DNA of 64,000 bases from Penicillus capitatus (lineage: Eukaryota > Plantae > Chlorophyta). This document shows, piece by piece, positions 1 through 64,000 of this stretch. A program made the translations under genes and the position numbers. The notes beneath the pieces are model-generated. The model was not told the origin of the DNA. It saw only the letters and a program-made list of their open reading frames with translations, and made no database searches. Every line of letters begins with the position of its first letter. Within the stretch, counting starts at the first letter, position 1. The stretch is taken from positions 515,411-579,410 of the forward strand of contig OZ287708.1 of the NCBI GenBank assembly GCA_965649825.1, in the 5' to 3' direction.

Positions 1-463
1 CGATGTCATTCAGATCTTTCGAGGCAAACATAGAGACACACTACATACATACACAATCTTTGTTTGATGTCTAGGCCGAGAATACAAAACAAGGGGGATT
101 CCACAACTCTCAGCAGCACGTGCTGTTGCACATTCTCCGTCGGGATGCATCAGTGCATGACTTGCCATCGGGGAAATCAGTAACGGCGCTGCGATCTTAC
201 GACCTCGCATATCAAGACACTCGTCGAATTTCACACACTCTGGCACGTGGGTACATACCAAACAACGAGCATGAGATGATGGGATCTCTTGTGATATCCG
301 TCAGAACGCGTGGCACAAGTTTGAGAGTGTTCCAACATTCTCTGTTCTGTTTCAAAGTAATCTCGTCCCCCGTTCCGCTGTCGATGTAGTCGAAGGCTTT
401 CTTAGAAACGTTACTCTGTGCCTGAAGGCGCAGTTCATCAAATTTTGGCACCAACCCAGTCAT
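1..463 (-). CDS. FMN-dependent alpha-hydroxy acid oxidase/dehydrogenase (GOX/HAO family), copy 1; 3' part runs off the window
   Basis: MTGLVPKF..AFDYIDSGTGDEITLKQNR..LVPRVL, intron, then APLLISPMASHALMHPDGECATARAAE; same exon layout as copies 2-5. Confidence 0.9.
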
Positions 464-1095
464 GGGGAAAGTCGTGTGAATCAGGCGAGGCTGTGTAACT
501 CGCCTCTGATTTCGTCGTTAGGAATAATTCTAGTCCCCTCAATCGCTTACAGTGATTGATTTCTTGTTTCCTTTATACCTCGATGAAAGCAATTGCGTCT
601 GAAGAACAGCTACGTGAACGAAGATCGGAGAAGGACATTTGACATAATGTGAGCGAGACTTCGCCGTTTCCTAGTAGTGTGTCATTTTTTGCTGACACTG
701 GCGAATCGGTGAACATGGTCGGTGATTGAATGTGAAGTGACGTCACAAGCAGTGAATGGTGCAGAAGATGAACAGAGAGATAACGCTGAAGCAGTGTGTC
801 ATTGGCGAAAGAAAGAAATCTTACATGATCGAATCAATGCGTTATGTTTAAAGAACATTGCACTGAAATGCCTGTTGAAAAGTTTTTGAGCCATCCATCG
901 TCAAAAATCACAACCATGCCAAACTAAAGATGAAGAAGTTACATTGAAAATTCTTACACGAGATTCTTTCACACCTGCCGATGTTTCTGTCTACAATAAA
1001 GTACCTGCAAAACGCTTTCCAGGTAAGAGAGTTGAAAAATTGGATTCATTTGATGGCATGACTTTGAGACAAACGAGAAACGCATGTGCGACATT

Positions 1096-2484
1096 TCAAT
1101 GTGGCAGACGTAATATCTCAGGCGTTATGCCATTCATAGAAGAGAGACCACAAAGCAACAGGCTATGAGTGAGTTCATCCTTGATGCCTTCGATGACTTC
1201 CCGGACCTTGTCGACACCGCCCGCAGCGAGGGCATAGAGGATGGGTCTCCCTATCAATACAGCTGATGCTCCCATAGCCAGCGCCTAGAAACGATATCGC
1301 ACGTACTGTCCAAGGCAGATCGCAGAATCACTTTGATAATATCTGTGCCTCTTTGAATGCCGCCATCGACCAAGATGGGTACCCTTTTGTTTACCACACG
1401 AGCTATTTCTGGCAAGACTGCCACAGGGCTCACAGCTGTATCCAGCTGTCGGCCGCCATGGTTTGAAACGAGGATGCCATCGGCACCGTGCTTTATCGCT
1501 GAATCGGCATCTGCTGGATGAAGAACGCCCTAAACAGTCGAAAGAACGATTGAGTTGTAGAATGCGTATTTACTGATCCTCTTGCTTACTTTGACCACGA
1601 CCTTCACATCAATGACGCTTTTGACCCAAGAGATTGCGCTGAAATCGCTACGCATATCGATTTGCAGGATGGCCGTATCGTTTTGGAGCATCCCTTTCCA
1701 GTACTTCTCTTGTTTGAGGGCAAAAGCGGCATCTTCCCATCGATAGCTACAACGATATCAATCAATACATGTCAAATACGGCATGATTAGGGAACACTTG
1801 TTCTTGGTATTCCTTTCTTGATTTCCATCTGTTGGAGCATCGACTGTGTACAGAAGGACACGGCATCCACATCTGTAGACCTCTTTTAAGTAGTTCTTCA
1901 TCAGCTCATCATGACTGTAGACACAACGGTATTACTGGCCCAGCGCATCACCCCCGGCAAAAAATAGCAGCTTACTTAGTCATGTAGAACTGCTGAAAGA
2001 GAATAGCATTTTTGTTGTTGTTTGCTTTTTGTATGCTCTCTAGATCATGCGATCCATACATAGATATGCACTGAAGCATCGTTCTGAAAGCTCCATCGTC
2101 GTGTGGATGGATGATTTACTGTTGCGATTCCACATGTCTCCGCAGCAGACACTGTGGCACATTCTCCTTGGCTGTGTGCCAATCCATGCATCGCCATGGG
2201 TGCAATCAACAAAGGAGCTGCCATCTTGTAACCTACATACACTGTGATTTGTTATTGTCCTTCCAGTTGTGATCGCTACCGAATAACGAATAAGAGATGT
2301 CGGCCTTTTGGACAGGTCCTGTTAGAACACGCGGAATCAATTCAATGCGACGCCAGCTGTCTCGATTGTTTCGCAAAGTGATCTCGTCGTCGGATCCGCC
2401 ATCGATATAGTCAAACGCTTTCTTCGGCAGCTGTTTCTGGGCTTCTTCGCGCAGAAGTTCAAACTTTGATATAAGGCAAGACAT
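1096..2484 (-). CDS. alpha-hydroxy acid oxidase family, copy 2 (multi-exon, intact)
   Basis: Spliced by hand: FDYIDGG, APMAMHG, QQFY, TVDAPTDGNQE, VVK|GVLH, SNHGGRQLD, DGGIQRGTD, GRPILYALA; ends LRLPH*. Confidence 0.92.
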
Positions 2485-3076
2485 TTTCTGTACCGCTGTT
2501 ATGGATTCAATAAAAGTGGCGTTGTCAGTTACATGTGCAGATGATTCGTGGCGACGTCAAAAGAACTTTGCGATTCGGATAGTTCTTATCTTACGTGAAC
2601 ACGTGTTCGTTTATTATCTTTCTGCAACGAACTTCCTGATTCCAACACGACACTTCGCTGTGCGTTGTTCAAATTGAATCGGTGGGTGAACTGCATGCGT
2701 ATCGGATCGAAGACGGCATCACAGGATTGCACGAGTCATGCACGGCAACTCGATTCCGGAGAAGTACGATCGATCTCGTTTGTTTATTCGTTCGGACTCA
2801 CGCATTTTTCATCGAATCCGTGACATGTGTTAATGGTCTCTGCGGACTAGCTGTTATCGATCGATCCTATCGCAGAAGATAATGCGATATTAATCGGTTT
2901 TATCGGAAATGGCGAGATTGTGTTGAATAAGTTTGCTTCATCTTCTGTCACATGCGTTTTCACGCCGGTCCTTAAACCATTGACTATGTGATAAAGCTAG
3001 ATGGTTTTCCCTGCTCGGAATTCGATCGATGACTGCACTTATCGATCTACTGATGATCTGTCGATCTCTGCGATTG

Positions 3077-4495
3077 TTACCGTTGGTGACGCAAGATGTC
3101 AGGAGTGATGTCATGAACTGACGAAAGACCGCATAGCAAGAGATCCTTGGCAAGCTCTTTTTTGATATCCTCAACAATCTCCACAGCCTTTTCGACACCG
3201 CTCGCAGCAAGGGCATAGAGGATGGGTCTCCCTATCAACACGGCTGATGCTCCCATAGCCAGTGCCTAGAAACGATGTGACATATTCTCCTCCAGGCAGA
3301 TCACAAAATCACTTTGATGATGTCCGTGCCTCTCTGAATGCCGCCATCGACCAAGATGGGTACCCTTTTGTTTACCACACGAGCTATCTCAGGTAAGATC
3401 TCGACTGGTGTCACGGCAGTATCGAGCTGTCGTCCACCGTGGTTAGAGACAATGATTCCATCGGCGCCATGTTTTATAGCTAACTCGGCATCTGCTGGAT
3501 GGAGAATGCCCTGAATGTCATAAGCACACAGTGGACATCGCCATATGGAAACAACGAATCGGTGAGAAGAGACATGCCTTGATAATGACCTTCACATCTA
3601 GAGCTTTCTTGGTGCGTAAGATGTCTCCCCATTCAAACATTGGTTTCATCTGTAGCAGCTCCTTATCCGACTGAACCAGATCTTTCCAGTATTTCTCTTT
3701 CCTGCCAGAAAAGGATATCGTGGACCACTGTAGACTGCACATACAGCGATGCACTGCATTTTTGTTTATGCAATAGACATTGGGTGACCTCTTCTTTCTG
3801 CTGCGTTCTCGATTGCCAAACACTGGCATATCTACCGTGTAAATGACGGTGCGGCATCCATGGCGATATGCATTCTCAACAATTCTGTCAGACACCTCGC
3901 GGCCACTGGATGCAGCAACAAAGGAGTTATAGGATGGGAAGCTGCTCCGTATCCAAGCTTGCTTTGACCCACCCAAGCATGTAGATTTGATGCAAGAGCA
4001 TTGGCGATCCTTCCATAGACGTTACAATATCTTCGATATCTTTCGATCCAAGCGTGGAGACACACTAAGAGCATTTGCCTGATCCACAGGAAGACACGCA
4101 GTAATGATACGCACTAGAGGAATTCCGCATTTCTCGGCTGCACGTGCTGTGGCGCATTCTCCATCCTCATGCACTAATCCATGGAGAGCCATGGGTGCAA
4201 TCATCACTGGAGCCGCCATCTTGTAACCTGAGAAACATTTCGCAAGTTTTCGCGAATCGCTCGGATAGGAGAAAGAGAGACCAAAGAGTGTGCAAGATAT
4301 GTCGGGATTCGTGATGTCTTCTGTAAGAACTCGGCACGCAATGTGAACGCTTCTCCAACATTCTCTGTTCTGTTGCTGTGTGATTTCGTCGTCGGCCCCG
4401 TCGTCTATGTATTCGAAAGCCTCTTCCGATATGCGTTCTCGTGCCTGAAGCCGCAATTCGGCGAATTTCGGAATAAAGGACGTCATGGAATCCAC
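3077..4495 (-). CDS. alpha-hydroxy acid oxidase family, copy 3
   Basis: FEYIDDG, APMALHG, HQIY, TVDMPVFGNRE, SNHGGRQLD, DGGIQRGTD; one GC-AG intron (3511-3577); ends LRHQR*. Confidence 0.92.
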
Positions 4496-5020
4496 AGTGT
4501 GAGCACACGGCTTGTTCTGTGATTCGTTGTCGTCGTCGAAGATCCGTCCGAAACGGTAATCGATACGTGTCGCAGAAGTAGCTGTTAAAATGCGAGGGAA
4601 ACGGCGGTTCTATGCCACGCGATGTGACCGTTATTTTCACTCCAAATTGCAGATGACAACCTCGGTTCTCCACAGAAAAGAAAAGCTCGGTTTCGAGGAA
4701 AATGGCAGAAACCGAAAACTCCTCGGCCAGGAAAGACGTGACAGCTTTCTGCATAAACTTTGTCGACGAATGCAATCAGATGCCGTTTGTCACACTAACT
4801 AGCAGATCTCTAGCTTTTTTGTTCAGTCTGTCGTTAAAACAAACTTAGGTGTTCGCTAGAAGCAATCGATCAAAGAGAAAAATTTTTGGATCCTCTTACG
4901 TCGATCAATAAACGATGGACGATGAAAGTATTGATCTCGAAGTGCATTAAACGCATTTCAGTGAAGCTCAAGGTAACGAGAGGTTGGAAACCAATGTTTA
5001 TATGATCGATTGCTGGGCGT

Positions 5021-5160
5021 CGATTGTTTCGATATCGGCTTTTTCGATTCGGTTCGATCATCTGCACGAATTTGTAAACATCCGATGGCGCCATTTCGAT
5101 TGTTCGATATTGTCATTTTCGATTCGGTTCGATCATCTACAAGAAAATTGTACAAATCTT
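5021..5160. repeat. degenerate ~75-bp tandem duplication
   Basis: Core TTTTCGATTCGGTTCGATCATCT exact at 5041 and 5116, with similar flanks (GATTGTT(T)CGATAT; TTGTA). Confidence 0.75.
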
Positions 5161-6036
5161 CGAATCAGAATCGCACGCGTTGCGATCTTCCATCGGAGTC
5201 GATCAACGTCTCCTACTGATGTAATTTACATTGCTTTCGTCGAGATCCGGCTACATGATCGATCTCGTTTTTCTTATGGAATATGAAACTTGTCAGGCTA
5301 GATGACGATCAGACTTTGACAGACGTGCGATTGTCAATCTTTATTGGTAAATCGCTTTGCGATTATTAAAAATCGATTGATCAGGAGATACTGGTGTGGT
5401 ATTTGTGGATGAACGGCGTTTCTCTCCGATCATGATGCCATCGACGAAGCTGATTGATTCGGTACGAGACAAGATACTTTGAATTCGGTCCGTCACTATG
5501 CTAAAAAACACTGATAATGACACTGGCAATACCCCATACTTGTAAACATGTCATTTAAACTAGAAGAATGAATCACGTCGTCGACATCTGAGATGTCGAC
5601 GTCATTTGTTCAAATGTAAAATTGTGGAAAGTCGTATGTTCGATATCTAATCGATCTGTTTGCATTTCAACGGATAGCATGACGCCTGCCTGCCTTTGAT
5701 CAATCGATCATGAGAAACGTCGATAACCGATTTATCGATTAGAGTTTTTCGACCAAACGTCGATCGAGATGATTAATCGAGGCAATCGTGAAGATGCATT
5801 TTTTTACAAAGATCGATCGATCTACAACTTGTCGTTAGCATGAGGCTCGACGAAGTGCATTACGCGCAGTTGCGAAATCGGTACAATCTGTCGAATGATT
5901 ACCGATTGACTAGAAATCATTCGGAAAAATTTCTTTGCGTTCCATCGCGTTTGTCGGATGACTAAATCTTCCCGAACGATGTCTGTGATTTTCACACAAA
6001 CCGTTTCTCTTGATAGGGCGCATAAGACGACAACAC

Positions 6037-7459
6037 TTAAGATCGTCGATAGAGAACATCCGACGTTAATTCCGAAAGCGAAGAGCAGCCGCACATCGTA
6101 AGACCGTTAGAGATATCACTCTTGAGATCCTCGATAACCTCCACGATTTTTTCCGTGCCGCCTGCTGCCAGAGCGTAGAGAATGGGCCTGCCGATCAAGA
6201 CTGCCGAAGCACCCATTGCCAAAGCCTATAAAAGTACCAATTCATCAACGATGCAGTAATAGGTCGCATTACTTTGATGACATCCGAACCCGTCTGGATT
6301 CCGCCGTCCACTAAAACTGGAATTCTTCTATTAACTGCGCGAGCGATACCGGGCAAGGCGTCCACTGTGGTGATCGCGGTATCTAACTGCCTGCCCCCAT
6401 GATTCGACACAATGATACCGTCGGCGCCGTGCTCTACAGCCAACACAGCATCGTCTGGATGGAGAATCCCCTGCATTCAAAATGGCATTGCTGTTATAGG
6501 CGAAAGAGTGAATCATAACGGCACCTTTAGAATGACTTTTACGTCCACAACGCTTTTTATCCAGGAGATGACCTTCCACTCACATCGCGAAGGAATGTCC
6601 ATCCGATCGATTGCTGACTCGAACATTCCTTTCCAATACTTCTCTCTCATCCATGCAATCTTCAATTGTCCATAGTCAATACTGAAGAAACAGATCTCTC
6701 ATTGGGTTTCAGTCGAGTTCGGAGTCGACTTGTATTTTCTCAATCTTTCGTTGAGTCCATAGACAGGTGAATCAACTGTCCAGACAATACAACGGCATCC
6801 AGAACGATACACAATTGATAGAAAATTCTCCATCATTGCATCATGACTGAGAACAACGTGGGAACAGTCTTCAGATTGCGACAGTGTTCTTACTCCTTCA
6901 TGTAAAATTGCTGAAGAATGAACGGCAATGGATTCCCTGTCGCGGATAGGTCATCGAGATCGAGCGTAGCAAACATCGATAGACACTAACGAAGTACGAT
7001 GACAATGGACCAAGTGCTTTGGAAAATTTGCCTTACCAATGGAATGCCACATTTCTCCGCAGCGCGAGCAGTTGCCACTTCTGCCTCTTTGTTCATAATT
7101 CCGTGCAGTGCCATCGGTGCAATCAACAGAGGAGCCGACAATTGGTGACCTGATATCGCCTCCAGACATATCGAGATGCTTCATTCCAATCTGAGAATAC
7201 CGAATAGTGCACAAGATATGTCGGGATCCTTGATGGGACGGTTGAGAATGCGAGGCAGCAGTCTCGTGCGCTGCCAAGATTCTCTGTTCTTTCGCATGGT
7301 GATTTCATCTTGTGCTGCTCCATCTACGTAGTCGAACGCAAGATCGGAAACGCGATCTTGGGCAGCTCGACGGAGTTGTGCAAACTTCGGGATGAGGCCC
7401 GTTGTCGAACAGTCATCCAAGGATAACTCTGACGTCCTGCCCATGCACGTATCCTGCAT
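6037..7459 (-). CDS. alpha-hydroxy acid oxidase family, copy 4
   Basis: FDYVDGA, APMALHG, QQFY, TVDSPVYGLNE, SNHGGRQLD, DGGIQTGSD, GRPILYALA; start 7459 or 7444; ends YRRS*. Confidence 0.92.
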
Positions 7460-7757
7460 TTATCCACGCAATGGATCATTCATTGCGACAGTAGAGTCTT
7501 GCAACAACATCTCGGTTAAATTACGAAAGCTCATCTGTGTTTGCACTACGCATCGTCCTGGAGGGTGCTATTAATCGCACAGTCAAAGATATGTGATCAA
7601 GCACATAGAAAGTGTTTAGCACTCTACGGATCGTATCGTATCGATCGCATAACCGGTGATCGATGCAGCGAGAGACGAGGTCATTATCAGGTACTACAAG
7701 ATCGTATGGGGGACAAGAATCATAGTTTCTCGATCTATGGTGATGGATCGCTGCTCC

Positions 7758-9144
7758 TCATGGAAGTGGTTTATCGAAAAGGACGTCCGATGTTAATTCA
7801 TCGACACATGAACAGCCACAGAGTATGAGGCCGCGGTCAAACTCATCTTTAATGCCCTCGATGACTTCAACAACCTTATCTGTACCACCCACTGCCAGAG
7901 CGTAAAGAATGGGCCGGCCGATTAAGACAGCCGTGGCACCCATGGCCAGAGCCTAGACCAACCGGACGATGGAAGAATGGCATTCAGAGGCGGTGTCCTT
8001 GCCTTAATGATGTCAGTCCCTCTTTGGATCCCGCCATCGACCAAAATCGGAATTCTTTTGTTCACCGCCGTTGCGATTCGAGGCAAGACGTCCATTGCTG
8101 TCACAACCGTGTCCAATTGTCTACCCCCGTGATTCGATACAATGATGCCATCGGCGCCGTGTTCGACAGCCAAGACGGCATCTTCTGGATGCAGAATACC
8201 CTAGGTTGTCACAAAATGTCGCACATCTCCGTTTCCAACGGAACAGACCTTGATCAGAACTTTGACATCGACAATGTCCTTTATCCATTTCACAACGCTC
8301 CAATCGGAATCGACGATACCTTCCATGAAGAATTTTACAAAATCCTCTGATGACTCGGCATGCATGCTCCAATCATTTCTTTTGAAAATTGCAAAATTGG
8401 CGTCGCTGATGTCAAACCTGAGAATCGGTAACTGTAACAACGCCAGACACTCGTGCGTATCTTACTTGTTTTCGACGTCCTTTTCTCTGTTCCCCATAAC
8501 AGGAGCATCCACAGTCAATATCACGCATCGGCATCCTTGCTGATATGCATTCCGCAAAAAACTCTTCATGAACGATTCATCCCTGTGACCGAAAACAGCA
8601 GTTCATTCTGTCACCGATGATCGACAACGATCCAGACTTTAGATAATAGATCTGTTGGAAAAGTGCAGATTTGCAGCCAGAGGCCATGATATCTGCGAGA
8701 TCTTTCGAACTAAACATCGAGACGCACTGCATGCGTTCCAATACAGAAAGCACAAGAAATGTTGTTCTTACTAGAGGTATTTCGCACTGTTCTGTTGCAC
8801 GTGCTGTCTCGCATTCGCCCTCTTTGTGCAGCCATCCATGTGATGCCATTGGAGCAACGATCAGAGGAGCAGCGAGTTTGGTGCCTGGCAGGAGAATATG
8901 AAATCTTGCGCATTCTTAATCCGGACTCACCGAAGAGTGTGCAGGACGTATCCGCTTTAACAGAATTGCGCAAAACGCGTGTCACCAATCTCAATTCACG
9001 CCACGCTTTGCGATTGCGCCACATTGTGATCTCGTCGTCAGCGCCACCGTCGACATAATCGAAGAACTTCTTCGGCACGATGGCTCGGGCTTGTTCGCGT
9101 AGAAGAGCAAATTTAGGAATGAGAGCTTGCATTTCATTCTTCAT
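7758..9144 (-). CDS. alpha-hydroxy acid oxidase family, copy 5
   Basis: FDYVDGG, APMASHG, QQIY, TVDAPVMGNRE, SNHGGRQLD, DGGIQRGTD; last intron GC-AG (7953-8002); ends DKPLP*. Confidence 0.92.
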
Positions 9145-10098
9145 GTTTTAGGCGATGCTCGACATAGTTCGCTCTCAACCGTTTTACTCACGGAGACAAG
9201 GCATGCACAAAGCTGCAATGCACAGAGACAACGTGAAAATACACAATATGACCATGATCTTGCAACCGAGACACAAAGAGTGTTGACGATCAAGATGGCA
9301 GATATCACGTCACGCGGATTTTCATCGAACACGACATCGATTCGACAAACGCTGCATTATCCAGATCTCGTTTTGTGCGTTTCAGAAGTATATCGACCAC
9401 GATCGCTGTTTCATTTCACTTGCTTTGTCGATCAACAAGTGGTCGAGCTTTGATTGCAACGCGATTACGTACTAAGCTAAAGCAAGTGAGTGATAGGAGA
9501 GATCCATGACATCGGGTCATGTCACAGTCGCTATCGTTATCGCTCGTCTACGATAAGTTCGATTGACGTCGTCGGCTACCGATCGATCGCAATCGAACGA
9601 AAACGAGTGTCCGCCGCGATACTCAAGATAACACAGATACAAAGGAGTTCGCATTTACTGCTGGCACCAACGATCGTCCTTCCGTCGACAACGAATCGAA
9701 TGATAATCGACCAGATCAAATTTCTATCGATCGATGATCACCACTATAGAAGTCAAAGACCTGAAGATGGGCCGATCCGTGATTAGTTTTCCTCAACGAC
9801 AAACTGTGAACTGTCGATTCTCTGCCCCATTCGGAATCACACTTGGCAAAGCTGACTGAAGATGGCGTTGTACATTTGTGACTGCTGATCACGCAACTAC
9901 CATTTGAGAAACCATCAGGGCAGATCTGTTAGCGTCACTGAATCGTTGCCAGGCGAAATCACATGTGAAGGGGCATACCATTTCTGCCGTCCTTCAGTGA
10001 TCCCATCTTGGCGCTTTCAACGAAGTATCCCCGAACACGGCGATTTGAAGGACGCACTGATGAATCTGATGACCCCATTCCGCATGATCGACATCGGA

Positions 10099-13000
10099 AT
10101 GAGGCGCGTCTCCGTCGTGACACGGCTGAAACCGCGTGTCCTTTTGAGCACACTTGCGCGTTCGAACGCGGACTCTTTTATCCGACATTGTCCCTGCTCA
10201 TTGAGATCCTCTCGTATACATTCTGCCATTCGGATTACGTGTCCCCTTTCGGCGAACCACGACGATAACGCAACAGATATGGCTGGAGGTCAGCGATTGA
10301 AACAGACAGTTCTCGGAAACAGAGGAAAGGATGAAGAAGCGCCCCATCGCCGTGGCGGACGAAAGCGAGCAACGCAGGTGACCTTCCACACTTCGATCGA
10401 ACGCGTAGTAACTCTCTGTCTTCCATGAACAGCTGCACGGACCCACTGCTAGCGACGGCGAACGGACAAAGCGTACGAAGGATGACAAAAAGCTCACCAC
10501 GGCACCTACAAAGGTTCGTCTTCCGATGACAAGACAGAATCTGAGAATCGTCTTCAACAGACGCCTTCGAGACGATCACGCAAAGCCAAAGAATTCAGTT
10601 TTCAGATGGGCCCGAAGTTAATGGAGACTCCGAAACTTCCAAAGAAAGGCGATACCGAATCAGACAGCGATATGAGGATGGAAATGACTGAAGAGAGTGA
10701 CAATCTGTCGAATATGTCTGCATCGTCTTCCGAGTCCATGGAGACCATAGGTGCGATCTGCTGCACCGTGTAATCGTGGTCGAATGATGTGACAGGAAGT
10801 GTTAGCATCCAAGCAGATGGCAGTACGAAGCGCATCTCAAAGGCACGACATCCAAGGCAATTGACAAGAGTAAGTCTACTGAATCGACTAAGCCGTTGAA
10901 CAAATCGTTGATGTGACATGTGGTGCAGACCGGAGCTCCAATTCGCAAGGCGTCGGATCTTTTGGCAGAAGCTTACGCTGTCTTCAATCCACGGGATCTA
11001 GCCTACTGGCAACCAGACGAGAATGTGCCTTACAAGTTTCTGGCAGATACTTTTGACCTGATAGAGGCAACAACGAAGAGATTGGAAATTACACGGCATT
11101 TGACTGAATGCTATCGATGCATATTAGAAATGACACCCTCAGATTTACTCCCTGCCATCTACCTCTGCATCAACAAAGTGGGACCGGCCCACGAAGGACT
11201 GGAACTTGGCGTCGGGGACTCGATATTGTACAAAGCGATCGCGAATGTGAGTGGAGGTGACAATGCCAGAATCCGTAAACAGTACGACAAAGATGGAGAT
11301 CTGGGATTGGTGGCCATGTCTCGCAAGAAAGGACAAGTTCGACTGATGGCTTTCGATAAGCTATCCATCTCTGGTGTCTTCAAAAAGTTTCTGGCAATCG
11401 CCAAAGATGGCGGCGAAAAATCGCAGGAGCGAAAGAGAGACAGGATCGAGAGTCTGCTCAATGCATCCAGAGACTCAGAGATCAAGTTCATCACAAGATC
11501 GCTTCAGGTAATTCTGTCAGTCTAATAACATCTGCACAGTCCTGTATGCGTGTCATGTGGTCTGCAGGGGAAACTAAGAATAGGACTGGCTGAGCAGACG
11601 GTGCTGCAATCCGTCGGACAAGCTTTCTTCATGCACCAGACACCTTCGAAGGACCAGGACACACTCATGCAGAGAATGGAAGAAGCTGTGGACCGCGTGA
11701 AACAAGCTTACAGCACCTGTCCATCCTACGACAAGGTACCCTACCTATCATCTGGTCTAGTGGTTTTGAAGGCAGATGACATGTCTAGTTGATTCCATGT
11801 CTACTGGATCATGGATTAAACGGATTGGAAGAACACCTGTCATTTACACCTGGCATTCCGGTCCAGCCAATGCTTGCGAAGCCGACGACTGGGATCTCAG
11901 AAGTGCTGGAAAAGTTCAGCGACACATCCTTCACCTGCGAATTCAAGTACGATGGTGAAAGATCGCAGATCCATGTTCTGCCAAACAGTAAGTCTCTTGC
12001 GTCTCAGTAACGGATCAAGTGATTTGCCTTTTTGCAGAGACGGTGCTGATCTATACACGCAACTCAGAGAACGTCACCGGGAAGTATCCAGATATCGTCC
12101 AGCAGATTCCAGCACATCTGAAACCGGAAGTCCAATCGGTCGTACTGGACTGTGAGACAGTCGCATTCGATACCCAACTGCAGAAGATCATGCCTTTTCA
12201 GGTGCTGTCCAGTTGACCCGTATGAAACTCTGATGAATCATGTGCTTTTCACAGAAACTGAGTACAAGAGCACGGAAGGATGTCACATTGGAGAGCATCA
12301 AAGTCCCTGTTTGCGTTTTCTGCTTCGACTGCCTCTACCTGAATGGAGAATCGTTGCTGGGACGGCCACTCACAGAGAGAAGAGCCTCCCTCTACAATGC
12401 TGTCAATTCAGAACCGGGTGTCATCCAATTCGCAGAGCATCAGATCTCCACCAATGTTGAGGAATTGCAGGTTGCCTTTATTCGCTGCCAGTTGTCCCAT
12501 CAGTCTCACACTGTGTATGTATTAGCATTTCCTAGACTTGGCCGTCGATGGCAGTACAGAAGGACTGATTGTGAAGACACTCGACTGCAGCTATGAGCCA
12601 TCGAAGCGCTCTGTCAACTGGCTGAAATTGAAGAAGGACTACTTGGATGGAGTGGGCGATTCGTTCGATCTCGTGGTCATTGGAGCATGGCATGGAAAAG
12701 GAAAAAGAACGGGCGTCTTTGGTTCGTTTTTACTTGCTGTATATGATCCGATCAATCAAGAGTACCAGAGCATTACAAAGATCGGAACAGGCTTCTCCGA
12801 AGAAGATCTGGAAACGCACACACGAAATCTCAGAGCATTGGAACTTTCAGAGCCAGCATCCAACTACAGGTGTCTCGTTTGCAACGAGTCATGCACTCAT
12901 CTCTCATGTACTGTAGCTATGGCGAGGCAGCTGTGCCAGATGTGTGGTTTGAGGCCAAGATGGTTTGGGAGGTCAAGGCAGCCGATCTCTCTATTAGTCC

Positions 13001-13229
13001 TGTACATCAGGCTGCATTAGGCATTCTTGACGAGACCAAAGGTATCGATCTATCAATGATACGTGCATCATTGTGCGAACGCGTTTTCGTGATAGGGATA
13101 TCTATTCGGTTTCCACGCTTGATAAGAGTAAGGGATGATAAGTCTGCGACAGATGCAACGACATCTGATCAAGTGGTCGAAATGTATAACAAGCAGACAA
13201 AGGTTCCAGAATTGTCAGAGGTATCCTAA
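10099..13229 (+). CDS. LIG1: ATP-dependent DNA ligase I
   Basis: [15 protein letters not shown] (motif I), [47 protein letters not shown]; GT-AG introns; start approximate. Confidence 0.95.
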
Positions 13230-13236
13230 TTTCTCT

Positions 13237-13775
13237 CTACAGATTGCTGTTATCTATGTGATTGAAAACAGTTTTCACGTGTTTAACAATTTTTAACTGC
13301 CGAAAGAACGAGCTGAGTCCAGTTTCGCGATTTACGAAAAATCGATATAGAGAGCGAAAAGGGAAAGCTGCAGAACGTTTCTGGAAATACGGCATCAAGC
13401 CGCCAAGAACTCTCGACTGTTTGGCATCCTTTTTTCTCTGAGAATGAAGAGTCATCACGCAACCCGAGCCACAAGTTTGGTGAACTTAAGACCCATGTAC
13501 ACCAGATTCTCCGGCCGACCAGGGATCTCTGCTGGACTCGTGCTCGTGCCTCCCCTCCCTTTGAATCCTCTTCCTCTCAACCAGATAGATGAACGGAGAA
13601 CGAGATGTCTCCGTCTTTTCCACAGGCACTTCTAACAGACAAGACACAAGACAAAGGGCCCTTTGCTAAGCAGCTCACTCGTTTCGTCTTCGGCCTCATC
13701 CACAGATTCAAAGATCTCGTCTGTGGATGTGTCCTCATTCGCAGCGACGACGTTCCTCTCCGAGAAACTTGCCAT
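13237..13775 (-). CDS. hypothetical protein, spliced; model uncertain
   Basis: Acidic exon MASFSERNVVAANEDTSTDEIFESVDEAEDET followed by GTGAG donor and TTAG acceptor; terminal ORF ends 7 nt from the LIG1 stop. Confidence 0.35.
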
Positions 13776-14256
13776 CTATCTCCACGAATGATTGCTGTGG
13801 CAACTTGCCCTGTTCTTGAGGGACGACACCAAACCTATCAGTCGAAACTGCATCAAGCTCAGTTGTGTACATCGATGTGCGGTCGTTGGTATCGAGCTGC
13901 TCTCATGCTGGCTGCCGTGAACCCGACATCCGATTCGACGATTCTCACGCCGAGAGAGACGATTCAATCGATCGCTGCGCGCCTGGATCCGATATGTATC
14001 CCATCCCGTCTCTGTCAGAGTGCTGTCTGGATCTTGTGTTCAGACGATTCTCTCATCAGCTGTCAATCGATTTTGTTGAGACGAACACGAGGGCGGCAGC
14101 AGCACTCTAGATCCACGAAGTAACTCCTGTGATATTCAGGCAAAGTGTCAGATTTTTGGCATTCAGTCAGGAGTCTTTATCATCGGAACCAAGATGGACA
14201 TCTCGAAATCCGGCATAACTGTCCTGTCATCAGATTTGTTGCTGGACGCATCTGCG

Positions 14257-14871
14257 ATGCGTGTGATTACGTCGCAGAAAACAACACGTCTGTCACAAAG
14301 AAATCATGGTATCGCGCGTGTCCAACACCGAATTCCTCAAGTCCGACGACGTCGTGTCATCTCAGCCACAAGCCAAGGCTCTGTCCGCCTCCCTCTTCCG
14401 AAAACCTCATCAGCGTGTGCACATTCGGCACAGGCGCAGGTCTTCCTTCCGAATTTAAATCGGCGCTCGACAATCTGATCACCAGTCACAAGATCGTCGT
14501 GTTCATGAAAGGAACAAAGCAATTCCCTCAATGCGGATTTTCTCACACAGTCGTACAGGTATCATCTATGTCATCGTATGGCACACGCACTTAGAGATGC
14601 AATTCCTTAAAGATCTTGAACACACTTGAAGCGCCCTTTGAGGCTGTCGATATCTTAGAGACCGAAGTGCTGCGTCAAGGAATGAAGGAGTACTCCCAGT
14701 GGCCGACGTTTCCCCAAGTCTACATCGATGGCGAATTCTATGGAGGATGCGATATCATGATCGGTACCCTCGTCGATCACACTGCTGCATCGCGCAATGG
14801 GTGTGTGCTGTATAGAGTCCTATCAGTCCGGATCTCTGCAGGAGACGATTGAGAAAACAATGAATTCTTGA
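14257..14871 (+). CDS. plastid monothiol CGFS glutaredoxin (GRXS14-like)
   Basis: Transit-like N-terminus; VVFMKGTKQFPQCGFS, WPTFPQVYIDGEFYGGCDI, ESYQSGSLQE..NS*. Confidence 0.93.
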
Positions 14872-14898
14872 TTCTTGCTGAAGGGGGCAATTGTATTG

Positions 14899-17006
14899 TT
14901 TACAGAGAAGGCATCAGAGTGAAATCAAACACTTCAATTTGATACGTGTTGGGACTCTGTTGCTCGTGTGTCTTCGGTCGAAGAATCTCTTTGCAATATC
15001 CAGCCGTCGTCACCAAAAGCTTCGTGTCCTTTTGCAGCCACTCCATAACCTTCTGCATTTCGGCAAGCATCTAAACAGAAGACAGTATGCGTCAACAGCA
15101 GATAAGAGATCCTGCGTCATGGAACTTGATGCAGTGAAGTGTCAGACAGGATGGTTGCCGTGTGGAAGGTGAGGATGGTAGAGAGCCAGTCAATAATGTT
15201 CTGCATCGAAGGAAGGCGCCGAATACCTTCGACAGATTCGATCGCCGACGGTGCAACCATCTCTGCGTACAGGATGCGAAACCACTTCTGCAGATAAAGC
15301 ATGATGCATCTCAGCTGCGGTCGATCGAGCATTTCCAAAGGAGACTGCAGTTCCGAGCGATCCATAGGACAGGCGACAACGCTGTGCAACAGAATCTCCA
15401 TCATGCTGAAACGCTGAACAGCTGCGATGTGCCATTTGAGCCGCTCATACTCGTCCTTCGGCACATCTTCCATAGTCTCTACATCCTCGAGGGTGCGACG
15501 AAGAGATGCGTGTATTCGATCCAGAGCATTCGCCTGAGCTGTCAGTCCTTGTGGCTTTATGCTATGATGCAGTACTTCAGGCAGAAGATGTGACATCTGA
15601 TCCGAATGTATTTCCTCGACGTTTGCCAGAAGCATGGCGAATAAATCAAACTGATGTGCCTCAAGGAGTCTCGTGGGTAAGTGTGGACAAGAGTTCAGCG
15701 ATCTGGGTGGCGCAATAGAGAAGAGATCTCTGAGGAATGTCCAGTTGTGACTGCATGTCGATATCCACTCCGACGTTATCCCAGGTATATCCAGCAGCAG
15801 AACTGTTTGACTGTCCTTCCATTCCTTCAGCAGATGCATCACCTCATCTGCCAGATCGATCCGATATTGCTGCACCTCGAGAGCCTCGTGCAGATTCTTC
15901 ACACATTTCATCATACGTTTATCGAAGCTCTCCACGTCGGGCGAGATCTTTCCATTCATTTCTTGCCCAATCCGACAGATCTTTTTCAGAGTTCTGCGTG
16001 TCAGACGGCTCTTTTTCCGTGCTTTTGGCGCATTGAGATGCTGACTCCACTCTGGATGCTGCAAGATGGCATCGACTTCCGCCGTATTCTCAGCAGCATC
16101 CCCGTCATGCATTTCTGTCGTTTCGCTCATCTTTCGTTTTCGGCTCTTGATTCCAATACGCGTTGCCAATGTAGTCGGCGTCAGTTTCATTCGATGCACG
16201 CCGCCTTTCTGTTCTTCTCCCACAAAGAGGCAAAACATTCCACTGGTCGAGAAATCGGGCACCATTTTGAGAGGAGCATCCACAATGCACAACGGATCCA
16301 AGATTCCGCTCTCCCGTACAACACCGGCCGCCACGTCCAACACCACATACTTCAATTTCAACGTTTCCGATTGAGGACCCATGATGCAGATCACCCCAGG
16401 GACGTTGAGATGAGAACAAACAGACAGTCCTCCTGCCAATTTTCGCAAATCCTCTGTCCCGGCTCTTCTCTTCATCGCCAGAAAATCGAAACCATTCAGT
16501 TTGTACGTTCGGGATAAGACAAGTCCAGCTTGCGCTTTCTTGGGTGGAGTGTAGTAATGCACATCTCCTTCAGACCATACCGCACACACAGCGGCACCGA
16601 GGTGCGCCACGCCACAGAGACAGCTCGAAGGATCAGGTGATGCCAGAGGCGCCGCACCAATGGGGATCATCTTCGCATGCTGCGCTCTGAGAAAATGCGC
16701 CATGTATTGACACGATGCCGCACACCATAGGACCAGACAGAGCTCAGCTTGGTGAACAGCAAGGGCACTCAAGATCGCCTCTTTCGAATCGTCCTCGTCG
16801 ACGAGATGCACAGAGGAGTGGATCGTGTGAATGCGTGGACTGACACAAGAGATGTTGCCGTCGGCCTCGACGGACACAACGAATCGCTCACCAGAGGAGC
16901 TGTGAATGGGGACGAATGCAATGGGCGGCGTATCGAATCGGTGCAGTGGAAAGGAGACCATATCTTCGACGGTCGCGGCATCCCAGACATGAAAACGGTG
17001 CGACAT
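14899..17006 (-). CDS. NOL11/Utp8-like nucleolar protein; 5' end uncertain
   Basis: 629-aa ORF plus spliced last exon; C-terminal [18 protein letters not shown] and YQIEVFDF resemble the NOL11 C-terminus (from memory). Confidence 0.6.
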
Positions 17007-17155
17007 TTCGATGCGAACGCAGGCGGCGATGTCGATTGAATGCGTCAGATGTGCTGATCGACGTTATGAGCAGGCCATGCGACCTGTCCCTTAGAGGTGT
17101 CCCCTCCGTCAAATGGACTTCGACTTCGAAGGCACGTTTGTCTGTGTGCCTCGCC

Positions 17156-18291
17156 ATGCAGCAGCGTTCTTCGATCGTGTCGTGTGGTCGGGTTAGTATC
17201 CCAACGCGCCGTTTCCAACGAACAGTGTCTCTTCGTGGGAAACGATGTCCGTCACGACGTGCGTTAGTGCGCCCGTCGGCGAAGAAGACGCATTTGCCGG
17301 ATATCTCACTTACTCCTCAGCAAGCCGCGCATCTCATTCAATCAGATCCCGTTAAGAATCGACCGGGTTGCGTCTACCTTGTCGGAACGGGCCCAGGGGA
17401 TCCCAGTCTACTTACCCTCGCCGCCTATCAGCTTCTGCAAACCGTCGACGTCGTTTTATATGACAGGCACGACCTAACAAGCGAAAGATGTAGTCCATGA
17501 TATACTTACCTGCAGTGTTCTGCAGATTGGTCTCCAGCGAGATCTTGGAAATGATCCACAACGGCGCCAGAATGGTGTATGTCGGCAAACAGAGTAGTTT
17601 TCATACGAGGACTCAGACCGAGATTCACGAACTGATGTCCATCTTTGCCGAAGCTGGATCCTCTGTCGTCCGACTGAAGGGCGGGGATCCTTACATCTTT
17701 GGCAGAGGAGGTGAAGAAATGCAGTATCTCCAAGAACGCGGTATCGCAGTACAGTGCATCCCTGGTATCACAGCTGCTTCGGGCATCGCAGCAGAGCTCG
17801 GCATTCCTCTGACGTATCGAGGTCTGGCAACGAGTGTGCGCTTTCTGACTGGACATTCGAGGGAAGGAGGCGAGAAGGAACTCGAACAGACAATGGGAAA
17901 GGCACTGGATCCTCTTGCCACACTAGTGATCTATATGGGACTCCAAACACTGCCTCTCACCATACAAGGCATGATACAGAATGGCCAGGATTCACAAACA
18001 CCGTCCGTTGCAGTACGGATCCTCCGAGAGATGGCTGGTGCGATTCTTGGTTGTTAGGTGGAGCGTGGCACCACGGATGAGCAAAGGAGTGTCTTCTCGG
18101 AGCTGAGCCTGTTGCCAGATGCCGTTGAGAGGGCACAATTGAAATCGCCGACGCTGCTCATTATCGGTGAAGTGGTGTCTCTGAGCGAGGGCTGGCAAAA
18201 GTACAGAGATGGCGGAGAATCGCTTCAGGAAGGTCGAATGCATGCGCAGCTCATGCCTTGTTTACCTCTCCATTCCCCCACTCCCCTCTAA
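17156..18291 (+). CDS. UPM1: uroporphyrinogen-III C-methyltransferase, plastid-targeted
   Basis: [17 protein letters not shown]|[34 protein letters not shown]; intron 1 is GC-AG (17467-17525). Confidence 0.95.
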
Positions 18292-18460
18292 CACCATCCC
18301 GCAAAATCTTTGACTCGTGCATCAAGAATGCGTTGTCATGATTTACATGGAACTGGCCGAAAACCGAGACCGCTTGATTCCCACTCATAACATAGAATGT
18401 TAAGAAACAGCCAGAGTATCACTGGTGATGTGACTCGCAATGAAATGCAGTTCCATTGGT

Positions 18461-19898
18461 CTACGAATGCACGTATTCTGCAACGTCATCAAATGAGAAT
18501 CGATGAACCGATAGATCTGAAAGCAATTGAACAGTTACCACTCCTTTCTCACTCTTTCGGTTAAGGAGTTTCGCTTTGGAACCTTTCAGGTTGCCATGTA
18601 CAACAATGACGATCGAGCCCTCCTGACGAGGAACGACCGTTTCCAGAGAAGAGGCTTTGATGCATTCCTTTAATCTCTGGGAATCATCCAACAGAAGATT
18701 TGCAACACCAGGGCGCACAATATCCACAAGTACACCTTTCTTCAGATAGCAATCACCCTTATCCAATCGCTTGTCAATAATCCGAACGCGGATTCCTGTC
18801 GTCAGCCACTGTGCTTGAGCATCTACCCCATCCTCCTCGTTCTGGACACCGACCACTACACAGTCAGATGTCAAACAGGTATGCCTAACCTTAGGCACGG
18901 CATCGCTGGTCTTCTGCTTCTTGCTTCGACGAGTGGATTCCTCTGTGGTGTTTGCATCGCGGAGGTCATTCAGAGGCACAGAGACTTCCTCTTCATTGGG
19001 CAAACGCACCAACACATCGCCTAGAAGACCGTATAGCCTCATCGATCATCCCATCTGCTGCCACGGCACCTTCGTTGTTCGGAGACTGGACAACGACGCA
19101 GGGAAATCCCCTGTGTTGGCCAGATGTGATTTTTCTCTTGTCTCCGACACGGATACCCGCTTCTTCGTAAGGCACCAGTTTCTCATCCAAGGTCCGTACA
19201 TGACGAACTTTTCCATCTGTACCCATCGGCAACACCATGGCAGGACCACGTTTTTTCTTGGCAGGGTGATTTGGAGCTGCCCCCAATCCCAGTCTAGACG
19301 CTCTGGGGACAAACTCAATGGCCTCTACTGGTTTTTTGTCTTTGTTCTTTCCGAGGACCTCACCCTCCTTCCAGTCCATTCCTCTGAGCATCGCTAATCC
19401 AAATGCTTCCACTGGCATCCGTTCATAAGCAGAGGCATCTGCTTCATCAGGCAAAGCCTCGATTTCAGCACGGAAAGTCTCTAGACTCTCCTTATCCGTA
19501 TCCACATTGCCACCTGCTGTAATTTCATGGACGAATTCCAGATCGGTGGCATCTGATAGAAGGCCTTGACGTGACTGCTGCAGTCCATACTGCACCGCTT
19601 CTGTTTTCTGTCCATCATCTTGTGCCGCTTCGAAGCGTTCGGACGATGAAAGTTGCTCTTTTGTGGTAAGAGCCGTCGGGACAAACCTCGGGACGAAAGC
19701 GGGGCCTCCAGTCAGTCGAAAGCGATTGGCCTGTTTGGGAATCACGAGCTCTTCGGTTTCACGAGGTGGCGCCTCCTCCTCGCCAAAGCGCGATATGAAT
19801 TCCTTCCCGACAGACGGCGCCTCTGGGCGCTTTATCGCATGGTGGTTTTTGAATGTCCGTTTGAATCCAAAGCTCAAAGGTTCTCCGGAGAGCGACAT
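18461..19898 (-). CDS. G-patch and KOW spliceosomal protein (GPKOW/Spp2/MOS2-like)
   Basis: YERMPVEAFGLAMLRGMDWKEGEVLG..LGLGA G-patch; WLTTGIRVRIID..KKG; LETVVP KOW. Confidence 0.9.
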
Positions 19899-19902
19899 TT
19901 TT

Positions 19903-19942
19903 AACGAACGAACACACTAACGAACGAACGAACGAACGAACA
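19903..19942. repeat. (AACG)n microsatellite, interrupted, just upstream of GPKOW
   Basis: AACGAACGAAC..AACGAACGAACGAACGAACGAAC. Confidence 0.8.
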
Positions 19943-20181
19943 ACACATAGATACATGCATGCATAATGTACCTGCTTGCGAACAAACATACACATCAGCT
20001 GGGGCACCGTGACATTCAGACAGCTTAATTTGCTGCGCTCGTTGTCAGGTGGGAGAGGGAGACGAACCGAATACCATTTTGAAAAGAACAACGTGTGTTT
20101 AGGCGTTTGTCGACGCGTCGGATCGGTATTCGTATGTCTATGCGCTGTCTTGGCTCGTCGACCACAATAAACCGCGCAGAA

Positions 20182-21634
20182 ATGGGCGCCAACGAGGAAC
20201 TGACCAACTTGCTCAATGCCCCTAACAGAGAAGACTTCTGGATATCGATGGACGTGGATGCCACGTATCATGTAGATGCGCCGTGGCACGCGGTGCGTGA
20301 GACAATGCCGCCGTTCGATTCGTCGAAGAAAACCGCGTTGCAGCACGGACACTTTGTCGACGTCAGCAGTCCGACCACACCCTCTTTCAGCACCGCCGAC
20401 CAGCTCTATGCGTTTGGAGTAAGTCATCGCGATGCGCGATGAGCGAGTTGTTCTCAACCGACGCTGTTATCCTGTACAGGATGCGAGTCTTAACGGGTCG
20501 GACGCCTTCGGCCAGAACTTCTTGCCGGACGCGGTGCTCGAAGCTGTTCCCGAGACGAACACTCTCGCAGAAGGGTGTGTCTTGAGCATGGAGAATTCTG
20601 TATATCATCGCCTTTGCAGTCTCCCTCCTTCCGCTTACCACCGATGCAGTTCTCGGCCTCTCTATGCCGATGTCGAGTATGATGTGACCGCTTCGGCTCA
20701 ACCCTCAACCGGCCATGAGTCAGAATCAACAAATTCCAGCTTGGAAACAACCTTCCAGCTCCCAGAGAATTTCATCGCACAAGTCTGTCTGCCTTGACAT
20801 GGGAATGTCATGATGTGACAGATGGTACTGCCTAGGAGAGGTCGGGATCCCTGTGCAGAATCTCGAATCACCCACCCGCCAACATCTCCCTCTCGACGAT
20901 GACATCCCCCGTGATTTCTTCACTCTTCGATATCAAAATTCCCGAGTCATCACAACTAACCTCGACCATCCGAAATGTCAAGGTATCTCTGATGGAAAGC
21001 ATCTATTTATCCATATACTGATGATGTGTGTGTGTAGATGGAGTGCGAAAGTCTTCCTACGATGATGGTGCGTCCATCACATACTTTGCCTCAGATGACA
21101 CCCCCAATCTTGCCAAAGCTCTGTGCTAATGGACCTGCTCTGTCCTTTCCGTCAGCTCGACTTTTAGATTCCACAGCATGGGAATCGGATCCAGTGGGAA
21201 GTGTATTCGGAAGAAGTTTGGCACATTCTTCTGAGCCAAAGTGCGACGACCGTTCATCTTTGCACAAATCGCATAGCACACCCACGATTTCGTGCATCTC
21301 GCGTAGTCCAGCAACAGGGTGCAACCTTTTTTGCAACACAAATCTCGGCACAATCAGCAGGCGTCCGAAGAAACCCTATATTGGGAAGCTAACACCTGAG
21401 GAAAGGCAATTGAAGATTATGCGATATAGGCAAAAGAGAAATCAACGAAAATTTGATCGAGGTGTCACCTATCAATGTCGCAAGACACTGGCAGACAGGC
21501 GTCCTCGTGTCAGAGGAAGATTTGCTCGCAATAATGACATCCACGCGACCTTCCCAAAGAATAATCACTCTGCGTCAGAGGTGAAGCCATCCTGTCGCCA
21601 TTCTTCTTCGATGCCAAAAGCAGATGTCTACTAG
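20182..21634 (+). CDS. CCT-motif family protein
   Basis: ERQLKIMRYRQKRNQRKFDRGVTYQCRKTLADRRPRVRGRFAR; three upstream exons joined by GT-AG introns. Confidence 0.88.
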
Positions 21635-21721
21635 GAGGGAACGGACACTCCTCAAAGACCATCGTCATTCTAGAGTGTGTAAAGCTTGCTTGAGTGAAGC
21701 TGTCTTTCGTTATGATCGTCA

Positions 21722-21780
21722 TTGTTGTTGTTGTTGTTGATGTCGTCGTTTGTTGATGAATTGTCGTCGTTTGTTTGTTA
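21722..21780. repeat. (GTT/GTC)n simple repeat in 3' UTR
   Basis: ttgttgttgttgttgttgatgtcgtcgtttgttg.. Confidence 0.7.
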
Positions 21781-22274
21781 TTATTGTGATCCTCTCAAAT
21801 ACTTTTCTCCCTCTTGATATGTGATGCATTCCTGATCAGCGTGGGTTGACGGAACATGTTATAGTGTCGAGATGGGTGTTAGAGGCTGTAGTTGCATAGA
21901 CTGTCGTCTGCATTGCTTCACTTAATTCATTGGTGATGAATTGCTTTTTTCGCGATGGAACGTCGCTATTGGGTAAATAAAAGCACGGGTCTGGCCTGGA
22001 ATCTTATACGAATAAGGCATTCGTTTGTCCTTGAACTAGCGGTCCCGTCGTCCTTAGTTATTGACGGATTCTGTGATCTGGGTGTGTTTTTAGTCATGAC
22101 TACAATATCAAACACATCTTGACAATTCGGTCCCTTTGCAAAAGATGTGAAAGACTTGGCTGCGCATGACTGTAACACCAGAAGTTCATCTGAGATCGAC
22201 GACAAGAACACACAAACACACGCTATCATCGCCTTAGCCCGCGCACACACGACTCAAACAACATCCATGTCTCT

Positions 22275-24019
22275 CTACAGCAAAGCAGCCGACTCCATGC
22301 GAAGAGCCTCCGTCAGTTTGGAACCCAAATCCGCATCACACTTGGACCAATAGCTCAACCAAATCCTGATGCGTAACGGTGAGGGGATAGTATACGAGAG
22401 CGCGTGAGGATAGGCATACCTTCGAATCTCCTTGGTTGTGCGAGGATGCAGCAACATTTGCAAAAAGCGCTGCCGGAAACGTTCTTGACGAGCAGCGTCC
22501 CAACTTCGGTATCGATCCCCAGGCTGCGTGAAATTGTCCTCTTTCTCAATGATCACTTTCTCACGAACGCCTGTAACATTCATCTTCGATGTCGGGTAGG
22601 CAGCTGCATGGCGTGCAACATCGTGTCTAGTAGACATGACCGAGCATCAGCCGAGAGAATAAGCATAGAGATGCTGACCTCGATGGAAAATAGTTCACCT
22701 CTTCTGTCCTTTTCATGAAATTCATCGCCCCATCGTGGTGATTATTGTGAAAGGGACACTTTGGTGCATTGACAGGAAGCATCAGATAATTGGCCCCCAA
22801 TCGGTAGCGCTGTGTATCGGCATAGGAAAAGACACGTGTCTGAAGGAGCTTGTCCTCTGAGTAGGTTACACCAGGAACCACCAGTGCCGGACAGAACGCC
22901 AAGGACTCATTCTCATTGAAAAAGTTGTCGACGTTCTGATTGAGCACCATGCGACCGACGGGCTGCAATGGAAAGAGATGTTCTGGCCAAATCTTCGTCA
23001 CATCGAGAGGATCAAAGGTAAACTTGTGCTGATCTGCTGGATCCATCGTCTGAATCTTGAGTGTCCATTCGGGGTAATTCCCGGCAGCAATGCTCTCATA
23101 GAGATCCTGCGTGGCATGACTGTGATTCTTTCCACCCACTTGAACTGCCAAATCGTCTGCGAGGCATTTCACTCCACATGTAGGTATCCAATGGAACTTG
23201 ACGTAGGTCTCCCGTCCTGCTTTGTTGACCAGCTTGAAGGCATGGACGCCGAATCCTTCCATAAATCGATAGTTGGCAGGGATCCCGACATCGTCCAGCA
23301 GAAAGGTGAACTGAGCAGAAGGGACAAAGATGGGAAGCCGGTATATGGCGAGAGATAGACCTCACCATGTGCAGACTCTCTGGATGGTGTGAGAAAAAAT
23401 CCAAAATCCGCCAGTCCTGCACAGACAACCATCGACACTGCGTTTGACAAATCTCAAAATCACACTTCCTGAATGTGTGAGACAGGATTGGGCTTCAATG
23501 CGTGGACCATGTCTGGGAACTTGATTCCATCGCGAATGAAAAACACCTGTATGATCACACAAGCATACACAGGCGCCTTTGATATCTGACAGTTACTGGG
23601 AAGTTGTTCCCAACGAGATCGAAATTTCCTTCCCTGGTATAAAACTTGACGGCAAACCCGCGCGGGTCACGTATTGTCTCCGGTGAGCCTCGTTCATGAA
23701 TCACCGTAGAAAAACGTACAATCACAGGCGTCTGGACGCCAGCGGCTCGCAAGAAGTCCGCACATGTCAAGTGCGACACGTCGTGTGTCACTTCGAAAAA
23801 TCCCTTTGCACTGGCGCCTCTCGCATGGACGACGCGTTCAGGGATGCGTTCCCGATCGAACTGCGCGAGTTTCTCAAGGAGATGGTAATCCTCGACGAGG
23901 ATCGGCCCACGCTCGCCAACCGTCAGCGAGGCGTTGTTGTTCGAAACGGGCGCGCCGCTGTTCGTCGTCCAGTGTGTGGAATCGTAATGCGCATCGGGTC
24001 GCTGCTTCTCGTAATCCAT
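22275..24019 (-). CDS. CAT: heme catalase, plant type
   Basis: [58 protein letters not shown]. Confidence 0.97.
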
Positions 24020-24110
24020 GGAGTCAAAAGGGGGATGAAAGGCAGAGGGATGCCAGCGATGAGACCGACGGATGCCTGACGTCGGCTGATGAGGTGGCAT
24101 TGCCTCAAGA

Positions 24111-24998
24111 ATGATGAACGTTAAGGCGACGTTGGGCGTCATACGGTGCTCCAGGCCCATTGAGCCTCCTCGTCGCATAGGAAGACGACGAAGGTCGATC
24201 GATTGCAAAAAGGGCTTCTGTGCGGCAACACGGTGCTCAAGTGTGTTTGTGCGGTGCGGTGTGGATCCTCGGCATCTGCCAGATGTTCAACCTCCATGGG
24301 CTCTCACTTTCGATCTCCGCGAACGCGAGACGATCTGGACAGAGCAAAACAAAGTCTCTTGATCTTTAAGATCCTCTATCGACCTATGTGGAATCGCAGG
24401 CTCGGCTGGTGCAATTCATTGCGAGTGATCGACTGGGTATCCCTCGCGAAGAAATGAAAAAACGCATCAGAGAGTTGTCGATTCTGTTGCCAGATATGGG
24501 TGAGGCAGATGCTTCGATGTCTCCACTGTGAGACCCACCTGTCTTGTCATGAGTGTCGAGGTATTCCAGTATCCATCCTGATCTACTGGCAGAGATTCTC
24601 AAGAGCATCGATCGCGTGGCATTGACCATGATCGAATTAAAGAAAGCGTTTCCCAATACAAACGTCAGTGTCATGCTGGCGCGAAATCCTTCGCTTCTGC
24701 TGCAAAGTGTACCGTCGATTCTGGCACAGGCAGAACAAGTATACGCCCATCGCAAGGGTGATCAAAACGGGACGCTGTGTCAAATGTCTAGACAAAGGCT
24801 CTATTGGAAATTGACGTCCTGGATGAACTCATAGAGCAATACCCTCTGTTCTTGGATCCAACGGCTGTGGAAGAGGTTCTGAGCGACTTGCAGAGACTGG
24901 TTCCAGGAAATGCCAAACTGCATTTGGTTAAGAATCCATCGCTTCTACTGAGCACTGTCAAAGGAAAGAAGAGGTTGGGCGAACCAGCCGACATTTAA
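24111..24998 (+). CDS. uncharacterised protein, probably plastid-targeted
   Basis: R/S-rich N-terminus; spliced exons [19 protein letters not shown]|ARLVQF; repeated NPSLLL motif. Confidence 0.7.
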
Positions 24999-25045
24999 AA
25001 AGGCATTCCGATAGACTTATACTCACCTGCTTAGGCACTGCAGAT

Positions 25046-26202
25046 CTATTTTCTGTGCAGAGGCTTTGATGGTTTCTTTTGTCTACTGGATTTCTTTCGA
25101 CCGTAGTCGGAAGCTGTCTTCTTATTGTCACCCTGTGCTGTCCTATCATCTGTGCTGCCTCCCTGTCCATCATCTGTCCCTATCTCGATGTTCTCTTGTT
25201 TAGATCCGTTGTCTCTGCTTTCCGCCCTTTGCGATTCTTGTTCTTCGAGCGCCTGGGAGAAACCCTGAGCGCTAAAGCATGTCTCACACACAGGTATGTC
25301 ATGCCTTTTTGTGGAGATGGATCAGAATACTGCACGTTGGTTCTATTTCGAGTGCCTTCTCATAAGACAGTATCGCCTGACGATAAAGTCCCCTTTCGTA
25401 CTGTGCCAAGCCCAATCGAGCCCATCCCTTGGCCCAGGTCGGTTTAAGTGCCACCACCTTCTCTGCGTCTTTCATAGATTTTTCAAAGTCGCACAGCTGA
25501 ACGTACGCTGCAGCACGATTGCTGTAGAAGATCTCATTCCTGCAGCGACACACCAAAATCGCGGCACACATAACCAGAGAAAGGAAACCAGACTCTGGCT
25601 CTAGTTCAATGCATGTGGTATAGTGTTTAATCGCTGTCCACATGTCACCCTTTCTGAAAGCTATGTTGCCGTTCTCTTTACATATACTTGCCTTCTCCTT
25701 TACAGCCACAACAGGATGTCACACGTGTCATGTCAGAATGGACAGACTTCGTTTGTCATGGATGGATGGATTTCTTTCTCCTGTGCGAAACAGTATAGAT
25801 GATGCTGTTCTGTCCGATCGGGTGGAACCGTCCGACCCCTTTGAAGCCTGGCCACCTGTTGTCGACACGACGTGATGATGTGACAGGCACAGATCAACAA
25901 CACTTCTTATACCACTTGATCATGATTGAGGGTTTCGTGATCGCTCATAAAGGACTCCGACGATCCGCCGCCGCCGCGTCCGTATCCCCTAAGTTCCGCG
26001 AGTTCCATCAAGAACTTTGGTATGGGTCCTTCAGAGAAGCTCTCTGCGGAAAACCGAAGGGCAAACGAACAGATCCTGCACCTATAGCAGATTCGACGCT
26101 GGACACACTGACACGCGGATTGCCGGTTTGATCGACGATCGCGTCATCGATTTGACGTCCCACGTCCGACCCGAACAAAGATAAGGCAAACGGCGACGAC
26201 AT
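25046..26202 (-). CDS. TPR-repeat protein (STI1/SGTA-like TPR triad)
   Basis: KENGNIAFRKG..AIKHYT..FYSNRAAAY..KGWARLGLA..AILSYEKAL; N-terminal exons reconstructed, including a 38-nt intron. Confidence 0.85.
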
Positions 26203-26302
26203 CGCGAAAAGACGTCTGAAGGCAATAACCGAGCAAGACGAAGCGGACGAAGGTCAATGTCATTGCACGACAACGAATTTGATTCTATAGGTTCCATCGA
26301 AT

Positions 26303-26918
26303 ATGGCCGGTGCCAAACAGCGCCTTGTCCGCGTAAGTGAGCATTGTCGCCGGCCTTTCGACGACACCGTCTGTCTAGGAGCTTCGCGAACTCACTAAAG
26401 GCAAACAGGACGGTGGTATTCGTCTGGAGCCATGCGAATCAAATCTCTTTACGTGGTACGCCACGATTGAGGCAAGAACAGTTGATGTGACTGACGAGCT
26501 TCTGTGTTGAACAAGGAGTGATTATAGGGTCCGGCGGGAACACCCTTTGAGGGTGGCTCCTTCGATGTATCGATGATGATTCCGAGCCAGTATCCTCTTG
26601 TCCCGCCAACAGCAAAATTCAAGACGCGCATCTTCCACCCCAATGTGCATTTCAAAGTGCGACCTCTCATATCTATCCCTCGCATGGAGGGTCCTTTCTT
26701 GTGAGACGGGAGAGATCTGTTTGGACATCCTCAAGACGACATGGAGTCCAGCCTGGACCCTCCATGCTGTCTGTCAGGCAATCCTGGCCCTGCTTTCTGC
26801 TCCGGAGCCAGATTCTCCTCTCAATTGCGATGCCGGTAATCTATTGAGGATGCATGACGTTCGTGGATACAACTCTCTTGCCAAAATGTACACCATTGAA
26901 TATGCCACGCGGCGCTGA
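26303..26918 (+). CDS. PEX4: ubiquitin-conjugating enzyme E2, PEX4 type
   Basis: IFHPNVHFK|TGEICLDILK, DSPLNCDAGNLLR..RGYNSLAKMYT; intron 2 GC-AG (26472-26527). Confidence 0.9.
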
Positions 26919-26947
26919 TGCTTAAACAAAGAATGTACGACTCGGAA

Positions 26948-27803
26948 TTAAAAAAGCTTCCTCTTGCCGGAAAAGAAATCTTTGACGTTGTCTATGATGC
27001 CGCCGCTCTCCACTTCCTCCTTTGGAGGCAACAACTGTACATCTTCAGCGACATACCACTCATCTGGCTTCTCCTTGTCTCGGATTTTGAAGCCAAACTC
27101 GAGGACCTTGGCGTGCTTCAACGTACGGATGTTCTGCCGAACGGAGGCCTCGACTTTCCGGATATCTTTATAGAAAGCCTGGCCGATGTTCTTGATCAAG
27201 GTCTCTCCATAGAGATTCTTGCCCCACTTTGTCCCTTGAGCTTTTGCCAAGGCATTGGCACTCCATCCACCCTTCATGACGGTGTAGGGGACCCATCTAG
27301 GCAGCTGCAGATTCGACATCACTGTATGTGGATGGGAAAGGAAATGGGTTTACAGCCTGTGATCGGACAAATATGACAAACTCTTCATTCTTGGGATCCA
27401 CTGGCAGGTCTGGTACGTTCTACAGTCCACATCATGCGGCAAGGATGAGTGAGGGTGAACAGGAAAGGGAGAAACACAACTGGTTGTGTATTCTGTCTCC
27501 GTGTCATTGCATTATCCAAGCTTCGTCGCAACAGACGTTGGCCCTTCTTCTTGTACGCTTCGACGAGCTGTCCGTGCATCAGAGAAGGTCGCATTCAATA
27601 AGGTCGGATATATCACAGAGGATGTTCAGACCAATGCGCTACGCCGTGGACGTGTCGCATGGCTGTGCGAAGAACGTGTCAAAGATCGACCGCTTAAGAA
27701 AGTGTTGCTGTCCGCCGGCAGTCTGCTAAGAGAAGAGATCTGGAGATATGGACTGTGAGTCGGATGTCTACCGAAACGACCGTGGTTGCGAGGCACACTG
27801 CAT
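26948..27803 (-). CDS. HHL1: HHL1-like thylakoid protein
   Basis: DLPVDPKNEEFVIFVRS..LPRWVPYTVMKGG..YGETLIKNIGQAFYKD..EFGFKIRDK; reconstructed transit-peptide exons. Confidence 0.75.
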
Positions 27804-27897
27804 CGTCAGGATTCAGCTCACTTAGATGCAAGAATGTAAAATAGCCAAGATTGAAATGCAGCTGTTTTGAATTGGATGACGTCATCCATCATACATG

Positions 27898-30005
27898 TCA
27901 GAGTTTGAGATTCTCGGCAAGAGAATCGGCCACTTTCCCAGCCCTTTTCGTTTGCCTCTGTCGGGCTCGTCTCTTTGATTTCTTGCTCTGCTTCTTACCT
28001 ATAGGCTTGACGGAATTGACACCCAACGCATTTACTGGTTCTCTCGTTTTCCTATCCAACACATGGCTGCTCTCCGGCAAGAAGAGGAACGTTTGATAAG
28101 AACTTGTATTTGTTATGTCCCTTAGCATGAAGGACGCGGACATGCAAATCGCCTGCTCACACGTGAAATTCAAGAAGGATTGCTTATTAAGGAAGCCATG
28201 CCTTGTGTGTCAGATGCAGCAGGGGAGGGATCTGTTGGAGGGGCATTGCTGAGACGCATGTCTGTTATGGCACGTTCAGTTTCGTTGATCTGTTCCTTCA
28301 TCTTGTGCACTTCAGCCATCCGACTGAATGCCTCCAATGCACCAGGAATGACAGTGGATGACGGCGGAGATCCCGAAGATGCAGGTGTGTGTGGTAGTTC
28401 CTCAATGGAGTCATCGACGATGGGATCATTCACACCCTCCAAAGAAAACTCTGCTGCCCAATTCTGTACAACCTGTACATCTGAAGCCGTTTGCTGCACC
28501 GGAGGCGTTTTGTAGAAGGGAATCTTGCCGTTGTTCCAATCCTGTACACACGAGAGTAAGTTCCATTCAACCATCAGATGAGATGGATCATGTTGTGCTA
28601 TCTATCACCTGGACAACGATTCTGGCAGCAGCCTCCGTATCTGGAATGCCGCCCTTTTTCAATTTTCCCATTTTGGCTGCAATGCATTGCAGAAAGGATG
28701 GCGCATTGTCAAAGTCTTCGATGCCATATACAGATTTCAGAGTCGATAACTCAACTTCGTTGCATATGGCTTCGACGAGACCGATCGGATCGGCGATTGC
28801 CTCTGTCGACACCACCCCCTGCAGAGTGCCATGTTTCCTCTCATAGATCACTCCAGGACTATCAAGCAGTCGTATTTGACTGTCGAGTTGCACTTCCTGA
28901 ATCGCCTTCGTTACACCTACGCACACATTCACCATACCTCTCATCTGTTATCGAGATGAACCGGGCCGGTTGCCGACGAGTGTCGCCTTTGATCGCTTCA
29001 GGCTGTTGATGACAGAACTCTTTCCCACATTGGGCACGCCTACCAGTCCGACAGTAATAGCCGATCGAATGTTTGCATGTCGTGTGTAGTTTTTTAGCAG
29101 CTGGATGAGATTGTCAGCTCCCAGACACACACTGCTTTTGCTCTCCATCGTTCTGTTGCGACTCTGTCCCAGATTTGCATTCTGTCTCTGAGTCGAACAT
29201 TTGAAAGCAATGGTCGGGGCGGACTGACGCAGAACCTTCAGCCAAGACTCCACGACATCTCTGGGGACCAAATCTATCAATGCACAAGATTCACGGCAGG
29301 GTTTGAGAATGATAGGAGTCGACCGATTTTGTTTAAGATAAAGACAAGTCGCTTCGGTGGTGTAAACTGATGCACAAAGGCCTCGACCTCAGACGAACGA
29401 CATCCATTTGGATCGCGTGCATCCAACACCTGCAGCACGACGTCCGCCAGTGAAACCACTTTTCTGAAATCTCTGTAGTGCTCGCGACCACCCACTGGAA
29501 CATCTCACATGACTAGGACACGACATTGCCTTTGGCTTAACAAACCGTCTGGTATGGCTGCTGTCTTTTCTTCTTCTTGGATTTCGGACACCGTTTCGTG
29601 ATCGGCTGCTCGTTTCTGAACTGCTTCGGCCAATGCCTCCATGTCATCGATCGCCATCTCTTCGTCCTTTCCCGCGGACATGTCACGTTCAGACACTTCC
29701 TCTCTTGGAGATGCTTGCGTTCCGTGGGCCTTGTTCTTCTCCTGTGCTTTCTTTTGATTTTTCTCAGCCAAGATACGATCTTTCTCAAACGCCATTTCCT
29801 TGATAAAGTCCTCTCGGAAGGGCCATGATGCGGGGACGCCTGGATCTTTGAGTGACGGAGTGGTGCCGAGAGCTTTTCTCTGTTTGGCCTTCAATCTTTC
29901 CTCCCTTCTCTGTTTTCGATGGTGTGCCTTCACTTTTTGAGCGATCTTATGCTTCTTCCGAATCGACGTCCGTTTGGATTTGGATTTGCTGCTGCGTTTC
30001 ACCAT
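27898..30005 (-). CDS. GNL3: nucleostemin-like circularly permuted GTPase
   Basis: MVKRSSKSKSKR..KDPGVPASWPF; DARDP, NKID, GVPNVGKSS, DSPG motifs. Confidence 0.93.
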
Positions 30006-30047
30006 GGTGCTCAAAATGGCCGCCGAAATGACACCATTGTGCTCATC

Positions 30048-31043
30048 ATGGAGTCTGAGAATCTCCACGCGACAGTCGCGAAATTGAGAGACCGCCAGGC
30101 GGAGCTCGCCGCGCGTCCAAGCGACCTCAAGAAGAAACATCAGTCCAAGAAACAGAAAACGCGCGATGAAGCTGGTTCGAAACTGTCTCCTGCTTCGAGG
30201 AAACGCGATGAATCGAAAGTCGAACGCGAAACGACGAAAGCAAAACTCCTCGCAACCCGCAAACAGCGCGGCGCAGCAGGGTTCGCACCAAAGAGTCGAA
30301 AATATACAGACCACTTAAACAAGCGCCTCAAAGATGTTATCTCCTGTCTCTTGGACAAACGTCATGATATGACAAAGGCTGAAATCTGTGCCTATCTGGA
30401 GGCCAAAAGAAAGGAAAAGAACAAAACAGATATGGGCAACGAAAAACACATAGATGAGGCTGATACAGAACTCTGGTCTGCCGTTTCAAATAATACAAAA
30501 ATTGAAGTGGTCTCGGGAGGCTGGCGATTCCGTTACCGGCCACAACATCATCACATCACTGATAAGGAGAAACTGTTGATGCATGTACGTAGACAGACGC
30601 AAGGAACGCCTTGGAAAGACATCTCAGATACGTACAAAGAAGTGGAAGCCGATCTCGAGGCTTTGGTCAAAGACAAGAAGATCTTTGTGATCGAGAATCC
30701 TGACATGGAAGATCGAGTGATCTTTTGGAACGATCCCACGCAAGGCCTTTTCAAAGAATGGGGTGGGAAACATGAGTGTGTGTGCAGTGTGGAAGGTGTG
30801 GATTTGAGTGAGCAGATGTTGGAGTTGTGGAGATTGACGCAACCTCCATCGGAAAATCGTATATACGAGGAGCTGATCAAGAAATCGGGCATCGTACCTG
30901 CACCGCGAAAAGAGGTTCGAAAACGCGAACCTGTGCAGAAGGTGCCAAGAGAGAGGAAGCCAAGAGACTTCAAACACAGGAAGATTACAAATGTGCATCT
31001 GCCAGAGCTGCTGGCCGCTCACCAGCCAGAGCAAATAGATTGA
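30048..31043 (+). CDS. transcription factor IIE beta subunit
   Basis: Basic N-terminus; winged-helix-like region RLKDVISCLL..RYRPQHHHITDKEKLL; LIKKSGIVP..KITNVHL C-terminus. Confidence 0.75.
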   Translation: MESENLHATVAKLRDRQAELAARPSDLKKKHQSKKQKTRDEAGSKLSPASRKRDESKVERETTKAKLLATRKQRGAAGFAPKSRKYTDHLNKRLKDVISCLLDKRHDMTKAEICAYLEAKRKEKNKTDMGNEKHIDEADTELWSAVSNNTKIEVVSGGWRFRYRPQHHHITDKEKLLMHVRRQTQGTPWKDISDTYKEVEADLEALVKDKKIFVIENPDMEDRVIFWNDPTQGLFKEWGGKHECVCSVEGVDLSEQMLELWRLTQPPSENRIYEELIKKSGIVPAPRKEVRKREPVQKVPRERKPRDFKHRKITNVHLPELLAAHQPEQID

Positions 31044-31481
31044 GCTTCAGCACGTGTAATAAGTACTGCACCTACGCCAAGTATCAAGACTGATAAATTT
31101 GCTAATGCGTTGCAGCACTGTTTTCAGAAATGTGGCTAGTGATATCAGAAGAGCCCAGAAGCCCGTTTTTGAAAAGCTGTCAAACGTTTCGTGCTCTGAG
31201 CATATGGCCAGAGCAGTGATTCATTGTGTCGATCGTCTCACATTAAAATGCCGTATAGATTGCGTCATTTTCTTGGCTTTTTCGAACCACACGAATCCGA
31301 TCATGACATTTCGGTGTGAAAACCCGAAATCGATCGGTTCGATCGGATCGAACAAAGTGATGCCGTCGACGTGAGCATCGATCGGAATATAGCGTCATCT
31401 CGAACGATGAGATGATATCTTCGGTTTAGCAACATTCGTATTCATGTCGCCAAGCGATAGGCGACTGTTACGAATCTCGAC

Positions 31482-33135
31482 ATGATCGGTTTGAATCGAT
31501 TGCCGTCGAGACGGGGCTTTTTGCGACAGAAACGCTCAGTTCGCGGGCGGGCGCGGCATCGCTTCCTATACTTACTGTTTGCTGTCTCAAAATCTCATCT
31601 CCGAATTCGGCAGAGATGTCTCCGCTCACACTTCGGAAAGTTCTCACGCTTTACAGCGAAAACGCCACGATACTGGAAAGCGATCGCTTTCGATGACGAC
31701 GATTATTTCGAATCCGAGAAGGATCGAATTCTGAGACCACCCGTCTCTGTCGAAAACGATTCTAGTAATAATAGACCGACTTCTGCGGACAATAAGACTT
31801 CTGATGACGCATCGACTGTCAAGTGGGTCGGACATTAGGAATTCCGTTTCCCTTGTGTTGGGAGGGATACCGATCGTTGTGTTCAAATAGATCGTCGAGT
31901 ACTGAGACGATCGATGATGACAAGCTGTCTGGAGATGGTGTGTTGTATGACTTCCTCTACGAACTCGATCGAGGCATGCCAAAAGTGCGCCGATGATCCC
32001 AAATTCCGGAATCTGAAGGTCTGTTTTACAAGAGCTGGTATTATAAAGCGTTGTGGCTTTGGGAACGGCCGGTCATGAAACTGGGACGCCTGACGGTATT
32101 CTTTGCCCAGCTTCCCGTTGTTTTTACCTTTCTCACGTCCAAGATCGGCTTTCTCGTTGGTCAAGTAGTCATCATCATCTTAGCAGAAGTGTGACATATA
32201 TCACACAACATTGTGCAGATCACTCTGCCGATGTTGCCGCCTCTTCTACTGGGTGCAGGAATTCTGTTGAGGAGCATTTGGGTCAATGCTGGACATCTGT
32301 TCCCTCGAGTTTGCCTCACAATGTTGCTGTTTTGGGGCATCTGGTTTCTGAATTCTTTGATTTTCCGAACCATTAGTCATCTCACCAAACAGGGCACCGT
32401 TAGCAGATCGACAGCGCACCACATCATGAACTGGACTGAAGGACTCACGCTAGTCACCGCAGGATTGGTGATGCTCAGCCTTTTTGGCGTCAACATTTCA
32501 GGCCTTCTCTTACCTGCTGGGATCTGCCTGGCATTAGCTGCAAAAGATCTTGCACACAACTTCCTAGCAGGTGCGCATGACACATGGTTCAAATCTAGTC
32601 GTCTATCGACCATTGTTTAGGACTTGTGCTGTTTTTGGCCCAGCCGTTTCGAGTTGGCGATTCAGTCTCCGTTCGGCCGACAATTGAGAAGAGAGGACCG
32701 CAGTGGTATGAAGGCATATGTGAACGCATTGATTTAAGGTCTGCGATTGTTGCCTCTAACGACTGTGTGTATCAACAGAATGTATGTATCAGATACACCA
32801 TTCTGAGGAAAGGTCGATACAAATTGCACGTTCCCAACGCGTCGTTTATTACCAGAGAATTCTTGGTCATGGACCGAAGTCGAGAACATAGAGAAGAAAA
32901 AGACAATCCTTTGATCCGGAAAGAGGAGGATAGCATCCAATGTCCTGGTTCGCCGGGCAGGTATCAATGTCTAGTCGATTACAGTGTGGTTAACTAAAAG
33001 GATTGTATTTTGAGGAATGCGAACACCGAGGCGCAAACAAATGGTACCTCTTTAGATTTAGAAGACATGCCTTCTGCTGCAGACTACCCATCGAACGAAT
33101 TGTACATTGAAGAAACTGATTCCGGAGCCGATTGA
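31482..33135 (+). CDS. MscS-like small mechanosensitive channel with transit-like N-terminus
   Basis: TM helices, LAAKDLAHNFLAG|LVLFLAQPFRVGD, YEGICERIDLR|YT, VPNASFIT; exons spliced by hand. Confidence 0.85.
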
Positions 33136-33635
33136 AGCTCTTCCTAAGACCATCGTTTTGACAAATCGTTTCGGGAAAACGCTGTCGACCGATCGACCAG
33201 CCGATCGACTCTTCGATCGAACGAACCAGCCGCCAAGTGGTCGATCAATAAGCCGATTGTTAAATCTCTTCGATTGATTGATCGGCTTTTCGACCGACTC
33301 TTCGGTCATTCGACCGATCGACTTTTTAACTATTCGATCTCTTTGATCGACCAATGAATCAATCGACCTACCTCTGCGATGTATCGTCTTATGTTTCGAC
33401 TTTCTCGATCACCGATAAAGCTATCGATCTCTACAATCAACTGTACGACGACTGTTCGACCTTTTTTATGATCGATCGAGCTTTCTGACCGACTGACAGA
33501 ATTTTCGATTCGTCGGTCGATTGAATCCGAGATATTTCTTCGTGTTCTCACAAAAAGTTTGTTCCAAAGTTATAGAGAAAGATGTAAACAGATTGATAAC
33601 CGGTTGACAGCCACGACGGCCTAAAAACACACAAC

Positions 33636-33818
33636 GGCCTCAGTTTCTTCGTAAACCCCGTTCTGTAAGCAGGTTGCATCCCCGCCGGTCACATTGCTAA
33701 AGCTATGGACATGAAATAAAGCACTCTCGGCCGAGCCGAAACTCGTTTCAGTCCCGGGGATTTTCCTCGGATGCCGACGCAAGCGACAACACCCGTAGTG
33801 ACCGAGAAACTGAGCCTA
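33636..33818 (-). ncRNA. RNase MRP RNA, ~180 nt
   Basis: Minus strand: P1 GGCUCAGUUUCU/AGAAACUGAGGCC; P2 CGGUCAC/GUGACCG; P3 hairpin; CR-I AGGAAAAUCCCCGGG; GAGAG loop; AUAG; P19; CR-V ACAGAACGGGGUUUAC; TTTTT terminator at 33623-33627. Confidence 0.88.
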
Positions 33819-33909
33819 CCTCGATGCAACGCTTTTGAGAGACTTCCATTCGGCGGCGTATCGAAAACGAACAAACACACAAACCATTAATCAATGGTAA
33901 CATCATCGT

Positions 33910-34423
33910 TCATTCACTCGGTCTCTGGCCACAGCGTGGAAGATGGATGAAATGCAGCATTTATTGAAGCTCTTACCTTTGTCATCCGTTGTGCTTCGTA
34001 GAATAGATAACTACTCAACCCTCTTACAGCACTGCATACAAACACGCTGTCACATCATGATTCTCTACACAAAAGCCTCACTCTTTCTTCAGTTCTTTAA
34101 TCTGAGAAGAACATCAGTGCATCAGATGATGAGTTGGGACGACGGAATACCTTTTCTGGATCTGCCTCGTCGAGATGCTTCTTAAATTTCAACCTCACTT
34201 GAGCCTTCAACACATTCGTATTGCCATTCTAGAAGCAAGATCCTTCACACCTCCACCCAGAAAAATGTAACAGACGACTGACTCTGGCTCCGAGATGTCG
34301 AGCGAGTCGGAGAGCATCTCGATAGAGCTACAGACCCATCCATCGATCTCGACAGCAGCGAAACCATCGGCAGTTTACCTTCTTTGTCGAAAACTGCAGA
34401 GCGGCCGGGTTGACATAGCACAT
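33910..34423 (-). CDS. LYR-motif protein, 85 aa, six exons (45/45/78/20/55/15 nt)
   Basis: All GT-AG and frame-consistent: MCYVNPAALQFSTKK|LYRDALRLARHLGAR|NGNTNVLKAQVRLKFKKHLDEADPEK|IKELKKD|AVRGLSSYLFYEAQRMTK|RPSE*. Confidence 0.88.
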
Positions 34424-34472
34424 CTTTGGATAATGCTTGGCGATGAATGGATGAATAGATCTCGTTTGTGCG

Positions 34473-35724
34473 ATGGCGGTGATGAGGTCCCCCGGTGATG
34501 AACCTTCATTCACGCTTGCGGACATCAAGAAAGCCGTTCCTTCACATTGCTTTAAACGATGCGCTCTGCGTTCATTCTCGTACCTTCTCCGTGACGTCGT
34601 CGTCGTGTCTCTCCTCGTCTACGTCAGCACATGGTTTGAGAATCCCGTCATCTCTCCATTCCTTCGCTGGACCCTGCTTTGGCCACTCTATTGGTTCTTC
34701 TGTGGCGCATTTGCAACGGGTATCTGGGTGATCGCCCATGAATGCGGTCATGAGGCGTTTGCGCAGAGTCCAGTACTTAACAACGCTGTCGGCTTCGTGG
34801 CACATTCCATCCTACTCGTGCCGTACTACTCATGGTCTCAATATCATACATCGATGGATACACTTGGATGAGACATATAATGTCATGTAGGAAACACTCT
34901 CATCGGCGTCATCATTCAAACACAGCCAACATTTCTCGTGATGAAGTCTGTGATCGTAAAATGAGATAGCAGACAACTGAATGGTGGCTTGGCGGATGGT
35001 CTAGGTCTTTGTTCCCAAGGTGAAGCCAAGTGTGGTTAATGACTTCGGCCTGAGTCAGCTTACCATTGTAAGAGCACTGCACATTACTTTGACGCTCACA
35101 ATGGGATGGCCTCTCTACTTGGCATTCAACGCCGCTGGGAGGCCCTATCCGAGATGGGCAAATCATTTCAATCCCTACTCTCCCGTTTTCTTGCCAAAAG
35201 AACGCATGGAAGTGCTCATGAGTGATGTGGGACTGGCGATTGTTATGGGAGGATTGTGGTTATTGGGACGGAGCTTTGGGTGGCTATGGCTTATGAAGAC
35301 CTACGGTGTTCCTTACTTGATCGTGAACTTCTGGCTGGTTCTCATCACATATCTGCAGCACACACATCCAGGACTGCCGCATTACACAAACGATGAATGG
35401 AGTTGGCTGAAGGGAGCTTTGTCAACAGTAGACAGAGATTATGGATTCTTGAATGTGGTGTTCCACAATATTACGGATACGCATGTGGCGCACCACCTCT
35501 TCTCAAAAGTGTGATCTGTCATTGCACAATAGAAATCTCACTCTTTGTTGTAGATGCCTCATTATCATGCTAAAGAAGCAACAGCTGCTGTGAAATCAGT
35601 GATAGGAGCTTATTATCAAGAGGATCGAAGAAACATCTTCGTTGCTCTTTGGCAGGATTGGAAATCGTGTCGTTATGTTGCTCCTGATGTGACAGGAGGA
35701 AAAATTCTTTGGTATAGGAATTGA
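34473..35724 (+). CDS. FAD2: omega-6/delta-12 fatty acid desaturase
   Basis: His boxes HECGH, HRRHH, HVAHH; PSFTLADIKKAVPSHCF; TYLQHTHP. Confidence 0.95.
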
Positions 35725-36619
35725 ACAGATGGGACAGCTCTGTGTCTTTCTATTTGACGATCGAGGACAGTCTCTCAACAGAACTGTTCACTTCGTAGAT
35801 TTCGATTTTAGGACTTCTCTTCTTTAGAGAAGACAGAATGGATTCGTTAAACAAGAGAATCCTGTGTAAGTGTGTCAAATCCATCAAACACCTCCATCAG
35901 GTATTCTGTCAACTGTCAAGCAGATCCGTGGTCTAATGCAGTGGCCACAGCTGCTCGATCTGTATTCGAAAAACGGGGTGTACACCGTGAGCATCGTCTG
36001 TTTCTTTCTGTCGTGGATCGGGATGCAAAGATCGATTGACTACAACGACTTGTGGCAATGAGCTGCGTACACGAAACGAAGAGAACGGATACTCCACGGA
36101 AAGTGGATGCGAGCAAACGGGCCTACGGACACTTTGTCCTCTCCAAGGAACAAAGATCCGTCTAAGCTTTGTACTCAGAGATCAGACTTCAAAGCTTTAA
36201 AGATTCTAGATTTCATGTCTCATGCGAGTACCTCTCGTTGACAATCCAATCACATCTTCGAATCGACCTTCATTAAAAAATAAATAGGAATGCATTCAAG
36301 TGAGAATGCAGGAGATCAGTCATGGTCTGTTTTCTTATGGGATCTACATTTCGTCGTCGAGATTGCGATGAGAATCCCCATTAAGAGATTTTCCTCGATT
36401 TGCGAATTTGCTGTCAGAGAGGCTGCCTTTCTGTTTCTAAGCAGGATTATCATCAATAAATGACCGAGAACGATGCCAAGTTTCGTTCTTCGGCATTGCG
36501 TCCACTCAGAGAGACTCAGACAGAAATAGGATTGAACAAAGAGCACGCGGCACGTATCTGAGGCCAATGCGTGGATTGCATTTCTTCATTTGACCTGACG
36601 GGCATAGCACACCTAAACG

Positions 36620-39600
36620 ATGCTGCGGTCGCTGCTTCTGCTGCTGATCACCCTACATTTCGGCCTTGGTGCAGACGAGCTTGGCAGTGTCTACAGGCCG
36701 CAACATAGTCGGTCGTTTCTCGTCCGAGAAAAATCCCTAGGTTCGTCGACGCTTCTGGTGCCTTACAGCCGCATCTCTCGTGCTGATTATGATAGCCCTA
36801 CAAGTAAATCAAAGGACTTGGTACTCGACGAACACACAACTGTCGACTCTCCTGCCATATCCTGAAGGCCAACTTTCGGTGCGTCTCTTCCTTCCAAGGC
36901 AATCGATGGACACTCTTTTCAGATGCAGATGATGACAGATACACGCGAATTGCTTCACTCAAACGATATTCATGAGAACAATCCTGGAGGTCCAATTCTT
37001 TCACGTTTATCGTTTTTTAGCTGTCTGTTGTTTGCTGGGCAGGTTATGTGTGCTCTCTGTCACCCAGTGATGTAGATCAGTACCGAAACGCAGTGTCGAA
37101 AACGTGGATCGTGGATGAACAAGTGCTTGATGCGATCGACCGCGATTTGCAGTCTGTCATCAACTGCACGCAAAAGGGAGATGTTGTTCTATTCAACACA
37201 TCGTCTCCCATTCGACCATCCTCTCGCATCACGATTCCCTGGACGCTTACCATCAGCGCATACGTCCCGGATGTTAAACGCATCGATGGCGTTTTTCCGC
37301 ATTCCGAAAAGAAATCGATATTCATATGCCCTCGTAAAAACGAAGGTCTGTTTCGTGTCCAGTAAGCAAACTCTTTTCGACAATGCTGACATCGACCTTG
37401 CCATTCAATCATAGGGCTGAAAGCGTTACCTTTGCTAACGCTGTTTTCCAAGAGTGTTCTTTTGGTATGGGCGAAGACAGAGTTCAGTCGATTATTAAAA
37501 TAGAAAAGTGCCAGAATCGACAAGGGAGCGGAAAAGTTCAGTTGCACTGGGTCGGATTCAGAGACAATAGACTCATCGGCGCTGTTGGACTGAAACTGCC
37601 GTCTCCTGATTGCTTATCGGTGAAGATGGTTGATGTCTTCTTCGCCAAAAACACCTGTTCGCGAAGGGGTTGTTTTGCCTCGCTTCCCTCAAACAGCCGT
37701 GTCAAACGTTGTTCCATCTACAAGAACAAGGCAGCCAAGAAGCGCAATACATTTCCATCTATCCTCTATACTCCAGCTGGTTCCAAAACGATAGCTGAAG
37801 AGATAACAGCAAACCGAAATACACTCGTCGTGTTTGAAGCAGTCGAGAGTTCCGTCTACATGAAGGAATCCCAGTTTATTCGCAATGGACGGAAGAGTGC
37901 AACGAATGAGAGCTTGTCTTTTTCGTGCGTCAGTTTCGACAGAACGGCTGCGAACATCAAGGACTGCATCTTCAAGAACAACATCGGCAAGTTAGGGGCG
38001 GCAATATACACGAAGCGATCCAATGTCGTCGTGACCGGAACATCGTTCGAAGACAATCGGGCGGTCAAAGGGGGGAGTCTGTTGTTCGAAGATGATAGCA
38101 AGATCGTCATCAACGGCAGCCGTTTCACAAGGAACCAAGCCACTCTTTTGGGTGGATGCATGATTGCCATGGACTCGACACTCGTCATGCGTCAGGTGGA
38201 GGCGAAAGCGAACTTTGCTGGCAAACGTGGCGGATGTGTTGCAGCCAAGAGGACTGTGATGGAACTGCGCCGTGTCGTCGCATCTGATAACAGCGCTGGA
38301 GGAGATGGTGGATGCATCAGTATGCTAAATTCGCAACTGGATGTCTCGAATTCGAAGTTCACCAATGGCACCGCCGTTGTAGCCGGCGGCATCATATCAG
38401 CAGACAAGGACAGCTCGTTAAAAATGGTGCGTTCGTGGATGATAGAGGGGAGAGCAGAAGGCGGTGGGGCTGTGGCACTCAATGGATCTCATCTGAGGGC
38501 GAACAACATAACGATCGAGTATTGTGGTGCTGAGCTGGATGGTGGAGGCGTCAGGGGAAATGCTTTCTCTGACTTTCTCTGCGTCTATTGCACAATCAGA
38601 CACAATACAGCGGGTAGAAATGGAGGCGCTATCTCATTCGATTCCGATGGAAATGAGGTACTTACTGTGCAGCTGACAAAATCCCGAATAGAACATAATA
38701 GTGCTGATCGTGGAGGTGACGAATCGTTTGATCCGAGCGAGGCCATGCATAACGGTTGTGTTGTGTTGTTAGGGGGACTTCATTTTGTCAGCAGTCGGCA
38801 GAACGGAGATTGCCTTGCCAAGGATTTTAGTTGCCCATTTGCAGCGATAGTGAATACGATCTTTGACAGTAACGAAGCTAGGAATGCGGGAGGCGCCATG
38901 TTTGTTGGATATTCAGGAGCCATTAGATTTCAATGCGGACCGCTCGAAGACGGTGATGATCTTCTTTTCTATAAGAGAAGACAATGGGAGACGTTTTATT
39001 GTCTCACAAAGAAGTATGATATGTGCTCGGCATGGAGAGGCAACAAGGCCGCCCTATACGGCGACAAGATTGGAACGTATGCCGCGACTGCTCAGTTGAT
39101 TGTCGAAGACAGAAACGACAAGAAAGATGCCGAATGGAGCAGGAAGCAGAAGATTTTCAAAAATTATAGCAACGGCACCGTCCTGCCGGCCATTCGGATA
39201 CGATTGCTGGATGGTCTGGGTCAAAAACATGCAACGAGCTACCATGACATCGTAGCCACCATGTCATCTCCAGACGATTTCTTCGCGGATGCCATCACTG
39301 TGACACTGAAGGACGGAGCTGGCAGCTTCTCTCGTGTTGCTGGTTATGCACCTCCTGGCGAACACAGAGTGGTCATCAAATTCAACGACGAAGCCATCGA
39401 GTCTTTGTACCTGAAGGTGCATGTCCGGCAATGCAGGATCAATGAAGAAACCAGCGAAGACTCGGGTTGCGATCCGTGCAATGATTCCAGTTTTAACTTC
39501 GATCCCCAATCGGAGAAATGTCAGAAATGTCCTGACCATGGCAACTGTGAATCCAATATCATACTGCCAGAACCCACATTCTGGCATCCCATGCCTTGCT

Positions 39601-41489
39601 CCGTCCATGTTCAGAAGTGTTTGGCTTCCGAAGCCTGCAAACCGGATGGCCGAGGGGAACATCTTGAAAAAGTGACAAGAGATGTAGAGAACTGCAGTTT
39701 TACATCAGGTCAGATAGACGACTACCGTAGCGCTCAATGCCTAGAGGTCGATCTCGATGTCTTCTCTCGGCTGTAGCAGCTTGAGTGTTTGTGTACTGTT
39801 AGGGACACACCGGTCCCCTTTGTGGATCTTGCCAAGGTACTCATGGGAATTCTTTGTCATCAACCTGCACTCGCTGCTCGAGCATTTACACAAACGTGTG
39901 TTTCATTGTCTTCTCCATTTTGGGTCTTCTCATGTTCACCAGTATTACCATGCGAGGAAACCTCAACGTACCCAGTGAACTGCAAACGGAACAGACCAGT
40001 TCATGCGAATCCCACAACAGCGAAGATGACTTTGTTGGTTTTCCTGAGTTGTTTGAAATCGAATGCACTACAACAACAGTCGATCATCACACCGTCCAAG
40101 TCGAAGAGCCTAACGAGACAGCGGACACCTGTTCGATCACTGAAAAGTTGCTAGCGAAATGGAAGGCCATCGAAATGCTTAAGGTATGGATGGTCCTTGT
40201 GACGTCCATCCAGTTCCATTAAACCATCATTGCGTTCTAGATTACCATGACTTATGTCCAAGTCACGGTACTCATCACATCGATCGATGCGGGGTGGACA
40301 TTTTCGTTGCTTTTGGTCGCGGAATATACAGGTAACCCGCAAAGATGCTTCACATCTCTGCTTAACATGTTTGATCTGGATTTGGATGACAGAATTCCTC
40401 GGCGGATTAGCATCTGAGGGTATTCGCCGATGCGCTGTCTGTGTCAGCACAGATACGACATCACTGCATCGTATGGCGATGGCTCTTATTGTCGATATCT
40501 TCGTCATCCCTGTCTTTTCCTTCTTTATCCTTGCCAGCTTCTGGTTCGTCATGACGATCGTACAGAAGTTATCCTTTCGGTACTTGCTTAAAAGATACTT
40601 ACTGACAATGATGGTACTATGGTATGTGACATTCATGCCAGTAATGCGTTTGACTTTAAGTCTGGCACTTTGTGTCGATGTCCACGACACCAGAGAGTAC
40701 GGAGAAGATACCAAGACGAGCTATTGGGCAGTCGACACAAGCCTGGAGTGCTTTGATGGTACACATTCTGCGTTGATCTACTTTCTGGCTTTATCATTTG
40801 TCTGTCCTGTCTATGGGGGATCTCTTATCCTCTTCATCACTGCTCTGAGTCGCCAAGAGAGCGAACGTTCCAAACTTGACGGTTGGATTTATGAGACCAT
40901 GGGGTTCCTCTATCGCAGTTACAAACATGGAATGCGTCATTTCTGGGAGGTAGCCATTGTTTTCAGGAAAGCAGGCATAGCATTCTTGATTTTTTGCGCC
41001 CATCGGTACGAAAGCGTTACCTTTGTCGTCATTACTGGAATCTTCATTGCTGTCGCGATGGGAGCACACGCGCTCGTGATGCCATATCGACCGGAATTCC
41101 GTGTGTTGAATAAGTTTGAGCTTTCATCACTTTTCGTATCTTTGTTGACGACACTGATCACAGCGATGCTAAAGAGCGAGGAGAACCCAAACGATCATTG
41201 GCGTGATACCGCAAGCATTGGCTGCATGATGCTCAATGGCATTACCCTTTTCTGTTTTGGGTACTTCGTTGCTCGTTACACAATTCGATACATAAAACTG
41301 GATCTCGAATCCGACGGCGTCCGGATCTGCAGTAATGCCGGTGTCTGTCGAATCTTATCGCACTGGATTTGCCACGAGATAGAGCTTTTACTGTCGAATG
41401 CAGGCCTGCGGCAGACGGTCTGCCCAACAAGTGTCCCTACAACAACGAAAACCTCCAGCGGAGCGTCCATCATTTCGTCTGCCAATTGA
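36620..41489 (+). CDS. large secreted/membrane protein: signal peptide, GGA(I/V)-type beta-helix repeats, Cys-rich region, C-terminal multi-TM block
   Basis: MLRSLLLLLITLHFGLG; repeated N.A..GGAI/GGCI motifs; CDPC..CQKC..C; WAVDTSLECF, GFLYRSY..FWE. Confidence 0.8.
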
Positions 41490-42011
41490 TTGAGGAACTG
41501 CGATGACTCTTTTGAGCTGTATGTGCATCTACTAAGTCTTTCGAAAGTTACAAAAAATGGACAAAACCCTGTTGTGTCTTGTTTTCTTGTGAACGATTTT
41601 ACTTTGTTACCATTCAGCAAGCAAACATAGGTGAGTTGGTTCTGTCTTGAATGCGAATGCATGAGTTGAATTCTGGTGGAGAGTATACTGAATTAACTCA
41701 AAAAACTGCATTGCTCGATACGGGTCACTCTAATCTCTCGTTATCGCATCTCGAGGCGTCTGCGTGCTGCGACAAGGGAGAAAGAGGTCGGCATCGATCG
41801 CGTACAGGATCGATAGCCGACACCATAGCGCATCTGCTGTGATGGCTTATGGATGTTTCGCACTATTTCGGCTCAGACGTGACATACGCACCTCCGATTT
41901 CTTAGACGCGAAAACCTTTAGCGAGGGTGAATCATACATACCAGTCATTGCGCAGTCGATGAGGATCAAAGTGATCTTGAGTGCTCATCGCATTCATTCG
42001 ATTCGAACTCT

Positions 42012-45000
42012 ATGTCACTTGAAAGAGACGACGTCGCTGCGATCGACACAGAATCTAAAGAAGGTCGTAGCAGCGATGCGCATGGTCACTCCAGCCCACC
42101 CGATAAGCTGATCGCGAATAGCGAAACAACGTCCGTCAAAACGGAACTCGATAATGCATCTGACAGAGAGAAGTCGAATCCGGCCGATCAACGTTCCGAA
42201 ATCGGAGGAGAAACGCAACAGCAAACATCATCAAATGTCGCGTCGGATGATAAGGGAGACGGGAATGACGCGCTGACGGAGCCAAGACCACTATGCATCG
42301 ACAGCGATGGCGAAATGCCAAAAGGCGAAGACAGTGAGCCTAACGAAGAAGGTCGACATAGACGAAAGAATCATCGCGTTCAAAGGTTATTATAACTTCG
42401 GAAGATGCATTCCCTCATAAAAGCGTTGCGATGTCCAGTCGCGATTCGAATGTTAAAAAAGATTCGCAGGAGAGAATCCCGAAATCGTCGAAACGATCTC
42501 GTCGACATGAGAGGCGTAACGAACGCTGCCCAGATTCCGATCGGCCGACAAGAACGCGTAATCTTGCCCTTGCCTTGCTCTTTCACAGAATCGTCTGGCA
42601 GATAACGAGAAACGAAATCGAAAGGAGCAACATCAAAGGCGCAGACGGTCTAAACACGATCGGCAACGATCGCGCTCGTCGACATCTTATCCAGACTCTG
42701 GCATAAATCTTCAGACACCGTTCTTTTCTAAGGGAATTTGTCGATGCTAGATGGAGAATCATCAGACGTCCGATCATCGTCAGACTATTCGGAAAGAAGT
42801 GAAAAAAGAAAACGCGGACAAATCGGAAAAGATCGACAGTATCAGAGGCGTCGAAAGTACTCCAGTCGGCGGAGATCAAAGAAAAAACGATCGCGAGATC
42901 GATCGAGTCGACATCGATCGTCCAGTCGAGATCGACGCAGAAGAGACTCCTCTCGCGAAACGTTGACATCGGGATTCACCTCCGACAAGCACTCACGATC
43001 TATCGCGGAATTTGAAGACATTAGCGAATGGGGAAGAACAGCCGTTCCTGAATTCTATGCATTCAAAGGAAAGCCCGATAGTAAAGATTCACTGAGCAGC
43101 GGATTGACACCCCGAGAACGATTTCCGGCAAAACGCGAGTGGGCATCGGAAGATGCTTACCGTTCTCTCGCACATCGTTCGCTTGCATACGGCGCAGCAG
43201 CAGCGATACCTGGCGGATCTTACAATGGAGATGATCTCCCAACCCGCGTTGCATATGAGCATCTGAGGGCACTGGCAGGTATGGCAGGAAAAGTACAGGA
43301 TGCGATCTTGCATAATAAACTCGTCTTCGAGAAGCGCATTATCCACCAAGAGCAAGCAGAGTGTCGAAAGGCTCTTTTGACTTGGCATCATGTGCTTATC
43401 AGACGGCAGACAAAACAAAACATTCTAGCCAGAGCTGTCCGTCGCATCAGCCGCAGCATCATGTTCCGAGTGTTTGATGCGTGGCGGAATTTGATCAGTG
43501 TGCGAGATCGAACGACCAATAGACTCAAGAAGGTCTTAGCCAATGCATTCTTACGGTGGTGCGTGACGATCATATGCTTCATCGATGTCAGGCTGCTCAG
43601 GTTAAGAGAAAAGGCCAATTGAAGAGATGTTTCAAAGAATGGCTACGCGTCTGTGTGGATCGGTCGTGGAAGGCACAGCTGAAGACACGGGAACTCGAAA
43701 TCTTAAACATGAGAGACAAGCTGCGACAGCAGGCCAAACGCCATGTGCTTTTTTTCAGCAGGCAACGATACAAACGGCTTCTCAGTGCTTGGTATGAAAT
43801 CGCATCGAGCGAAAGAACCAAGAAGACGAAAATCGATCGTGCAAAAAAGAGCTACGAACAGAGACTGTGCTTCAGCGTCGTCACAAACTGGTAAGCTGCA
43901 TCGCGATCGACTTCAGCTCACCACTCTCAGGCTGGGTTACATGGAATGCTGCCTACAAACGCGACGTCTGCTGTTAAAAGCGACAAAGAGGATCCAATGG
44001 CTAAAGTCACGCGTCCTGTTGCATTGGTGGCTGGACTTCGTTACACAGCAGAAACAGAACCGCGTTTTATTGGCTGAGATAACGGAGAATGCACAACAAT
44101 CGCGAATAAGAAGAGCACTTGTGCAATGGATCACTATTCATCGAAGCGATTCAGATCGATTGCGTCATGTCCATCGATGGAAATCGTCATTGAAGGTAAA
44201 TCGTCGTCCTTCGCAGCGCGCGCGTTTTATCGATCTTCTCGTCTCCGTCTCACATCGTCCCAAATGAAGCGTGCGATTGGCGAATCCCTTCTGGGACATT
44301 CTCCGAAAGCGATCCATGCACTGAAGAAAGCTAAGGCGACCGACGAGGGATCGACGAGTCCCGCTGTCGCATCTCTGCCCACAGTGCATACGCTGAAGAG
44401 CGTCATCTTTGGGAAGCTCGAAAAGCGTTACAAACGTTTCTTGACCGATGTCGTTCTCGACGAATCTGGCGAAACGGTGGTGGCGCATTGTCCGAACACT
44501 GGACCTCTACTCGGTCTGATCGACAATCCCTCTCCGGCTGTTTTGCTCAGCAAGAGTGCAGATCCAAAACGCAAGTGCCCTTACACTCTGGAAGCGATTC
44601 GACGCGAAAAAGGAGCGGAATCTTCGTGGATCGGAATCCATAGCGCCTTGGCCAATAAAATGGTGCACTCTATGCTAAAACAGAAACAGATTCCAGAATT
44701 CAAGGACTATGATACTATCCGAGCTGAGGCCGTATACGGTAAAGACAAGAAATCCAGAGCCGATTTTCTGTTGAGCACTTCGGAAGGCGACCGCTGTATC
44801 TATGTCGAAGTGAAAGCTATTACATACTCTGAAGAGAGGGATGGTGTCGAGGTCGGACTCTTCCCTGACACCAAAAGCACACGTGCCCAGAAGCATCTGA
44901 ACGAACTTATGCATATCAAGAAAGAGCGAGCGGAGGTCGCTTGTGTGTTTGTGGTACTCGGTAACCCGTGCAACCTGGTCCGCCCATTCAAAGAAAAGGA

Positions 45001-45899
45001 CGCCAAATTCGCAGAGCTTTTGAAGAAAGCGCAGGATGCAGGCGTCATCATGATCGGCATCGGACTGGAATTAGCTATCACGAGCGAAAGCGATTGCGAT
45101 TTCGTGTTCAAGCGCTTCCTCGATGTCAAAGCAGATCGCACATGATGAGCATCGATCGTGTGCTCTAGGTGAAAGTTTTTTGTGTACTCAGAGAACGATC
45201 AAAGTATAAGAAGAAGATACGAGCCATCTTAAATGAATGCGATGCAAAACATCAAACAGAACGCTCTGCGCGATGCTTCAAGAGATGGACGGCTTTCGTG
45301 AGAGATGCCCGAGAGGGTCGATGGCTCGAGAAGATCGAAATGGCCTCGACCGAGATCGACAAACTCCGATCGGAAAACGCACGTCTCCGTCGCGATAACG
45401 AGCGCTTTGTCCGTCTGATCGACAGCGGCGAATGGGGACGTGGTCGCATCGACGAATTGAAACGGGTACCCCCTCCTTTGTGCTGACTCGCCACAAGAAG
45501 CAACGGAACGTCGAACAGGCTGGCGAAGTGCTGAAGTCCGAACGCGATGCTCTGGATGGCTTGGTACTCACTTTGCGTCGCGAGTACGAGGCGATGCAGA
45601 CAGCCAAACAACAACAAGAGCAGGAACTGCGCGATCTCAAACACAAAGTCGTCTCTGGTGGAGCCAGATCTCCGGCGGCGCGAAACAAGATGCTGGTTCG
45701 CGGAGCATCAAGCTTCAATTCGTTAGTCCGGGCGCTAAAGCAGGATTTGATCGATCATACAGAGACGGCGAAAAACCCGAGTTTGATGCTCGAAATCGAT
45801 AAGATGGCAATGGACAAAGTTCACGTCTTTCCGGATGGAGAACTGAAAATTGAAGCCGTCAAAAAAGCAAACGAAACATCGACGCCCTCCTTTCGGTAA
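42012..45899 (+). CDS. RS-rich / Sfi1-like W-repeat coiled-coil protein; host of the nested SfsA gene
   Basis: Frame-consistent exons with F..W repeats (VFDAW, CFKEW, LSAW, LVQW, HRW | CFKRW); phase-0 intron 44196-45168 joins RWKSSLK|VKVFCV. Confidence 0.7.
44264..45145 (+). CDS. sfsA: SfsA-family PD-(D/E)XK-fold protein, intronless, inside an intron; alternative start 44177
   Basis: RYKRFLTDV, AHCPNTG, SRADFLL, YVEVK, FPDTKSTRAQKHLNEL. Confidence 0.93.
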   Translation: MKRAIGESLLGHSPKAIHALKKAKATDEGSTSPAVASLPTVHTLKSVIFGKLEKRYKRFLTDVVLDESGETVVAHCPNTGPLLGLIDNPSPAVLLSKSADPKRKCPYTLEAIRREKGAESSWIGIHSALANKMVHSMLKQKQIPEFKDYDTIRAEAVYGKDKKSRADFLLSTSEGDRCIYVEVKAITYSEERDGVEVGLFPDTKSTRAQKHLNELMHIKKERAEVACVFVVLGNPCNLVRPFKEKDAKFAELLKKAQDAGVIMIGIGLELAITSESDCDFVFKRFLDVKADRT

Positions 45900-46228
45900 C
45901 CGACTCTGTTGACGGTGAGAATACCTATCGATGGATAGCCCAATCTTACATCCTGTCATGCCCGTACAGACGAGTATCGCAACGATAAGGATGGTTCTAA
46001 AAGAATAAGCAATTCTCGTTCTCGGACATATTCCACTCCCTCCACGTATTCGTGCACAAAGACATCTGAATAGCACAGCATTCTTTTAGTCGAGACAATC
46101 TCATTGGCTAAAAACAGAAGCCTTTTGCGATTTCCGATGGTTTGTTTGGTATCGATATGTGTCTTTTACATCAAGATCAGTATGCTTTCGTGAACGAGCT
46201 ATCGTTTCGATCACGTCGGACGGTGTTT

Positions 46229-48011
46229 TTACCATTGCATTGTTACAATGACTCCAAGGAACGTGACAGTAGAACATACGGCTGCCAAAGAGACACACGA
46301 AGCGCCCGATTCTTCGTGGTAGTAACACGGTCTCGTGTCCGTAACTCCGGTACAACGCGCATGACAAGCGCTTGCGTATTCTTCTCCAGACAACGCACTG
46401 CAGATCGGTTTGTTTTCTCTGCAATTCTCGAGACACACGCGAAGCGATTGACTCTCCTACAACAAGACTTTTCGATCGGGACGTTATCCATCTTCTGTGG
46501 CGTGACCTTGGAACCCGAAGATTCTGAAGATCCTTTAAGGACAATGCGGAGTTCATCGAGAAGAGCCTTGTTATTTCCTGTCGCCCTCGCTGCAATGATT
46601 TCCAGTTGTGTTATGACGATCGGTGAAAGTCGCGTTCTCGCTTCCATCATACGTTCCTCATCGGAAAGAATCTCTCTATATCAGACGCATCAGTAAGATT
46701 GATCTAGTATCGATCGATCGAGTTGTACTTTGCACGTTCGAGTTCATCATCCGTGATCTGTTCACCCATAATGATCTTGTAGGCCATGAGCATCAACTCT
46801 GGCGGAAAGGACGCAACATCCACGCCAAGTTGCTGAAACGTCGCCGCGACTTCTGGCGGCAGTGCGGGCTCAGGTGCGGATTGTGGGCTTGGGGGAATTG
46901 CCAGATCTGACGGCGGTGCAAAATTGTACGTATCGATGATATCAACGACCGATGGTTTGAAAGTACCCGACGCCTGTCCATCTAACACTTCGATCTTGGG
47001 CTCTTCGACGATCGGTCCGTCGCCCGAGAGAACAAAGTCGACCACAAGAGATCCGCAATCGAGTACATCATCGACACCCTATTCGATACAGATCACTCGC
47101 CGCCTATGCGGATCGAAACTCACGAGACACTTGGCGTAACACGGAGACGTATACTGTCTGCCGTCAATGTCGCAGACGGGATTGACATCCTTCTTCGTCT
47201 GTCCGCAGCCGCATCCAGCTTTCCAGGAAAGAGGCGCATGTTTTTCGTACAGAACGAAGGGATCTCTTTCCAACACGACCGTTTGGAAAACGGGATAGCA
47301 GTGCTCCACGACGTTGGCTCCTTTGCACTTCGCGACGCAGTAGTTCGTGAACCAATATCCATTGTAATCGCACACGGGATCAAAATGCGATGGGCACACG
47401 CATTCTGCTGCCACCTCTTCGACGAAACGCTCTTCGTCGGTGGCGCCATGCGGCTGTTCTTTAGGATCTTCGATCGGTTCCTTGACGTTCACCATCGGAT
47501 CCGGAATCGCCGTCACGTATTCTTGAATACAGCCTGGAACGTTTTCCTTGTCGAAAGGGCACTGGCTTAACCCCAATAACGACGTTAGCGACACCCTGAT
47601 GGAAGTTCGAGTGTGCCGATCTCAGGGATCGTCTGTGTGTTGTTACCCGACAGCGGCGAGAGGCGATGCAAGGGTAATCAGGCAAGCTTGCAGTATTGAC
47701 TGTGCGCCGGCGAAGCCTCCGGTCGATTCCAGATCGAAGCCGGAGGAGCGCAGGGCTGGGATAATGACGTCGGTCAATGAACACAAACAGGCATCACAGG
47801 AAGCAGATTTCGATGAATCCAGGTTATCTAGATAATACAGATCGTCTTTTCAATTGAAGGAATTCTCAACGAGACCGCAAAATTGCTTGACGCCGGTGAA
47901 GCTGATTGTGCTTGCTCTCTGAGGGGAGATCGGGCATTGCTTCCCAGCGACTTGTACAGTGATAAGAAAGAAGAGCGATGATAAACATAAAATCGGAGCC
48001 GGATAACACAT
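46229..48011 (-). CDS. secreted three-Kazal-domain protein with GPI-like hydrophobic tail
   Basis: Signal MCYPAPILCLSSLFFLITVQVAG; CVC..DPVCDYNGYWFTNYCVAKC, PVCDIDGRQYTSPCYAKC, KPICSALSGEEYASACHARC; ends SGA..VTFLGVIVTMQW*. Confidence 0.8.
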
Positions 48012-48645
48012 CTTGATCTCCAAACGTATCGACCACGTAGCTCGATCGGGTGCGCCAATCGTCGGAATCGGAGGCGGCATCGATTTCGAAGCCATTCGAC
48101 AGAGTAAATCGTCTTGGAGGAATCGAGAAGCTCACCGGCAACAATCACTGACTGTCAAACGACTTCGACGGATTCGTCTAAGGCAGATAAGCAGGTTCAC
48201 AAACGCAGCTTACGAGACGCATCGGCATGATACGATCCAGCAATATAGTAGCGATGTATGGAACACCGTGGCGGTTTCAAAGTGAAATGCAATGGCCATA
48301 TCTGGTTTAAGAGAAGAGACTAACGCCGAAGTATCTGTCCAGTTGCATTCGCCTCTAACAGAATCGTCGTGCAATACAAGTTGTCTCTGCCGCGCAGCAC
48401 TTGTTAACTAAATGATCCAACTGTTCAAGAAGATCTGCTTATTCTTCTTTGTCGACATTCATAGAACGATGCTGAATTCTGTGGTTTGACGTGGGACACT
48501 TGTTCGCACAGGTGTGATTGTTTCTTATCCTTTTTAACAGCCGAAAGATGTGATTTCGGGAGGTATTCACTCGCTCATACACAAAACCTCGAATAGACAT
48601 GCGTTAAAGAATCCGTTGAACAAGGTTGTTTTCAACAAAAGGATT

Positions 48646-51600
48646 TTAGATGATCTTGTGAATCTTCCAAAATCCAGGTTTCTCTTTGTTGACCTCCTCT
48701 GCCTTTTCTGCAGAAGTCACTGCAACAACGCGTGCTTGATCGCCCTTTAACGCATCCAGTTTCTCTCCGAATCGCACAAAATCTTCTTTGGTCGTGCCCA
48801 GCAGTTCATCTCTTCGTTGCTGTCTCCATTCATCTGTGATTCCGACAAAATGGCGAACCATGGCAGTGTTTCCTTTAGCATCAGGCAACTGATAGGCATC
48901 TACACTGCCGATGGCTCCGACGATGGCCGTTACTAGAGCGTCTTCGTCCATCTCTGTTGTCTTTAGGAAATTGGCGGCATCCTCGTAGGCCTTGATAGAT
49001 TCCATCAGATTGGGATCTCTGTACGAGACAAAGGTACAGACACCAGACTGCGAATCCAATGACGTCATGCAACCGTAAGCACCACCCAAGACTCTCACAC
49101 GGTCCCACAGCCACGTTCCAAAGAGATGCTTTGTCACAACAGATGATGATCCATGGACTTTGAAATCGGTCGCTTTGAAGAAATTCACTCCCTTGCCAAC
49201 GTAATTCACCTGAGTTGGAATCGTGAATGCCTCGTTCTCTGCAGGAAGGAGGACATTCCATTTCTGTTTTTCCAGACTTGGAGAGGGAAGAGCGGAAAGC
49301 AGAGCATCCACATGTGGCTGTGCTTCGGATATAGTCTCCTTGTCTGCTGTCATGTTCACCGTGCAGTTATTCGTGCAGATCAGATATCGTCGGCACTCCT
49401 CCAGCTGCTGCAGAACACTTGGCCAGTCTTGATCGACACGTTGTACGAGATCTCTAATAAATGTAATGTAAGAGATGCCAGACATCCGCTCGTTGACGGC
49501 ATCGGCTAAACATTGCTGTGCAGCCAGGCGCTTGACGGCGAAGCTGTGGCCGGCTCTGGAAATGGAGCTCTCCAATCCAGACTTGGTTTCCAACACCATC
49601 TGCTTGAAGCGCTCCTTGTCATCCAACTTTGCACTGAGCAAAATCTCTTTGATGATATCCATTGTGTCCCCAATTTTATCTTTCATGGCTTTTCCGGAGA
49701 TCAACATTTTCGCGACGGGTTCCTCCGAATCGCGCTTGCTCGTAACCAAAGAAGAAGCGCTGACGCCACCCGTCTTTTGTCCAATCAACTCAATGAGTTG
49801 CACGAAGTCGCGCTTTTTAGTGCCCATCTCTGTCAGACAATCGCAAAACAGTGGCACCATGGGCAAAAGCTCCTCTGGCAGGGATGTCATATCCAATGCC
49901 AAGGTAAAGTAAAGAATATCGTTCGTAAAGAGATCGTGTGTTAGATAAGTGACAGACCCTTCCTGTCGGACCTCCGTCGGAATCTTCTGAGCTTCTTTGG
50001 GCAGGTCAGAGAGTTTCAACAGGGGAACACACTTGAGATCCTCTGGCGAATCGGGTTTCTCTTGGCGTTCCTTGAGGATCTTGGTCAACTGCACTTGCTC
50101 CTGTAGATCCTGTTCAGTCATTTCTGCTTTGATTTGAGCCAACTTCTCCTGCTCAGTCTTCAGCTTTTTTGCCGCCATTTCTGTATCCGGCTGCATCTCT
50201 AATGTGATCCTGTGTTTGTTCCCCAGCAGAAATGTCTTGATCAGTTCTCCGAAAACATCCTTCCCGGAGGCTAACTGATCTTTCAACTCCTGTAAAGGCT
50301 CTTCCCACTGGAGGTTCTCGATGGGATCTCTCTCGTAATTCCATGCTTCGTTGGCGCGCATCATGAGTGAGAGTCCACGAGGGTATCGACCTGTGTTGTT
50401 CTCTCTGAGACTGAACTCGATCGTGTTCATTGCGGCATCAATCGCGTCTTGAGAAAAGCCTTCTTTTGCCAGACGCTCCAATTCTTCGATGATGATGCCT
50501 TCCACTTTGCCAGCATTCTGCGACTCCACTCCCTTAAGGCCAACGTGGAAAGTGGGTTGTCGCATGCTGTCATCCAATCCGCCGCCGACGACAGACTCCC
50601 CGAGATTGCTGTCCGTCAGACGCTTATAGAGTGGCGCAGCAGGTGTCCCCATTAACAAGTGATTGAGAAAGGACAGGGCGAGTTGCGTTTTAATATCCAG
50701 GTGGTCTTCAGACAGTAACCAATGGAGAGAGGCAAATGTCTTGTCATCCTCTCCGGCAGCATAGGCGTCCACGATTTTCTTCGGCTCAGAAAAGAACTTC
50801 TGCTGATCGATCTCAGAATCGATTTTCTTCTTGGAAAACTGCTCGAGATAGTCATTAAGAATCTCCAGTCGTTTAACAGGATCGTCGTTTCCAGAAAACC
50901 AAATCTTGGCATTGCTTGGATGATAGTAGGTGTCGTGGAACTCCTGTAGAGAAGATGAGCTGACGGTTAGGGAACGCCACACCAGTTGAGTACTCCTTAC
51001 CTTAAATTGCTCAAAGTTAAGATTCGGGATGTCCACTGGATCGCCGCCGCTCTCATGCCAATATGCATTGTCAGGAAAGAGCAGCCGTTCGCCTCGCAAC
51101 GCATGAACCTGATCAGGCGATGAGAAACTGCCTTTCATTTCATTGAAGACAACACCCTTGTACGTCAAGGGATTGTCCACTTTATCCAACTCATAATGCC
51201 ATCCCTCTTGTGCAAAGATCAACGGATCCCTCAAGCAATTTGGAAAGAACACAGCATCCAAGTAGATGTCGACGAGATTGTAAAAGTCTTGGACATTGCA
51301 CGATGCTACGGGATAACACGTTCTGTCAGGAAATGTCATTGCATTGAGAAATGTCTGCAAAGATCCTTTGATCAGCTGGACAAATGGCTCCTTGATGGGA
51401 TACTTTCGACTTCCACAGAGAACAGAGTGTTCCATAATGTGTGGAACACCTGTGGAATCACTCACAGGCGTTCGAAAGCTAATCGAAAAACATTTGTTCT
51501 CATCTTCATTCACCACAGACAACAGTTCGGCGCCTAAAACGTAAAGGGTATCACACGTGAACGTATGATGAAAGCACCACGACCTGTTTTCTTGTGGACG

Positions 51601-51967
51601 TAGTAGAGGACGTCGGAATCGTATTCTTTGACGTATTCACGGCGAGTTAGCTCAAAGCCGTGTGCTTCTTTAGGGGGATCCATTCGGCGTCGTTCGAGTG
51701 GCGCTGCCGCAACGTTGTACACGCGCAGGGAGGGAGATGCGAGATACGGGACTCTATGTCGGCGTTGGGGCGTTGCCACAACGGGCGTTCTTATCAAAAA
51801 CGACGATAAGGGACGTAGTTCGCGTCCGTGAGTCCACCGTGGAAAGGCGCTGATCTGGACCAAACAACAATGGTGCCTTGCTAGCCGTCGAGGCCACTTG
51901 CCTTGGTGACGTGCGTGACAGCGTGGCACCCTGAACGCGCGATTGTTGTTGCGAGTTGTCGAGCCAT
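48646..51967 (-). CDS. PREP: presequence protease (M16C)
   Basis: HIMEHSVLCGSRKYP inverted zinc motif, NAMTFPDRTCYP, VRVLGGAYG, SYRDPN; first intron GC-AG (51855-51901). Confidence 0.97.
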
Positions 51968-52005
51968 AAAGACGCTACAATCAAGGATTGGATGATAGTA
52001 ATGTC

Positions 52006-52013
52006 TAGGGTTT
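52006..52013 (-). promoter_or_regulatory. telo-box-like AAACCCTA in the 46-nt gap before PREP
   Basis: Exact AAACCCTA on the minus strand; an 8-mer can occur by chance. Confidence 0.3.
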
Positions 52014-53575
52014 TTATAACGCCATAACGCACGCAGATGCAAATGCTCTGTGTCCAGAAATTTCATCGATTTCGGGTTCGACGATCCACTGATCGTTGAC
52101 GAGTCGTTCGATCGGAGCATTCGTCGGATTGGAACCTATCGTCGATCGACCTCCGATCATGTAAAGAACGTCATCCATGACTGCTGCTGTAGACCAGGCA
52201 CGTCGGTAATGCATTGGCTGTCCCATACGCCATGCATTCATCCTGATGATAGACAAGTATCGAAAACGGTCGATCGATTGAAGACGAACCTGAGATCGAA
52301 GATCTGAGTCGAGTTCTCGTGCGTCAAGGTTGAATCGGCATAGGGTACAATGCCGCCAAAGAGATAGATGGCATCGCGATGATGTACGCAGCTGAATGCC
52401 GTTCGGCCTTTTGTCGATTTTTTCTCAACAAAACTCCACGTTCCCTACAGGCACTCCTCCGATCTAAGAGCATTTCTGTATGAATCGGTATAGAGCACGA
52501 TGCGTGGATCCAGCATTTCTGTGGATTTATGAATAGAGACATTGTCTTTCATGCCGTCAATGGCATAGAGCATTCCATTCGCCTCGACAGCGCCAAAATA
52601 ACAACGCGCTTTCGTCATGCTGTGTGCTGGCATCCACGTGTCTCTGGCTGGATCATAGTATTCGACAATGTTCATCGCCTGTTCTCCGGAACGACCTCCC
52701 AGCGCATATAATCCAGAGGGGGTATTCAGTAAACAGGGATTGGCACGTGGCATCTTCAGCGTCGCCAAAGGTTTCCAGTTGACCTCTGCGGAAAAAACAC
52801 CATGGATAGAGTGCATGGGATATATGATAGATGCTGATACGTGGTTCGGCCATGTTATATTTCCACAGTGCTCCAATCCTGTTGCGTCTCTGAAAATCTG
52901 CTTCGCCGATAACGTAGAGAGATGTGTGACGTGTAGCGACAGCAGGCGACATCCATTCCACACCACAAGGAATAGAAACCACTTCTTGCCATGTCTTTGT
53001 GTCAGGGATGTACTCTTCAATCTACAAGGACACTGAAATGTAATAACGACACAATATTTGGTCCTTACCATTCTTGCGAAAACACTTGTTGTCCCTCCAA
53101 TCAAGTAAAGATGCTCCGTTCCATTCATGACAGATACACTGGAGCGTCGGGGTTGATAGGGTGTTCCGGCCGTCTGCGATGCAGGTAAGGTCATTTGATG
53201 AGGTGGCTGCTTTGCTGATCGAACATGGAGATGTCGAGAACTCTCTCCTGCAGGTTCTCTGCGTGGTGGCGCTTCTGCGGAATGCATTTCTGTCCGTTCT
53301 GCTTTCATTGCGAAAAGCTGATCGATATCTGCCGAAGACAAATCCGTCTGTGTATTCTTATCGACCATTCCCGGACGCGTATCCACCGATCGCACTCGAC
53401 TACAGAGCCGTTCGGCTTGAGCACTCGTCCTATTCGTTGACGTCGTACTTGGGTTCGGGAGGAGGACCGTCAGGAGATGGGCCGGTGCTGCGAGGTGACG
53501 ACATCGACGAGAGGTCTGCCAAAGGATGGGGACTTGGCGATGGACAGCGCAAGCTGCGCGACAGCGAACGTCCAT
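52014..53575 (-). CDS. kelch-repeat protein; 5' end unresolved, may extend to ~53900
   Basis: LYLIGG, LYALGG..VEYYDP..W, LYAIDG, LYMIGG repeats. Confidence 0.8.
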
Positions 53576-54336
53576 TCATGACGGCGAGACGTGGATTTGA
53601 CAGTCGGCTGAGTACGAACCTTCCGGACGCGACACATCTTTCAATCCGCTCGTCTGTTGATCGATCGAACGCTCAGATGATGCGAAGCGTCGTCGGGCGT
53701 CATGCCCTAATTGGAGGGTATCGCCCCCTTACTGCTACCCCACGGCCAATGGGCGCTGTCTCGCGATCTCGTTCAGTCCTCGGGACAACCTCTCTCAGTT
53801 CACTATGCAGCTCCTTTTGTGGAATGACGATTCGAACGCGTTTGCGTCGAGGCACGACTCCTCGTCGACTCGAAGGACTCATCGTTGAAGCAAATGCCAA
53901 AAACAGTCGCGGTGCCCGACCAGGTACGCCAGCGAGATCTGTGGCTTGCAGATGTGATGGATGAGCGGTAGGAATGGGAACAAAGCGCAAGAGACGCCGA
54001 ACCTCCGGTTTCCGCACAAGGATGCGAACACCAGGCGGCAGGAGAGTTCTCAAACGTCGTCGAGCAAAAGGACGTCACGTACTGTGCACCGCGAGTGTGC
54101 GTCCTCAAAAGGAGCGCTTCACGAATAAGTACTGATGTTAGAGAGAGAAGGAGACGATTTTTTGTGTAAGGGTTCACGAAACTTTCCAAGGAAATTATTA
54201 TTTCCTCTCAGGAGTGTCACATCACACATTCTTGCTACATAAACATACGTTCCCATGTCTTCGGGGACCAGAGATGCACGACACATTAGAGGAAATGGAT
54301 GAGGTGTAGCATCTGGAACACGATGAATGAAGTTCT

Positions 54337-57084
<2,748 letters not shown>

Positions 57085-57167
57085 CTTCAACGCTACGCCG
57101 TAGCAAATCTACACGCAAGATAGGCGATGGCTTTGCGCGGTCTGTACGACGCAGCCGTAGCGAAATC

Positions 57168-57892
57168 ATGACACTGTGTGCCATTTGCCATCAGCACACA
57201 CCGGAGCGGCACCAGGCATTCCTTGACACATGCTTTCATGTGTTCTGCTACCAAGTTACTCAGCGATGAGCCACAATACATTCGAATGTGTCTCTGCTGC
57301 AGTGCATCGTCCAATGGAGTGCTCAACAACGCGATAGGAATGAAGAAATATTGCAGTGTCCTCTATGTCGTGCCGAGTATCGTTCTGTGTTTTATAGTTG
57401 TATCCAACACAGCTTCCGGTCAGCTTCTTTCTCTCTGTGGTCAGCAGATGAGATGGTATCCAGATTAGGCGGCACTGGTTCGTTGACAACAGGGAGGACG
57501 AGGCAACGTTCCTGACACCAGGCCATATGCGACGACGCGCTGTTTATCTCTTAGAAAATACAGCGGAGATAACTCCTATTCGGCGACCCGTTTTCGCGTT
57601 TCTCAAGGAGCGTCTCGTTACAGATGAACAGGCGCAGAAATGGATCCGCCGAGAGCTCGAGGCATTGTTGATGATAGACGACGTGGAGTTTCTCCTTGAT
57701 CTCGTGACGCATGTGGTGCGGGATGTCAGCAAACAAGAAGCAGAGAGAAAACTGCACCTCGCTATCGAGCCTTTTCTTCACGAACACGCTGGTCTCTTTG
57801 CAGCGGAGCTCGGATCTTTTCTCGCTTCCGGTCTGAATATGGTTGGCTACGATCACCAACGACTGGCCGCTGAAGAAAACAACAGTCTGTAA
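57168..57892 (+). CDS. C3HC4 RING protein (Topors/PWI-like C-terminus)
   Basis: CAIC..CFHVFCYQ|CI..CPLC; QKWIRRELEALL..PFLHEHAGLFAAEL. Confidence 0.85.
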
Positions 57893-57913
57893 TGCATTTT
57901 TGCTGACTGTGAG

Positions 57914-58849
57914 ATGACACGATTGACACACAGAGTCTCCACGACTGCACCGACCTTCGCTGCTTGGAGACCAAGAAGAAGACACGTATGGGTCTCCAGA
58001 GCGCAAGACAGACAGAGCGACGTGAGCGAAACGCACGACGAGATGTCACGGCGCACCGCAATTGCTATTCCGATTCTTGCGTCGTCCTTCATCTTCGCGG
58101 CACCACGTTCGTCCCGTGTTCGTAAATTTCCCTCGACAGACGTGTTTGTTCTACAGCGGTGTTTAGTCGAGAAGAAGGGATATATAACTTTGAGGCCAAG
58201 ATGAAGGGTTCGATGCAATCTTTGTCGAAGTACAGAGATCAAGTTCTTGTGATACTGAACGTCGCCAGCGAATGACCCCTTCAGAACCTCAATTATCCAG
58301 GATTGAGGACACTGCGTGAGAAATACGGATCGCAAGGATTTAATCTCATCGCCTTTCCTTGCAATCAATTCGGCCAACAAGCTCCTGGAACGAGCGAAGA
58401 AGAACGGGCCTATGCCATCAAGAAATTTGGTTTTGAATTTGACGTCTACGTACATTGACTCTTCTTGGCTTGCGAGCAGACGACATCACACCTTTCTGTC
58501 ATTCAGGACAAAATCGAGGTGAATGGATGGAAAGCACATCCGCTATACAAATATCTGAAGAGAGAGCAGCCCATGTCCTATCCACTGTATCAATATCCAA
58601 AACGTGCGAATGAAGTGGGAGAGATTGAATGGAACTACACAAAGTTCCTGATCGATCGTCAGGGCAGAGTCGTTCGGCGATACGGACCAGCATTGGATCC
58701 CCTTGCGTTCGAGGGCGATGTGAGTGCGGATTCGGCAATGCTCTTTCTGCTGATGTGTGATGTGACAGGTGGTACAACTGCTCCGAGGACGTCCACTGCT
58801 TCCGCCAGAATGCTTAACAGATCCAGATGAAGAGGCCTGTCAATTTTAG
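57914..58849 (+). CDS. GPX: selenocysteine glutathione peroxidase with plastid transit peptide
   Basis: In-frame TGA at 58273-58275 in NVASE-U; AFPCNQFGQQ, IEWNYTKFLIDRQG; SECIS in 3' UTR. Confidence 0.93.
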
Positions 58850-58879
58850 ATGTGTAGGACTGCATGTCGATGTCGCTTA

Positions 58880-58932
58880 GTGACAGTTAATGATGGAATT
58901 CTCGGGAAGAGATTCCGGATGTCGTCTGTCAC
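58880..58932 (+). promoter_or_regulatory. SECIS element
   Basis: Stem I GUGACAG/CUGUCAC; core AUGAU/GGAU; stem II GGAAU(U)CUC/GAGAUUCC; loop GGGAA; starts ~30 nt after the GPX stop. Confidence 0.8.
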
Positions 58933-60209
58933 AGACACGACTAAAGCGTTCTCGCACTATCGTTGACATAGTTACAGACTTTTTGGTTTCGCTATCATAA
59001 GCACTTTATCGAGATAGACCTTTTTGTTCGTCGGATCACATTTAACCTCGGACAGCTATTCTCAGCATTGGCGGCAGGAAAGATCGACACTGTCTATTGA
59101 AAAGTGCGTCGTTACAAATCGGCGATAGTGACTTATTCAATTGCGGGTAATCGAGAAGGTCCAATCGATTGAAATCAAACACATCGGAATCTATCGATTT
59201 CCAGTGAAATGAAATCTCAGCCAAATTCGTACAACCATGACTCTTGTAAGAGTGTACGTTGTTATTTATCGGAGTCGACGACCTGGATAGTGAAGAAATT
59301 AACTCTCTAATCGACTCGAATTCACGAAAAGCCAGCTAGCTGACCGACGTTGTCAAGAACTGCAATCTTGTTGGTTTCCTGGGGACCTATCGGTGTTACG
59401 ATCTTTCATTTGTTTGCTCATCATCGACAGCGTTTTTCTTGTCGAGACTACCGCTTAAATACGAATTGTTATCGATGAGTCTCAATAGTGTCGCCGAAGA
59501 GCACACTTGAAAAGAGAAAGTTTCCTGTGCCGTGCGTCTACGTTGTTCGCCCAAGGTCGAATGTCCGATAATGGCGATCAGTTAATCGAAGAAAGTGTTT
59601 TCACGAATCTTTTTCTGTCGATGACGAATCCATCAACGATGGACGCATGGATGTCGCGATTGCGCGTACTACAGTCCCTTAACCTTACCGTGACGAATCT
59701 TTCGAATCGATCGAAAATTGAATCACCGCCTTCATCGAGATGATCATTCAATCCTGTTATTTATGATCCAGTCGGCTTCGATCAATTCGAACGAAATGCC
59801 AGTTTTGAGTTGCATGTATCTTCCAATTTTAATCGCTATGTGGTGATGACATCGAGATCGAGAGCGATCTTTCTCCCGAATACAAAACTCAGACTGGACG
59901 TCATCGCGTTTTAATAAACGTAAACGTGCGATCGTCATTTTAAGTCGGCGAATCGATCTCTGATCATTCAAAATCGATTAATCAGAGAGGGAGCACAGTG
60001 GTCGGTGGTGTTCATCGAAGCATGATCGACGTCGATGAAGAATCGATTGACCGATTCTCGACAAATTTACTGTCGTACGCGTCGTGTCGATAGTTCTCTC
60101 GCCGGTGACGTGTTGTTTCGACGAATTGCACAGATCCCACAGGAGGCATTGCTATCAATGCGGCAGGACATCCATCCCTTCCATTCATTGACAAGATTCT
60201 ATTTCGTTC

Positions 60210-61080
60210 TTAATTCCCCTGATAGTTCGGTTTTCTTTTCTCAAACAAAGCCCTCACACCTTCTCGGCGATCCTCTCGCGCAATTAGAAGTCGCAGCAAA
60301 TTGGCATTCTGTTCATCGTCTTCCCCATTGTCTATTGCTTTCTTTGCAGCTCTGAGGGCTAGAGGCGCACTCAACTGCATCTTTTGAGCCAATTGAATCG
60401 CCCGTTTTTCGACACCATCATCGACACAGTCATCTAGCAATCCAACTTTCAGCGCTTCGGCACTGCCAATACGTCGTCCAGTAAAAATCAGTTCCTTTGC
60501 AACAGAAAAGCCAACAAATCTCGGCAAACATTTCATCGTGATGCGAGTGGGGATCATTCCCAGACGTGTTTCGGGGAATGCGAACACAGCTTTTGTATCT
60601 CCAAGGCGAAAATCGCAACACAGGGCTAACTCAGCACCAGATCCAATTGCAATGCCTTCCACGCAAGCAATCGTTGGAATCGGAAATCGCAAAAGCTTTT
60701 CCAGAACGTCCTGCGTTTTGAGGTTCACCACCATCACCTCCTCGTCACTCCACGATCCATATGCCTCCAGATCCAGTCCTTAAGTATGTGTGTGTCAAAT
60801 ACGAAACGTCATCTGTCACATCACCTTTGGAAAACGTTCCTGGAACGAGGCTTCTCAGCAGGACAGTCCGAAGGGACCAGCGCTCTGTTATGGCACCAAG
60901 AACGTGATCGAGCTCCTCCAGAAACTGGACATTGACGTCGTTATTCCCAGCTGCATTGTGTAGAACGATCTCGGCGATGTTTTCGTCGCGATGGACGACA
61001 TCGATGTATTTGCGTCGAATGCGTTTGAGTCCGAGCGTCGTGACAGAGCGTGCAAATCGATTAAATCGAATCCGCGTCAT
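60210..61080 (-). CDS. enoyl-CoA hydratase/isomerase (AUH-like), mitochondrial presequence
   Basis: PTIACVEGIAIGSGAELALCCDFR, FPETRLG, AKELIFTGRRI, EGVRALFEKRKP. Confidence 0.9.
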
Positions 61081-62224
61081 TCAAATCGATCGTTTCGCCA
61101 ATGAGATCGTCTAGTATCGATTCCTGTTCCGGACCGATCATCGTACGGAAAAACTCATCATTCGATGATCGATTGCTTTCGAATTCTGCCATCGCATCCG
61201 ATTTACGTCGAGATCCTCTGGCAAGTTTTTCAATCGGATCCATTTCTGCTTCAGTGTGCTTCTCGGGTTTCTTTGCGGCAGGAACAGGCCATTGGGGATT
61301 CTCTCCTCCTATGATAAGGCTCTTGATCCCTACATACTCTTTGCTGAATGCTGTAAGCATGTTGATCAAAACATCGAGGCACAGCTCATCGGCTGTCCCC
61401 ATATCCACCCTACATACTCGTCATCAGAGGAAACAGTAATTCAGATGTAGACCTGAAGCGTCCCCAAAGACCATTCGTTTCGAGGGGATCCATCTCGTGA
61501 AGAAATGCATCCATGGCTTCATTCGAACATTCTTGATCGTATGCAAAGCAGTTAACAGAATCGTAAGCGCGCATAGAGATCTAAGCGAAAGAGCAGAGGT
61601 CTCACTCACATCAACGATCTGCCGAATTCTGCATGTCACCTGAAGATTGGCAGAATTGAATCCTCCCAGTTTTCCGACAACAAACCAGCTGCGGAGGACT
61701 TCTGTCAGCATATCTATATCCGAGACAGATGGAGCAGAATAGAACTGCATCCATATCTATCACACCAGCATCGACAATCGAAAAGGTGATGACAAGAGAT
61801 CGGCTCGACCCAGAGATTAAAGTGCTCGATCTCGCGAAATCGAACATCCAACGGAATGTTAACTCCAGTTCGTGCTTGTACGATTTCCTGTTCCTTTTTC
61901 TCCTGTTCTTCTCGAATCTACAACACCTCGTCTCTTGAAACAAGCCTCGATGAAAATCGTTGTCTACCTTCTGCAAAATGCGTTCGGGGTCGCCATCGGT
62001 GCCGTCCACCACACGAGCTGCCCCTTCATCATATGGCGCATCCGCTATTAAATCTCTGCCGATCAAGAAACGTCTGTCCGTTCGATGAAGAGCGATCGAC
62101 GATACCTGACCCATCGTGGCTTATCTACAGCCGATACACGAACGGGGTGACGAAAGAGAGGGACTAAACGTCGTATACGCACACATCTATATCGCACCGA
62201 GGACGTCTGCGAAGGGCACTTCAT
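61061..62224 (-). CDS. DUF3531-family protein, plastid transit-like N-terminus
   Basis: VLRSWFVVGKLGGFNSANLQ, DMGTADELCLDVLINML..EYVGIKSLIIGG (family recalled from memory). Confidence 0.78.
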
Positions 62225-62238
62225 TTTACAGAAATCGA

Positions 62239-64000
62239 TCACCGTTTCGATTTACCAAGTCGCCTTTCTTTACTTCGACGACGACGTTTAGATTCTTTCT
62301 TAGCCTTCTTTTTCGCCCTTCCTTTCTTCAACGTCTTTAACAGTTTCCTGAACTCGGATGTCGACAGTCCTTTGAGGACTTCTTCATCGAATGTCTCTTC
62401 TTTGCGTTCCTTCTTGCTCTTTTTCTTTTTACTGGGCTTCTCTTCTTCCACCTCGGATTCTTCGGAGGAAACGTTTAGGCGCTTTCGATTAGTGCTCGAC
62501 GGATCGTTGGTCGTTTCTTTAATCTCTGAAAGATCGATCAAATCGGTTTCTTCCTGCATGTGACGACGATTGTGTTCAGGAGACATCTCTTCCTCTTCCT
62601 CTTCCTCTTCATCCTCATCTTCCTCGGAAGCATCGAAAATTGACTTGAAAATATCGAGAGGTGGCTCTGTGTATTCTGGAGGCGGCAAAGAAATCTAAAC
62701 GGCATAACATAAAGGGGTGAAGGCAAAGGTCGTGTGATGTGACTGACGTCAATGTCGTCTGCCACAGAGATTGTTGGACCTGCAGTCTCTGCTGAAGCGC
62801 GCGGCTCTTCTTCTTGCACTTCATCCAAAGCAGATTCATATGTCATGAACTTGGAGGTGGTTTCTGATTCTCGAGGCATTCCTTTCAACGGATCGAGGAC
62901 ATTGAATCGTTTATAGAGTAAAGGAACGGGATGCCAGTCGACAAAAGAACGAACGGGTGTGCATTCTCCTGGCTGAGGTGCTCTGTCAACAGATTTGTCT
63001 GCCTCTGGCTGCTGTTCACTCTTGGGCTTCGGTGCTCTGAGGCCTGCTGTACTCTCTTCCATGTGCAGCGTTCCTTCCGCGCTGCCTTTGACAAAATTCG
63101 ATTTCAATGCCGATCGGACTCTGTCGCGGTCTTCTTCAGGAACACCTCCAATAAAAGGATGCGAGACAGTGCGGCTGGCAATGGGTGTTTCCTGGATTCT
63201 CTCATCGCCCAGCAGAAATCCACGGTCGTCTGCTGTAAGAGGTGCCTCTCTCAGACCGATGCAGTGCACACCGAGTTTCTGAAAAGTCACTTTGACGTCC
63301 AGGAGTTTCCACCTGTAATACTCGGACCCTTCTCCACCGAAGAGAAAACCGAAACCATCCTCTCCCTGATGTTTTTGGCGGACAAATTCTTCGGACATCA
63401 TTCCTCCCTTTGCAACGAATACTGCTAAACTGTCAATCGTTCTTTTGAGATTTTCGTCGACGGGAAGCTTGGGGGCTGGAACAGAAGACTGCATGGATTT
63501 CACAGGATCTCCTTCGTTAGAAGGTTGCATGTCTTCATGCCTCCCTGTGAAATCTGTCGGAACGATGGGAAGCTGAAACGCTTTCTTCTCGTGCAGCACA
63601 GATCCCAGACAAAATCCTGCCACCAAAGATCCCTTCTTCCCTGTGGGCTTCTGTCCGATTCTCTTTGGCCCTCTGTCGCCGTCACATCATCAGACAGAAG
63701 GCCATACTAGACGGACATACTTTTCGATATGCCGTGTGTGTTTGCCTCCGTCGTCGGAATGATCAGACATATCGTAGTAGTTTATGTGATCATGGGCACT
63801 CTCTACGTAGTCTCCGATCTCACCGAACGTGTCTGTCTCTTCCAGTACGCCCACACCAAAAGCAATGCCGCGCGATCTCTTGATCGAAGACTTCGGCGAG
63901 GTGCCTTCTCCTGTCTTGTGTCTTTCGAAGGCACGGGATCCTCGAAACGGATCGAATCCCAATCCTTGGACATTCGTCTAAGAAACATCCATTTCATTTC
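62239..64000 (-). CDS. G-patch/SURP protein TOUGH/GPATCH1-like; 5' part outside the window
   Basis: GIAFGVGVLEE..Y, SURP-like IDSLAVFVAKGG..FLFGGEGSEYYRWKL, W.P.PLLYKRFNV.DP, P.P.DIFKSIF, K/R-rich tail. Confidence 0.85.

Follow-up and report, generated by a model that had tools for sequence, protein, structure and literature searches.

Here we report that an intron of a conserved green-algal gene in Penicillus capitatus contains, on the same strand, a complete gene for SfsA, and that SfsA is an old nested gene of the ordinary kind rather than a mobile nuclease carried by the intron. The locus lies within a stretch of 64 kb (hereafter referred to as the window). Comparison with orthologous sequences identifies the flanks 5′ and 3′ of 44196–45168 as exons of one host gene interrupted by a spliceosomal intron; the position of this intron and the nesting of SfsA within it are both conserved, and SfsA is intact and selected. 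The explanation that we consider very likely is that an already old host intron received SfsA in an ancestor of these algae, that the nesting has been kept and that SfsA is most likely transcribed from its own unit.

Overall structure of the locus

The coordinates of all features are collected in Table 1. The host open reading frame (ORF) is given from its first in-frame ATG, at 42744; more 5′ exons may precede it, so the 5′ limit of the host is provisional. The spliced product is 678 amino acids long, and its orthologous matches (1e-89 to 1e-47) extend across 97–100% of the query. These orthologues are named 'Sfi1 spindle body domain-containing' or 'centriole proteome' protein in UniRef and NCBI. 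By contrast, a Pfam search with the 678-residue spliced protein returned no family at E ≤ 1, leaving the curated Sfi1 model unmatched. A RLRRDNERFVRLxDSGxW motif is invariant in the alignment of host orthologues. On these matches, we identify the host as a conserved green-algal Sfi1-repeat 'centriole proteome' protein, with a putative centriolar location and putative centrin binding.

At the junction of interest, the codons TTG AAG (44190–44195) are followed by GT (44196–44197), and the AG at 45167–45168 is followed by GTG AAA from 45169. The initial annotation, made from the sequence alone, had read TTG AAG/GTAAAT and CTCTAG/GTG AAA as phase-0 junctions joining RWKSSLK to VKVFCV, and both the sequence and gap-free orthologues bear this out. 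Splicing of the host pre-mRNA would thereby excise the whole SfsA gene. The remaining traced introns of the host measure 59, 40 and 53 nt, which makes the 973-nt intron at least 16 times longer than any of them (a ratio of more than ten had been proposed).

The SfsA coding sequence is contained entirely within this intron, of which the ORF makes up 91%. It starts with the ATG at 44264 and ends with the TGA at 45143–45145, directly followed by a second TGA. As initially described, it is an intronless ORF of 293 codons whose stop lies 23 nt before the end of the acceptor AG. Its GC content at third codon positions is 0.56, compared with 0.50 for the host. When read past the donor, the host frame continues for 23 codons before meeting a TGA at 44265–44267, which overlaps the start codon of SfsA (ATGA).

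Table 1 Features of the host gene and of the nested SfsA gene, in window coordinates
Feature	Position	Strand	Basis or remark
Host exon, conserved EFEDISEWGRT...LAGMAGKVQ region	42744..43532	+	ORF list, translation; aligns to orthologues P0124-P0158 and L002/L005/L006/L007
Host intron, 59 nt, GT-AG, phase 0	43533..43591	+	Frame continuity; spliced product gap-free against orthologues
Host exon, Sfi1-like W repeats	43592..43890	+	Orthologue alignment
Host intron, 40 nt, GTAAGC...CTCAG, phase 2	43891..43930	+	Sequence, traced frame
Host exon, C-terminal end ...HVHRWKSSLK	43931..44195	+	Sequence, orthologue alignment
Host intron with nested SfsA, 973 nt, GTAAAT...CTCTAG, phase 0	44196..45168	+	Sequence; position conserved elsewhere
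Intron 5′ segment, 68 nt, pyrimidine-rich (TTTTATCGATCTTCTCGTCTCCGTCTCAC)	44196..44263	+	Presumed SfsA 5′ UTR/core promoter
Nested SfsA, intronless coding sequence, 293 aa, tandem stops TGATGA	44264..45145	+	Profile matches, PDB 4dap, catalytic residues
Intron 3′ segment, 23 nt, with acceptor; AG within in-frame TAG	45146..45168	+	Sequence
Host exon, starts VKVFCVLRER..., further Sfi1-like repeat (CFKRW), invariant ENxRLRRDNERFVRLIDSGEW motif	45169..45465	+	Orthologue alignment
Host intron, 53 nt, GTACCC...AACAG, phase 0, branch-like CTGAC motif	45466..45518	+	Sequence
Last host coding exon (AGEVLKSERDAL...VHVFPDGELKIEA...), stop TAA 45897-45899	45519..45899	+	ORF list, orthologue alignment

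Conservation of the intron and of the nesting

Single proteins from Scenedesmus, Pleodorina, Myrmecia, Trebouxia, Gonium, Cymbomonas and Micromonas, and one from an MMETSP transcript, cover 97–100% of the spliced host query. Zero indels are found across RWKSSLK/VKVF in the orthologues, including those of Scenedesmus, Pleodorina, Myrmecia, Micromonas and MMETSP; the last of these (P0137) is transcript-derived. The exon homologous to 43931–44195 ends with RW and five further residues in Scenedesmus, in Pleodorina and in the related lineages L002, L005, L006, L007 and L011. On the other side of the intron, conservation of the host protein reaches the acceptor itself ([AG][KRS][AT]L..[GA]W) in all lineages compared.

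A phase-0 GT...AG intron containing SfsA occurs at the identical codon boundary in L002, L005, L006, L007 and L011. This recurrence shows that the arrangement is not due to chance, and it supports the initial reading of a same-strand gene nested in a spliceosomal intron. Host orthologues, which had been proposed as a place to look for empty sites, also provide these: the Scenedesmus gene (L009) has a 271-nt phase-0 intron at the same position (RWMQPAK/gtgcgg...cag/ARALSGW), and that of Pleodorina (L012) has one of about 570 nt at the same position and in the same phase, both devoid of similarity to SfsA. Since an SfsA-free intron is present at the exact boundary in these two algae, the intron predates the insertion of SfsA; such empty introns were seen only in other green-algal classes, namely those of Scenedesmus and Pleodorina. 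The host would therefore have carried an old phase-0 spliceosomal intron, directly after an RWxxxxx motif, when SfsA arrived. Together, the colinearity of the orthologues and the exactly conserved intron position make the host a single gene and SfsA a true nested gene.

In L001, L002, L005, L006, L007 and L011, SfsA is likewise flanked by these host exons and shares their strand. The nesting appears to be common to at least six further divergent lineages, counting Ostreobium, for which it is suggested by an EVM gene model (P0010) in which SfsA is fused to the 3′ exons of the host. The SfsA sequences of Caulerpa and Ostreobium, both siphonous Bryopsidales, are the most similar to that of the window, and the L007 protein is 82% identical to SfsA of Caulerpa lentillifera. 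In L002, the intron holds two SfsA copies in tandem. The nested gene is intronless in all seven lineages, and its protein products at the orthologous site are only 40–60% identical between lineages. The ratio of nonsynonymous to synonymous substitution (dN/dS), calculated for one pair of relatives (L005 and L006), is 0.067, indicating that SfsA is under purifying selection; dS is saturated in comparisons with L007 and L002. This locus offers a clean case of a gene that enters a pre-existing intron and stays there across deep divergence, with the outgroup intron present but empty.

The closest sequence, L001, is 99.2% identical to the window and differs from it at 8 positions in SfsA (6 nonsynonymous and 2 synonymous codons) and at 17 in the host. 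Both sets of differences are too few for an estimate of selection; those in SfsA show no constraint at such a scale.

Architecture of the nested SfsA protein

The nested 293-residue protein scores 183.1 bits against TIGR00230, for which the curated equivalog cut-off is 126.45. It comprises an OB-fold domain (SfsA_N, PF17746; E = 3.4e-17, residues 54–125) followed by a PD-(D/E)XK domain (PF03749; E = 5.4e-33), and it matches the structure of an Escherichia coli SfsA family member (PDB 4dap; E = 2.8e-34). The catalytic D and ExK, reported as intact in the initial annotation (SRADF and YVEVK), correspond to D167, E182 and K184, all of which are invariant in 20 aligned homologues and belong to a total of 31 invariant columns; they form the D...E-x-K motif described for SfsA (PMC1189080). 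By these profile and structure matches, the protein is SfsA, an OB-fold and PD-(D/E)XK nuclease-family member with predicted DNA or RNA nuclease activity. The role of SfsA in E. coli is itself poorly defined: DNA binding has been shown, whereas nuclease activity is only predicted (PMC1189080). The algal protein thus shares with bacterial SfsA its domain order, the intact catalytic residues and a score above the equivalog cut-off. However, it is eukaryotic and nuclear-encoded, and its N terminus carries a basic extension of 45 residues that starts with MKR, is followed by a second basic cluster and is absent from bacterial proteins.

Expression of SfsA and the host

SfsA is most likely made from a transcript of its own, with an internal start site that would overlap host exon 3 or the 5′ end of the intron. 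Initiation within the last 90 nt or so before the ATG would yield an SfsA transcript without the host donor site. The host mRNA contains 28 ATGs upstream of SfsA, and the final 87 nt (from 44177, comprising the 3′ end of the exon and the 5′ segment of the intron) contain none. The ORF takes up 91% of the intron, and in a compact genome such as this one the intronic non-coding flanks have been reduced to 68 and 23 nt. The two transcription units would therefore have to overlap: neither flank could accommodate a conventional promoter or poly(A) site, and an independent SfsA transcript would need to place its untranslated regions (UTRs) and control signals inside host exons. The 23-nt 3′ segment in particular is too short for both a poly(A) signal and the 3′ UTR that would carry it, and the SfsA transcript would probably end in or beyond the downstream exons of the host. 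The poly(A) signal TGTAA is absent from the plus strand between 44000 and 46600, even past the host stop, and so is uninformative in the window.

The segment between donor and SfsA varies between lineages, from 31 nt in L007 and 82 nt in L002 to about 0.8–0.96 kb in L006 and L005. In the latter two, TGTAA motifs also lie 40–71 nt past the SfsA stop, within the intron. With 91% of its length taken up by the ORF, the intron of the window makes this locus a compact, naturally occurring test case for the sharing of promoter, splice and 3′-end signals between a same-strand nested gene and its host.

It is doubtful, in our estimation, that SfsA in these compact siphonous algae has no private control sequence at all and is made only from RNA shared with the centriole gene. 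The source may then be host transcripts that are unspliced or only partly processed, or RNA that begins in exon 3 and has the same 3′ end as the host. Were this the case, splicing of one intron would decide whether a centriole protein or a nuclease-family protein is made, and the two would have been coupled since before these lineages diverged.

Production of SfsA from a bicistronic host transcript seems unlikely. The intron would be retained, the truncated host ORF would run to the TGA at 44265–44267, and SfsA would be translated from the overlapping ATG at 44264 by termination–reinitiation or leaky scanning, each transcript yielding either the centriole protein or SfsA. The overlap of the read-through stop with the SfsA start and the shortness of the intron flanks, which are too small for a separate promoter or terminator, are compatible with such a transcript, as is the widespread occurrence of polycistronic mRNAs in green algae, some of which have a stop codon that overlaps the next start codon (Gallaher et al. 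2021, PMC7896298; PMC11291117). These polycistronic loci come from the same group of organisms and likewise present two same-strand ORFs, which here, were the intron retained, would overlap or lie very close together. However, the algal bicistrons have a short first ORF (median about 290–360 nt), are depleted of ATGs upstream of the second ORF and have been argued not to use reinitiation (PMC11291117), whereas the first ORF here is at least 1.35 kb long and ATG-rich, placing the 28 ATGs, in all frames, ahead of SfsA, and the second ORF sits inside an intron that is normally removed. Moreover, the ATGA overlap is missing from L002 and L007, for which reason termination–reinitiation at this site was set aside, and the long intron segment that L005 and L006 retain 5′ of SfsA is promoter-like in appearance. 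An own, internally initiated transcript remains the reading that we prefer.

An improbable split of the host into separate genes

Gene fission would split the centriole gene into two independently expressed halves separated by SfsA, making three genes in all and leaving 44196–45168 unspliced; the upstream gene would end at the TGA at 44267 and the downstream one would start at an internal methionine, for example the ATG at 45337. This is a very improbable account. The upstream frame does reach a stop after only 23 codons past the donor, a methionine is present in the downstream exon (MASTEIDKL), and gene callers on related contigs give separate ORFs, with the Ostreobium model leaving the flanks unjoined. 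But six lineages, together with the two SfsA-free outgroups, have consensus GT and AG at exactly the corresponding codon boundary, and protein conservation abuts the acceptor and covers about 56 residues preceding the methionine of the window, which has no counterpart at the corresponding position in L002. Conservation does not extend to the 23 read-through codons, and the ORF callers used on those contigs are of prokaryote style and unable to join exons. A single host gene corrects these annotations, in which the host is split by prokaryote-style callers and its 3′ exons are fused to SfsA in Ostreobium.

Origin of the nested gene

SfsA is a widespread nuclear gene in chlorophytes and oomycetes, and among prokaryotes its nearest relatives are those of cyanobacteria. 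Ulva mutabilis has a gene model for it (UM002_0185.1). The Myrmecia gene is free-standing, flanked by SPT5 and a HORMA gene, and is interrupted by at least four introns. In L003 and L004, a related SfsA (50% identity) is likewise free-standing, with a C5orf34-like gene and PGK as neighbours, and the L003 copy is intronless; no similarity to the host gene was found in the flanks of these two copies. The location of SfsA is consequently not universal, and a second move or a paralogue may form part of its history.

In the account that we favour, a nuclear SfsA of cyanobacterial ancestry, stand-alone and intron-containing in other chlorophytes, would have lodged in sense orientation in the pre-existing host intron. 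This relocation probably took place before these siphonous algae diverged, and the arrangement would have been in place ever since. The moved copy was probably intronless, and retroposition is a possible route, suggested by comparison with a single intron-bearing outgroup gene, that of Myrmecia. Neither a poly(A) remnant nor a target-site duplication was found at the nested SfsA, which is a weak result as decay is expected over such a time. Of the retro- or horizontally derived gene first envisaged, the retroposed form is plausible, given that the nested copies are intronless and the Myrmecia gene is not; horizontal transfer stands only as distant cyanobacterial ancestry. A recent transfer is excluded by the host-like composition of SfsA and its wide presence in chlorophytes and oomycetes.

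The initial annotation had also raised the possibility of an intron-borne mobile nuclease, and we reject a homing-type enzyme that spreads the intron, or itself, into empty alleles as having a negligible chance of being correct: the catalytic motif is intact, the ORF almost fills the intron and L002 has its tandem copies, but the intron is older than the ORF, SfsA occupies one fixed orthologous site despite the low identity between its copies, it is under purifying selection as in a cellular gene, and other chlorophytes have it as an ordinary stand-alone nuclear gene. No group I, group II or other structured RNA was matched in Rfam at E ≤ 1 in 43500–46000, no terminal inverted repeats or target-site duplication were detected at 44196/45168 (only short chance repeats), and no extra SfsA copy was found in the 64-kb window. 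The ancient, single-copy arrangement that had been named as speaking against mobility alone is essentially what was found, one copy being present in the window. Homing-endonuclease ORFs of group I and II introns likewise place a nuclease-fold ORF within an intron; here, by contrast, the intron is a spliceosomal GT-AG intron without ribozyme structure, and SfsA is a housekeeping-type cellular gene fixed at one locus. The locus gives no support to nuclease-driven mobility of spliceosomal introns.

Comparison with other nested genes

The arrangement resembles the same-strand nested genes of Drosophila and mammals, in which a complete single-exon gene also lies within one host intron, probably as a duplicate or retrocopy inserted into a pre-existing intron (PMC3814207, PMC5174743, PMC11694760). 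Of the same-strand nested genes in Drosophila, 72.5% consist of a single exon, a proportion that has been interpreted as the result of selection against mis-splicing. It differs from the classical cases in scale, with a tiny host intron (973 nt, in a genome with introns of 40–60 nt) that is mostly ORF. Classical nested genes are defined by the absence of exon or UTR overlap, whereas overlap of the SfsA UTRs with host exons is likely here. Fly nested genes are typically young; the pair of SfsA and its host is conserved across lineages in which SfsA has diverged to 40–60% identity and, unlike in the classical systems, one algal lineage has a tandem pair within the intron.

Structure of the nested locus

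The 43000-46500 region was read directly and its ORFs were listed. The initial annotation had described an intact SfsA gene on the same strand inside a spliceosomal intron, and this description is accurate, since the junctions, the ORF, the family match and the catalytic residues were all checked. The host exon closes with TTG AAG at 44195 and is followed by the donor GTAAAT; the intron is 973 nt long and ends in CTCTAG, after which the next exon opens with GTG AAA, and both junctions are in phase 0. The neighbouring host introns traced in the window measure 59, 40 and 53 nt. The SfsA ORF encodes 293 aa, and its TGA is followed directly by a second (TGATGA). Read in the frame of the downstream exon, the acceptor AG completes a TAG codon, and the same holds in the comparison locus L002.

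Positions of features at the nested locus and in compared loci (window coordinates unless a locus is named)
Feature	Position	Strand	Remark
Host exon 3	43931-44195	+	
SfsA-bearing intron	44196-45168	+	
SfsA ORF	44264-45145	+	ATG 44264-44266, TGA 45143-45145
N-terminal basic pattern	44264-44400	+	SfsA residues 1-45
Host-frame stop if donor 44196 is unused	44265-44267	+	TGA
Tandem stops	45143-45148	+	
Acceptor TAG	45166-45168	+	
Two-domain Kazal-type inhibitor ORF	47082-47594	-	Downstream of nested locus
PreP-like M16 peptidase	about 48640-51150	-	Downstream of nested locus
First SfsA copy	L002:6001-6870		
Second SfsA copy	L002:6955-7812		
Acceptor TAG	L002:7842-7844		
Stand-alone SfsA (protein P0005)	L003:6001-6864; L004:473-1336		

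The ORF scores 183 bits against the NCBIfam SfsA equivalog model (curated cut-off 126), matches both Pfam SfsA domains and aligns with 4dap, a solved structure of the E. coli type (E = 2.8e-34). An alignment of 20 homologues shows no variation at the PD-(D/E)XK residues D167, E182 and K184. The biochemistry of SfsA is thin: DNA binding has been demonstrated, and nuclease activity only predicted (PMC1189080). Every eukaryotic SfsA examined opens with MKR, with a second basic cluster 9-17 residues on (KKAK, KRAR, KRHK, KKLK). This pattern, present in no cyanobacterial SfsA, appears to resemble a bipartite nuclear localisation signal more closely than a transit peptide.

The product spliced across the junction was searched against a large protein collection. 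Single proteins of 700-870 aa match it in Scenedesmus, Pleodorina, Volvox, Gonium, Edaphochlamys, Tetradesmus, Myrmecia, Trebouxia, Cymbomonas and Micromonas, as does an MMETSP transcript (E 1e-89 to 1e-47; query coverage 97-100%); their source names are 'Sfi1 spindle body domain-containing protein' or 'centriole proteome protein'. The alignment crosses the junction without a gap (slash), ...HVHRWKSSLK/VKVFCVLRER... in the window standing opposite ...RWKNPMK ARALRGW..., and the downstream exon carries on the same repeat protein, followed by an invariant RLRRDNERFVRLIDSGEW motif. These single orthologues bear out one host gene across the intron; the downstream exon has no identity of its own.

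Conservation of the nesting across algae

Contigs encoding the closest SfsA proteins were retrieved for locus comparison. Six loci share the order host exons, SfsA, host exons on a single strand. The donor always follows RW or KW plus five residues (RWNTIFL/GTAATT, KWKNPFL/GTATGC, RWKNPFQ/GTAAGG, RWKTPLM/GTAAGC, KWKNPFM/GTGCGC), and [A/G/D]xxL/F..W stands directly after the acceptor in the compared nested loci.

Loci with SfsA nested in the host gene
Locus	SfsA identity to window	Intron length
L001	98% (99.2% at DNA level)	
L002	56%	about 1930 nt
L005	47%	about 1930 nt
L006	45%	about 1790 nt
L007	59% (82% to Caulerpa lentillifera)	949 nt
L011	41%	about 1370 nt

The Ostreobium quekettii model P0010 (EukProt evm.model.scf_702.2) matched both SfsA and host queries and is chimeric, fusing SfsA (residues 1 to about 245) to the centriole gene's 3′ exons; the two genes are therefore adjacent and co-oriented in Ostreobium too, and it was the nesting that led to this error in the published model.

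In L002 the intron holds SfsA twice, in tandem, with 84 nt between the copies. The second copy has diverged (47% identity to the first; dN/dS 0.17 between copies) and has HCQD-GP where others have a near-invariant HCPNTGP, with D, E and K kept. Neighbour-joining places it with the stand-alone copy of L003, a hint of either an old paralogue or long-branch attraction. That stand-alone copy, found on two JGI metagenome contigs, is intronless (50% identity) and not nested, flanked by a C5orf34-like gene and by phosphoglycerate kinase (PGK); in these algae SfsA has thus occupied two or more genomic sites.

Animals have many genes nested within introns. Nested structures take in about 10% of Drosophila genes, and 71% of the nested ones lie on the strand opposite their host; most of those on the same strand have a single exon, a feature attributed to selection against mis-splicing (PMC3814207). 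SfsA fits this same-strand class, single exon included, but it differs in how closely it fills its intron, in the age and breadth of conservation of its nesting and in its tandem duplication within the intron in one lineage. The literature collection searched contained no description of SfsA in green algae or of a nested SfsA/centriole-gene arrangement.

Origin of SfsA and age of the intron

Among the best 120 matches to the window SfsA, all named non-eukaryotic ones are cyanobacterial (about 39-47% identity). A second search, with an MMETSP SfsA as query, found the gene in Chlamydomonas, Volvox, Pleodorina, Coccomyxa, Botryococcus, Myrmecia, Micractinium, Auxenochlorella, Ulva, Dunaliella and a pedinophyte, and in oomycetes. 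Because of these cyanobacterial matches and this spread through Chlorophyta and oomycetes, algal SfsA is an old nuclear gene of cyanobacterial ancestry and no recent transfer. In Pleodorina, SfsA and the host gene lie on different contigs with distant locus tags. Myrmecia likewise has the two on separate contigs; its SfsA, flanked by SPT5 and a HORMA gene, contains at least four introns, whereas nested SfsA is intronless in all lineages, including L005 and L006 with their longer genomic introns. Of the retro- or HGT-derived nested gene initially proposed, the nesting is confirmed, retro-derivation is plausible given this difference in introns, and recent transfer falls away. The base composition of nested SfsA matches that of its host, and a dN/dS of 0.067 between L005 and L006 points to purifying selection.

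We compared host orthologues for empty sites. Scenedesmus sp. has an intron at the identical point (RWMQPAK/gtgcgg...271 nt...cag/ARALSGW, phase 0) and Pleodorina starrii one of about 570 nt; neither intron, nor the rest of either locus, has any SfsA similarity. The Myrmecia bisecta orthologue has no intron at this point and that of Micromonas is entirely intronless. The intron position is thus old and predates its SfsA cargo. An intron-borne mobile nuclease, the other initial proposal, failed every test applied: no Rfam family matched across the region, so a group I or II intron is absent; the intron ends show neither terminal inverted repeats nor target-site duplications; the 64-kb window has one SfsA; and the insertion site is fixed over deep divergences, in an intron older than its cargo.

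Expression of the nested gene

Host splicing would throw SfsA away with the intron, and the SfsA message would have to be an RNA in which the host donor stays unused. An internal start site is the most likely route. The host mRNA has 28 ATGs upstream of the SfsA start, yet its final 87 nt before that start are free of ATG; the ATG-free leader is 101-114 nt in L002, L005 and L006. TGTAA is the usual chlorophyte poly(A) signal. L005 and L006 have about 0.8-0.96 kb of intron 5′ of SfsA and TGTAA motifs shortly past its stop, ahead of the acceptor, which looks like the layout of a self-contained nested gene. The intronic flanks in the window, L002 and L007 are reduced to 31-82 nt (5′) and 23-45 nt (3′), so that SfsA transcription would begin at the end of host exon 3 or inside it and would run on into the host downstream exons.

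The main rival is expression from an intron-retaining bicistronic host mRNA, in which the host frame would stop at a TGA overlapping the SfsA ATG (ATGA), an overlap in the window that fits this reading. L001 shares the overlap unchanged, but L002 and L007 lack it, and it is therefore probably a coincidence. Known green-algal bicistrons (PMC11291117) also do not resemble this locus, where the upstream ORF is long and rich in ATG. No TGTAA occurs on the + strand within 44000-46600, not even past the host stop at 45899; the + strand of the whole 64 kb has 39 (about 62 expected), and the organism may use another 3′-end signal.

Surroundings and a close relative

Window 38264-51148 matches the ENA contig L001 over 12.9 kb at 99.2% identity, with 100 differences unevenly spread (22 in 42264-43263 and 21 in 47264-48263). 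Differing codons are nonsynonymous in 6 of 8 cases in SfsA and 8 of 17 in the host. The two sequences are probably haplotypes or strains of a single species. The Kazal gene recurs at the same position past the nested locus in both L002 and L011; the M16 peptidase does so in both L001 and L002.

Follow-up and report, generated by a model that had tools for sequence, protein, structure and literature searches.

How are three nuclear genes expressed when the first and second are 14 nt apart and the coding sequences of the second and third overlap? This question arises in a 64,000-nt stretch of Penicillus capitatus DNA (hereafter the window), in which a TGH-like gene, a DUF3531 gene and an enoyl-CoA hydratase gene lie head to tail, in that order, on the minus strand. 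Their products are unrelated in function: the TGH-like protein is a splicing or RNA-processing factor, the DUF3531 protein is of plastid type and the hydratase of mitochondrial type. The first-pass annotation of the window had called the chain operon-like and had posed a choice between a tricistronic mRNA and promoters and poly(A) sites written inside neighbouring coding exons.

Organisation of the gene chain

The TGH-like reading frame closes with a TGA at 62241-62239 and the DUF3531 ATG occupies 62224-62222. The intervening spacer (TCGATTTCTGTAAA) contains a TGTAA, the chlorophyte poly(A) signal motif, at 62230-62226, which is the sole TGTAA of the minus strand within 59800-63000. DUF3531 ends at the TAA at 61063-61061 and the hydratase starts in a different frame at the ATG at 61080-61078, which gives the two coding sequences 20 nt in common (a spacing of -20). 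All coordinates given in the first-pass annotation for the stops, starts, gap and overlap hold on re-reading of the sequence, as does the presence of TGTAA inside the spacer. The features of the chain, in the direction of transcription, are as follows.

62748..63674, minus strand: TGH-like penultimate exon with Surp/SWAP module (5' limit approximate; the gene runs past 64000)
62695..62747, minus strand: TGH-like last intron (53 nt, GT..AG, boundaries read from the sequence)
62239..62694, minus strand: TGH-like last exon, K/R/E-rich tail, ending in the TGA
62225..62238, minus strand: TGH-DUF3531 spacer (14 nt)
62106..62224, minus strand: DUF3531 exon 1, from ATG 62224 (KP.WVRDL spans the following intron)
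62056..62105, minus strand: DUF3531 intron 1 (50 nt, phase 2)
61968..62055, minus strand: DUF3531 exon 2 (spliced model)
61918..61967, minus strand: DUF3531 intron 2 (50 nt; GC donor in L001/L002)
61810..61917, minus strand: DUF3531 exon 3, start of the domain (Pfam and homologue alignment)
61757..61809, minus strand: DUF3531 intron 3 (53 nt)
61640..61756, minus strand: DUF3531 exon 4 (Pfam and spliced model)
61581..61639, minus strand: DUF3531 intron 4 (59 nt; GC donor in L001/L002)
61453..61580, minus strand: DUF3531 exon 5 (Pfam and spliced model)
61410..61452, minus strand: DUF3531 intron 5 (43 nt)
61061..61409, minus strand: DUF3531 exon 6, end of the domain and 70-residue tail, ending in the TAA
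61061..61080, minus strand: DUF3531/hydratase overlap, read in two frames (20 nt)
60825..61080, minus strand: hydratase exon 1, from ATG 61080
60779..60824, minus strand: hydratase intron (46 nt, starting GTGATGTGAC)
60210..60778, minus strand: hydratase exon 2, ending in TAA 60212-60210 (Pfam ECH_1, E=9.4e-37)

Gene models and coding constraint

The TGH-like penultimate exon matches Pfam Surp (E=3.7e-8) and is 55-60% identical (tblastn) to the related contigs L005 and L006. At the last intron the frame shifts between the ORFs 62538-63626 and 62239-62688, and the conserved block resumes at 62694 in L005 and L006. These two contigs also keep the motif 'STSEFKKLLKTLKK.RAKK' of the last exon and the position of its stop, and comparison of this exon with L001 gives pN 0.095 and pS 0.346. 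DUF1604 and a weak G-patch are found on the same gene outside the window, in L003, L005 and L006. The protein thus combines a DUF1604 N-terminal domain, a G-patch and Surp (TGH/SUGP-type); its N terminus reads MGETRRGFLGTPIE... and its coding sequence exceeds 2 kb.

The DUF3531 and hydratase genes were both rebuilt as spliced models and checked against homologue alignments and Pfam. DUF3531 has six exons with introns of 43-59 nt and comprises 302 codons (909 nt). Its spliced product matches PF12049 in one stretch (167.8 bits against a cut-off of 25; profile positions 2-140 of 143), and a dN/dS of 0.17 with no indels indicates purifying selection. Intron 1 joins '...DKPRWV' to 'RDLIADAPYDEG', restoring the motif KPFWVRDLEQDAPYDE of the Bryopsis protein, and the KP.WVRDL pattern across the junction matches Bryopsis P0121 and P0124. 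The position, GT..AG boundaries and phase of this intron are kept in L001, L005 and L006, with 80% identity to L001. Because the conserved motif spans intron 1 from the upstream exon, the start is ATG 62224 and not ATG 62114, which would leave a 124-nt gap. There is an in-frame stop 8 codons upstream of ATG 62224, and exon 1 encodes a basic, acid-poor N-terminal extension that is presumed to be a plastid transit peptide.

Homologue alignments also decided between alternative splice sites. They favour 50 nt over 32 nt for intron 1. For intron 3, the 53-nt version alone restores 'LWIWMQF' (compare LWIWLQF/LWVWFEF in homologues), which is lost in a 65-nt version with its acceptor 12 nt downstream. 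For intron 4, the 59-nt version alone gives a 27-residue NLQ-to-HEM spacing (26-28 in homologues), ruling out 29 nt. Intron 2 is 63% identical to that of L001, with an indel.

The first-pass annotation had allowed that DUF3531 might end earlier through an unseen intron, giving ordinary spacing. This is contradicted by the tail, where coding constraint continues as far as the stop (pN 0.11 and pS 0.35 against L001, no indels). In six lineages the final 5-16 residues contain the motif '(L/F/M)DDLI..(I/V)D(L/F)', and members of the clade share the C-terminal motif ILDDLIGETIDL. The overlap itself contributes only six residues (NDADSI) to DUF3531, and these are poorly conserved.

The hydratase has two exons, and its spliced model matches PF00378 in one stretch (162.7 bits; profile positions 3-250 of 251), with a dN/dS of 0.13 and no indels, again indicating purifying selection. 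Its intron is 91% identical to that of L001 and occurs at the same position in L005, L006, L014 and L015, but is absent in L004. The protein retains the two catalytic glutamates, which lie in the crotonase motifs GAELAL and FPETRLG, and a diverged loop, TRITMKC, stands where GGGTQR is usual. The nearest named matches are methylglutaconyl-CoA hydratase/ECHDC2 (35-43% identity), and we assign the product to the crotonase family as a mitochondrial-type, putative methylglutaconyl/enoyl-CoA hydratase. Its N terminus is basic and without acidic residues (MTRIRFNRFARSVTTLGLKRIRRKY). The possibility that the hydratase has a spliced upstream start, also raised in the first-pass annotation, is not borne out: the N terminus aligns from the first methionine in six lineages, a TGA in the hydratase frame immediately precedes ATG 61080, and L004 likewise has an in-frame stop ahead of its ATG. 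Nor is there another in-frame ATG before the domain, as had been noted, since the next in-frame methionine is residue 101, within the domain.

Some ulvophytes read TAA and TAG as glutamine. We reject a non-standard code here because the hydratase TAA falls exactly at the conserved C terminus (KRKPNYQGN*, aligning with Bryopsis KRKPNFTGQ*) and the models have no in-frame TAA or TAG.

An exact look-up of the first-draft gene models in the protein collection gave no match. As a separate observation, the genes of the chain are already present in public collections in fragmented form, through prokaryotic-style ORF calling.

Gene order is kept while spacing varies

The nearest named relative of the window genome is Bryopsis sp. 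KO-2023, which lacks the arrangement: its DUF3531 and hydratase genes are 1.25 Mb apart and its spacers measure 0.5-2 kb. The same geometry as in the window is found in L003, from a different sample (98.9% identical to the window), and in L001 and L002, two contigs from a third sample (about 85-88% identical). Its recurrence in three other contigs from two other samples shows that it is no assembly artefact. The region of the 20-nt overlap is identical in L003, 19 of the 20 bases are the same in L001/L002, and 13 of the 14 spacer bases are the same in L001.

Conservation of the overlap, proposed earlier as a check, thus extends to these three contigs, and in deeper relatives the spacing changes. 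The DUF3531-hydratase distance is -20 in the window, L001, L002 and L003, -17 in L014, -4 (GAATGA) in L005 and L015, +54 in L013+L004 and +305 in L006. The TGH-DUF3531 distance across the clade is 14, 13 or about 1190 nt, the 13-nt spacer of L005 (AATCGATTTTGTA) having a TGTAA that runs into the ATG. Throughout, the gene order of the chain is kept (six lineages), as are the N and C termini (six lineages), and the eight hydratases of the chain form one clade (100/99 support). Colinearity with L005 extends over 15 kb (48.6-64 kb of the window), at 35-80% amino-acid identity.

A protein search with the last DUF3531 exon yielded L013 as the only new contig. L004 might be taken for a transcript that proves the hydratase 5' end. 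All DUF3531 introns are still present in L013, the contig that it adjoins by 30 nt (k-1), which makes the run a genomic one; in this lineage the hydratase simply has no such intron. Scanning JGI metagenome contigs with the hydratase N-terminal alignment produced one spurious, apparently bacterial match. In the DUF3531 transcript contigs L007-L012 neither TGH nor hydratase sequence is present; these monocistronic contigs, which have normal untranslated regions, are distant and so uninformative on the window's clade, for which the searches gave no RNA-derived contig.

Tight tandem junctions are the rule in this genome

All same-strand junctions that were resolved, five of five in this small sample, measure -20 to +46 nt. 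Besides the two of the chain, these are PPIase-TGH (41 nt), PWI-GPX (21 nt; a stop/start overlap, tcATGATG, in L005) and Kelch-PreP (46 nt; about 49 in L005). Tandem junctions in L005 are similarly tight. The chain is therefore typical of its genome, and the first-pass statement that same-strand coding overlaps are very rare in nuclear genomes needs qualifying to that extent. Convergent gaps measured about 110 nt to 1.36 kb, and tandem gaps (≤46 nt) are far shorter. The genome encodes mitochondrial-type, peroxisomal-type (catalase) and plastid-type proteins as well as transcription factors. It looks like a lineage in which same-strand intergenic DNA has been almost wholly deleted, with the chain as a local extreme and no functional operon.

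Separate or shared mRNAs

In chlorophytes including ulvophytes, UGUAA is most frequent about 17 nt ahead of the cleavage site (PMC1868727), and in true green-algal polycistrons it is depleted after upstream ORFs (PMC7896298). The TGTAA of the TGH-DUF3531 spacer is kept in three lineages (window, L001 and L005). After the DUF3531 stop, TGTAA lies at +10 in L005 and +110 in L006; reading of the sequences places one across the stop itself in L014 and one at about +33 in L015. In the window and L001 the first 260 nt past this stop contain none, as a DUF3531-hydratase bicistron would predict.

Known green-algal polycistronic loci have upstream ORFs with medians of 291-600 nt and are translated by leaky scanning (PMC7896298, PMC11291117). 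Such an upstream ORF is short and AUG-poor; here the hydratase AUG is preceded, within the DUF3531 coding sequence, by 889 nt with 30 AUGs, and the TGH reading frame is even longer. Judged from these reading frames, translation by leaky scanning as in the known green-algal polycistrons is excluded.

The explanation that we favour, with moderate confidence, is that the three genes are transcribed into separate mRNAs whose ends lie inside neighbouring genes, in a nuclear genome stripped of same-strand spacers. The genes would already have been neighbours in the common ancestor of the clade and would later have been pushed together, the gaps shrinking to 14 nt at one junction and to -20 nt at the next. 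Each would still be expressed from an mRNA of its own, capped and polyadenylated. Cleavage of the TGH transcript would take place roughly 10-30 nt past the conserved TGTAA, within the first DUF3531 codons, and the DUF3531 and hydratase mRNAs would begin in the last exon of the upstream gene and have short leaders. With mRNA ends inside neighbours, adjacent transcripts would share sequence on the same strand, and coding sequence would also carry the control signals. The 20-nt overlap would have no function of its own, being one interchangeable state (-20, -17, -4 or +54) of a junction without spare DNA.

Co-transcription is a possible but less probable account. DUF3531 and the hydratase, perhaps with TGH, would share one mRNA, and translation of the downstream ORF would rely on termination-coupled reinitiation, a proposed mechanism in which the 40S subunit released at the DUF3531 stop finds a nearby AUG by stepping back 4-20 nt. 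The overlaps of -4 (GAATGA in L005 and L015), -17 and -20, together with tcATGATG at PWI-GPX in L005, do resemble termination-reinitiation sites, and the window and L001, with no TGTAA in the 260 nt past the DUF3531 stop, fit as well. TGTAA is nonetheless found at or soon after this stop in four other lineages (L005, L006, L014 and L015) and is conserved between TGH and DUF3531, and relatives with spacers of +54 and +305 nt express the same pair with no overlap. Green algae have polycistronic nuclear mRNAs, and some Auxenochlorella stop and start codons overlap (PMC7896298, PMC11291117). Reinitiation is, however, reported to fall with upstream ORF length, green-algal experiments favour leaky scanning (PMC11291117), and the upstream ORFs here are long and AUG-rich.

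Two further tests bear on this account. The last 30 codons of TGH (pS 0.43) and of DUF3531 (pS 0.30) show no drop in synonymous divergence (about 0.35 gene-wide), a test of low power with 6-9 synonymous changes, and so there is no footprint of embedded promoter elements; this lack of added synonymous constraint where an internal promoter would lie is in line with co-transcription. RNA structure at the junctions is unremarkable (z-scores -0.23 and +0.97), which counts against it. The sequences ATCGATTT/AATCGATT near both junctions, considered as a promoter or terminator motif, show no enrichment beyond a genome-wide excess of ATCGAT.

Co-transcription would leave no need for a further explanation of why tandem gaps are far below convergent ones. 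If it holds, the tight tandem junctions across the genome would amount to widespread polycistrons unlike the leaky-scanning type. It is rather unlikely in our estimation, though conceivable, that the lineage gave up separate promoters for most same-strand neighbours, with long, unrelated genes on shared mRNAs and reinitiation at GAATGA, tcATGATG and the -17 and -20 overlaps.

That a polycistronic precursor is cut into monocistronic mRNAs, like the spliced-leader operons of nematodes, kinetoplastids and tunicates, is highly improbable. It would fit the overall pattern of numerous same-strand genes separated by tiny spacers and nothing more specific. Spliced-leader processing calls for a 3' acceptor before the AUG that spares the upstream coding sequence; the hydratase AUG lies inside DUF3531, so any acceptor upstream of it falls there too, and where the spacing is -20, -17 or -4, any cut would damage one of the two coding sequences. 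No tRNA or Rfam RNA was found at or near the junctions, and the window has no spliced-leader RNA or other Rfam family. We know of no report of spliced-leader trans-splicing in chlorophytes. The least probable explanation, an annotation or assembly artefact or a decaying gene with one overlapping frame unused, could draw on the six poorly conserved overlap residues and the diverged hydratase loop, but is opposed by the same frames in contigs from other samples, the low dN/dS values, Pfam domains covered end to end, the retained crotonase glutamates and the conserved termini.

The choice posed by the first-pass annotation was therefore well framed, and the evidence from outside RNA leans towards its second option, signals inside neighbouring coding exons. 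The label operon-like is unsupported because the TGTAA is kept, the upstream ORFs are long and AUG-rich, relatives have normal spacers and the products are functionally unrelated.

Comparison with known systems

In nucleomorphs the average spacer is 44-132 bp long and each genome has 33-44 pairs of overlapping genes (PMC3017389), and overlapping transcription in compacted genomes is the subject of a 2005 PNAS study, as cited in PMC6009652 and PMC3017389. The window resembles such relic and parasite genomes in having spacers of tens of nucleotides, occasional coding overlap and functionally unlinked neighbours, and in keeping gene order despite strong sequence divergence. Transcripts that start or end inside neighbours belong to those genomes as well, and are expected here. 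In contrast to them, the window comes from an ordinary algal nucleus with contigs of 0.9-2.2 Mb, which keeps many 43-59 nt introns and whose convergent gaps are not tiny.

With the polycistrons of Chlamydomonas, Chromochloris and Auxenochlorella the chain shares same-strand chlorophyte nuclear genes, very short inter-ORF distances and collinearity conserved between species. In Auxenochlorella the median inter-ORF distance is 40 nt, with some stop/start overlap (Gallaher et al. 2021, PMC7896298; PMC11291117). The upstream ORFs of those polycistrons are short and AUG-poor and lack a following UGUAA, whereas those of the window are at least 909 nt long with at least 30 AUGs, and a conserved TGTAA follows the first.

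Termination-reinitiation at overlapping stop and start codons has viral examples. As at such sites, AUG and stop here overlap or lie within about 20 nt (GAATGA, -17 and -20); unlike there, the spacing is not conserved in the window's clade, where it reaches +305 nt. A review of this mode of translation is given by Sherlock et al. 2023, as cited in PMC11291117.

Implications

The graded series at one orthologous junction (+305, +54, -4, -17 and -20 nt) shows stepwise loss of a spacer. Mis-annotation of such genomes is to be expected from standard gene finders that disallow overlaps or assume untranslated regions between genes. If the genes of the chain are co-transcribed, green-algal polycistrony would extend to long ORFs and another translation mechanism, and reinitiation on shared mRNAs would be a nuclear polycistrony distinct from both the leaky-scanning type of Chlamydomonas and spliced-leader operons. 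If, as we favour, they are transcribed separately, the alga would be a free-living eukaryote, rich in introns, in which promoters, start sites and poly(A) sites work inside neighbouring coding sequence, an arrangement documented elsewhere mainly in nucleomorphs and microsporidia.

Structure of the three-gene chain

The TGH-like, DUF3531 and enoyl-CoA hydratase (ECH_1) genes follow one another on the (-) strand, and the Pfam domains found in the pieces of the chain are Surp, DUF3531 and ECH_1. Its features, in window positions, are as follows.

62241-62239, (-) strand: TGA stop of the TGH-like gene, read from the sequence
between 62239 and the ATG at 62224, (-) strand: 14-nt TGH-DUF3531 spacer, TCGATTTCTGTAAA, read from the sequence
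62224-62106, 62055-61968, 61917-61810, 61756-61640, 61580-61453 and 61409-61061, (-) strand: the six DUF3531 exons, separated by five introns of 50, 50, 53, 59 and 43 nt
61063-61061, (-) strand: TAA stop of DUF3531, read from the sequence
61080, (-) strand: hydratase ATG, with an in-frame TGA immediately 5' of it
61080-60825 and 60778-60210, (-) strand: the two hydratase exons, separated by a 46-nt intron

When spliced, the two downstream genes each match their Pfam profile in a single stretch, DUF3531 with 167.8 bits (positions 2-140 of 143) and the hydratase with 162.7 bits (ECH_1 positions 3-250 of 251). The phase-2 first intron of DUF3531 is also found in the related contigs L001, L005 and L006. 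Because a conserved motif bridges this intron (DKPRWV before it and RDLIADAPYDEG after it in the window; KKPFWVRDLEQDAPYDED in the Bryopsis protein), we place the DUF3531 start at ATG 62224, which has an in-frame stop eight codons 5', and rule out the internal ATG at 62114. The position of the TGH-like stop is supported by a conserved tail (...STSEFKKLLKTLKK.RAKK...), which in L005 and L006 ends at most a few residues from that position. The first-pass annotation had placed the TGH-like stop, the 14-nt spacer, the DUF3531 ATG and a 20-nt overlap between DUF3531 and the hydratase, and reading the sequence shows these coordinates to be right to the base.

The introns carry features of their own. 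The 8-mer GATGTGAC occurs 19 times across the window against 3.8 expected (for example at 60822 (-), 63688 (-), 18427 (+) and 58759 (+)), lying inside short introns 15-40 nt 5' of an AG and sometimes right at the donor (GTGATGTGAC); it could serve as a branch site or help to define introns. Its copy in the hydratase gene lies in an intron that is 91% identical to the L001 counterpart; the DUF3531 introns are 63-80% identical. DUF3531 introns 2 and 4 have a GC rather than a GT donor in L001 and L002 (columns ~371 and ~701 of alignment A1; window 61967 and 61639), so that one small gene of this 86%-identical relative has two introns of the GC-AG type.

Coding status of the overlapping frames

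The overlap would vanish if DUF3531 ended earlier through an unseen intron, or if the hydratase had a spliced upstream start; both routes fail. Coding sequence extends through the 70-residue DUF3531 tail to the stop codon, with pN 0.11 and pS 0.35 between the window and L001, and in six lineages the motif (L/F/M)DDLI..(I/V)D(L/F) is located in the last 5-16 residues. The hydratase N-terminus, M..R..TTLG(L/V)KRIRRK(Y/F)(I/V), is alignable from the first Met in six lineages, and the sequence leaves no space for an upstream exon. The DUF3531 coding sequence has zero indels relative to L001 (~86% identical). The dN/dS computed over the full gene, 0.17 in DUF3531 and 0.13 in the hydratase, shows that neither is in decay.

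One hydratase loop (residues ~160-175; window 60520-60560, (-)) reads TRITMKCL, and TRIAMKCL in L001, where most crotonases have G(G/A)GGTQRL and L004 has IGGGTQRL. In the conserved motifs GAELAL and FPETRLG, the hydratase with the diverged loop still has its glutamates.

Relatives and host nucleus

L003 is 98.9% identical to the window in DNA and L001 and L002 ~85-88%, and the hydratases of L005, L006, L014, L015 and L004/L013 share 53-63% protein identity with that of the window. The hydratases of all these contigs form one clade in the tree (support 100/99). The best named matches of the DUF3531 and hydratase proteins, both from Bryopsis sp. KO-2023, are 52% and 43% identical, and all relatives nearer than Bryopsis come from metagenome or sequencing-run assemblies. 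Further proteins encoded in the window are DNA ligase I, TFIIE-beta, GNL3L, GPKOW, catalase, a CCT-motif protein, SfsA, PreP and glutathione peroxidase; with this gene content the nucleus is an ordinary algal one, and its genetic code is standard.

Elsewhere in the window, a GNL3L-like ORF (-) and a TFIIE-beta-like ORF (+) at 29505-31043 overlap head-to-head by ~400 nt, counted as open reading frames. ORFs 4022-4495 (-) and 8710-9144 (-) have closely similar N-termini (IPKFA.LR.QAR...DDGADDEIT) and resemble paralogous FMN-dependent glycolate-oxidase-type genes with many short exons.

Spacing across lineages and across the genome

The order PPIase-TGH-DUF3531-hydratase is retained in every contig of sufficient length. 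The distance from the DUF3531 stop to the hydratase ATG is -20 nt in the window, L003, L001 and L002, -17 in L014 (ATGCATCGAGCTTGTAA), -4 in L005 and L015 (GAATGA), +54 in L013+L004 and +305 in L006; that from the TGH stop to the DUF3531 ATG is 14 nt in the window and L001, 13 in L005 and ~1190 in L006. In Bryopsis, DUF3531 and the hydratase are separated by 1.25 Mb and have different neighbours, with spacers of 0.5-2 kb. Comparison of these lineages shows that junction spacing shifts readily and that the overlap per se is not a conserved feature; the order of the spacing changes is not recoverable from the hydratase tree.

The 54-nt spacer of the ERR4592244 lineage (L004 1-30, L013 1351-1380) contains two short upstream ATGs, encoding MLYKRQFETMRF and MRF, and these mini-ORFs end with a TAA immediately next to the hydratase ATG. 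Five other lineages have the hydratase intron, which this lineage has lost.

Other tandem junctions are similarly short. The PPIase-TGH gap is 41 nt (measured in L003). PWI and GPX are 21 nt apart (window 57890-57916 (+)), with the PWI stop TAA lying within cTGTAA, and in L005 (~11615-11625, (-)) their stop and start overlap in tcATGATG. From the Kelch-repeat stop to the ATG of PreP (presequence protease) is 46 nt (window 52016-51965 (-); ~49 nt in L005); the N-terminal PreP sequence MARQLATTIARSG has a conserved equivalent, MMVRVATTIARSG, in L005. Because all five same-strand junctions that could be resolved are equally tight (-20 to +46 nt), the chain is unexceptional within its own genome. 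The 'operon-like chain' of the first-pass annotation is real and accurately described as anatomy, but its reading as an operon in the functional sense is not supported.

Convergent gene ends lie farther apart than tandem ones, at ~110-230 nt in L005 and L014 and ~400 nt for methylase/GPKOW. The convergent hydratase/GPX gap in the window is 1.36 kb of unique sequence (58850-60210) that is absent from L005, whose corresponding gap measures ~110-190 nt, and aligns only patchily with L001 (70-78% identity); it contains no within-window repeats and no long ORF.

One mRNA or several

We lean towards one mRNA per gene, with neighbouring transcripts overlapping in the sense direction, a reading drawn from signals in the DNA. 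On the (-) strand between 59800 and 63000, TGTAA occurs once, within the 14-nt spacer, and it is retained in L001 and L005. In chlorophytes, including ulvophytes, UGUAA peaks ~17 nt 5' of the cleavage site and is found in about half or more of mRNAs (PMC1868727). A signal so placed would put the 3' end of the TGH mRNA inside the first DUF3531 codons, in which case the DUF3531 mRNA would start further 5', within TGH. In known green-algal polycistrons the upstream ORFs are short (medians 291-600 nt) and bypassed via leaky scanning, and no UGUAA follows them (PMC7896298, PMC11291117). Here, by contrast, 889 nt and 30 AUGs lie ahead of the hydratase AUG, and a TGTAA lies in the spacer after TGH, which speaks against a polycistron of that known kind.

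We judge it less probable that DUF3531 and the hydratase, or a longer set of genes, are carried on one mRNA whose downstream ORF is translated through reinitiation. TGTAA is absent from the 260 nt 3' of the DUF3531 stop in the window and L001, as such an mRNA would have it, but follows that stop in L005, L006, L014 and L015. The repeated occurrence of stop/start overlaps and the far shorter gaps at tandem than at convergent junctions also fit a shared mRNA, as does the lack of a drop in synonymous divergence where an internal promoter would sit, a comparison of low power (pS 0.30 and 0.43 against ~0.35 gene-wide). Minor alternatives share the rest of the probability.

A search for RNA-derived sequence of the clade found none, a JGI scan giving just one spurious match, and DUF3531 transcripts from distant organisms outside the clade are monocistronic. 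L004 was considered as a spliced transcript and rejected as genomic, because its end abuts L013, a contig that contains introns, by exactly 30 nt. Unusual RNA structure, tRNAs and Rfam elements are all absent from the TGH-DUF3531 and DUF3531-hydratase junctions.

Probable compaction of a nuclear genome

The best reading of the arrangement is genome compaction like that in nucleomorphs and microsporidia, where spacers of tens of nucleotides, occasional CDS overlaps and conserved gene order occur together (PMC3017389, PMC6009652). In this case the genome concerned is the full nuclear genome of a chlorophyte lineage. The chief value of the chain is that it points to a lineage whose transcription architecture merits study at the RNA level.
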